A stretch of 40,950 nt of DNA from a virus (taxonomy: Duplodnaviria; Caudoviricetes): the IMG/VR virus record IMGVR_UViG_3300008255_000222, positions 1-40,950 of that record; one strand, written 5' to 3'. Within the stretch, counting starts at the first letter, position 1; each line of letters starts with the position of its first letter. The notes beneath the pieces were generated by a model, which was given only the letters and a program-made list of their open reading frames with translations, ran no database searches and was not told the DNA's origin. Shown in pieces: positions 1 to 40,950 of this stretch. Both the position numbers and the translations under genes were made by a program.

Positions 1-140
1 CTCATTCGGAAAAAAAATTTTTTCAGGGATTATTTTATTTATTATTAAAAAGCACATATTTTTTAAATATAAACTGCTGAAATATAAGGGAAAAACGCTT
101 TAAATAACCGCCGCGAATAAAATGCACGTTTTTCTGCCAC

Positions 141-153
141 TAACTTACTGATA
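141..153 (-). promoter_or_regulatory. IHF-like site in the AT-rich cos-proximal region
   Basis: TATCAGTAAGTTA on the minus strand matches WATCARNNNNTTR. Confidence 0.5.
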
Positions 154-248
154 AATAAGAGAATTAATTTTTAATTAATTTATTAAAAAAAAGATTATGC
201 AGTAAAGCCGTTTTTTGATATGATTTACATCAGAATTGGAATTTTAGC

Positions 249-286
249 GCCCGCATCTTATCTCGTTGCGGGCTTTTCTTTTTTTT
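249..286 (+). terminator. Intrinsic terminator upstream of terS
   Basis: GCCCGCA...TGCGGGC stem followed by a T tract. Confidence 0.7.
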
Positions 287-392
287 ACCCCAAAATTCAA
301 CGGTTTACTTATGAACGAGCGCACGCAAGAAGCCTCGACCGCGATCATTACGTGTAGCTGATCTGCGCCGTTCGCCAGTGATGGAGAACGGT

Positions 393-779
393 ATGGCAGA
401 TAAGAAAAAGCGCGGAAGGCCACCCGGTTCAGGTAAAAAAAAGCGCACTGCAAAACCGTCTCCTGAAAAGAAAAAAAAGAAAGTCGGCAGGCCACCGAAG
501 GAAGCGAAGTTAGAGCAAGGCACGGAAACGGTTGTTGCTTCTGATCAGGAGTTGCTTTCGCCGCTTGATTACATGATACGGGTCTTCAATGACCCGAATG
601 CTACGCAAGAGCGCCGTGATAAAATGGCGATTGAGGCGGCAAGGTACTGCCATGCAAACGGCCTTGCATTGCCGAAGCTTGGGAAGAAAGAGGCCGCAAA
701 GGAGCGCGCCAAAGATGCCGCGTCGCGCGGAAAATTCGCAAAATCTGCGCCGCCATTAAGCGTTGTGGATAACAGATAA
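393..779 (+). CDS. terS: Terminase small subunit
   Basis: RGRPPGS N-terminus, PLDYM..V.ND...RRD.MA..AA.Y.H motif, directly upstream of terL; start chosen by GGAG RBS. Confidence 0.85.
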   Translation: MADKKKRGRPPGSGKKKRTAKPSPEKKKKKVGRPPKEAKLEQGTETVVASDQELLSPLDYMIRVFNDPNATQERRDKMAIEAARYCHANGLALPKLGKKEAAKERAKDAASRGKFAKSAPPLSVVDNR

Positions 780-2479
780 TGAAGCCGTCATGGTCAACGG
801 CTTGCCCTGATTGGGAAGATAGGATTCTCAATCAGCAAAGCCTTATTGCATTTGAACCGTTGTTCCCAGACGCGGCGCGTAAAGCGATGGACGTTATGCG
901 CGCTTTGCGCATTGTTGACATTCTCGGCGCGCCGGAAATCGGTGATTGTACGCGCGATTGGGTTCTGAATTTTGCTGCCGCAATTTTCGGTGCTTATGAC
1001 GAAGAGACAGGATTGCGCCTGATCAGAGAGTTTTTTCTTCTGGTCGCGAAGAAGAACACGAAGTCAACGATTGCTGCGGCAATTATGCTGACGGCACTGA
1101 TTTTAAACTGGCGCGATAACGCGGAGTTTTTGATTATTGCGCCAACGATTGAGATTGCCGGCAACTCATTCACGCCAGCTGCGGCGATGATCGCCGCCGA
1201 TGAAGAACTTAAAGAAATTCTGCATGTCCGTGAGCATCATAGGACAATAACGCATCTTGATACCGGCGCGGTCCTAAAGGTTGTTGCCGCCGACAAAGAC
1301 ACAGTTTCCGGCAGCAAGGCCACAGGTGTTCTTGTCGATGAGTTGTGGCTGTTTGGGAAAAAAGAATCTGCGGATTCTATGCTGATGGAAGCAACTGGCG
1401 GTCTGGTTTCGCGCCCGGAGGGGTTCGTTATCTATCTGTCAACGCAATCTGATGATGCCCCTGCCGGCGTCTTTAAGGATAAGCTTGATTATTTTCGCGA
1501 TGTGCGGGATGGAAAGGTTGAGGACAATAAAAGCCTCCCCGTTCTGTATGAATTTCCAAAGTCAATGGTTGATAGCGGTGACTGTTATAAGCCTGAAAAC
1601 TGGTATGTGACCAATCCAAATATGGGATTGAGCGTAAGCTGTGAATATTTAGAAGATAAATATCGCGAAGCGCAACGAGCCAATGATAAAAAATTCCGCA
1701 TACACTGCGCGAAGCACTTAAACCTTGAAATAGGTCTTTTGCTACGCAATGACCGGTGGGCTGGAGGCGAGTTTTGGGAATGCTCTGCCGATAAGACGCT
1801 TACTCTTGAATCTCTTTTAGAGCGTTGCGAGGTCGCCGTTGTCGGGATTGATGGCGGCGGTCTTGACGATTTGCTGGGTCTTCATGTCATTGGCAGAGAA
1901 ATCGGAACGCGCCGGTGGCTGTGCTGGGCGAGGGCTTGGGCGCATCCGATCGTTCTTGACAGACGAAAAGAAATTGCGCCGACGCTGCAAAACTTCGCAA
2001 ATGACGGCGATTTGGTTATTTGTGAAACGCCGACGCAGGATCTTGAAGAGGTTGCGGCGATTTGTGATCGGGTTCGGCAATCCGGCCTGTTTCCAAAAGA
2101 GCATTGTATTGGCGTTGATAAGTTGGGACAGCCGGCGCTGATTGATGCGCTTGTCGACGTGGGATTTAATTGTGAAGGCGCTGAAAACCAAATTATCGGC
2201 ATTTCGCAGGGGGGGTATTTGAATCCCGCAATTGTCGGCACAGAGAAGAAATTAAGCAATGGCACATTGCAACATGCCGGGCAAAGACTGATGGCGTGGT
2301 GCGTTGGTAATGCAAAAGTTGAAATGAAGGGTTCCGCCCGCGCCGTCACGAAACAGGCATCTGGTACAGCAAAGATTGATCCGTTAATCGCATTATTTAA
2401 CGCCGCTATGTTGATGGCGAAAAATCCAGAAGCGCGAAAAGCATCAATATATGCGAGTCGTGGCGTCCAGACGGCTTGA
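779..2479 (+). CDS. terL: Terminase large subunit (cos/HK97-associated type)
   Basis: Walker A-like VAKKNTKST, Walker B VLVDE, STQ coupling motif, nuclease motifs GIDGGGLDDL and KIDP. Confidence 0.95.
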   Translation: MKPSWSTACPDWEDRILNQQSLIAFEPLFPDAARKAMDVMRALRIVDILGAPEIGDCTRDWVLNFAAAIFGAYDEETGLRLIREFFLLVAKKNTKSTIAAAIMLTALILNWRDNAEFLIIAPTIEIAGNSFTPAAAMIAADEELKEILHVREHHRTITHLDTGAVLKVVAADKDTVSGSKATGVLVDELWLFGKKESADSMLMEATGGLVSRPEGFVIYLSTQSDDAPAGVFKDKLDYFRDVRDGKVEDNKSLPVLYEFPKSMVDSGDCYKPENWYVTNPNMGLSVSCEYLEDKYREAQRANDKKFRIHCAKHLNLEIGLLLRNDRWAGGEFWECSADKTLTLESLLERCEVAVVGIDGGGLDDLLGLHVIGREIGTRRWLCWARAWAHPIVLDRRKEIAPTLQNFANDGDLVICETPTQDLEEVAAICDRVRQSGLFPKEHCIGVDKLGQPALIDALVDVGFNCEGAENQIIGISQGGYLNPAIVGTEKKLSNGTLQHAGQRLMAWCVGNAKVEMKGSARAVTKQASGTAKIDPLIALFNAAMLMAKNPEARKASIYASRGVQTA

Positions 2480-2494
2480 TAAGGAAAAACACAC

Positions 2495-3775
2495 ATGGGA
2501 TTGTTTGAAAGATTTTTTCCGCTATCTCGGGAAAGGGCGAAGAATCCGCAAAACAGCTATACCTCCTCATCTGGCGGGCTGATTATCAACACGCCTCAAG
2601 AGTTGGAGGAGGCGCTTCGTGATGGTCAGTTAACGGCATCTGGAAAAAGAGTCACGGCAGAACAGGCTATGCGCGTTTCAGCCGTTTTTGGCTGTATCCG
2701 AATTATTACCGGCGCTGTTGCGACCATTCCGGTTCATGTGAAACGCCGAAACAATGACGGCACAAGACATGATGCCTCTGATGTTTCTTTGTGGAAGTTG
2801 CTGCGTAAAAAGCCAAATAGTTGGCAAACTCCCGCGCAGTTCATGCGCCAAATGCAAGCGGCAAAGCTGTTGCAGGGCAATGCTTATGCTTTGATTGTTA
2901 AATCTAAGTTTGGCAAGAAAGAGCCGACTGATATTATTCCGCTTGACCCTCAAAAGGTTGAGGTAAAGCAGCATCCAGATTTAACGCTGTCATATATTTA
3001 CACGGCGTCAAATGGCACGAGGCAGAAATTTAAACAAGATGAAATTTTCCATCTTTTTGGCCTGACGTTGAACGGATATTCCGGCGTGTCTGTTCTGACA
3101 TATGCGCGGGAAACAATCGGCGAGTCAATCGCTATGGCTGATCATGGTGCCGCGCTGTTTAAAAATGGCGCGCGCGCCAGTGCAACGCTAGAGCATCCCG
3201 GTAGCTTAGGTCCAGATGGTCATGCAAATCTTCGGCAAAGTCTTGATGAGTTTAGGTCGGGCGGAGATCGAGAGGGAAAAGTACTCATCCTCGAAGAGGC
3301 GATGAAATACAAGCCGATTTCAATGACGAGTGTCGATGCGCAATGGATTGAAAGCAAAAAGTTCACGCGCGGCGACGTTGCGATGTTCTTTGGTGTCCCG
3401 CCACACATGCTTGGAGATACAGAAAAATCAACGTCTTGGGGGTCTGGAATTGAGCAACAGAGTATTGGTTTTGTTACATACACGCTTGATGATCACTTAG
3501 TTGATTGGGAGCAGACAATAAATAAATCACTTATTCCGGAAGATAGCGATATCTATGCCAGATTCAACCGAGCGGCATTGGTTAAGGGCGATCTTAAAAC
3601 ACGTATGGAAGCTTATACACGCGGCATCCAGTTCGGTATCTATAATCCAGACGAAGTGCGCGCCTTGGAAGATATGAATCCGCGACCGGGAGGCGATCAG
3701 TTTTATCCGCCGCCGAACATGACAAAAACCCTTGATGCAGAAGGAGCTAAGGATGAGCCTAAGAAAACTTCCTAA
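2495..3775 (+). CDS. HK97-family portal protein
   Basis: PNSWQT, GNAY, FGVPPHMLG, EVRALED motifs; position. Confidence 0.95.
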   Translation: MGLFERFFPLSRERAKNPQNSYTSSSGGLIINTPQELEEALRDGQLTASGKRVTAEQAMRVSAVFGCIRIITGAVATIPVHVKRRNNDGTRHDASDVSLWKLLRKKPNSWQTPAQFMRQMQAAKLLQGNAYALIVKSKFGKKEPTDIIPLDPQKVEVKQHPDLTLSYIYTASNGTRQKFKQDEIFHLFGLTLNGYSGVSVLTYARETIGESIAMADHGAALFKNGARASATLEHPGSLGPDGHANLRQSLDEFRSGGDREGKVLILEEAMKYKPISMTSVDAQWIESKKFTRGDVAMFFGVPPHMLGDTEKSTSWGSGIEQQSIGFVTYTLDDHLVDWEQTINKSLIPEDSDIYARFNRAALVKGDLKTRMEAYTRGIQFGIYNPDEVRALEDMNPRPGGDQFYPPPNMTKTLDAEGAKDEPKKTS

Positions 3776-4619
3776 AATCGAGGGTATTCAGCGTCCGTCA
3801 AACTTTAAATGGGATGCGCCGAGCGACGTCATGGATAAATGGTCTGACACACCCCTGCTTTCTGCATCTGATGATGACGCAACGATTACAATGTTTGACG
3901 TGATAGGAGAGGATTGGTGGACAGGTGAGGGTGTGACGGCGAAGCGCGTCAGCGCAGCCCTGCGCAAGATCGGTAATAACGAGGTTACTGTCAAAATTAA
4001 CTCGCCGGGCGGTGATTTGTTTGAGGGTATCGCGATTTATAATCTTCTTCGCGACCACCCTGCAAAAGTTTCAATTCAGGTTATGGGCTGGGCGGCTTCC
4101 GCCGCAAGTATCATTGCTATGGCTGGCGACGAGATTGTTATGGGGCTTGGCTCTATGATGATGGTGCATAATGCTTGGGGCTGCGTATGTGGTAACAGGC
4201 ATGACATGCGCGACACAGCAAAGATTTTTGACGGGTTTGACGACGCGATTGTTGATATTTATGAGGCGCGCACCGGCATGTCACGCGCTGATATTTCTGC
4301 GTTAATGGATGCGGAAACATTCATGAATCCGAAGGACTCAGTTAAAAATGGCTTTGCTGACTATGTTGATGACGATATTGGAGGCGAGGTTGACAGCGAA
4401 GCGAATAGCAAAAATCGACGGATTATAGCGCGCCGCCAAACGGAGGCCGCGCTTGCGCGTTCAGGATATACAAGAGATCAACGCTCTGAACTCATGACAG
4501 AGATGGGCGTTTCATCTGCGGCCCCGCGTGATGCAAGCCGCCAACCACCCGCCGCGCGTGATGCAGGCATTCCAAGTGCCGATATTTGGCGCTTCATCGA
4601 AACCATTAAACAATCCTAA
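3753..4619 (+). CDS. ClpP-type prohead protease
   Basis: INSPGGDLFEGIAIYN, AASAAS, MMVHNAW motifs. Confidence 0.95.
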   Translation: MSLRKLPKIEGIQRPSNFKWDAPSDVMDKWSDTPLLSASDDDATITMFDVIGEDWWTGEGVTAKRVSAALRKIGNNEVTVKINSPGGDLFEGIAIYNLLRDHPAKVSIQVMGWAASAASIIAMAGDEIVMGLGSMMMVHNAWGCVCGNRHDMRDTAKIFDGFDDAIVDIYEARTGMSRADISALMDAETFMNPKDSVKNGFADYVDDDIGGEVDSEANSKNRRIIARRQTEAALARSGYTRDQRSELMTEMGVSSAAPRDASRQPPAARDAGIPSADIWRFIETIKQS

Positions 4620-4633
4620 CAGGAGAAAATATT

Positions 4634-5908
4634 ATGAACGGACTTGTAACACCCCGTCAACGCGGGCTGATCACCCCTGCGCGCGCTGATGCCGCAAAGA
4701 GTAATGACCCGCAAGTAATTTTTGCGGAACTGCAGAAAACCTTTCACGCATTTAAAGAAGAGCGTGAACAGGAATTGAAAAACATCAATGCAAAGTTTGA
4801 TGACGTTGTAACCAAAGAAAAGGTTGATCGCATCAATAATGAAATCACGTCTCTGCAGGCCGCGCTTGATGAGTCCAACAGAATCTTGGCGTCTCTGCGA
4901 GTCGGCGCCGGCGGATCTGTAGATGATCCCGATATTGCGGCTCATGCTGACGCTTTCAATACGTTCTTCCGCAAGGGCGTAGATGCAGATCTGAAAGGGC
5001 TTGAAGTTAAAGCCAAGCTTGGAACACAGTCCGATCCGGACGGCGGATATTTGGTGCCAACGGAAATGGAAAACACCATCGACCGTGTTGTTGGTACGGT
5101 GTCGGCTTTGCGTTCATTGTCGCGTGTGATGACAATTTCCACAAATGAATACAAGAAGCTTGTCAGTCAAGGCGGCGCGTCTTCTGGTTGGGTTGGTGAG
5201 GAAGATACTCGACCCGAAACCAATACGCCGACGCTGCGTGAAATCGCTATCACAACAGGCGAAATCTATGCAAACCCTGCGGCAACACAGACCATGCTTG
5301 ACGATGGTCGCGTTGACATTGCTTCATGGCTGGCAGATGAGGTGTCTATCGAGTTCGCTGAACAGGAAGGCGCCTCGTTTGTATCCGGTGACGGTGTTAA
5401 GAAGCCAAGAGGAATCTTGTCATACGACACGATTGCTAACGCTTCCTATGCTTGGGGCAAGCTTGGCTTTACGGTGTCAGGCGCTGCCGCGGCATTCAAC
5501 ACGACAAACCCAGCTGATGCACTGATCGAGCTGTTTTACTCATTGAAACAGCAGTATCGCAATGGTGCGACATGGTTAACGTCAGATGCCGTTATGGGTA
5601 CAATGCGTAAATTTAAGGACGGTGACGGCAACTATCTGTGGGCGCCGCCTGCAACCTCGGAAGGTGTGCCGACAATTCTCGGAAAGCCTGTCTCTACCGA
5701 TGACAATATGCCGGCTCTTGGCGCAAATGCATTCCCGGTTGCATTTGGTAACTTCCAACGTGGTTACTTGATCGTTGACCGCGCCGGGATACGCGTTTTA
5801 CGTGACCCGTACACAAGCAAACCGAACGTGCTGTTCTACACGACACGTCGTGTCGGTGGTGGCGTCGTGAACTTCGAGGCATTGAAACTTCTGAAATGCT
5901 CAACCTAA
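4634..5908 (+). CDS. HK97-fold major capsid protein
   Basis: Coiled-coil N-terminus, DGGYLVP, GDGVKKPRG, RDPYTSKP motifs. Confidence 0.95.
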   Translation: MNGLVTPRQRGLITPARADAAKSNDPQVIFAELQKTFHAFKEEREQELKNINAKFDDVVTKEKVDRINNEITSLQAALDESNRILASLRVGAGGSVDDPDIAAHADAFNTFFRKGVDADLKGLEVKAKLGTQSDPDGGYLVPTEMENTIDRVVGTVSALRSLSRVMTISTNEYKKLVSQGGASSGWVGEEDTRPETNTPTLREIAITTGEIYANPAATQTMLDDGRVDIASWLADEVSIEFAEQEGASFVSGDGVKKPRGILSYDTIANASYAWGKLGFTVSGAAAAFNTTNPADALIELFYSLKQQYRNGATWLTSDAVMGTMRKFKDGDGNYLWAPPATSEGVPTILGKPVSTDDNMPALGANAFPVAFGNFQRGYLIVDRAGIRVLRDPYTSKPNVLFYTTRRVGGGVVNFEALKLLKCST

Positions 5909-5921
5909 CAAACCATAGATA

Positions 5922-5948
5922 AGCCGGGCGGCGTTTAGTCGCCCGGCT
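5922..5948 (+). terminator. Hairpin after the capsid gene
   Basis: AGCCGGGCGGC...GTCGCCCGGCT stem, no clear T tract. Confidence 0.45.
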
Positions 5949-5992
5949 CATCTGACATTAATAATGAATTTCTTTTTGAAAGGAAGACGACA

Positions 5993-6433
5993 ATGAAAGA
6001 CGTACACTCGCACATGCTTGCGACACAGGTGATCGGCGCCGTAGTGCTGGCTGCTGATAATACGCCGGCTGCAATTGACCTTCAAGGCTATAACGCCGCT
6101 GAAATCCTGCTTTCTATCGGTATTGGCGGCATTACATTCGATGCCACAAACAAGATCGAGTTTAAACTGACTCACTCAGACGATGATGTGACTTATACCG
6201 CTGTTGACGTGGATGACATGATCGGGCTGTCTTCTGTTGGGGGTGGCGGTATTATCAAATCTCTCGTTGCGGAACATGCAGCAGCTGCAATGTATCGATG
6301 CGGCTATAAGGGTGGTAAACGCTACCTGAAAATTCTTGCGGACTTCTCTGGTACGCACGGAACCGGTACGCCTATTGCCGTAGCTGTTCTGAAAATGAAG
6401 GGTGCCGACACGCCTGAAGTTGATCAAGAATAA
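5993..6433 (+). CDS. Probable virion (head accessory) protein
   Basis: RBS, position after capsid, beta-rich, GYKGGKRYL motif. Confidence 0.6.
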   Translation: MKDVHSHMLATQVIGAVVLAADNTPAAIDLQGYNAAEILLSIGIGGITFDATNKIEFKLTHSDDDVTYTAVDVDDMIGLSSVGGGGIIKSLVAEHAAAAMYRCGYKGGKRYLKILADFSGTHGTGTPIAVAVLKMKGADTPEVDQE

Positions 6434-6468
6434 TCAGAGGCGAAAGCAAAAGTAGATAAAGAAAGCAG

Positions 6469-6502
6469 GAACGGGGGCTGTTTGCGCCCCCGTTTCTCTT
6501 TT
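6469..6502 (+). terminator. Intrinsic terminator
   Basis: AACGGGGGC...GCCCCCGTT followed by TCTCTTTT. Confidence 0.65.
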
Positions 6503-6531
6503 AACTAAGATCGAATAGGAATTGAAAAAAA

Positions 6532-6711
6532 ATGAAAGCAAAAGTCACAAAAGAATTTAACGGTCGCCCGGACAATGAAGCTCTAACACAACCGTTCAAG
6601 GTTGGTGACATTGTGGAAGGTGATCTGGCGCGCGTTGCGATCGATAACAAGTGGGCGGAAGAATACAAAGAAGAACCGACAAAAAAATCTGACGACGCCA
6701 AAAAGAAGTAA
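6532..6711 (+). CDS. 59-aa hypothetical protein (not in ORF track)
   Basis: MKAKVTKEFNGRPDNE...DDAKKK with AGGA upstream, in line with the operon. Confidence 0.7.
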   Translation: MKAKVTKEFNGRPDNEALTQPFKVGDIVEGDLARVAIDNKWAEEYKEEPTKKSDDAKKK

Positions 6712-6796
6712 AAAGGACTCTCTCTCCTTTTTGGGAGGGGGCGCGTAAAAATGCCCCCTCCACATCTTTTTCTAAAATATAGTTCGGAGAACCTCG

Positions 6797-7162
6797 ATGA
6801 ATGTAGAAAGACGTTCCATTACACTGATGACTGATGCGTCTGGAGACGCGACGGGAACGATTGAAGACGTGAACGGCTTGTTGTCTCAAATTCGTTACGA
6901 TAAAGACGATTATGCAGACACTGTTGATTTTACAATCACATGTGCAGAAACCGGCGAAACGCTTTGGGCTGAAAGCAACGTGACCGCTGACGCCACACGC
7001 GCTCCGCGACAGGCAACGCACGGCACAGACGGCGCAGCGGCATTGTATGCAGCGGGTGGCGCTGCTGTGAACGATTTGATCGCGATTTCTGGCACAATCA
7101 ATATTGTGGTGGCGCAAGGCGGAGACAGCAAATCCGGTACATTCCATTTCGTGACCGTATAA
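6797..7162 (+). CDS. Hypothetical virion-region protein
   Basis: GGAG RBS, operon position. Confidence 0.65.
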   Translation: MNVERRSITLMTDASGDATGTIEDVNGLLSQIRYDKDDYADTVDFTITCAETGETLWAESNVTADATRAPRQATHGTDGAAALYAAGGAAVNDLIAISGTINIVVAQGGDSKSGTFHFVTV

Positions 7163-7177
7163 GAGGGATTTAAGAGC

Positions 7178-7759
7178 ATGTTCCGTCCGACTTTGACAAC
7201 CGCACCTGCAACACTTCCTGTCACGCTTGCGGAGGTCAAGCGGCAGATGGTTGTTGATTTTGACGATGATGATGATCTGATCACTGATTATATCACAGAA
7301 GCGGTATCTCACTTTGATGGTTATGCAGGCATATTGGGGCGGGCTTTAATCAATCAGGTATGGACGCAAACGTATAGCAAATGGTCAAGATGCTTAAGGC
7401 TACCATTTCCTGACGTGTCAAGCGTTACAATTACGTATTCTGACACAGCAGGCGATGATCAGGTTGTATCAACGGATGATTATGAAATCCTTGAGGACGC
7501 AAAAAGCGCTTATGTGCGCTTTAAAGATACTTTTACATCTCCAAGCTTGGAGGATGATGTCGCGGCGCCAATCAGTATTGCGATAACAACAGGATATGGC
7601 GCGGCTGAATCTAGTGTTCCTGCAGGAATAAGATCGGCGATCAAGTTTACTGTAGCGCAATGGTATCAGAACCGTGATGGTCTTGTTGAAGGCGCAAAAA
7701 AAGGCGTTCCGAATGGCGCTGAAATAATGGCAAGGAAATACAAAAGGACTGAATTTTAA
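7178..7759 (+). CDS. Head-tail connector (gp6-like)
   Basis: PVTLAEVK..., LGRALINQVW, GYG...VPA.I..AI...VAQWYQNR. Confidence 0.9.
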   Translation: MFRPTLTTAPATLPVTLAEVKRQMVVDFDDDDDLITDYITEAVSHFDGYAGILGRALINQVWTQTYSKWSRCLRLPFPDVSSVTITYSDTAGDDQVVSTDDYEILEDAKSAYVRFKDTFTSPSLEDDVAAPISIAITTGYGAAESSVPAGIRSAIKFTVAQWYQNRDGLVEGAKKGVPNGAEIMARKYKRTEF

Positions 7760-7782
7760 CGCAAGAGTAAGGAGTAATAGAA

Positions 7783-8202
7783 ATGGCAGATTTAACGGTA
7801 ACGGCAACATCGGTCATTAAAGGATCGAATGTGACAAACATTCAGACAAAGACAGCTGGAGAGGCAATTGACGCCGGTGAGGTCGTCTATCTGGACACCA
7901 CCACATCAACCATGAAATTGGCTGATGCTGATTCAGGAACAACGCTTGATGCAGTCCGCACACCAATTGGTATTGCGCTCAATAGCGCCGGCACTGGGCA
8001 GCCTTTAACGTACATGACCTCCGGAGATGTTACGCTTGGCGCAATTCTGACAGCGGGAACTGCGTACTACCTGTCAGGCACGGCTGGTAAAATTTGCCCG
8101 CTTGCTGATGTGGCTGCGGGTGACGATGTGGTTGCGCTTGGTTTGGCGAAAAGCACATCTGTATTGGCCCTTAATATTCAAGCACCGGGCGTTGAACTGT
8201 AA
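7783..8202 (+). CDS. Probable capsid decoration/accessory structural protein
   Basis: AGEAIDAGEVVY, LADAD, GIALN, YYLSGTAGKI motifs. Confidence 0.55.
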   Translation: MADLTVTATSVIKGSNVTNIQTKTAGEAIDAGEVVYLDTTTSTMKLADADSGTTLDAVRTPIGIALNSAGTGQPLTYMTSGDVTLGAILTAGTAYYLSGTAGKICPLADVAAGDDVVALGLAKSTSVLALNIQAPGVEL

Positions 8203-8480
8203 TGGTGAAAGTCAGGTTTAGCAAAAACTTTGATTTTTATCCTGCTGCGAGAAAGGGCCATGTTTGCACGGCCTATCCAGCCGGTGAAAAAATCCACAGT
8301 GTTACGCGGGAATGTGCTGATAGGGCGATTGAGGGCGGCTATGCCGTCGAAGTGCCGGAGGCGGAGAAGATAGCACCGTCCGTTGCAAAGCGGAAAGCGG
8401 CAAAAAAGGCCGCGCAGAAAAACCCGCCCAATGAAGAGGTAAAAACCGAAGATGCCGAGGAAAAAGACGTCAGCTGGTGA
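8202..8480 (+). CDS. Hypothetical protein
   Basis: TAATG coupling, operon position. Confidence 0.7.
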   Translation: MVKVRFSKNFDFYPAARKGHVCTAYPAGEKIHSVTRECADRAIEGGYAVEVPEAEKIAPSVAKRKAAKKAAQKNPPNEEVKTEDAEEKDVSW

Positions 8481-8808
8481 TTTTATTGAATCTGTTGCCT
8501 TTGAAGAACTCGGTGCCGCCAGTGATGGCGGTGGCGGTGTTCTTTCCGGGTACACGGAGCAATTCAAGACCCGCGCGAAATACATTCATTTGCGCGGGGG
8601 GGAAAGCGTCATGGCTGGCCGGCTTGCCGGCAAGCATGCGCAAATCATCCGCGTCCGGTCTTTCGTGAAGTCGCGGAAGGTTAACGCATCTTGGCGCATC
8701 GTTGATCAGCGCACAGGAGATATATTCAATATCCGTGACATAACTCCGTCGAATGATCGTCAATACCTAGATTTCCTCTGTGAAAAAGGCGTGGCGGTGA
8801 ACGGTTAA
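8452..8808 (+). CDS. Head closure/head-tail adaptor (SPP1 gp16-like)
   Basis: DGGGG, LRGGESVMAGRL, WRI.D..TG..FNIR motifs. Confidence 0.85.
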   Translation: MPRKKTSAGDFIESVAFEELGAASDGGGGVLSGYTEQFKTRAKYIHLRGGESVMAGRLAGKHAQIIRVRSFVKSRKVNASWRIVDQRTGDIFNIRDITPSNDRQYLDFLCEKGVAVNG

Positions 8809-8809
8809 A

Positions 8810-9238
8810 ATGGCGAAATTGAGCGGTAAGGCAAAATTTCTGGCGATGCTTCGCCAGATCCCGCCCGCTGTTCGCGCGGAAGTCGCAAAGGCACAAGAGC
8901 AAAACGGGCGTGAGTTCGTTTCTGCCCTGCAATCTGCCGTGCCTGTCGATGAGGGCGATTTAAAAGCCTCGATCGGCTACCGCATCGGCGGCTACAAAAA
9001 GGCCGGTGGCGACAGGGGGTTTAATTCCCGCTTGAATGACCCGTTTTTAACGCTTGGCGTAAAGGCTGGGAGCATCAAAGCGCCATATGCCGGATATGTC
9101 GAGTTCGGGACTGTGAAGATGGACCCGCGCGCATTCTTCTTTCCGACATACCGGGCATTAAGAAAACGGCTTAAAAGCCGCCTTACCAGATCGGCAACAA
9201 AAGGCATTAAGCGCGTTGTGCAAAGGACGAAGCAATGA
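8810..9238 (+). CDS. HK97 gp10-family tail completion protein
   Basis: PVDEGDLKASI, YAGYVEFGT.KM.P..FFFP. Confidence 0.9.
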   Translation: MAKLSGKAKFLAMLRQIPPAVRAEVAKAQEQNGREFVSALQSAVPVDEGDLKASIGYRIGGYKKAGGDRGFNSRLNDPFLTLGVKAGSIKAPYAGYVEFGTVKMDPRAFFFPTYRALRKRLKSRLTRSATKGIKRVVQRTKQ

Positions 9239-9642
9239 GTTTTCCTGATTGGGACTTGCAGAAGGCGATCTATGCGGCGCTTGTGGCTGCGGAAGTATGT
9301 GGCGGGCGCGTTTACGACCGCATATCGAAAGATGCGGCTTTCCCATATGTCACTATCGGAGACTCGCAGGTGCTTGATGATGGCGCGCTGTTTGATACGT
9401 GTATCGGCGGCTGGGAGGCTTTTCACGACATTCATATCTGGTCCAGGCCGGAAAGCGGGTCAAAGAGGGAACTTAAAGAAATCGCCGCTGACGTCATAAC
9501 GTCTGTGGCTGGCATTACGGCTGTTGAGGGATTTGTGCTTGTTGTTGCGCAAGTTCAGTCGTCACGGTCTTTCCGCGACCCTGACGGGATGACAGAACAT
9601 GGAGTTTTGACGTTTAGATTTTTGATTGATGAAACAGAATAA
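9235..9642 (+). CDS. Tail terminator (DUF3168-like)
   Basis: LQKAIYAAL, RVYD, FPYVTIG, HIWSR, RDPDG.T.HGV. Confidence 0.9.
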   Translation: MSFPDWDLQKAIYAALVAAEVCGGRVYDRISKDAAFPYVTIGDSQVLDDGALFDTCIGGWEAFHDIHIWSRPESGSKRELKEIAADVITSVAGITAVEGFVLVVAQVQSSRSFRDPDGMTEHGVLTFRFLIDETE

Positions 9643-9666
9643 CCAACAAAACGGAGGCTTACGCAA

Positions 9667-10116
9667 ATGACGGCAGTTAAAGCAATGAACGGAACGAAAC
9701 TACTTATCCAGATAGGCGACGGCGCAAGCCCTGAAACATTCGCGCATGATTGCCTGATTAACACAGAGCGCGGCATTGTTTTTGCCTCCGATGAAAATCG
9801 CCAAATCATTCCGGATTGCGACAATCCCGATGACCCCGCATGGTCTTCGCTGAATAAAGACGGTCTGACGGCAACGATTAACGGCTCCGGCATGCTGCAT
9901 ACGGCAAGCGTTGAGGATTTCTTTGATTGGTTCAACAGTGACACAGCAAAGAACGTGCGTGTTGTGATCAATGTTGCCGGCGCTGACGGCGGCGGATATT
10001 GGTCGGGCGCTTTCAAGCTGACCAATTTCGAGACCACCGGTACCCGAAACGAGAAAGCAACATGTTCCGTGACGCTTGGTAGTGATGGCGCTATTGTATG
10101 GACGGATGCGGCGTAA
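9667..10116 (+). CDS. Major tail tube protein (TP901-1/GTA-like)
   Basis: LLIQIGDGASPETF, PDCDNPD motifs; position. Confidence 0.9.
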   Translation: MTAVKAMNGTKLLIQIGDGASPETFAHDCLINTERGIVFASDENRQIIPDCDNPDDPAWSSLNKDGLTATINGSGMLHTASVEDFFDWFNSDTAKNVRVVINVAGADGGGYWSGAFKLTNFETTGTRNEKATCSVTLGSDGAIVWTDAA

Positions 10117-10538
10117 TGGGGCTGAAATTCGGAGAAATTGTGATTGAATGGGCGGACGGTCATTATTCCTTTCGCCTTGGGCTGGCGGAACTGGAAGAGA
10201 TCGAAGCGAAATTCGACAAAAGCATTTTCGAGATTGCCGCGGCGCTTGGGAACAGGACGGCGAAATCAAAGGAAATCAGCGAGGTTTTGCGGGTTGGTCT
10301 GATCGGTGGCGGCATGCCACCGGCAGACGCGCTTGCGAAGGTGCGGCGTTATTGCGATGAGCGGCCTTTGGATGAAAACCGCACCTATGCTTATGGTGTC
10401 TGCCTGAAAGCCATTCAGCGCGTCCATACCGATGAAACGGAGGAAGACGCGCCGGGGGAGACGGAAGCGGCGATCGAGACGGATACAGACGCATCGACTT
10501 CGCCGCCGTCAGAGGAATTGCCGCAGCCAACCAAATAA
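10116..10538 (+). CDS. Tail assembly chaperone (gpG analogue)
   Basis: WADG...FRL...ELEE, RVGLIGGGM; lies between tube and tape measure genes. Confidence 0.85.
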   Translation: MGLKFGEIVIEWADGHYSFRLGLAELEEIEAKFDKSIFEIAAALGNRTAKSKEISEVLRVGLIGGGMPPADALAKVRRYCDERPLDENRTYAYGVCLKAIQRVHTDETEEDAPGETEAAIETDTDASTSPPSEELPQPTK

Positions 10539-10684
10539 ATGACGTGATGGGACTCGCCCTTGGCGAGTTCAACGCGATTGTTCGTCATCTCGAAAAACTA
10601 TACGGCAACAAAGAAGTTTCGGCACCGACAGAGGCCGAATTTGATGAAGCTGTGGCAGCATTGGAAAGAAAGGGTTTGAAATAA
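10454..10684 (+). CDS. -1 frameshift extension of the tail chaperone (gpGT analogue)
   Basis: G GGG GAG at 10454-10460; -1 frame open (GDGSGDRDGYRRIDFAA...APTEAEFDEAVAALERKGLK) to a TAA overlapping the tape measure ATG. Confidence 0.8.
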   Translation, partial: GGDGSGDRDGYRRIDFAAVRGIAAANQINDVMGLALGEFNAIVRHLEKLYGNKEVSAPTEAEFDEAVAALERKGLK

Positions 10685-12813
10685 TGGCAGACGACATTAC
10701 GCGCATTGTTTTGAACATGGATGCCAATGTTAACCAAATCAATAAAAAGATGGCAAAGCTGACGGGCGATTCCGAGCGTCAGTTCAAAAAAATATCTTTC
10801 AACGCATCATCTTTCGAGCGCAAATTCCAAAAATCAATGCGCGAGGCGGCAACGGCTGTTTCCGTCGTTCACGGTCCTTTGGGTGGTGTCGCATCCCGTT
10901 TAACGGCTTTCGGCTCTATTATCGGTAATACTGGCGTTGCTGTCGGTGGTTTTATCGGCGTCACTTCTGCCTTGTCGTTTGCTATGGTCAAAGCCGTTCG
11001 GTTGTTTGACCAGTTTGAGCGCCAACAGTTGACAACGGAAGCCGTTCTAAAGGCGACCGGGCATGCAGCCGGAAAGTCAGCCGAAGATATTGAAGACCTT
11101 GCGCAATCCATTGCACTTGCTACGCTTGCCTCTCGCCAGGAGGCGCGCGCGGCTGCAACACAACTTCTCACATTCAAATCCGTTGCCGGCGACACCTTTG
11201 ATCGTACCTTGCGCTTGGCGCAGGATCTTGCCGCGTCAGGCTTTGGAACCCTCACCACATCAACCGTACAGCTTGGTAAGGCCTTGGAAGACCCGGAGCA
11301 AGGTTTGACAGCATTACGCCGCGTCGGTGTGTCTTTTTCATCGCAGCAAAGAAAAATTATCAGAAATTTTGTCGATACGGGACGAGTTGCCGAGGCGCAA
11401 AACGAGATTTTAAAAGCTGTTGAGGAGCAGGTCGGCGGCGCTGGCGCTGCGGGTGGCGCTGGATTGGCTGGCGCGTATGACACGCTTACTGAACAAACGG
11501 GAATTTTGCTTGAGCGTTGGGGTAAGCAAATAACGGAGGGTACTCGCCTTAAAGACATTCTGCAAGACATTGCCGGCGTTCTTGAGGAAGTCAACGCCGC
11601 AGCTGACTTTGACCTTGGTCCGCTGGATAAATTGCTGCTGAAAATGCAGGGTGTTGATTTCAGTGACGCAAAGGCGTTCGGTCAAAGCGGATATATGAAA
11701 GCCCTGAATGCCATTGGCACGGAGCAAGCAGCAGCGCCGGATACAAGTGAGGAAGAATCCGCTGCCCTGCGTGAGTTCATCCAGCTTGAAAAAGAGCGGG
11801 CGCACAGAACACGAGATCAGATCAAGATTGACAGTGAAGCGAAAGAAATACAAAAGCGCGCCAAGGAAGAAGGTATTTTCCTTACGAAAGAACAAGCTGT
11901 CAATCAGGCGAATTTGAACGCGATGATTGCTGATCAGGTCGATGCGCATGAGAAATTCGCACAAGTGCGTATGGCTGTGCATGACCAGATCAGGCAAAAG
12001 CAATTGGAAGCAGAAATGCTTATGGCTGTTGCCGGTTCCGCGATGCACTATGCGCAAGCCATATCCTATGCGGAGCAAAAAGCACGGCTGTTTGCAGAGG
12101 CGGAACGCGCAGGCGTTGAAATCACGCCTATCATGCGGGATGAAATTGACCGCCTCGCCATGTCTTACGCGGAAAGCGGTAAAGCTGCAGAAGACGCGGT
12201 AAAGCAGATCGAGGATAACGCAAAGTTTTCTCAAGGAGTCGTTTCAACACTTAAAGGCGGATTTAGCGATCTGTTTAATGCCATTGTCGATGGCGGAAAG
12301 AGCGCCGGTGACGTGATCGGCGATCTCGGCAAAAAGCTTGCGGCGATGGCTGCGCAGGAGGCCGCTTTCCGTTTCCTTGGCGCGGCGTTCCCGAGTCTTT
12401 TTGGTGCGGGCGGGTTTGTGCCTTTGAAAGCTGCTGCGGATGGTGACGTTTTTGGCGGCAAGGGCATCAACTCATATAGCGGCAAGATCGTAAACAAGCC
12501 GACAGTGTTCCCGTTCGCGGACGGCGCCGGCATTATGGGCGAGGCCGGTGACGAGGCTGTACTTCCTTTGACACGGATCGGCGGCAAACTTGGTGTTCGC
12601 GCTGTTGGTGGCGGTGGCGGTGGTGGTGGCACCGTCGTAAATATCATCAATCAAGCGCCTGTCGAGATTGAAACAAGAAAAAGCCGCAGTTCATCAGGGC
12701 GTGAAGTGAATGATATCATCATCAGGGAAGCGAATAAGGGTATGGCGCAAGGCCGCATGGATAAAAGCATGTCACGCTTTGGCGGGCGTCCGCGCCCTGT
12801 TAAGAGGGGGTAA
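10684..12813 (+). CDS. Tape measure protein
   Basis: Long Ala/Gly-rich helical ORF; QLGKALEDP and GEAGDEAVLPL motifs. Confidence 0.95.
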   Translation: MADDITRIVLNMDANVNQINKKMAKLTGDSERQFKKISFNASSFERKFQKSMREAATAVSVVHGPLGGVASRLTAFGSIIGNTGVAVGGFIGVTSALSFAMVKAVRLFDQFERQQLTTEAVLKATGHAAGKSAEDIEDLAQSIALATLASRQEARAAATQLLTFKSVAGDTFDRTLRLAQDLAASGFGTLTTSTVQLGKALEDPEQGLTALRRVGVSFSSQQRKIIRNFVDTGRVAEAQNEILKAVEEQVGGAGAAGGAGLAGAYDTLTEQTGILLERWGKQITEGTRLKDILQDIAGVLEEVNAAADFDLGPLDKLLLKMQGVDFSDAKAFGQSGYMKALNAIGTEQAAAPDTSEEESAALREFIQLEKERAHRTRDQIKIDSEAKEIQKRAKEEGIFLTKEQAVNQANLNAMIADQVDAHEKFAQVRMAVHDQIRQKQLEAEMLMAVAGSAMHYAQAISYAEQKARLFAEAERAGVEITPIMRDEIDRLAMSYAESGKAAEDAVKQIEDNAKFSQGVVSTLKGGFSDLFNAIVDGGKSAGDVIGDLGKKLAAMAAQEAAFRFLGAAFPSLFGAGGFVPLKAAADGDVFGGKGINSYSGKIVNKPTVFPFADGAGIMGEAGDEAVLPLTRIGGKLGVRAVGGGGGGGGTVVNIINQAPVEIETRKSRSSSGREVNDIIIREANKGMAQGRMDKSMSRFGGRPRPVKRG

Positions 12814-12815
12814 GC

Positions 12816-13238
12816 ATGGCGGCTGTCACAATCGTACATTTACCCGGAACGGTGCCGAAATGTGCCATGCCAAAGGGGTCTTCTGGCGGTCAGCAAGACA
12901 ACCGGATTGGTTTTGAAACGGAGGTCGGTCCGCCGATCGAGCGCCCGCGCGCAACATGGGTTCCGGAAATATACAATATTTCCCTGCCGCTGATTACGCT
13001 GCAAGCATTCCGTGATTTTAAAGAGTGGTTTGAAAGCGATCTTGGCTGGGGCGTCAATGCTTTTGTCTTCAAGCATCCGATCACCGGTGATGACGGTGTA
13101 TGGAAGATTATGCCGACAAGCCCGCCCTATCAGGTATCAAAGCCGTTATTGAATAGCACCATGCCCGGATTTGAGCAGCGCAAGTGCATCCAGATCAGCT
13201 TTACCATCATGTCCATTAATTCAGCGGTGCCGTCGTAA
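12816..13238 (+). CDS. Probable distal tail protein
   Basis: Directly after tape measure; F..WF...L..G...F.F.HP pattern. Confidence 0.7.
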   Translation: MAAVTIVHLPGTVPKCAMPKGSSGGQQDNRIGFETEVGPPIERPRATWVPEIYNISLPLITLQAFRDFKEWFESDLGWGVNAFVFKHPITGDDGVWKIMPTSPPYQVSKPLLNSTMPGFEQRKCIQISFTIMSINSAVPS

Positions 13239-13241
13239 GCC

Positions 13242-13757
13242 ATGACAATTGAGAGAGAAATTCCGACCGCCATCCGGCAGGATATCGAGGCGCAAGCAAC
13301 GCCGTATATACCGCTGGGTTTTTTAACGATTACGCATGACAATCTGGTAACGCCGATCCGTGTCGTCAGCGACACAATGGATTACGTCTATGAAAGCAAT
13401 AACTATGACGGTGTGCTTTTCGGTTTCTCGATCGTCACCGACAATGAAGAGTCGCCGCGCGCAGAACTGCGCCTGTCAAACGTCAATAAGAAATTAAGCA
13501 AAGCCATCCGCAAAATCAGCGGTCGGGCAAAAATGTCCTTGGTCGTGCTGTCATCACGTGATTTTAACCTGTCTGTAGATCCCCGCGTTGCAACCGGAAC
13601 GCCGGACATTATGTACCAATTTGACGAATTTGAACTTGAAAAAATTTCAGTCAATGCCGGTCAGGTATCAGGAAGCCTTGCTATTCGTGATTTTTCGCGG
13701 GAGTCATGGCCTTCAATTTATGCAACGCGCAGCCGTTTGCCGGGGCTTTACCGATGA
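13242..13757 (+). CDS. Tail tip protein (DUF1833-like)
   Basis: LTITH..L..PIRVV, L.LSNV, terminal PGL motif. Confidence 0.75.
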   Translation: MTIEREIPTAIRQDIEAQATPYIPLGFLTITHDNLVTPIRVVSDTMDYVYESNNYDGVLFGFSIVTDNEESPRAELRLSNVNKKLSKAIRKISGRAKMSLVVLSSRDFNLSVDPRVATGTPDIMYQFDEFELEKISVNAGQVSGSLAIRDFSRESWPSIYATRSRLPGLYR

Positions 13758-14158
13758 TGTGGTGGGATAAATATGTCGGGTTGCCGTTCAAAGACGGCGC
13801 GCGCGGGCCGCATGAATTTGATTGCTGGGGTATCGTTCAATCGTCTTACCGCGATCATTGCGGGATTGATCTGCCGACATATGGCGACATCAGCGCAATG
13901 GACGTTATTGCCGTTGTAAAGGCCATGTCAAAGGGAATACGGGAGAACATATGGACTCCTGTCGAAATACCGCAGGAATTTGATCTGTGCCTCATGAAAA
14001 CGGGTTCAAAGCCGTTTCCGGGGCATATCGGCGTGATGGTGTCGGGGACGCGCCTTATTCACGCATGCCCGGATGCAAATGTCGTTGTGGTGGATAGAAC
14101 GCATCACACTGTAAAACACAGAATTATAGGGTATCTAAGACATAAATGCCTATCCTGA
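13754..14158 (+). CDS. NlpC/P60-family tail tip peptidase
   Basis: YVGLPF..G.RG...FDCWG, HIGV, LIHA. Confidence 0.9.
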   Translation: MMWWDKYVGLPFKDGARGPHEFDCWGIVQSSYRDHCGIDLPTYGDISAMDVIAVVKAMSKGIRENIWTPVEIPQEFDLCLMKTGSKPFPGHIGVMVSGTRLIHACPDANVVVVDRTHHTVKHRIIGYLRHKCLS

Positions 14159-16827
14159 CAGCGTATCATGAATGTTTCGGCACGGTGCCTGTCGTTCGGA
14201 ATCTGCCTGAAAATCTGTCACTGGCTGAAATGATTGAAAAGATGCCGTTGCCGGAAGATTTCGGTATTCACGGTCATATCTGCATCAATGGCTGGGAAGC
14301 GCCGCGTTTCGCGTGGCCTGATATCAAGCCGAAGCCCTGCATGAAAAGCGGCGTTAAAAACTACGTCACGTTTCATTACCCGCCAAGAGGCGGCGGCGGC
14401 GGTGACGGTAAAAATGTTGTGTCGCTGGTTGCAGCGGTTGCGCTGACAGCGGGTACGGCGGCGATTGCCGGTGGTTTTTTGGCAACGTCAGGCGGGCTAT
14501 TTACTGCGGGTTCACTCTCCGCAACGGCGCTGGCTGCTGGTGTGTCACTTGCCGGGGCTTTGCTGGTCGGCGCGCTGTCATCAGCGCCATCGCGTAACTT
14601 CGGGGTAAGTGACGAGTTGCTTAATTCTGAACTCGGAAAGTCAGCGGCAGAAGGCAATATTGTATCTGTAAACGGTAACATTCCGCGCGTTGTCGGGACA
14701 AGGAAAGTTTATCCGTATTTCGCATCAGAGCCTTTGACGGAATATAGCGGGCAGAATGAGGTAACGGAGGCCGTCTTCTGTCTTGCGGGTCCGCATTTGC
14801 TGGAAAATATCAAGATCGGGTCCGCTGCGATCGAGGATATTGACGGCATTGAATATGAAACACGTCCGGGTTGGCCGGGCGATGCGCGTTTGTCGCTTGT
14901 CGGCAGGCAATCAAAAACGAAGGTTCTGCAATCAGAATTTACAGGTACCATCGTTAAAGAGGATAACGGCGCGCAGCTTGATACGGAATTTTCCGGCAGC
15001 GTTTCTGCAGCGCTGCCGAAAACGCATACATTGTATATCGGTAAGGATGCTGACGAGCATCAGGCGCAGCTGATTTTCCAAGGGCTGAATAAACAGGCCT
15101 CGACAACAGATTATCTCCGTATTCCATTCCGGATACGTATCAGGGAAGCAGGAGAGGAAACATGGATTGATCTGCCCGAAATTCATTATCAGGCTGCATC
15201 GCTGCGGTCGCTGCGCGCAACGATCAAGCTTTTGTTTGAGGATGGATCAAGCCTGACGCCTGCCGCATCGTCAACAGAGGGATTTGTAGAAGCGCGTATC
15301 GCTGCGCCGGGTCAAACCTCTGCGCCGGCAACGGACGCCTTTGCCGCAGATTCATCCTTTGATAATAGCGGCGCTGGTCAAGATTATCTGACGTCTTCAA
15401 ATACCGGGTCTACAAATATCCAGAATGTCGTGATGGACAGGTACACGGCAGCAATTTACCTTGATCCGGCAACCTTTCCAAAAGGCGTTGCCTATGAGGT
15501 TGAAATTAAGCGCGGCAACACATTCCGCGCCGCAAACTATGTGACGGCTGATTACGAATACAGTAGCAGCGTTTGGGATTTATTCGGGTATCGAGGCGAG
15601 GACACATACACGATTGTTGAAGATCGCTCGACGCTCAATGATACATTTTACATTGTGCGTTCCGTTTCAATATGGAACGAGCATCCTGTGCCGGTTGGCA
15701 GTGACCTTGCTTTGATTGCTGTTCGCGCAACAAACCGCGTTGTCAATGATCTGTCTGTCGAGGCTTCCGGCTATGTGAAGGATTGGACAGGCTCGGCATG
15801 GACGAATTGGACGACGACAAGCAATCCCGCGCCGCACTTGATGGATATCTATACAGGGCATTTAAACATTGATGCCGTGCCAGTGTCGCGCGTCGATAAT
15901 GATATGATGGTGAATTTCCGCAGTTTTTGTGCGGCAAACGGCTATGAATGCAATGCGCTGATCGAAGAACAGAGCGTTGCTGCAGCAGCGCAAATTGTCG
16001 CGGCTTGTGGCTATGGCAGACCGTATCAATCAGAAGTTTTCGGCGTTATTTGGGATTACGACAGGTCATCCGAGTCACCGGTACAGGTGTTCAATGAGCG
16101 TAACATCAGTGACTTTTCATGGGAAATGGCTTTTCCAGCCGTTCCTGATGGGTTTCTGGTTAATTTTTATAGCGCCGATGAGGATTACGAGAAAAGACAG
16201 GTCAGTGTGCTTAGAACAGGTGTGCAGGACGGACGACGCCTTGAGCAAGCCAGTTACGAGGGACTTGTCACAGAGTCGGAAGTTGTCAATCGCGCGCAGT
16301 TCGATTTAAGGCAGGCTGATCACCGGAATGTTTTTTATACATTCACAGCCGGCATGAATCAGATTTCATGCCGGCGCGGGTCTTTAATCGGCGTTAATCA
16401 CAGTATTATTACAAGTTTTGGCGGTGCCGGACGCATTGAGCGCCTCGTCTATGACGGGAGCGGCGATATCGTCTCCGTCATCCTGGATATGACGGCTGAA
16501 ACCTATGCGGAAGATGACATGCTGAATGTCGCCGACATGCTGGCGGTCGCTGACATGCTGGAAGTCGGCGCAGCAACGGGCATTGTCATTGCCAAAAATG
16601 ACGGGTCTTTCACGGATGCGCTGGCAATATCAAACGGCGGCAGTGGAACAAACAGGTTTGATCTGGCGACACCTTTATCAGCGACAAATATCGAAGAAGG
16701 CCTGATGGTGACAGTCGGCACCATCGGGACGGTTTATGACCGCATGATTGTTATGGGCGTTGACCCGCGCGACGATTGGAGCGCGGTTTTAACATGTGTT
16801 GACGAAGCACCGGAGTTATTCACGTAA
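14146..16827 (+). CDS. Central tail tip/host specificity protein (gpI/gpJ-like)
   Basis: IPRVVG, TSNPA, terminal VDEAPEL motifs; size and position. Confidence 0.85.
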   Translation: MPILTAYHECFGTVPVVRNLPENLSLAEMIEKMPLPEDFGIHGHICINGWEAPRFAWPDIKPKPCMKSGVKNYVTFHYPPRGGGGGDGKNVVSLVAAVALTAGTAAIAGGFLATSGGLFTAGSLSATALAAGVSLAGALLVGALSSAPSRNFGVSDELLNSELGKSAAEGNIVSVNGNIPRVVGTRKVYPYFASEPLTEYSGQNEVTEAVFCLAGPHLLENIKIGSAAIEDIDGIEYETRPGWPGDARLSLVGRQSKTKVLQSEFTGTIVKEDNGAQLDTEFSGSVSAALPKTHTLYIGKDADEHQAQLIFQGLNKQASTTDYLRIPFRIRIREAGEETWIDLPEIHYQAASLRSLRATIKLLFEDGSSLTPAASSTEGFVEARIAAPGQTSAPATDAFAADSSFDNSGAGQDYLTSSNTGSTNIQNVVMDRYTAAIYLDPATFPKGVAYEVEIKRGNTFRAANYVTADYEYSSSVWDLFGYRGEDTYTIVEDRSTLNDTFYIVRSVSIWNEHPVPVGSDLALIAVRATNRVVNDLSVEASGYVKDWTGSAWTNWTTTSNPAPHLMDIYTGHLNIDAVPVSRVDNDMMVNFRSFCAANGYECNALIEEQSVAAAAQIVAACGYGRPYQSEVFGVIWDYDRSSESPVQVFNERNISDFSWEMAFPAVPDGFLVNFYSADEDYEKRQVSVLRTGVQDGRRLEQASYEGLVTESEVVNRAQFDLRQADHRNVFYTFTAGMNQISCRRGSLIGVNHSIITSFGGAGRIERLVYDGSGDIVSVILDMTAETYAEDDMLNVADMLAVADMLEVGAATGIVIAKNDGSFTDALAISNGGSGTNRFDLATPLSATNIEEGLMVTVGTIGTVYDRMIVMGVDPRDDWSAVLTCVDEAPELFT

Positions 16828-17843
16828 TGGCAAATAGAAATACATATTCATCCGCATCATCATCCCCGTTAACGGGGCCTGATTACATGGATAATGTAAA
16901 AGCGCATATCAAAAAATTCTATGATTCCGCAACATTCATCCTGACCTCTGTCGCTGGAACGGTAGATGCCGTTACCGCAACGCTTGACCCGACGCTGGAC
17001 GGTGACGGTCTTGTAAACGGCATGGAGTTCATCATTATTTGGGCGGGTGCTAATACAACTGCACTTACCTTGAACATCGGCACCGGCGATTTGCCGGTTG
17101 TTTCTGAATCAGGAAACGCATTGCCAGCCGGCACAACTTCGGCAGGCCTTATATCTGTTCTGACTTATTACAGCGGTGAATTTTATATGACAGGCAGATC
17201 ACCGCTGATGACGGGTGATAGCGGTAGCGGTGGTCTTGCCGGTCTTGTGCCTCCGCCATCTCCGGGTGACGGAGCGGCGGGCAAGGCTTTGCTGGCTGAC
17301 GGGACATGGGGGAGCATGGCCGGCAGCGGATTCGAGTTGCTTGGTGTTTTAGCAATTAGCGGGGCAGGAAGCGGGGATATTGCATTGCCGACAAGCGGCT
17401 ATTCATCTTTCCGAGTTGAGGCGCGCGAATTTGTAAATTCAAACACGTCGGGCTTTTTGTTTTGCCAGATATCAACAAACACCGGCAGTAGTTTTTTGGG
17501 TTCCGGTTATTCAGGACGGTTGTTACAATCCGGTAACTTTAACACAGCAAACTTAACGGCCGCCGCGCTGGGTTCAGCCGGGCATTTCCGGTTTGTTGAT
17601 TTGGGCGGCGCATATGCTGCGCCAACAGCAGCGCGGTACGCAGGTAATTACGATGCGCTGATTCTGTCAGGTGAAAAAAGTTTCCAATGGGTTGCTAATA
17701 ATGTACACCAATCCTCCAATGCCGGCGGCAGTATGATATTGGCGCAAAATAACCCGAACGCGCAAGTTGATTACCTGCGTTTTGGAACAACAAGCGGCAC
17801 ATGCACAGTAACAATTTACCTTTACGGGATGAAGGACTCATAG
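16827..17843 (+). CDS. Tail fibre/receptor-binding protein
   Basis: GANTTALTLNI, AGLVP.P..GD....L.ADGTW linker, beta-rich C-terminus ending LYG. Confidence 0.75.
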   Translation: MANRNTYSSASSSPLTGPDYMDNVKAHIKKFYDSATFILTSVAGTVDAVTATLDPTLDGDGLVNGMEFIIIWAGANTTALTLNIGTGDLPVVSESGNALPAGTTSAGLISVLTYYSGEFYMTGRSPLMTGDSGSGGLAGLVPPPSPGDGAAGKALLADGTWGSMAGSGFELLGVLAISGAGSGDIALPTSGYSSFRVEAREFVNSNTSGFLFCQISTNTGSSFLGSGYSGRLLQSGNFNTANLTAAALGSAGHFRFVDLGGAYAAPTAARYAGNYDALILSGEKSFQWVANNVHQSSNAGGSMILAQNNPNAQVDYLRFGTTSGTCTVTIYLYGMKDS

Positions 17844-17847
17844 ACAA

Positions 17848-18222
17848 ATGAAAAAAGCATTATCAATTCCCGCCGCGAAATGGCGGAAAGCAAAAACGGA
17901 TGAAGAGCGCGAGGCTTTGCGCGAGGAATACACCGTTGACATGACTGCCGAAGAAATAGCCGCGCATGAGGAATTACAGGAATCGGCGGCGCGGGAGCAT
18001 GAACAGGCGGCACAGAAACAGAAAAAAAAGGCCGCGCTTGACGCGCTTGCCGACATTGACCGCCGCGCAGCCCGGCATGTGCGGGCGCTGCTGCTGGATA
18101 AAACAGATGCCGAGGCCGTCCGCAGGTTGGCGGCGCTGGAAGAGGAAGCAGCGCCGCTGCGCGATGCGCTGAAAGCGGCGGACGGGACAAGCGGGGCAGT
18201 AACGAAAGAAGGGGAGATATAA
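17848..18222 (+). CDS. Probable fibre-associated chaperone
   Basis: DMTAEEIAA and LADID....R..R motifs; follows the fibre gene. Confidence 0.5.
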   Translation: MKKALSIPAAKWRKAKTDEEREALREEYTVDMTAEEIAAHEELQESAAREHEQAAQKQKKKAALDALADIDRRAARHVRALLLDKTDAEAVRRLAALEEEAAPLRDALKAADGTSGAVTKEGEI

Positions 18223-18228
18223 ACGGCT

Positions 18229-18471
18229 ATGGAATTTCTGAATGATTATTTTAAGAACTACCTGCACAAATTCGCCGCGCGCATCGGCGACATTATTGAC
18301 AGGCTGGTGACGTATTTCGCCTCCGCCGGGCTGATCGGATGGTCATCAATGGCGAAACAGGTCGAGCCTATCTTATCTGTGATCGGGATTCTGGTTGGTA
18401 TCGGCACATGCGTTTGGCGCGTATGGCGCGATATCAAAAAAGAACGCGCTGACGCAGATGGCAAAAAGTAA
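18229..18471 (+). CDS. Probable holin
   Basis: 80 aa, hydrophobic segments, charged C-terminus, upstream of endolysin. Confidence 0.6.
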   Translation: MEFLNDYFKNYLHKFAARIGDIIDRLVTYFASAGLIGWSSMAKQVEPILSVIGILVGIGTCVWRVWRDIKKERADADGKK

Positions 18472-18601
18472 ATATGGCATTCAGCTTTGTGGAACATTTT
18501 TTAAAACCGCTTTACGGCGGTCTTGTTCTGTGTGGCTTGCCATTACTGATGCTTGGCGCGGCGTTTTACACCCCAAAGTACAAAAGAGGCAAGAAAAAGA
18601 A

Positions 18602-19135
18602 ATGGGACTGAAAAGCAAGATAGCCGGCGCCGCGCTGGGCGGCGTGATGTTGATGGCGGTCCCGTTCGTTGCCGGATTAGAGGGGGAAACAAATCACGCC
18701 ATTATTCCCGTTCCGGGTGACGTGCCGACGATCTGTTTCGGGCATACAAAGGGCGTGAAGATGGGGGATTATCTCCCGTCAGATATTTGCCGCGAATTGC
18801 TGGAAGCAGAGATTCAGGAATATCTTGAGGCCGTCAACGCTGCTGTAAAGGTTGACATACCAGACACAATGCGGGTGGCGCTGGTTTCCTTTGCCTATAA
18901 CGTCGGGATAAACGGGTTTCGCAATTCGTCCCTGCTGCGCAAGTTGAATGCCGGTGATCTGTCCGGCGCTTGCTATGGTATGCAGGCGTGGGTGTGCGGC
19001 CCTGCGCAGCCGCATGATGCCGTCAAAACACCGGGACAACGCTGCTATTCACGCGACAAGAACAAAAAGGTTATTCAGGGGCTGGTAAATCGCCGGAATA
19101 ATTTTGAAATCCCTATGTGTTTGGAGGATCTGTAA
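18602..19135 (+). CDS. GH24 lysozyme, probable SAR endolysin
   Basis: Gly/Ala-rich N-terminal anchor then EG...DVPTICFGHT, SFAYNVG, GLVNRR. Confidence 0.9.
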   Translation: MGLKSKIAGAALGGVMLMAVPFVAGLEGETNHAIIPVPGDVPTICFGHTKGVKMGDYLPSDICRELLEAEIQEYLEAVNAAVKVDIPDTMRVALVSFAYNVGINGFRNSSLLRKLNAGDLSGACYGMQAWVCGPAQPHDAVKTPGQRCYSRDKNKKVIQGLVNRRNNFEIPMCLEDL

Positions 19136-19392
19136 TGCTGGCATGGATTATTCGTTTAATGCCCGTTGGCGTTCGCGGGTTCTTTGGCACATACGGGATT
19201 CCCATTGTGGCGGCGCTGCTGCTGGCCTCACATGTTTTTGTTTTTTGGCAAGGTATGCGCATTACCAAGGCGCTGGGTGAGAACAAATCCGTCAACAAAG
19301 CAATTAATATTCAGGAGACACAAGATGAAATTCGCAACAATCGCCCTGATGATCTGCTTCTTTTTGACGGGCTGCGCCGGGGGAAATTCTGA
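19135..19392 (+). CDS. Inner-membrane spanin (Rz-like)
   Basis: N-terminal TM segment, follows endolysin, overlaps a lipoprotein gene. Confidence 0.7.
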   Translation: MLAWIIRLMPVGVRGFFGTYGIPIVAALLLASHVFVFWQGMRITKALGENKSVNKAINIQETQDEIRNNRPDDLLLFDGLRRGKF

Positions 19393-19579
19393 TAAAAAGG
19401 CGATGCGCCTAACGCTTCCTGATGTTCCGGAATATACCAAAGATCAGCAGAAACAGGTGCTTGAGGAAATCACCACAGACGATGACCCGCCGAAATGCGC
19501 TGTGCCGATGGTGTGTGAATTTCTTAAAGACTACAAAGTGATGCGCGACCAGACCCGCGCAGCAAAGGAGGCATTATGA
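19325..19579 (+). CDS. Outer-membrane spanin lipoprotein (Rz1-like)
   Basis: MKFATIALMICFFLTG-C lipobox; overlaps the 3' end of the Rz-like gene. Confidence 0.75.
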   Translation: MKFATIALMICFFLTGCAGGNSDKKAMRLTLPDVPEYTKDQQKQVLEEITTDDDPPKCAVPMVCEFLKDYKVMRDQTRAAKEAL

Positions 19580-19782
19580 CAGCCCTGCACGATCCGCAAG
19601 TCCTTGTCGCCGAAAAAACACCGGACGGCGAGGAATATGTGACGATCGTCAACAATTTCACGATGGGCGCGGAAGCCTTCACGCTGTATATCGGCGAAAC
19701 GAAATGGAACTTCCGCAGCTTCAAGGACGCGCTGGATTACTGTTACGAGCGCGGGCATTTGAAAAGGCCGTATGCGGTCTGA
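19576..19782 (+). CDS. Hypothetical protein
   Basis: GGAGG RBS, ATGA coupling. Confidence 0.7.
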   Translation: MTALHDPQVLVAEKTPDGEEYVTIVNNFTMGAEAFTLYIGETKWNFRSFKDALDYCYERGHLKRPYAV

Positions 19783-19915
19783 AAAAGCTTCTTGATCGTG
19801 TTTTGATTCCGTGTCATTGTTGTGTCCGACAAACGCCGTAAGTCATTGATTCCACATACGCGGAAAATGCCACTTTCTCGGACGCATCCCATAAAAATCA
19901 AGGGCTTAACCTTCA

Positions 19916-19960
19916 CTTCTAAGCAGATGGTTGCAGGTTCGAATCCTGCCGGGGTCGCCA
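19916..19960 (+). other. attP: attP core: 3' part of tRNA-Arg(UCU)
   Basis: CTTCTAAGCAGATGGTTGCAGGTTCGAATCCTGCCGGGGTCGCCA runs from the anticodon loop to CCA with no 5' half; adjacent to the int 3' end. Confidence 0.9.
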
Positions 19961-20000
19961 TTTTTTCTTGATAATTCCGTGACTTACATAACCGCTGAAA

Positions 20001-20041
20001 AAGTGTCAGACTTTTTAAAGTAGCGAAGTGTCAGACTTTTT
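20001..20041 (+). repeat. Probable integrase arm-type sites
   Basis: AAGTGTCAGACTTTTT at 20001 and 20026; related GTGTCCGACA at 19822. Confidence 0.7.
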
Positions 20042-21130
20042 CCCCGCTTCCAGCTTTGTAATTGCGTTTTCCGCCACCGATGAATCGCGCATCAGGTAGC
20101 GTTTTAAAATCGTTTCCACGCTTCCCAATGTATGTCCTGTTATCGCGGCGATCTCCGGCACGGAGCATCCGGAACGCGCCAGACGGACAACGCATGTATG
20201 GCGCAAATGCGCGAATTTCACATGCCCCAGCCCCGCGCCGTTGGCCATCTTTCTGAACAGGTGGCGGAAATTGAACGGCTTGTACGGGTTTTTGGTGCGC
20301 TCATTCCCTACCAGATGCCCCGCCGCGCCGTTCAGGCGCAGTTTCAGGCGCTGGGTGGCCGGAATAATCACATCCGCGCCCGTCTTGTTCTGGAAGAAAC
20401 GGAAAGACCCGTCCCTGTAATCCCGACCATAGGTGAATTTCAGCACGTCACCCTGCCTTTGCCCGGTATCGGCTGCAATTAAAACCGCTGTTCCGACAGA
20501 CCGCCGCCCTGCCTTGTCGCAATGCCTCACAAGCGCGGCAATTTCCTGATCCGTCCAGATATGGATATGCGTTTCCTCGGGCTGTGCCTCGATGCCGGTC
20601 GCCGGATTCTTGTCAATCACACCCATCAGCACCGCCTGATTGAGCAGCATATGCAGAAAGCGTTTCAGCGCGTTCCGCTGGTGCGGCGTGTCGTTGAATT
20701 TGTCCAGAAACTGCTCGATGATTTCCGCTGTCAGATATGTGACAGGCGCGTGTCCGGCCGCATTTGACCATGTCAGCAGTTTCTTTGCGAGAATGCCGTA
20801 ATTCTGCTGTGTTGTTTTTGACAGGCGTTTATATTTTTTCCCCTGCTGGTATCTTGTCAGCACCCACGGGATAGAGCCGCGCGGGTAATATCTGGTTTCA
20901 GGCGATTGATCGCGCATCCCCTTTTCCGCAATCCGCATTTCCTGCAATTCGCGGTAAAGGTCTTTTGCCATGCGGATTGCGTCGTTGAGGTCATCAGGAA
21001 GACGTATAACGCCCTGTTTCCACCCTTGCGGCCTGTGCCTTTTGACGGGCTGGAAATAGAACGCATAGCCGTTCTTGCGGCGTTTTGCGATCATGTAGCG
21101 CGGAAGTTTAATCTTGAATTTTGACGGCAT
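20015..21130 (-). CDS. int: Tyrosine integrase
   Basis: TGQRQGD, QNKT, HLRHT, TGH, RY catalytic set. Confidence 0.95.
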   Translation of the reverse strand: MPSKFKIKLPRYMIAKRRKNGYAFYFQPVKRHRPQGWKQGVIRLPDDLNDAIRMAKDLYRELQEMRIAEKGMRDQSPETRYYPRGSIPWVLTRYQQGKKYKRLSKTTQQNYGILAKKLLTWSNAAGHAPVTYLTAEIIEQFLDKFNDTPHQRNALKRFLHMLLNQAVLMGVIDKNPATGIEAQPEETHIHIWTDQEIAALVRHCDKAGRRSVGTAVLIAADTGQRQGDVLKFTYGRDYRDGSFRFFQNKTGADVIIPATQRLKLRLNGAAGHLVGNERTKNPYKPFNFRHLFRKMANGAGLGHVKFAHLRHTCVVRLARSGCSVPEIAAITGHTLGSVETILKRYLMRDSSVAENAITKLEAGKKSDTSLL

Positions 21131-21377
21131 TCAGGGCTTCCTCAAACGGGTTTTTCGGCATCATGCTGTGCCGCATACCTTGTGACAGATACGCCAGAAT
21201 GTCGTCACGGTCAAATATATCCTGCCGACAGCGGTCAACCGGCGGGGGGAATTTACCCTGTTTGATGCGGCTTCTGATCTGATCTCGTGACAGGCAGGTA
21301 AACGCGCAAACCTCCTGCGCGAAAAGTCTTTTCGGCAGTTTTTGCGGATCTGTCATGTCTTCTCTGGTCAGGTACAT
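21108..21377 (-). CDS. xis: Excisionase/AlpA-like HTH protein
   Basis: EV.....LSR..I...IK.GKFPPPV; overlaps the int start; start codon uncertain (21377 or 21356). Confidence 0.8.
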   Translation of the reverse strand: MYLTREDMTDPQKLPKRLFAQEVCAFTCLSRDQIRSRIKQGKFPPPVDRCRQDIFDRDDILAYLSQGMRHSMMPKNPFEEALNAVKIQD

Positions 21378-21515
21378 TTTCCGTCTTTTAAAAACTGGCG
21401 CCCGCCCCGCAGGAATCACGCTGAACACATTTGCGGGGCGGGCATGGTTAAAACTGTCCGGATTCAATACCGGCTTCGGCGATTGCGATGGCCAGGCGTT
21501 CTTGCATTTCAGTCC

Positions 21516-21761
21516 TCAAAAAATCAACGGCATCTGTTTGGCCTGCTGAACGTGCTTTTTTGTTATGCCGCCGTTTTCTTTAAACCAGTCAACAGATCCA
21601 CTTTTAGCAACGCCAATACTTTCCAGTATTTTCACCATTTCCATCGGCTCTAAATTGAACAACTCTGCGGTTTCAATCACAATTCTGCGAGAAAGCTTAT
21701 TTGTTTTGTAGAGACTTTTCTTGTCCATAATTATTGCTTGCAATATTTTTCTATCCATCAT
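21516..21761 (-). CDS. Hypothetical protein
   Basis: GAGGACTGAAATG start junction; 81 aa. Confidence 0.7.
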   Translation of the reverse strand: MMDRKILQAIIMDKKSLYKTNKLSRRIVIETAELFNLEPMEMVKILESIGVAKSGSVDWFKENGGITKKHVQQAKQMPLIF

Positions 21762-21762
21762 T

Positions 21763-22200
21763 TCAGTCCTCACCAAATAATGAACGCTGATTTTCTTCCG
21801 GTATTGTCTTTTTCTCTTTCGGCTTTTTCTCAACATACCGTGAGTTATAGTCGGGCTTAAAAAGTCCCAATGCACCCTTGCACGGAATAAGCGTGCAGGG
21901 CTGTGCGTCCGTAATAACAAAGCCGTATTTGCCGAAGAACCACGGGCTTTCCATGTCCGATACGCAGTCAACGACATTCACGTGACCCACAATGCCGCCG
22001 CGATCGATCTCATCCTTTGGCGGCAGCGGTATACATGGAAATGTTCGCTTGATAAATTCGTAACCGTCATCATCAAATTTCAATCCTGCATGGATCAAAA
22101 GCAGTCCACGGAATCCTGTTTCCCAATCGCGGTTTTCAACTGGCTTATAACCGTTTACCAAGCACCACGCCCAAGGCTGATTTACTGATAGTGCCTTCAT
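21763..22200 (-). CDS. ASCH-domain protein
   Basis: MKALSVNQPWA....G.K.VENR.W...RG.LLIHAG, GGIVG, KG.LGLF. Confidence 0.9.
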   Translation of the reverse strand: MKALSVNQPWAWCLVNGYKPVENRDWETGFRGLLLIHAGLKFDDDGYEFIKRTFPCIPLPPKDEIDRGGIVGHVNVVDCVSDMESPWFFGKYGFVITDAQPCTLIPCKGALGLFKPDYNSRYVEKKPKEKKTIPEENQRSLFGED

Positions 22201-22277
22201 TTCAGTCCTCTCGTAATTTCCCTGATGACGCAGGGATGTCAAGCCATTTCATTCCCGCCCCCTCTCGTGCGCTTCGG

Positions 22278-22430
22278 TCATTTATTTATCCCCTTCCTAA
22301 TAAGTTTTATAATCTTCCATTCTGGCGGTTCTGGATCTGTGAAAAGAACAGCTATGAAACCGACTGTTAGCGCGGCTATTCCAAAGAACAAGATAATTCC
22401 CATTATCGCAATTACTGACGGAGCATCCAT
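22278..22430 (-). CDS. Small membrane protein
   Basis: One TM segment, GGAGG RBS, TGATG coupling. Confidence 0.6.
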   Translation of the reverse strand: MDAPSVIAIMGIILFFGIAALTVGFIAVLFTDPEPPEWKIIKLIRKGINK

Positions 22431-22663
22431 CACTCGCCTCCTTTCAGGGCTTTGTCGATAATTGCAGCCCATTCGCTGTCGTCAAAACATTCTTTCCTCA
22501 TATGCTTTAACCCACCCCGCAGCCTCTCGTTCTCGGCTTTGAGTCGGTCGTAACAACCAGCGTTAAAGTCCCCAAAGCATTCGAAGCACATATCTGCGCC
22601 GTCCGGTGTTGATCTTTGAGAAGGTTTTCCGCACGATACGCATGGTAAGTTATTCTTTGTCAT
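22430..22663 (-). CDS. Small Zn-finger-like protein
   Basis: CVSC...CFEC followed by a coiled coil. Confidence 0.65.
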   Translation of the reverse strand: MTKNNLPCVSCGKPSQRSTPDGADMCFECFGDFNAGCYDRLKAENERLRGGLKHMRKECFDDSEWAAIIDKALKGGE

Positions 22664-23018
22664 TTACTTCCTCCAGCAACGGGTCACACAGACTTCCCCT
22701 GTAATATGTTCTCAAAACATTCTCCCACCTTTGGACAGACCACTTCCTATTATCCAACCCCTCTATAACATCGAAATAAGTGTATATGTCGCAATCCTCT
22801 GGAATTATAATGCTCGGGCTATACCTATTATGTCCGCAGCATGACCCTAGCGTTATAAGACCAATGCGCCAGATTTCTTGCACAACATCAGCGATGCACG
22901 CATCAACGCAGATACCCACATCTTGTTTATCTGACCAGTCGGGCGGCATTAAGATCACCTCTGGTGTGCTTCCAACAGTAAGATTATAAGACCTGCAATC
23001 ACATTTTTTATCACTCAT
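22650..23018 (-). CDS. Cys-rich hypothetical protein
   Basis: CDC.SYN, CVDACI, T.GSCCGHN motifs. Confidence 0.7.
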   Translation of the reverse strand: MSDKKCDCRSYNLTVGSTPEVILMPPDWSDKQDVGICVDACIADVVQEIWRIGLITLGSCCGHNRYSPSIIIPEDCDIYTYFDVIEGLDNRKWSVQRWENVLRTYYRGSLCDPLLEEVNDKE

Positions 23019-23181
23019 TCCCCGCCTCCCGCGCTGTGATTTTGGCGATTTGCTTTTCAAGTTTTAAAGCGCGAAGCTGTAGCGGTACTGCCAGTTCATT
23101 TACTAAAGGGCTATCAAGTCCGTTTCTATCCTCGATCAACGCCGCAACCCTGCGCAGGTATGCGACTTCTCCATATAACAT
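23011..23181 (-). CDS. 56-aa hypothetical protein (not in ORF track)
   Basis: MLYGEVAYLRR...AREAGNE fills the gap and overlaps both neighbours. Confidence 0.55.
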   Translation of the reverse strand: MLYGEVAYLRRVAALIEDRNGLDSPLVNELAVPLQLRALKLEKQIAKITAREAGNE

Positions 23182-24224
23182 TCGCAAAGCCCATATTTAG
23201 ATTGACATTGCTGATCTTCGTTTTCTGAAAAATTCATAAGGTCGTACTGTACCCCCCCCCGTGTCGTCTTCGCCCATTCCGCAACCGCGTGAATACCCAG
23301 ATAGCCGTCAACATTGACATCGTAACTATCTGTTTTTGTCGTTTTATTATCCGGAAAAAATGTTGCCATGCCGAGCCGTGAACACTCCGAAACTATTTTT
23401 TCCCATTCTGCAACTCGCTCGATATGGTCTGGGTAACGCGCGGCAATAGATGATAGCTCCGATTTATTACACATAACGCATGGGAAGCATCCAACGCGCC
23501 CCATGCCCTCGAAGTAAAGCGGGTTTGGCTGAACATTATGCTTTCTGTGCATTGCAAAAACATCCTCATGCGTCCAGTCAAGTATAGGACGCCAGATCAC
23601 CGCGCCGCTGTCGCAATGTCCGAAACGATCAAGCTTTCTTCGTGCCTCCGATTCCTCCGCACGAACACCCTGCCAAGAAATGACGCGCCGCGCATACCAT
23701 CCGCGCTTTTTCACGGCAGGAAACATTATTTGTCTCTGCATCGGCAGAGACTTCAATTCTTCCGTGCAGAATCGTGCTTTTGTGGATGGAAATCGACCTT
23801 TCAGCATACACAAATCAAGAAAAGGGTTGCCTGTCGGGAACATCAATTCTATCGCTCGATTAATCCTTTCCTGCGGAACTGGCGGCGATACAACGCGGCG
23901 GCCTTTCGGGTACTTTTTATTAGGCGCAAAGTTTGTTACGCGCTCTAGCCCCCAATTATCGCGGATAAATTCACGCCTTTTTTCAAATTTATCCGAAAAA
24001 TCTGCGCGGATAATTTCAATCTTGGGGCCGCCTGTCTTTTCGTGCAGAGTCTGAACAAAGTCATAAGTTTTTTCATGTTCATGGCCTGTATCAGCAAAAA
24101 CTGGGCGGAATGTTAACCCCCATTCCAAAGCCAGCAAGTAAAGAGCTGTAGAATCCTTCCCACCAGAAAACGAGACAATATTCTCAACCCCATCTTGCCG
24201 AATGTATTTCTTAAAACCGTTCAT
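23136..24224 (-). CDS. PAPS reductase-family (PP-loop) protein
   Basis: SFSGGKDS, FADTGHE, RFCT.ELK, GVRAEES, RVGCFPC, C.S.YGLCE. Confidence 0.9.
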   Translation of the reverse strand: MNGFKKYIRQDGVENIVSFSGGKDSTALYLLALEWGLTFRPVFADTGHEHEKTYDFVQTLHEKTGGPKIEIIRADFSDKFEKRREFIRDNWGLERVTNFAPNKKYPKGRRVVSPPVPQERINRAIELMFPTGNPFLDLCMLKGRFPSTKARFCTEELKSLPMQRQIMFPAVKKRGWYARRVISWQGVRAEESEARRKLDRFGHCDSGAVIWRPILDWTHEDVFAMHRKHNVQPNPLYFEGMGRVGCFPCVMCNKSELSSIAARYPDHIERVAEWEKIVSECSRLGMATFFPDNKTTKTDSYDVNVDGYLGIHAVAEWAKTTRGGVQYDLMNFSENEDQQCQSKYGLCECYMEKSHTCAGLRR

Positions 24225-24424
24225 TCCGGCCTCCTCTCCGGCTTAATCCCGCCACACTCAACCCCGCCCTCGCCAGCCATCACAGCAATCGCGCAGTACG
24301 TTTTATGGCTGACTTCATACGGCTCAATCCTGCATGACTCGTCCGCTTTCGCAGGCCAGTTTACCCACAGGATTAGGGCGATTGAGCCTGTTGTAAGGTA
24401 GATAAAAAATCTCTTAATCATCAA
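24221..24424 (-). CDS. Small signal-anchored hypothetical protein
   Basis: N-terminal hydrophobic segment; coupled to neighbours. Confidence 0.55.
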   Translation of the reverse strand: MMIKRFFIYLTTGSIALILWVNWPAKADESCRIEPYEVSHKTYCAIAVMAGEGGVECGGIKPERRPE

Positions 24425-24794
24425 ACTGCCCCTCCGTTACTTTTATGCAGGCGACGCGGCGTGGGCTTGCATTATTATCGGCTTCTTTCCTTGTTAGGTG
24501 CGGTATGCTGACCAGTAAATACAGCCCGTGTTTATCGTATCTATAAACATTCATATACCCCACGCGCAGCTCTTTCCATTCGGAGGTGATGTCGTATGAA
24601 CTGTCTTCGCCGCGCCCACCAGATACTTTTCCGTTTTCCAGATGGTGTGAAACACAGCCGATAGATACACTTTTGTCGTAATCATGCCAGATTGTGACGG
24701 GGTATCTCGCATCAGGACATATCTTGACAACAGTAGCTTTCCAGCCGCCGCGCGTCCGATACGCCTTGCCTTCTTCAAATTTTAGGTCTGTCAT
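24414..24794 (-). CDS. Hypothetical phage protein
   Basis: GKAYRTRGG.KA motif; ATGA coupling. Confidence 0.75.
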   Translation of the reverse strand: MTDLKFEEGKAYRTRGGWKATVVKICPDARYPVTIWHDYDKSVSIGCVSHHLENGKVSGGRGEDSSYDITSEWKELRVGYMNVYRYDKHGLYLLVSIPHLTRKEADNNASPRRVACIKVTEGQFDD

Positions 24795-25348
24795 TTTTTT
24801 GCCTGCTCCTTTGCCATCTTCATAATAATAGTTTTGTGTTCTTTCCAGAATTTCAAAGCCGCTTCACCGCCCATTTCGGCAATCCTTTTGTTATTAAATT
24901 TTGACCACTCGTCATGAGTGTGGTGTTCGCATCCAATTGTGATATGAATCGATGTGATCGTGACAAGCCAAGTCAGCCCAGCAATAAAAAACGGAGATTT
25001 CTCCACGATTACGCCGCCCCAGATTTCGCCGCCCCTGATTACGCCGCCCCTGATTACGCCGCCCCAGATTTCGCCGCCACAGATTACGCCGCCCCAGATT
25101 TCGCCGCCCCAGATTACGCCGCCCCTGATTTCGCCGCCCCTGATTACGCAATCATCTGTTGCTAAGCCGTTTTCGAATACCCAAGCATTTCCTTCTTGGG
25201 ACAAAACTTTTTCTGATTCTATATAGCCACCCATATCGCCTTTTTTCACCGCACCCCAATCAAACTGAATGTCGATCAATGCTCTGATCCGGTAAAATGT
25301 TCGGCCATACTTGACAATCGTTTTGTTTGTTAATTCAAATTTTTTCAT
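24791..25348 (-). CDS. Pentapeptide-repeat (beta-solenoid) phage protein
   Basis: YRIRAL...VKKGD.GGYIE.E..LSQEG.AWV, GG[EV]I[RW] repeats, IGCE.H...W. Confidence 0.8.
   Translation of the reverse strand: MKKFELTNKTIVKYGRTFYRIRALIDIQFDWGAVKKGDMGGYIESEKVLSQEGNAWVFENGLATDDCVIRGGEIRGGVIWGGEIWGGVICGGEIWGGVIRGGVIRGGEIWGGVIVEKSPFFIAGLTWLVTITSIHITIGCEHHTHDEWSKFNNKRIAEMGGEAALKFWKEHKTIIMKMAKEQAKK
25007..25149. repeat. 15-bp tandem repeat, about 9.5 copies
   Basis: GATT(A/T)CGCCGCCCC(A/T) units. Confidence 0.95.
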
Positions 25349-25366
25349 TTCTTCCTTCTCCTTAAG

Positions 25367-25421
25367 TGGCTGGGCTGGCTCTTTGAGTTGTTCACGTATC
25401 GCGTATCACGCCGCAGCCCCA
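25367..25421 (-). ncRNA. Short copy of a CCA-ending structured element
   Basis: 46/48 identical to 27171-27218; GGGCTG/CAGCCC stem then AGCCA. Confidence 0.45.
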
Positions 25422-25459
25422 TAGTTAAAACCTCTGTCAACCTCCCTGACAGTCCGTCG

Positions 25460-26239
25460 TCAAGCCGCACCCCCGTAAAAAGCGGTGTCCATTTGTTCCT
25501 GATGCGCCTCATTGAAAAGGTCATCAATGTTTTTCAGGATCGTCTGGAAGGTGATTGCCCATACCCAAGGGTTTTCATGCCAGCCGAATCCGCGCTTGGC
25601 GTTGATGGAATCCCATAGGGATTTAAAGCTTTCCTTTGCGCTGTATGACGGTTCGCCATCCTCGTCATCAAGGTAATTGCGCCAGCCGTTTTCCGGCGTC
25701 CATCCCTGCCCGCCGAATCCGTTACTGCCGGTGGCAAGATATCCGAGCCAGTTTTCTTCAACGCCTTCCGCCGCCGCATCTTCTTCCGAAATATCTTGAA
25801 CGCGCTGGACGCGAATATCGGTGATTTGCAGGGTTAGGCGGGAATATTTTCGGGGCATGTGGATGGACGGCTTCCATCCTGATCCGCGCTGGACGTCGGC
25901 CTGAAAATGCAGAACATATTTATCATCATCGCCGTAAACAGCGAAATTTTCACGCACCCAGAGATAGTCACCGATTTTGCCGTGGGGGCATAGAACATAC
26001 GCCCAATCCGCAAGCGACATATCACAGCCGTCTTCCGCGCACGGATACCCCCAGTATTTCGGGTCATTTAAAGCGCCTGTATTGCCTTCGTCATCTGCCA
26101 GCCTGACGGGTTCCGGCCATTGTTTCGGAAAGGCCGATTTCAAGATGCGCCGCGTCTGCGTTTTCCGACCGTCAAGGATGGCGCGCACCATTTCGCCTGT
26201 GAATAAAATCGGTTTTGCGTTTATCATTTTTTCAATCAT
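25460..26239 (-). CDS. ASCH/PUA-like phage protein
   Basis: PILF...MVRAILDGRKTQTRR, WKPSIHMPR..SR..L.I..IRV.R, W..NPWVW. Confidence 0.85.
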   Translation of the reverse strand: MIEKMINAKPILFTGEMVRAILDGRKTQTRRILKSAFPKQWPEPVRLADDEGNTGALNDPKYWGYPCAEDGCDMSLADWAYVLCPHGKIGDYLWVRENFAVYGDDDKYVLHFQADVQRGSGWKPSIHMPRKYSRLTLQITDIRVQRVQDISEEDAAAEGVEENWLGYLATGSNGFGGQGWTPENGWRNYLDDEDGEPSYSAKESFKSLWDSINAKRGFGWHENPWVWAITFQTILKNIDDLFNEAHQEQMDTAFYGGAA

Positions 26240-26442
26240 TTTTCTCTGTCCTTTTTCAGGCGGCGGATATGCTCCATGTTGCGTTTGAAGCGGTTTTCGT
26301 CCAGTCGCGGGCGCGGGTCGGGATGCGCGACGCTGACATTGATGCGCGCCGGATCGTGCCGCGCTGCCGGAACATCCTTTGCGATGCCGAGAAAAACGGC
26401 AAACAGGGCAATGGCGGCGGCGAATTTCAGGTCGTCTTTCAT
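26236..26442 (-). CDS. Small membrane-anchored hypothetical protein
   Basis: AGGAGG RBS, N-terminal TM segment. Confidence 0.6.
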   Translation of the reverse strand: MKDDLKFAAAIALFAVFLGIAKDVPAARHDPARINVSVAHPDPRPRLDENRFKRNMEHIRRLKKDREK

Positions 26443-26458
26443 GGCGCTAGCCTCCTTT

Positions 26459-26731
26459 TTAAGCGGCGCTGAACATATCGAGGGTTTTGTCGCAGCGCGG
26501 GATGATGATTTCATCGCCGCAATCATCCTCCGAGACAAGTTCTGCGCTGCAACATTCTGATTCCGTATCATCAAGACAGGCATCAAGAGCGCGGATTCTG
26601 CAATCATTTATGGCCTGATCTTCCGCTATCGACATCGCGTCTTCCTTGTCATCGGCGGAAACCTCGATTGTCAGGGTTTCCTGCGCGGTATAGGTCTTGA
26701 TAACGGTGACTTCGCATTTGTAAGTCGGCAT
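26459..26731 (-). CDS. Acidic Cys-rich hypothetical protein
   Basis: About 23 D/E versus 7 K/R in 90 aa. Confidence 0.7.
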   Translation of the reverse strand: MPTYKCEVTVIKTYTAQETLTIEVSADDKEDAMSIAEDQAINDCRIRALDACLDDTESECCSAELVSEDDCGDEIIIPRCDKTLDMFSAA

Positions 26732-26733
26732 GT

Positions 26734-27102
26734 CTACACATCCATTTCATGTTGCATGCCGATAGCGGCCATGTAGAGTTCTAGAAGTTCGTTTTCCTCG
26801 CGGCGTTTATCGACCGCGATTTTGCGCAGGGAAATGATTTTGCGCATGATTTTCGGTTCAAAGCCGACTGCTTTGGCTTCGGCATAGACCTCGCGGATGT
26901 CTTCGGTCAGCGCCTTTTTTTCTTCCTCTAGGCGTTCAATGCGCTCAAGAAAGGATTTCAGACGTTCACCGGCAATGCCGCCAACCTCTTTGGCCTCGCC
27001 GCTGTTATGACCGATGCCCGGCTCTTTCTTCGCTGCCGGTTCAGTTTTCGGTGCCGGTTCAGTTTTCGGTGCCGGCGCTGGGTTTTTCTTTTTGTCTGAC
27101 AT
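26734..27102 (-). CDS. gapR: GapR/DUF2312-family nucleoid-associated protein
   Basis: GIGHNS, LKSFLERIERLEEEKKAL.EDI.EVYAEAK..GF..KIMR.II.LRK. Confidence 0.9.
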   Translation of the reverse strand: MSDKKKNPAPAPKTEPAPKTEPAAKKEPGIGHNSGEAKEVGGIAGERLKSFLERIERLEEEKKALTEDIREVYAEAKAVGFEPKIMRKIISLRKIAVDKRREENELLELYMAAIGMQHEMDV

Positions 27103-27131
27103 GGAAAATTGTCCTTTCCGTTGTTGTGATC

Positions 27132-27220
27132 TGGTTGGGGGCTGGCTCTACCCTTTCGGTCATAGAGTTAGGCTGGCTATTTGAGTTGTTCCCGTATCGC
27201 GTATCACGCCGCAGCCCCCG
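27132..27220 (-). ncRNA. 89-nt tRNA-like RNA without a recognisable anticodon arm
   Basis: C-GGGGGCTG...CAGCCCCC-A-A-CCA terminal stem, plus CTCTAT/GTAGAG hairpin at the T-arm position. Confidence 0.55.
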
Positions 27221-27416
27221 TAAACTTTGTGCCTTGCCGCTGGGTGGGTCGCGCTTCGAGTTGTGAAGTTTCCCGCGCTTCCCGCCCAGCTTTAAGGTCT
27301 TGCCCGTCCGATTGCTCACAGCGAAAAGGGCGGGTGGATTGCAGGGCGGCGTGTATTACATTTTCAGGAGTGTAAAAAACAAAGGTTGCCGCCCTGCGCT
27401 CCGGGTTAGTGATTAT

Positions 27417-27492
27417 TGGTTGCGGGGGTGGGATTCGAACCCACAATCTCCGGCTTATGAGACCGGCGCGTTAACCGTTCCTCTACCCCACT
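27417..27492 (-). tRNA. tRNA-Met(CAU), initiator-like but atypical
   Basis: 76-nt cloverleaf, CTCATAA loop, GTTCGAATC T loop, encoded CCA, 1:72 mismatch. Confidence 0.9.
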
Positions 27493-27497
27493 TTGTT

Positions 27498-27535
27498 TGG
27501 TCGGGCGGCGCGTTGTCGTCATACAAGACCGCCCG
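27498..27535 (-). ncRNA. 38-nt acceptor-stem minihelix ending ACCA
   Basis: CGGGCGG/CCGCCCG 7-bp stem then A-CCA, 5 nt upstream of the tRNA. Confidence 0.45.
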
Positions 27536-27578
27536 GTAATTGGTAATGCGCCATTTGCGCCGTTTCCGTGATACTGTG

Positions 27579-27878
27579 TCATGCCCCACCGCCTCCGTGC
27601 TGTACGGCGTAAACCGTCATATTTTTTCTGATCGGGACAACGGTTTGATGCAGGGCAACGACCGTTACCGGCGATGCGATATATTCCGTTTGATCCGCAT
27701 CGCTGAACGCGATTGCCATTTTTCCATTGATGTTTGACCATCTGGACGTCAATCCCGTTTCATGTGCGCCGCTGCGCAACAGTCCGAGAAGGTCACTTGC
27801 CTCATCGCGGCTATATCTGTCGCCGATGACACGCTCAAATTGACCGCGCTTATATTGTTTGATGACGTATTTTTGCAT
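27579..27878 (-). CDS. Hypothetical early protein
   Basis: GGGGAG RBS; second gene of the PL operon. Confidence 0.7.
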   Translation of the reverse strand: MQKYVIKQYKRGQFERVIGDRYSRDEASDLLGLLRSGAHETGLTSRWSNINGKMAIAFSDADQTEYIASPVTVVALHQTVVPIRKNMTVYAVQHGGGGA

Positions 27879-27893
27879 GATGACTTGCTCCCC

Positions 27894-28226
27894 TTACGCT
27901 TCGCCGCGACGCTGGCGGATAACCGCATCGTCGGGATTTTTCGCCGCGTGAATGTGCAGCGACAAGAATTTATGATTGATGCGCGGGCGCAGTGTGCGGG
28001 AACGCATAAACTGCTGCATGCTTTCGCGGACGTTTTTGCGAATTTCGTCATCCACCTTGCATCTTATGTGACTTGCCAACTCGCCATTTCTATCCATCAG
28101 GAATGGCGCCCGATGCGATAGCGGCACTGGAAACGCAACAGCGCCTTCACCAAACATGGAGACGCCCGTCATTGTGACGGTTCCGCCTGCGGCAAATCCT
28201 GCCTTTGATTTTGAATTTTTACCCAT
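27894..28226 (-). CDS. Hypothetical early protein
   Basis: GGAG RBS; first gene after PL. Confidence 0.7.
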   Translation of the reverse strand: MGKNSKSKAGFAAGGTVTMTGVSMFGEGAVAFPVPLSHRAPFLMDRNGELASHIRCKVDDEIRKNVRESMQQFMRSRTLRPRINHKFLSLHIHAAKNPDDAVIRQRRGEA

Positions 28227-28259
28227 CTGTGATTCTCCGTGTGTGTTCGTCGTGCTTAA

Positions 28260-28311
28260 ACATTACAAAACGTAATTTAAACGGTCAACAGGGAAAATTA
28301 CAAAATGTAAT
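28260..28311 (-). promoter_or_regulatory. PL promoter with two operators
   Basis: TTGACC-17-TAATGT; ATTAC-N5-GTAAT at 28262-28276 and 28297-28311. Confidence 0.85.
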
Positions 28312-28352
28312 ATTTTTTTATGATGTACTGGAAAACCTTGCTTTGAAGGCAT

Positions 28353-28381
28353 AAAAAACACCCCGCACAGGGCGGGGTGTT
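28353..28381 (-). terminator. Terminator of the immunity operon
   Basis: ACACCCCGC stem followed by a T tract on the minus strand. Confidence 0.8.
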
Positions 28382-28406
28382 GCGTGAGTGATTCGCCTCG
28401 GGCGGG

Positions 28407-28646
28407 TTATTCTTCGGCAATGACGGTTTTGCGGAAGCCCTCTTTCTCGGCCTCGGCAACGCATGCTTCGGCGCTTTTCTGCTGCGCGTAATAGCCGGGC
28501 AGTCCGAAGGCGATCGAGCCGGAGACCTGCCCGCCGCATGTCAGGCGCTGGCCGTTTGCATGAACCAGTTCGGTTTTGGTCGTGGAACAGCCCGCAAGCG
28601 CGAGGCATGTGATGACGGCGGTGATTGATAAGGTTTTTTTGAACAT
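28407..28646 (-). CDS. Small lipoprotein, possible superinfection exclusion
   Basis: LALAG-C lipobox; downstream of cI. Confidence 0.7.
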   Translation of the reverse strand: MFKKTLSITAVITCLALAGCSTTKTELVHANGQRLTCGGQVSGSIAFGLPGYYAQQKSAEACVAEAEKEGFRKTVIAEE

Positions 28647-28735
28647 TTCTCTCTCTTCCAAATAAGGTTGTATGGCGTGATTCTACGACCGCGAGGCGGG
28701 TATGGCGGGATTATTGGCTATTTAAAGGCGTGTTG

Positions 28736-28981
28736 TCAAGGTTTCGGCGCGATGCGCAGTAGGGCGAGAATGACGGCGGCGATCTGCATGACAATGACGC
28801 TGCACAGGATTCCGACATCGGTGCCGACGCTGAAAACAAAGACCAGCCCGATCAGAAAGCAACAGATACTTGCAATCCACAGCGCCTGTCTGTCCATGCT
28901 GCTTTTAAAGGCGGCAGTGAAAAAACCGGCAATGCCGATGATGCCGGCAAGAAGAGCGATGATCGCGCCGAGGGTGTTCAT
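28736..28981 (-). CDS. Small multi-TM membrane protein
   Basis: Three hydrophobic segments; coupled to the cI stop. Confidence 0.7.
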   Translation of the reverse strand: MNTLGAIIALLAGIIGIAGFFTAAFKSSMDRQALWIASICCFLIGLVFVFSVGTDVGILCSVIVMQIAAVILALLRIAPKP

Positions 28982-28982
28982 T

Positions 28983-29369
28983 CTACTCTTCCTTTCCTGA
29001 TTTTTGCTTTTGTGATTCGCGCGATTCGTCCTGATCGTAGGGTATGTCGCTCTGTTTTTGTTTCTCGGCGCTGGATAAGGATGTCAGCATAGTCGAGAAC
29101 ATCTCTCTTTGTCTGTCTTCCAAACCCCTGTATGTGCGCAGCAACCTCTTTTCGTCTTCGCTGCGCGGCTGCGGGATGCCCTCGACCAGATCCATCGGGT
29201 GACACTCAAGCGCGCGGGCGATTGTCTGCATGTGATCCCATGTCAGTTTATTCCTGCCGTTTTCAATATGGCTTAAATTTGATTGCGTCATATTGCACAT
29301 CTCGGCAAGGGCGGGGCCTGATATGCCCCGCTCTTCACGTATCTCTTTTATAAAGTTCTTTCTTTTCAT
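28983..29369 (-). CDS. cI: XRE-family repressor
   Basis: IREERGIS...LAE.....QS.LS.IENG HTH; divergent from cro; no peptidase domain. Confidence 0.85.
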   Translation of the reverse strand: MKRKNFIKEIREERGISGPALAEMCNMTQSNLSHIENGRNKLTWDHMQTIARALECHPMDLVEGIPQPRSEDEKRLLRTYRGLEDRQREMFSTMLTSLSSAEKQKQSDIPYDQDESRESQKQKSGKEE

Positions 29370-29391
29370 GGCTCTAAGTGTAGAGCCGTTA

Positions 29392-29459
29392 ATTACACTT
29401 TGTAAATTTACAAAGCGTAATATTTCATCTTGACGCAACATTACAATCCGTAATACCCT
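29392..29459 (+). promoter_or_regulatory. OR region: three operators and PR
   Basis: ATTACACTTTGTAAA, TTTACAAAGCGTAAT, ATTACAATCCGTAAT; TTGACG at 29430. Confidence 0.85.
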
Positions 29460-29466
29460 TTCCTTT

Positions 29467-29697
29467 ATGGAACTGAAACAATATCTCGACAACAAAAACA
29501 TCAAATACGAGGACGCAGCGCAGGAAATCGGCGTTGATCAATCTACAATAACGCATTGGATCAACGGGCGCAGCATTCCGCGCCGCGAATATATGCGCCG
29601 CATTCACAAATGGAGCGGTGGCGCCGTAACGGCGAATGACTTTTACGGCATTGACATCCATCAGCAGGACGCCGTCACACAACCCATTAACACATAA
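29467..29697 (+). CDS. cro: Cro-like HTH protein
   Basis: IGVDQSTITHWING.S.P, GGAVTANDF. Confidence 0.9.
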   Translation: MELKQYLDNKNIKYEDAAQEIGVDQSTITHWINGRSIPRREYMRRIHKWSGGAVTANDFYGIDIHQQDAVTQPINT

Positions 29698-29758
29698 CAT
29701 TAACATAGGTAATCAAATAGCGGATTTTATGGAATAAGTCAAGCAAAGGGGAGAGAAT

Positions 29759-30070
29759 ATGAAATCATCAATCAAATATCTGACATGGATTTTCGGCCTA
29801 CGGTTAACGCATGTGGACAAGATGAACGCCACCGAAACGACCTTGAGGAAATACCGCAGCGATGCCGCAATTTTTCGCCGTCAGGCCGAGAGCCTTGAAA
29901 AGCAATTGAAGATCATGCGGGAAACATGGAAGCCGAAACAATCGCGTGACCCGGAAACGGGGCAATACATCAAGAAAAATTCGCCAAAGTTGAAAGTGCC
30001 GGCACCTGACCTTTTTCCGAAAGATGATCACGTTATTGGACAAGCGAAGAAAACGGGCGCGACAGCGTAA
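29759..30070 (+). CDS. Hypothetical protein
   Basis: GGGGAG RBS; coiled coil; RDPETGQY motif. Confidence 0.7.
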   Translation: MKSSIKYLTWIFGLRLTHVDKMNATETTLRKYRSDAAIFRRQAESLEKQLKIMRETWKPKQSRDPETGQYIKKNSPKLKVPAPDLFPKDDHVIGQAKKTGATA

Positions 30071-30144
30071 GGAACGTGTACCCAGAACTGCCCGCCCTGC
30101 GGTGCTTCGATACGTAGGGCGGGATTTTTTTAAGGAGAGAGACG

Positions 30145-30402
30145 ATGACTACCAAGATACAGGCGCGCCCCGCGCCGGCAATGCTGAATCAATACCGCCT
30201 TCCAAACGGAGAAAAAGTCGGAAAAACGCGGGTTTTGAAAGACGCTGTAAAAATTTTCTCATCAAAAACAGGGCAAGGCCTGACCGCATGGAACAATCTG
30301 CCGCATGAAGACCGTGCCGCATATGTTGCTGCCGCGCTGGGGGTACTGATCTCCCGCGCAACGGAACGCGCCTCACGCGATAAGCGGAGGGCATCGGCAT
30401 GA
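30145..30402 (+). CDS. Hypothetical protein
   Basis: AAGGAG RBS; ATGA coupling to the next gene. Confidence 0.7.
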   Translation: MTTKIQARPAPAMLNQYRLPNGEKVGKTRVLKDAVKIFSSKTGQGLTAWNNLPHEDRAAYVAAALGVLISRATERASRDKRRASA

Positions 30403-30827
30403 CGGGTGAAGAAATTGCAGGATGCAAATCAAAACATGAACAGATCACTGCGCCGATCACACAGGATCTGCAAATGGAACTGCCTTGGCCCTATAAAGGG
30501 CTTTCCCCGAATGACCGCCTGACGCCGCGCCATAAGCGCCGCGTGAAAAACCAGTACAAAAGCGATTGCTTCTATCTGGTGAAATCCATCCTTGGAAAGA
30601 ACAGGGCTTTTTTCGCTGCGCTGTCTGACAAGGATGAAGTGAATCTTGATATCACACTACACCCGACCAATGCGCGCTGGGATGAAGATAACGGCATTGC
30701 AGCCTTCAAATACGGTCAGGACGGTTTAGCGCTGGCGCTGGGTGTGGATGATAACAAATTCCGTGTTCGCCGTGAATGGGGCGCGCCCGTCAAAGGCGGT
30801 AAAGTCATCGTGAGGGTTTCAGTATGA
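30399..30827 (+). CDS. RusA-like Holliday junction resolvase
   Basis: LPWP...LSPN, D.DN....K...DG.A.ALGVDD..F. Confidence 0.8.
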   Translation: MTGEEIAGCKSKHEQITAPITQDLQMELPWPYKGLSPNDRLTPRHKRRVKNQYKSDCFYLVKSILGKNRAFFAALSDKDEVNLDITLHPTNARWDEDNGIAAFKYGQDGLALALGVDDNKFRVRREWGAPVKGGKVIVRVSV

Positions 30828-31156
30828 GCAAGATCAGCGAAACATTTTCATACGGACTGTCAATGAGTGACGGCGAAAAAATCCGAGGTCGCTTTACGCT
30901 TTACACCGACCCTGCCGCACAATTCGATTGTGACGCATTTAACGGCGTTCACGTCACAAATATGAGCCGTGAAGACATGCAGGCAGCAATTAAGGCTCTG
31001 TGCCTGATTCACGCCTATAACGTCACGACATTCGATAGCCACAAAAAAGACTCCGAGAAAAAACTTAAAAAAGCCATAGAGATTTATTGTCGCGGCATCG
31101 TCATTTTGGCCTGTCTTTTTGTCTTACTTTTACGCATGCGCGGGGTGTGGTTATGA
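30824..31156 (+). CDS. Hypothetical protein with C-terminal TM segment
   Basis: ATGA coupling on both sides. Confidence 0.65.
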   Translation: MSKISETFSYGLSMSDGEKIRGRFTLYTDPAAQFDCDAFNGVHVTNMSREDMQAAIKALCLIHAYNVTTFDSHKKDSEKKLKKAIEIYCRGIVILACLFVLLLRMRGVWL

Positions 31157-31353
31157 GTACGAAATCATATCTTGGACGGCATCAGATGCGCCCGGCGACG
31201 CCGAAAAGCGAGATTTTTAAACTGGCACAAAAAGCCTATGAGCGCGGCGTTATTACGGTTGATCTGCATGACCAGTCGCTGGTTATGGATGATTGGTTAA
31301 AGCAAGGCCTGATCAATTGGGCTGACAGGGTTTACGGGGGTAAGAAATCATGA
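31153..31353 (+). CDS. Hypothetical protein
   Basis: ATGA coupling on both sides. Confidence 0.65.
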   Translation: MSTKSYLGRHQMRPATPKSEIFKLAQKAYERGVITVDLHDQSLVMDDWLKQGLINWADRVYGGKKS

Positions 31354-32102
31354 TTGCGCTGGAAGACAGAACAATCGGAAACTGCCGCCTTATACTTGGC
31401 GATATGCGGGATGTTATGCCGCATTTGCCGCCTATCCAGTGTGTTGTGACAGACCCGCCCTATCCTTTAACGTCTGGCGGCAATGTCGAGCATGAAACCT
31501 CGATGAAAGGCATTTTCTCGCATGACCAGTATGACAACAAAGGCAAGATTGTTGCATGTGATATTGAATGGAATGAATTTTGCCCGCTGATCTTTAATGC
31601 AATGGACGCTGGGCATTGTTACATGTTCAGCAATGACAAGAATTTGCCGGACATGTTTGACGCAACGCGCGCGGCAAAGTTCCGCTTTCACAATATGCTG
31701 TATTGGCGCAAGAACACCCAAACGCCGAACCGCTTTTACATGAAAAATACGGAATATGTCGGCTTTTTCTTTAAAGGAAAAGCGCGGAAGATTCTTGATT
31801 GCGGTGCCGTTCAGGGAATCTACTGCCCCGCCGACAAGGTAACAAATCACCCGACAGAAAAGCCGGTTTCTTTAATGCGCCATTACATCAAAAACAGCGC
31901 CCGCCCGGATGATCTGGTCTGCGATCCATTTATGGGTGCCGGTGCATCGGCTGTTGCGGCTGTGCGTGAACAACGCCGCTTTATCGGTATCGAAATTGAA
32001 AAGGAATGGTACGACGTGACATGTGAGCGCGTCGCAGAGGCCGTAGAAGGCAAAGGCCTGACAATGGATATGTTTTCAGAGGGAGGGGCGGCGCATGGCT
32101 AA
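31350..32102 (+). CDS. Orphan beta-class N6A/N4C DNA methyltransferase
   Basis: TDPPY precedes HPTEKP and DPFMGAG. Confidence 0.9.
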   Translation: MIALEDRTIGNCRLILGDMRDVMPHLPPIQCVVTDPPYPLTSGGNVEHETSMKGIFSHDQYDNKGKIVACDIEWNEFCPLIFNAMDAGHCYMFSNDKNLPDMFDATRAAKFRFHNMLYWRKNTQTPNRFYMKNTEYVGFFFKGKARKILDCGAVQGIYCPADKVTNHPTEKPVSLMRHYIKNSARPDDLVCDPFMGAGASAVAAVREQRRFIGIEIEKEWYDVTCERVAEAVEGKGLTMDMFSEGGAAHG

Positions 32103-32298
32103 ACGTCTGCAAGAGGTCGAGATCAACGGCGATAAATGGGTGCTGATGAATGAAGGCGGGCTGCTGCCGTTTGTCTGGTATGTCGATGTGCCGAACTATA
32201 CCGCACAAGACCGTAATGACGGGCTGGTATATCGCTGCGGATTTGCAACGCAGGAGAAGGCCGAAACTTGGTTTCGGGGGGAGGTATCCAGATCATGA
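32095..32298 (+). CDS. Hypothetical protein
   Basis: GGAGG RBS; overlaps neighbours. Confidence 0.6.
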   Translation: MAKRLQEVEINGDKWVLMNEGGLLPFVWYVDVPNYTAQDRNDGLVYRCGFATQEKAETWFRGEVSRS

Positions 32299-33098
32299 CA
32301 GAGAACGCCTTATTCACGCAATACTGCGCCAAAGACACCATGACAGATACGCAGAACATGGACCCGCTGACAGAGTTGGCCTATCGCCGTATCTGCGACA
32401 TGATCTATTCCACAAATGACAATCTGCTGGATAACGCCTCATTGCAATACGGCACAAAGACCGGGGCGAAATGGAAGAAAATCCGACAGGAATTAATCGA
32501 AGTGCATCAGGCGATCTATATCGAAGACGGCTTTATTCGCAACGAAAAATGCAAAAAAAACCTCCAAAAAACTTACAAAAATATTGAGCAAAAAAGACTT
32601 GCCGGAAAAGCATCATCTGAAAAACGTAAGCAATTGAAAAATAACGATACAGGGTTAACGGCTGTTGGTGCGGACGTTGAAGCAGCCGTGCCAACGGGCG
32701 CACCAACTAACTATAAGAACTATAAAAACTATAAAGAAAAAAATAATAAAAAAGAAAATTCCGGCTTGGAAGAAAACGAGGCGCCGCCAACAGATGAACA
32801 CATAACCCGTTTGTTTGATGAATTTTGGGAAGCATATCCACGCAAGGTTGCCGCGGCAAAAGCCCGCATTGAATTTGAAGCGGCGCTGGCGATCGAGGAT
32901 TACGACATGACCCCGATCATGGAAGGTCTTGCCCGCTACATCGCCGGCAAGCCTGATTGGTCTGAATGGTGCTATCCCGCGACATGGCTTTCAGGAGGGC
33001 GCTGGCGGGATGAATGGGATGCAGATTCCGCCGCCGCCGCGCCTGTTGAGCAATTCCCCGATCACCTGTTTGAAGACGAAGCGGAGGCAAGCGCATGA
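32295..33098 (+). CDS. Replication initiator (DUF1376/YdaU-like N-terminus)
   Basis: D...DT..M.....AY.R..D..Y; FDEFWEAYPRKV, PATWL..GRW.DE. Confidence 0.8.
   Translation: MTENALFTQYCAKDTMTDTQNMDPLTELAYRRICDMIYSTNDNLLDNASLQYGTKTGAKWKKIRQELIEVHQAIYIEDGFIRNEKCKKNLQKTYKNIEQKRLAGKASSEKRKQLKNNDTGLTAVGADVEAAVPTGAPTNYKNYKNYKEKNNKKENSGLEENEAPPTDEHITRLFDEFWEAYPRKVAAAKARIEFEAALAIEDYDMTPIMEGLARYIAGKPDWSEWCYPATWLSGGRWRDEWDADSAAAAPVEQFPDHLFEDEAEASA
32627..32760. other. Probable replication origin inside the initiator gene
   Basis: AACTATAA three times at 9-bp period (32709-32734), A-rich tract, AACG/GTTG-type motifs. Confidence 0.5.
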
Positions 33099-33490
33099 TG
33101 ACCGAGCAAAACCGCACCACAGCCAAAAAGATTGTTGATATGCGCGACCGGGTTATCCGGCAAAGCGGGAACTGGTTTCGCATTGACCTGATCGGGGAGC
33201 ATTGGCAGCGCATGGTGAAGACAGGCATGCCGGATTGCTACATCACGCATTTCGTCAGCTATGGGCGGTACAAGGCCGAAGACAACGCATGGTACATGCT
33301 GGATGATTTTTCGCTGCAATTCGCTGAAAAGTTTTTCCGCCATGCCCTGATTGCGGCATTCGGGCGGGACGTGCAATTGCGCCGTACAGGGGAGGGAAAG
33401 CCGATTATCAAATTTCCCGCGCCGGGCGGCAATGGCGGCAAGAAAATCCTGTATGACGGCAAAACGCGGGAACAAATTTTAAAGGAATAG
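33095..33490 (+). CDS. Hypothetical replication-associated protein
   Basis: ATGA-coupled to the initiator. Confidence 0.6.
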   Translation: MMTEQNRTTAKKIVDMRDRVIRQSGNWFRIDLIGEHWQRMVKTGMPDCYITHFVSYGRYKAEDNAWYMLDDFSLQFAEKFFRHALIAAFGRDVQLRRTGEGKPIIKFPAPGGNGGKKILYDGKTREQILKE

Positions 33491-33503
33491 AAGGGAGAGA
33501 GAC

Positions 33504-34052
33504 ATGTTTGGAGGATGCGAAGTAACACACGTCGCCCTGGATGAATATCCGGCGATCGAGGCGGCGATACAAAAAAACAGGGAGACGCAGATGCGGAATT
33601 ACATCACGGAGGAATACGTTATCGAGGAACTTGACAGCGCCGGAAGAACAGCAGCGCTTGAACGGGTCGGCGGATTGCGCCCGCGCGGTCACATGGCCTT
33701 TTGGCCTGAAATTGTCCGGGAAAAATTCGTTGACCATGTGGACGCAGAACCGGCATGGATACTGCCCGCGCCGAAAGCCATCAGCCAGAACCGCAAGGCG
33801 CATGATTGGATGATCGTACTCGCGAAATACTGCCATCAGAAAAATATGCTCTATGTCGTTGAGGTCGTCTGGAAACGCCATGAACACAAACGCTGCGCCG
33901 CGACCGGAAAGTTATATCCCAAATATGGTCACAAAGGCGAAAAATCATGGCGGGCGCTGGGGCGGGAACTCGGTTGCCATGATGCCACCGCGAAATCTTG
34001 GTACGAGGACGGGATCAGAATTTTAACACGGATTTTGAACGGGAGGATTTGA
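33504..34052 (+). CDS. Probable late regulator (Q position, DUF6362-like)
   Basis: RP.G....WPEIVRE, P.P.AI, C-terminal HTH SWRALGRELGC...TA. Confidence 0.6.
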   Translation: MFGGCEVTHVALDEYPAIEAAIQKNRETQMRNYITEEYVIEELDSAGRTAALERVGGLRPRGHMAFWPEIVREKFVDHVDAEPAWILPAPKAISQNRKAHDWMIVLAKYCHQKNMLYVVEVVWKRHEHKRCAATGKLYPKYGHKGEKSWRALGRELGCHDATAKSWYEDGIRILTRILNGRI

Positions 34053-34056
34053 TAGC

Positions 34057-34188
34057 ATGCCGTATCTAATCATGATTTTTATAGGCGTGTTTAGTTACTG
34101 TATGCTGATCGGTGACGCCCCTGATCTGGCGCTTGTAGTGCTGAATATATGGGTGGCTGCGTCGCTGGTTCACGCTTCGCAGGATTGA
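34057..34188 (+). CDS. 43-aa membrane peptide (not in ORF track)
   Basis: GGAGG RBS; MPYLIMIFIGVFSYCML... Confidence 0.45.
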   Translation: MPYLIMIFIGVFSYCMLIGDAPDLALVVLNIWVAASLVHASQD

Positions 34189-34193
34189 ATGCC

Positions 34194-34919
34194 ATGACGG
34201 AATATCTATACCAGATCAAGGCAAAGAACCCGCAGCCGGACGAGGACAGTTATTTCAGCGATAGTTGGGCGTGGCCTCCGGTTATGACGGGCAAAGTTGT
34301 CGCGGACGACAAGAAAGCCGCGCGCGCAAAACTGGAAGAGGAATTTTCCGTCCCCCTGCCCGGTCGCGTTGCGAAGAAAAACATGGCATCCGCCGAGTTC
34401 CTTTTGCACCTCCGCGAAATCAAGGAAGGCGATGACAGAACGCAAGGCCTGTTCGAGTTCCGTAAATGCCTTGAATGTGACAAGTCTTTCCGCGTGATTG
34501 ATCTCTATAACGATCATTGCGAGAAGTACAAAGGCCATGATTATTGCTCATGGTTATGTAAGGAAGCGCAGAAAGGTCGATTAGCCGTTGATACCAGCAT
34601 AAGCGCGGCATTCGGCACCGTCATTTATCGCATCCATAACAAGAAAACGCTGAAAAGCTATATAGGGCGCACAAGTCAGGCATTCACCCTGCGCTGGTGG
34701 CAGCACTTCGCGCATCCATCCGGCACACCGTTCCATGATGCCATCAAGGAATCATGTATTGAAGATTGGACATTCGAGGTATTGGAGCGCGTCGGCGCTG
34801 GGGAATGTCCTGCAAAGCGTGAGCAATTCCACATTGATCAGCATGACGCGCAGGGGAACGGATACAACACGGCAATCGCCGTTAAAAACGCAAATCAAAC
34901 AGAAATGGAGGGGTTTTAG
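34194..34919 (+). CDS. GIY-YIG nuclease with Zn-binding N-terminal part
   Basis: VIYRIHNKKTLKSYIGRT, RWWQH, GYN; CLEC...CSWLC. Confidence 0.8.
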   Translation: MTEYLYQIKAKNPQPDEDSYFSDSWAWPPVMTGKVVADDKKAARAKLEEEFSVPLPGRVAKKNMASAEFLLHLREIKEGDDRTQGLFEFRKCLECDKSFRVIDLYNDHCEKYKGHDYCSWLCKEAQKGRLAVDTSISAAFGTVIYRIHNKKTLKSYIGRTSQAFTLRWWQHFAHPSGTPFHDAIKESCIEDWTFEVLERVGAGECPAKREQFHIDQHDAQGNGYNTAIAVKNANQTEMEGF

Positions 34920-34964
34920 AAATGCCGTTAGTAGATATGCCAAAAATTGAAGGGGAGAGAGATC

Positions 34965-35303
34965 ATGAGTAAAACAACCGAAGCCCTTGCCTGTCACGAT
35001 GCGCTACACGCTATTAAGCATGAAGGGCAAATGGAGGCGCTGAATAAATCATCAGATCAGAGGTCGGCGTTTAAGGATAAATACGGGCAAGGATATGAAG
35101 CCGCAATCTTGGAATCTGCGCGCAAATTTGCGGAGATTTCCTCTGTGCTGGCGCATTTCGCAAAGGCGGATAAGGAAGCCGATTTTTGGTGGTCGCGCAT
35201 ATCAACTGATGATGACGCCGCGGAAAAATGGACGGCATGCGAAGAGATTAAGGACGATCTGCGTAAACGCATGACGGATATGGCGGCGGAGGTGGCGTGT
35301 TGA
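34965..35303 (+). CDS. Hypothetical protein
   Basis: GGGGAG RBS. Confidence 0.7.
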   Translation: MSKTTEALACHDALHAIKHEGQMEALNKSSDQRSAFKDKYGQGYEAAILESARKFAEISSVLAHFAKADKEADFWWSRISTDDDAAEKWTACEEIKDDLRKRMTDMAAEVAC

Positions 35304-35310
35304 GGCTGGT

Positions 35311-35811
35311 ATGAGGAGACAGGGACAGCCGCGCAAGGAGATATACGGAGGCAATGCCGCGCTGCAGGAAGCGTATCGGCAGGGGTATCGCCGCTTTTAT
35401 CTGGGGCTGGCGGCGGATTATTCGCTGTCAAACATGCGCGGCGTGGATATCGCGCCCTGCGGGCTGGCCGACAGCCGGGCAACGCGCCTTCATTGCGGCG
35501 GCACTGCGGAGGTGACAATCAATGGCTTTTCAGATGCCGTGACCTATGTCTATAGCCGCTCCGTTGTTACCCTGCGGGCATGGAGCCACGGCACCGTGAT
35601 GGCGCGCGGACATGCGCGGGTGATCAATAGCTGCTACGGCGTGGTCATGCTTTACGAAAACGCATCGGCGGAGGTGTCGGAGCATGCAACGGTTTACGTG
35701 CATAACCCCGCCTGCCGCGTCATTATGCGCGACGCGCGCCCCTGCTATGTGAAAGAGGTCTGGCGGCAGGATGGTTACGACTGGAAAAAGCCGCTGCAAT
35801 GGGTTATGTAG
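35311..35811 (+). CDS. Hypothetical beta-repeat protein
   Basis: GAGG RBS; A.V repeats. Confidence 0.65.
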   Translation: MRRQGQPRKEIYGGNAALQEAYRQGYRRFYLGLAADYSLSNMRGVDIAPCGLADSRATRLHCGGTAEVTINGFSDAVTYVYSRSVVTLRAWSHGTVMARGHARVINSCYGVVMLYENASAEVSEHATVYVHNPACRVIMRDARPCYVKEVWRQDGYDWKKPLQWVM

Positions 35812-35845
35812 AAAGGAGATTGATATGGCGAGAAAAATACAAACA

Positions 35846-36075
35846 ATGGCGGGTTTGACCCAAGAACAACGCGGCATCGCTGCTCTTCAATGTCCGACCG
35901 CACCCAGCCCATCAAGTAGCGTATTTGCGCCTCTAAAAACTGTGTCGCCTCATCAACGCCGAGTAAATCAATCGCGTCACCCTGAAAAGATTGCTCATCC
36001 CCGAGATGCTGCGCTGCGCCGAAACGGATCAAACGTCCGTCAGATGTCCGCAGTTTTGGACGCGGCGCACCAACA
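35846..36075 (-). pseudogene. Internal fragment of a second, unrelated terminase large subunit
   Basis: PKLRTSDGRLIRFGAAQH.GDEQ.FQG...DLLGVDEATQF...MGWVRS...RCRVVLGSNPP (Walker B plus coupling motif). Confidence 0.8.
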
Positions 36076-36312
36076 AAGCCGCGCGAGTTCCTGCAAGACT
36101 CTTTCGCGGGTGATTTCCAGTTTAGCGGCTGTTTTCTGCGTTAAACGCCCGATTTCCGCCTGTATTTCTGGTTTTTGGAGGTTTTCAGAACCAATCTTTC
36201 CGGCTGTTTTCGAACTATATCCGGATCGAATGGCGGCTTGTGTTGCGTTAAAGTCGACAACGTATTCAAGGCAAAATCGCTCCTGCTTTGCCGTCAGCGT
36301 GTTGTCAGACAT
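36040..36312 (-). pseudogene. Truncated pac-type (Terminase_2-like) small subunit
   Basis: LTAKQERFCLEY.VDFNATQAAIRSGYS.KTA..IGSENL.KPEI...ITRERVL.ELA. Confidence 0.85.
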
Positions 36313-36428
36313 TAAGCCCCCCGTTTGGCGGAAAAGCGCAGAGCTTATCAAATGCGGGGATGGCGAGAAGGAGAGCCGACCGCAGAAAAGAGTCGTCGTG
36401 CGCTTGTTCCATGATTGATTGAGATTTC

Positions 36429-36454
36429 AAAAAACCCGCGAGGTGATTCGCGGG
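36429..36454 (-). terminator. Terminator upstream of the relic terS
   Basis: CCCGCGA...TCGCGGG followed by TTTTTT. Confidence 0.7.
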
Positions 36455-36602
36455 GTGTATTTATCCATTATGCCAAGAATCATAACAAATGCAGGGTGAA
36501 ATGCGGAATTTATTTTTAATGCGGTGTTTACCCCGTGCAGCCTATAGACTAAAGCATTGATTTTAAACAAAACATTTTTTTCTTTTTTTGTCGCTTTTTT
36601 TG

Positions 36603-36637
36603 TTGACTTAATCCCACTGCTGGTGGTATTCTATAAG
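36603..36637 (+). promoter_or_regulatory. Sigma70 promoter with internal palindrome (cassette 1)
   Basis: TTGACT-18-TATTCT with CCAC-N5-GTGG in the spacer. Confidence 0.7.
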
Positions 36638-36684
36638 TATAGAGACCGATTGGCGGTTTCGAAAACTCAAAAAGGAGTAAAACT

Positions 36685-37026
36685 ATGACACAGACAATCA
36701 CAAAATTTGACCGCAGCGATAACACTGTCAGCATCTACGCCGATTATGGGCAGGGTCGTACGCGGCTGGCAAAAATATTCAGCCTTGAAAAATTCACGCT
36801 TACTGATCTGCGCGAGTTGATTAAATGGGCGGATATGGAAGAGCAAACGAGCTGGCCTGACGACCATTATGTAATGGACGCGCTGAACGCCTTTGCGGAG
36901 GGGAATCGCCCGCACATCTGGCGCGTATCGTCAGAATCAGGCGGTGGGGCTGCCATGAATGGCGTGAAAGAGTTTCACCCAACCTTCCGCGATGCGCGGA
37001 TTGAGGCGGAATCACAATTTTGTTAA
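36685..37026 (+). CDS. Hypothetical cassette cargo protein
   Basis: AAGGAG RBS; first gene after the promoter. Confidence 0.8.
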   Translation: MTQTITKFDRSDNTVSIYADYGQGRTRLAKIFSLEKFTLTDLRELIKWADMEEQTSWPDDHYVMDALNAFAEGNRPHIWRVSSESGGGAAMNGVKEFHPTFRDARIEAESQFC

Positions 37027-37122
37027 GCGATGGCGGAGCAACTAAAGGTTTTGTCCGTACATGATGCTGGCTGGATGTATAACTAAAAAACAACTGCGGC
37101 TCGCCGCAGAAAGCTTAAAGCT

Positions 37123-37542
37123 ATGACAACCTACAACCTCTTAAAACAATCCTGCGGCCTCTCACACCGGGAGGCCGCCGCCTATCTCGACGTGCGGGAG
37201 AGCCGCTCGAAGGATTGGTCGGCAGGGCGTGTGCTCACACCGCCCGGCGTTCTGGCCGGTCTGTTTGAACTCGTCCTACGGCAGGAGGCTGCGGCAGAGG
37301 AGGCGCTGGCAGTGATCGAGGCGGCGATAGACAAGCACGGACTGCCGCAGTCAATCCCGATCGGCGTGTCGGTCGATGACCATGAGGCGCAATCTCTGGG
37401 CTGGCCATGCGTAGCTGCGCATATGGCGGTCATACGCCGCCTGATCGAGATGCTTGAGCCGGAGATCGTGCCGCTGATCGAAATCGTCCCGCGCGGCTCG
37501 ACCCCTGAAACCGCCGCCGCGGCCGATGCGCACGGAAAATAA
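37123..37542 (+). CDS. HTH protein (Aca-like position)
   Basis: SCGLSHREAAAYLDVR....KDWSAGR...PPGVL. Confidence 0.75.
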   Translation: MTTYNLLKQSCGLSHREAAAYLDVRESRSKDWSAGRVLTPPGVLAGLFELVLRQEAAAEEALAVIEAAIDKHGLPQSIPIGVSVDDHEAQSLGWPCVAAHMAVIRRLIEMLEPEIVPLIEIVPRGSTPETAAAADAHGK

Positions 37543-37700
37543 TTGCGCCCATCCCCCGCCCTTAAAACGCATCACGCCGCGCCATAATAATTTTTTAATC
37601 ACCCCGTTATGGTCAACAATCATATTGCCGCAAATAAAATCATCATTGTCGGGGGAAATTTGAAAATTCTGGATGTGGTCGAGATTCCGCTTTATTCGGT

Positions 37701-38528
37701 TTAGACAATCACAATATCACCGCGCCTTTTGTCGTAGAGCCACCACCATTTTACAATTGCGTCCGTTGTTTGTTTTTGGTCGCGCCGGGTATCATCTGCG
37801 CAGCGTTTGATACATTCGGACTCCGACGTTTCCAGCACATAGACCGCGACGGGCTTTAACTGGTCAATCCACCATTGTCTGTTTTTTGCGCTGGGTTCGG
37901 ATACGATAAACCATGCGGAGCGCCCGTCATCCTGCATGCGCGATAAGTCACCAAGCATTTCGTTTCGCCGCCATAGCGCAGCGTTCAGCCAATGCGCAGA
38001 CCAGCCATGTGACGTCTCTCCGCTTATTTCCGCGGCAATCTCGTCAAGGTCAATCACAATGTCATTTTCTTTGCGGCGCTGGTTTACCAGATAGGATTTT
38101 CCCGCGCATGGCGGGCCGCATACGATATGCAGCGGAATCTTGCTAGGCCGTAGCCAGTCAGGGCGGCGCGCCGCGTTCTGATCTGCTTTTTCCCGCGCCT
38201 GTTTGATAGAGTCGTGCCATGCCTTGGAAACGCTTTGCAAGTTGTTCTCGTCCCAAAATAGCGCGATATCGCCCCTATGCGGCTTTATGTGGTCAACAAC
38301 GGGGCTATTCGGTGCGGGATGCTTGCCAGATAGCAAAACGCCTGTTTGCCTGCATGTGAATAAATCCCGCTCCAATATCTTCAAGCGTAGATCCCGCCAT
38401 CGTTTTTGGTGATAGAGTTTGCGGAAATCATTATCGGCTTCGCGCTTTTTCAGGCGTTCCCGCTCTTTATCCGTTCTCGATGATACAGGGACGGATAAGG
38501 ATTGCATGTCTGGTTTTAACGTGTCCAT
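37701..38528 (-). CDS. Terminase-associated-type HNH endonuclease fused to a P-loop kinase/AAA domain
   Basis: RW..LR..IL.RDLFTC, VVDHIKPHRGD..LFWDE.NLQ......HD; GPPCAGKS. Confidence 0.9.
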   Translation of the reverse strand: MDTLKPDMQSLSVPVSSRTDKERERLKKREADNDFRKLYHQKRWRDLRLKILERDLFTCRQTGVLLSGKHPAPNSPVVDHIKPHRGDIALFWDENNLQSVSKAWHDSIKQAREKADQNAARRPDWLRPSKIPLHIVCGPPCAGKSYLVNQRRKENDIVIDLDEIAAEISGETSHGWSAHWLNAALWRRNEMLGDLSRMQDDGRSAWFIVSEPSAKNRQWWIDQLKPVAVYVLETSESECIKRCADDTRRDQKQTTDAIVKWWWLYDKRRGDIVIV

Positions 38529-38534
38529 GCGCCG

Positions 38535-38705
38535 CTATACCGTCATGAAAAGAGTCGACAAGGCAAGGCTCATAATGCCGCATCCAACACCGACAAAAAC
38601 CGCCATGATGATGGAAGAGGCAAGGCCTTTTTCCTCGCCCATGCAATGAAAGAACATTGTCAGGCCTCCAAGAATGCAAGCGGCGAATGTGATGCTTAAA
38701 ATCAT
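38535..38705 (-). CDS. 56-aa two-TM protein (not in ORF track)
   Basis: AAGGAG RBS; MILSITFAACILGG...STLFMTV. Confidence 0.65.
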   Translation of the reverse strand: MILSITFAACILGGLTMFFHCMGEEKGLASSIIMAVFVGVGCGIMSLALSTLFMTV

Positions 38706-38760
38706 TTTTTTTCTCCTTTAGAGTTCTGGCTTGCGCCCTTTCCGCGCGCCTTTTGTGTTT

Positions 38761-39447
38761 TTAATTTTCGTATTCGTCGCTTAGTGTTACCAGCGGCGCA
38801 AGGTCGGCCGGCAGGCGTTCAATGGCGCGGCGTAAAACAGCGTGTTGTACGTTCATATATGGGGGCAGGCCATCATATATTTTAACGCTGATTGCCGCCC
38901 CTTTCTTGATCATTGCGCGGATTCGTTTTTCTTCCTCAATTGATAGTTTATCAATCAAGTCATAGAGCGCGCGTAATTCTTGCAGGACGCCTTGCGGGCA
39001 TGTGCGGCGATCTGTCCACCAGTCCTTTCCGGTGCCATGCCGGGCGCCTGCAAATTCCGTGCCTTCGTCGCGCGTCAATCCGCAACTGCGACAAAGCAGT
39101 TTATAGGGTGAAATAATCCTTGGTTCTTGTTCCATGTCCGACTCTCCTGATCGTCTCGGTTCGCCTGCGATCTCTTCCCATTGTTTCGGGAACCCGCGCG
39201 GCCCTGTTTCGGTTTCTTCAAACATAATCTTTATGCCCTTGCTTAGCAGCTCGCCCGGCGCGCTGTATGCCTTTTGCATCACGGCACATATAACAGCGTC
39301 CGAGTCTTCCCCTTCCAATGCCTTTGTGAAGCCGTCAAGGGAAAGTTCACAATAGCGATCAGCGCCAATTTTTTCAAAGGCATTTTGAACGGCATTAACA
39401 CGCAGTCCGAAACCGGGAAGTTTTTTATAGATTGTTTCCTGTGTCAT
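38761..39447 (-). CDS. Unknown domain fused to an HTH paralogous to 37123-37542
   Basis: YKLLCRSCGLTRDE.......GKDWWTDRRTCPQGVL; internal RBS and ATG at 39135. Confidence 0.75.
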   Translation of the reverse strand: MTQETIYKKLPGFGLRVNAVQNAFEKIGADRYCELSLDGFTKALEGEDSDAVICAVMQKAYSAPGELLSKGIKIMFEETETGPRGFPKQWEEIAGEPRRSGESDMEQEPRIISPYKLLCRSCGLTRDEGTEFAGARHGTGKDWWTDRRTCPQGVLQELRALYDLIDKLSIEEEKRIRAMIKKGAAISVKIYDGLPPYMNVQHAVLRRAIERLPADLAPLVTLSDEYEN

Positions 39448-39451
39448 GTGT

Positions 39452-39640
39452 CTATGCCCCTTTAAAAGCTGATCGAATATTCCGGTTTTTTCCCCATAGC
39501 GCGCGCGGCGTTGGGTGGCGTTCCCATGATATGCGGGAAATATCAGATATATTTTGCCATGTGCGGCGCGGCGTTCCGTCATGATAGAAAGGAAAATCGC
39601 GGCGCTCTGTTTCATATGCAATTTGTCCGGGCGTTTTCAT
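39452..39640 (-). CDS. 62-aa hypothetical cargo protein
   Basis: AAGGA RBS; TPGQIAYE...P.YHDG.PR..W......SWER.PTPR. Confidence 0.7.
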   Translation of the reverse strand: MKTPGQIAYETERRDFPFYHDGTPRRTWQNISDISRISWERHPTPRALWGKNRNIRSAFKGA

Positions 39641-39699
39641 TGTATCAAGTCCTTTTCGTATAAGGGGGGAAGCCTTGCGCGCGCTCCCCTGTATTGTTG

Positions 39700-40674
39700 T
39701 TATGCTGTGGCTTTGTACTGTGCAAGCGCCGACGCTGTTAAAACGCGGTGTTCTGTGGCGCTGATAGCGTTCCGGGTTAATTGCCGTTGCCATGCCCCGA
39801 AACGCGGGGACCACCGGAAACCGTTTGATTTTAAAACGGCGCGGACTCCTTCGTCTGGCTTGCCGTCAAAAATAAGCTGCAGGCGGTCTTCTTCGTGATT
39901 GTGTACAATCTTTAGGCCGTTTAAGGCGGTTTCCTTCTCAACCTGTGGCGACTCATCTGCAAGGCGTTGCTTTGCCTCCATATCTGCGACGCGCGCGCGC
40001 ATGCGTTTGATATTCGCCAAATTGTTTGACAATTGAAAGGATGCAAAGCCAATGCGCTGTGCATAGTCCGGCTTCATGAATACTTGATAGGCTTTAGAAC
40101 CTTTTTCCTCGCCGTATGTATCGACAAAGAGCGCGCGCAAGCCGTCAAAGTCTTTTTTTCGTGCGAGAGCATTAGCAGCTTTCATAAAGTCTTGTGCTGA
40201 TTCAGCGCCTGCAAGATCCCGTCGCATTTTGTCCAGTGCCGACTCTGCCTTTTCCGCTTTGCTGTAAACATTGGCAAGGCTTTTAAGGGCGTATCCGCGC
40301 ATTTTTTTATTGAAGTCTATCAGTTCAACGCATCTTTTATGCTCTGCCTCATTTGCTTTTTCTGCCCGCCTTACTGGAAAGTTAGAAGGGCCGGCGATCA
40401 TAGAAGAGATGCAGCGCGATTTTGCAGCGATCCATGCTAGATATTTTTTCTTGTAGGATTCGCGCAAGCGGTCAAAAACGTCCTGCATAATTTCCTGCTG
40501 TCTTCCGTCCTTGGCGTTCTCTTCAATAAATGCCGCAAGGCTTTTCATGCTTTCAATATATTCGGCGATCATAGAGTCGCCGCGTTTTTCCGGGGAAAAA
40601 CTTGTGCCATTATGCGCGCGGCGCGCGGTTTCTCTGTCAATGTCTTTTTCTATTCCTGTGGTTTTGATATTCAT
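39700..40674 (-). CDS. Polyvalent-protein/leading-region-type domain protein
   Basis: SMIAGPSNFPVRR, LSNN.ANIKR, RLQLIFDGKP...R..LKSNGFRWSP..GAWQRQ motifs, which I recall from plasmid and phage polyvalent proteins. Confidence 0.6.
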   Translation of the reverse strand: MNIKTTGIEKDIDRETARRAHNGTSFSPEKRGDSMIAEYIESMKSLAAFIEENAKDGRQQEIMQDVFDRLRESYKKKYLAWIAAKSRCISSMIAGPSNFPVRRAEKANEAEHKRCVELIDFNKKMRGYALKSLANVYSKAEKAESALDKMRRDLAGAESAQDFMKAANALARKKDFDGLRALFVDTYGEEKGSKAYQVFMKPDYAQRIGFASFQLSNNLANIKRMRARVADMEAKQRLADESPQVEKETALNGLKIVHNHEEDRLQLIFDGKPDEGVRAVLKSNGFRWSPRFGAWQRQLTRNAISATEHRVLTASALAQYKATA

Positions 40675-40728
40675 TTTATTTTCTCCGTTTTGGGTTCTGG
40701 CGATTCGCGGCCTTTCCGCTTGCCTTGC

Positions 40729-40761
40729 CCTTATAATGCCACCATAAAGGCGGCAAGTCAA
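40729..40761 (-). promoter_or_regulatory. Sigma70 promoter with internal palindrome (cassette 2)
   Basis: TTGACT-17-CATTAT with TGCCGCC-N5-GGTGGCA palindrome. Confidence 0.7.
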
Positions 40762-40908
40762 GCAAATAATGCAAATTAATGTGATTTTATTTGCAGTCAT
40801 GCGGCGCAAGCATGAGTCCTTATGATTCACCTGTCACCCTTTGCCGTATTCATAGCCGGCGCGCCGGCGCTTGCCTGCATCTTGCCGCGTATCCGCACGA
40901 CCATCTAG

Positions 40909-40950
40909 GCAGGGGGGGGGCAAATCTTCCCGGCTTTTCGATCCGCCAAC
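40909..40950 (+). other. cos-proximal right end
   Basis: G run then CAAATCT; joins to CTCATTCGGA plus A/T tract at position 1, upstream of terS. Confidence 0.6.

Follow-up and report, generated by a model that had tools for sequence, protein, structure and literature searches.

Known Systems Closest to the Locus

Aca genes are the chief signposts to anti-CRISPR (Acr) and other counter-defence proteins. In the acrIF8-aca2 operon of the Pectobacterium phage ZF40 (7vjo, 7b5j) the HTH gene comes last, a palindrome lies between the -35 and -10 boxes, and the aca2 leader forms a stem-G-AUGG-C-stem hairpin right behind the -10 box. SO3848 of Shewanella oneidensis (2ox6) and YdiL of Salmonella (1s4k), the best whole-length structural matches to the regulators analysed here (Z 12.7 and 9.3), are described in PMC8434428 as proteins of unknown function without an acr gene, and in PMC9410906 an acr gene is reported upstream of only 35 of 1223 Aca2-like proteins. 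The survey in PMC13551039, which takes Aca1-12 as its starting point, reports operons with Aca1, Aca2, Aca10 and Aca12 motifs that have a DNA motif at the promoter, a hairpin after the start site and many unannotated cargo genes, with LPD-type cargo for aca4; the link of the LPD29 domain to counter-defence stands there as a published prediction.

We analysed a 40,950-nt stretch of a temperate phage (Duplodnaviria; Caudoviricetes; IMG/VR record IMGVR_UViG_3300008255_000222), hereafter the window, which is a linear record with the terminal repeat absent. The HTH clade found there and in its relatives resembles ZF40 acrIF8-aca2 in its two-domain fold, predicted dimer mode, terminal HTH gene, promoter palindrome and leader hairpin, and resembles the surveyed motif operons in its DNA motif at the promoter, the hairpin after the start site and the many unannotated cargo genes. 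It differs from ZF40 Aca2 in showing only 12-21% identity, in the absence of a PF08965 match for the window HTHs, in a signature of its own (GxxxDDHEAQSLGWP), in an extra C-terminal helix (an extension shared with SO3848) and in its operators, which read TACAC-N5-GTGTA or variants as opposed to TTCG-N6-CGAA. Unlike in ZF40, no known Acr was matched upstream of the HTH, and unlike SO3848 and YdiL, the HTH gene of the new clade closes phage operons with variable cargo.

Two Convergent Cassettes in the Window

The initial annotation had described two convergent promoter-cargo-HTH cassettes, an arrangement that we confirmed and most of whose layout was backed by an independent run. The promoters share the string TTGACTT..TGGTGG(T/C)ATT, found at 36603 (+) and 40761 (-) and nowhere else in the window. 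By sequence, P1 (36603..36632, +; TTGACT-18-TATTCT with TG extension) and P2 (40733..40761, -; TTGACT-17-CATTAT) are sigma-70-like, both scoring 9/12 against the sigma-70 site, with TG. The palindrome said to lie between -35 and -10 is likewise present in each, with 6/7 pairs and a 5-bp spacer: candidate operator A (AATCCCAC-N5-GTGGTATT, 36610..36630) occupies the position of the family operator, and candidate operator B (TGCCGCC-N5-GGTGGCA, 40737..40755) resembles the operator of the related locus L030. Taken singly these palindromes are modest, with a shuffle P of ~0.02 for either one and equally good scores at 4.8% of the positions in the window. The string common to P1 and P2 sits one base off relative to the dyad centres, and operators A and B therefore differ. 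Directly behind each promoter lies a hairpin that had been overlooked: hairpin A (36642..36660, +; 7 bp, loop AUUGG, z -3.4) is one of two hairpins of such type found when both strands of the window were scanned, and hairpin B (40707..40719, -; 4-bp core, loop AAAGG) is weak (z -0.8).

The previously listed cargo ORFs of 113, 324 and 62 aa are all present. In cassette A, the orphan cargo A (36685..37026, +; 113 aa, pI 5.1) is followed, after a 96-nt gap containing a hairpin, by HTH-A (37123..37542, +; 139 aa, predicted Aca2-fold regulator, helix ESRSKDW), which lacks a clear ribosome site. Cassette B encodes cargo B1 (39700..40674, -; 324 aa), the basic cargo B2 (39452..39640, -; 62 aa), cargo B3 (39136..39447, -; acidic, 104 aa, pI 4.8) and HTH-B (38761..39135, -; 124 aa counted from an internal start, helix HGTGKDW), a short form in which the last helix is missing. 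The unit of about 104 aa noted earlier is thus present in the sequence but is not a separate ORF: cargo B3 and HTH-B form a single 228-aa ORF (39447-38761) without a stop codon between them, in which an internal GGAGAG precedes the Met at 39135. Every homologue of either half stands alone (35 matches; cargo B3 has 4 such homologues), and the fusion is unique. Because HTH-B is fused to cargo, and HTH-A lies 96 nt behind its cargo without a clear ribosome site, either window cassette may be decaying.

Between the cassettes lie an HNH endonuclease-ATPase fusion (37701..38528, -) and a hydrophobic 56-aa ORF with no family match (38535..38705, -). Divergent from P1 is a broken second terS/terL, a vestigial packaging module (35775..36351, -) in which the N-terminal part of terS is followed by a terL fragment that belongs to another family and is out of frame. 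An assembly chimera was ruled out, as single contigs cross the region both in a second study (35219-39158) and in a possible source run (35268-40950); HTH-A and HTH-B are both covered by the second-study contigs, and the rows listed show no change in either gene.

The HTH Regulators Belong to a Divergent Branch of the Aca2 Superfamily

HTH-A and HTH-B are related, as the initial annotation had held (30% identity over 121 aa, E 2e-12), but they are not sister paralogues in a quick tree, where HTH-A pairs with P0002 (98) and HTH-B with P0123/P0124. A recent duplication is accordingly unsupported by either the identity or the tree partners, the inner support of this quick tree being weak. The top PDB match in a profile search was Aca2 (7ezy, E 1e-4), spanning both domains, and comparison with ZF40 Aca2 gave a probability of 75 (E 2.5e-5). 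In Pfam at E 0.05 no family was found for HTH-A or HTH-B, so neither matches PF08965 (DUF1870) at its curated cut-off, and among the matches listed 1 of 120 homologues carries PF08965.

The predicted HTH model (pLDDT 96.6) arranges its six helices and two strands in the same order as Aca2, adds one further helix, and shows the superfamily features of an N-terminal HTH, a long helix 4 and a C-terminal domain with a two-stranded parallel sheet. It aligned with SO3848 at rmsd 3.7 over 135 residues, with ZF40 Aca2 (7vjo) at Z 10.2, rmsd 2.6 over 109, and with YdiL at rmsd 2.9 over 110; the Foldseek top 10 was filled by the same SO3848, Aca2 and YdiL entries. A new fold was thereby ruled out. The homodimer prediction scored 0.84 (best control 0.00), above a mark passed by 20/30 solved pairs and 1/23 single chains, and packs helix 1 against helix 6, in agreement with the Aca2 interface described in PMC8434428; the runs agreed in 96% of contacts (pLDDT 88). 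The dimer result may reflect likeness to solved Aca2. On these predicted models, the HTHs form a divergent branch within the Aca2/YdiL/SO3848 superfamily, with members mostly from alphaproteobacteria, so that the "new Aca-like family" proposed at the outset holds as a new branch but is a remote member of a known superfamily. No relative was found in 72,556 plasmid records, and among 50,697 cultured phages there was one match, Bradyrhizobium phage ppBeUSDA76-1, whose locus starts too close for a leader to show. We found no literature description of this clade. Neither of the signature words DDHEA and LGWP occurs in supplementary files of AcaFinder (8 files, including 1,422 cluster representatives) or of PMC9410906 (mainly accession tables), and one supplement of PMC13551039 contains no signature or taxon term of the clade, such exact-word absences being weak.

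A Conserved Leader and an Operator That Tracks the Recognition Helix

Across the relatives we found a common design of promoter, palindrome with a 5-bp spacer, 5'-leader hairpin, variable small cargo and terminal HTH, which strongly supports the proposed acr-aca-like architecture; a conserved inverted repeat overlaps the operon promoter family-wide. The leader model R1 identified 36 sites in 35/53 loci, 13 of which lay outside its seed, with every site upstream of the HTH on the HTH strand. Two-sided changes occurred at 7/8 pairs, and pairing was 89% vs <=62% in slid controls. Motif-first searches yielded three loci (L070, L073, L076) plus L075, a near-duplicate of L011, with an HTH downstream in all. 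The G-AUGG-C loop of the ZF40 aca2 leader also occurs in many relatives. R1, applied up to E 5, found neither window leader and also misses that of ZF40, so the hairpin kinship of the window leaders and ZF40 rests on loop and position. Rfam returned only tRNAs in 11 loci and no match at E 1 in 35500-40950.

The operator tracks the recognition helix: TACAC-N5-GTGTA accompanies 25/27 canonical helices vs 0/15 variants, counts that are not independent in that the SIDKM variants form one clade. L030 combines a KDW helix like that of HTH-B with the operator TGCCCCA-N5-TGGGGCA and a leader resembling those of P1 and P2. Because HTH-A and HTH-B both carry variant recognition helices and their operators differ, the two regulators likely act independently, judging from sequence.

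Variable Cargo and CRISPR Associations

Cataloguing the genes upstream of the HTH, as had been suggested, revealed variable cargo: 34 leaders precede 43 ORFs that fall into 30 clusters. These ORFs have a median of 103 aa and, in many cases, a stop overlapping the HTH start. The pI is below 6 in 26/43, and 17/43 are not acidic. Pfam, PHROGs and NCBIfam, which include only part of the known Acrs, placed 0/43 of the relatives' cargo and 0/4 of the window cargo in an Acr or named anti-defence family, and no toxin family was found among the 43. Cargo A has no homologue among proteins of 62-198 aa, and its best atlas hit scored 0.79 with a TM <0.5; a BurrH match was dismissed as a repeat artefact, as no single stretch passes. 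Cargo B1 (phrog_19458, E 4e-50) appears DUF3560/LPD25-like from language-model features (score 0.95, 222/256 features; 0.93-0.96 against viral DUF3560-named and LPD25-bearing clusters), with no Pfam match above the cut-off, and cargo B2 matches phrog_35349 (function unknown; E 1e-6). The window cargo gave no credible PDB match, and weak PDB rows for A6, A7 and A8 were given no credit. A model of the AAP38 cargo family reached a best Z of 5.3, against Z 3.6 for AcrIIA4, with no Foldseek match at E 0.001.

Carrier genomes contained cas1 in 9/15 cases vs 105/401 in a background that takes no account of which genomes carry prophages; in the random sample by itself the figure was 3/4 (P 0.056), these genomes including G044 (unpublished) and G187 (not a prophage cassette). 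Self-targeted prophages occur in the genomes G009 (cargo L065:4669-5001) and G101 (cargo L140:14067-14315), both with full-length Cas9. This is 2/6 of the genomes whose prophage regions were analysed, a share no higher than the published one (self-targeting in 19% of CRISPR genomes and ~45% of prophage carriers, half of these against prophages; PMC7708048). The small ORFs called in these two prophages (82 of 122) include no named Acr. One HTH relative, in G187, is located within a host CRISPR array, and none of 281 spacers matches the window. The CRISPR associations are no more than suggestive of a counter-defence role.

Autorepressed Operons as a Probable Explanation

The reading we consider probable is that the window carries two accessory operons in which an HTH of predicted Aca2 fold is likely an autorepressor and the small cargo likely counters host defence early in infection. 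On entry, host sigma-70 polymerase would fire the strong promoter, cargo would be produced first and the HTH would then build up, dimerise through helix 1 against helix 6 and occupy the palindrome between -35 and -10, blocking transcription. By analogy with Aca2, the HTH likely would also bind the leader hairpin and lower translation. Given their distinct recognition helices and operators, HTH-A and HTH-B would each govern chiefly the cassette that encodes it. Cassette A was probably acquired together with part of the HNH-terS-terL region of a different phage. We hold autorepression through the palindrome to be highly probable; binding of the leader hairpin by the HTH is somewhat favoured, and the odds lean slightly towards at least one window cargo countering host defence, an anti-CRISPR in particular being unlikely.

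The same autorepressor could instead control moron cassettes whose cargo helps the lysogen or excludes other phages, an alternative to which we assign a minor but real chance. The scarcity of acr neighbours among Aca2-like proteins, YdiL and SO3848 included (PMC9410906, PMC8434428), the cargo without Acr matches in the three databases, the position of cassettes beside terS or behind lysis genes and the family member in a host CRISPR array all speak for it; however, autorepression would shut off the cargo in a lysogen, fitting a burst at entry, the cargo is small and often acidic, and the cas1 enrichment and self-targeting lean towards counter-defence. Improbable, to our mind, are type II toxin-antitoxin-like modules of toxic cargo and an HTH antitoxin-repressor. 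Gene order would be identical, overlap of the cargo stop with the HTH start is common and there is a weak fold likeness to Xre antitoxins (Z ~7), but a single repressor family stands behind 30 unrelated clusters, the 43 cargo ORFs are without a toxin family in the three databases and the RNA leader is conserved, like that of aca2 operons.

A shade less probable still, it seems to us, is that the family is functional but both of its copies in the window are remnants in decay: cassette A would have hitch-hiked with the deleted terS/terL, and cassette B would have lost a stop codon. Although P1 adjoins the broken terS/terL, the cargo B3-HTH-B fusion is unique and R1 does not recognise the window leaders, every ORF is open, the promoters, palindromes and hairpins are intact, the second-study contigs show no change in either HTH gene among the rows listed, and L030 shows the leader subtype to be natural.

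Implications

Under the autorepressed counter-defence reading, the HTH family likely marks new genes countering bacterial immunity, as far as sequence can tell. The standard Aca2 model misses this branch, which together with its leader flags about 30 unannotated small-protein families in alphaproteobacterial phages, a shortlist for screens that includes two prophages persisting alongside a targeting Cas9. A bolder and rather doubtful extension is that this undescribed alphaproteobacterial Aca2 branch has a readable helix-operator code and independent stacked cassettes, type II-C Cas9 inhibitors among its 30-plus cargo families and a repressor captured in its CRISPR array by at least one host to silence incoming cassettes; if true, phages would stack cassettes by exchanging the palindrome together with a handful of residues in the recognition helix, the RNA hairpin loop being kept. 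The natural helix and operator variants make it testable how a dual DNA/RNA-binding repressor shifts its DNA specificity with its RNA target kept.

Two convergent cassettes in a temperate phage

Promoter-like sites at 36603 (P1, plus strand) and 40761 (P2, minus strand) point inward, share a string present nowhere else in the window, and each hold between their hexamers a palindrome (6/7 pairs, 5-bp spacer) singly of modest significance (P ~0.02). P1 is followed by a 113-aa orphan (cargo A) and the regulator HTH-A (37123..37542), and P2 by ORFs of 324 aa (cargo B1), 62 aa and 228 aa, the last joining a 104-aa unit to a second regulator, HTH-B (38761..39135), in one frame with an internal ribosome site. 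Of the 35 hits obtained with the 228-aa ORF, only the ORF itself covered both parts; 4 matched the first part alone and 30 mainly the second. Genes within each cassette are presumably co-transcribed; the sequence shows hairpins in two intergenic gaps, one separating cargo A from HTH-A and the other the 324-aa gene from the 62-aa gene.

Two minus-strand ORFs separate the cassettes: one of 56 aa, and an HNH-ATPase gene (37701-38528) encoding an HNH endonuclease with a fused C-terminal AAA_33-type ATPase domain. Left of P1, on the minus strand and opposite in orientation to the working module, lies a vestigial second terminase module (35775-36351) comprising a terS start and then an out-of-frame terL fragment of phrog_979, a family different from that of the working terL. 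An assembly artefact at this terminase/cassette junction was ruled out, since a contig from a second study covers 35219-39158; the stretch 35775-38705 is probably an inverted segment of another phage's HNH-cassette-terS-terL region. Loose ends at 37154-37197 and 37477-37542 in runs X1-X3 show that the same samples contain further family members; one of these combines an HTH-B-like middle, the HTH-A C-terminus and downstream sequence resembling that after HTH-B, which points to mosaic exchange.

The record, which the window covers in full, is 96% complete, linear and without end repeats. Its terS (at 378), terL, portal, Clp protease, capsid, tail, lysozyme, integrase and CI-like repressor genes mark a tailed virus with a temperate life cycle. 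Most named HTH relatives lie in Alphaproteobacteria. A PAPS-reductase-domain gene (23136-24224) and a DNA methyltransferase gene (31350-32102) are possible DNA-modification counter-defence genes, and the early minus-strand region contains a 48-bp direct repeat (96% identical; 25373-25420 and 27171-27218).

The regulator resembles Aca2

HTH-A was assigned to no family in Pfam or NCBIfam, and 187 relatives were found among 826 candidates. The best PDB sequence match of a 60-sequence HTH profile was Aca2 (E 1e-4, positions 6-90), with an alignment probability of 75 against Aca2 of Pectobacterium phage ZF40. The HTH-A structure model (pLDDT 96.6) matched SO3848, Aca2 and YdiL over near its whole length (Z scores 12.7, 10.2 and 9.3), and subsequent fold-search rows cover roughly the HTH alone. 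The predicted homodimer scored 0.84 (best control 0.00; 96% agreement, pLDDT 88) on a measure whose mark was attained by 20/30 solved pairs and 1/23 single chains, and packs helix 1 against helix 6, as described for Aca2 (PMC8434428); likeness to the solved Aca2 may explain this pass. HTH-A and HTH-B share 30% identity, and a quick tree of 63 rows does not place them as sisters.

Helices of the form [DN]T[VI][KRT][SA]W accompany TACAC-N5-GTGTA (at most one mismatch) in 25/27 cases, variant helices in 0/15 (42 cases altogether; Fisher P 1e-9, too strong because the cases are related by descent). Variant-helix loci carry different palindromes in the same position, namely GTGCGA-N5-TCGCAC (L056, L061 and L066, one clade), TGTAAC-N5-GTTACA (L009), CCCTAC-N5-GTAGGG (L065) and TGCCCCA-N5-TGGGGCA (L030), and two (L014, L019) show no clear palindrome there; C-rich outer half-sites accompany all four KD helices (HTH-A, HTH-B, L030, L065). 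This link, which perhaps reflects five or six independent switches, gives the strongest indirect support for the HTH reading the palindrome, and it suggests that cassettes A and B are separately regulated. At L005:3456-5437, L018, L023 and L140:13340-14000, cassettes stand in tandem with a smaller, second type of HTH upstream, and in L005 the operon of the smaller type is preceded by the same leader hairpin with a different palindrome.

A conserved leader hairpin

From 66 fetched loci, 13 were removed (12 as duplicates and one as the record of the window itself), leaving 53, and a leader model, R1, was seeded with 22 leaders, excluding the window. R1 matched 36 sites in 35/53 loci, all on the HTH strand and upstream of the HTH. 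Two-sided changes were found at 7/8 pairs, and paired cells made up 89% of the alignment, itself fitted to the structure, compared with 76% after shuffling and no more than 62% in the slid controls. A motif-only search returned three new loci and one near-duplicate, each with the HTH downstream, plus two loci already in the set. R1 found nothing in 24 loci of weak HTH matches, L087 or ZF40. The ZF40 leader is like the family plan, with a palindrome between hexamers and then a stem closing on G-AUGG-C, a loop also found in L016, L037, L041, L060, L061, L065 and L066; Aca2 is reported to bind such hairpins (PMC13551039) and DNA (PMC6765145).

Against kinship of the window leaders with this family, R1 detected neither of them. 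The P1 leader has a hairpin of 7 bp with an AUUGG loop (the window contains two such hairpins), and the P2 leader a 4-bp core with loop AAAGG; both look like a subtype of the family leader because the leader of L030, in the same weakly supported subclade, aligns with each.

Cargo and the CRISPR context of carriers

Behind 34 leaders lie 43 cargo ORFs (median 103 aa; pI <6 in 26; one another small HTH) in 30 BLASTP clusters, the four window cargo being singletons. Searches of Pfam, PHROGs and NCBIfam gave no Acr match; cargo B1 resembles viral clusters named DUF3560, and the commonest family (28 sequences, model pLDDT 90.8) had no significant fold match.

The cas1 gene was present in 6/12 motif-scan genomes and in 3/4 further full-length carriers (G044, unpublished; G101; G187) from a sample of 401 Alphaproteobacteria, where G004 had already been counted among the motif-scan genomes. 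Carriers combined gave 9/15 (P 0.006), the sample overall 105/401, and carriers 9/11 (P 2e-4) once four cas1-negative bins labelled otherwise were removed. Seven carriers have Cas9 genes, five full length, one split (G008) and one short (G006), the G044 row being unpublished data.

Among 281 spacers searched, one in G009 matches its own cassette-bearing prophage (29/30, first base mismatched) and three in G101 match theirs (30/30, 29/30, 28/30; flanks share NNGNC). Self-targeting in 2/6 genomes is only a hint, because the published background is high (PMC7708048), and the G101 bin is possibly mixed. The self-targeting arrays are type II-C with full-length Cas9 (G101, array on L122, L140-L141; G009, array on L114, L131), and candidate anti-Cas9 cargo lies at L140:14067-14315 (G101) and L065:4669-5001 (G009). 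An acyl-carrier-protein-like gene (L131:17327-17620) lies in the G009 prophage region or at its edge. In G187, a distant family member (E 7.5e-11) and a 41-aa hydrophobic ORF interrupt a type I-E-like array between repeats (L112:13575-14235, G187:C1 ~761,600-762,200) adjoining an apparently complete cas3-to-cas2 operon; the protein is possibly a host-captured repressor.

A literature search found no description of this HTH branch, which by score falls outside PF08965 (DUF1870, the Aca2 family) and by definition is not yet an Aca because it has no known acr partner. The window does hold two Aca2-type cassettes, probably self-regulated, and the branch very probably works like Aca2. A specifically anti-CRISPR role of the cargo seems rather unlikely and ranks below general counter-defence, which is, by a modest leaning, the likeliest role of the window cargo.
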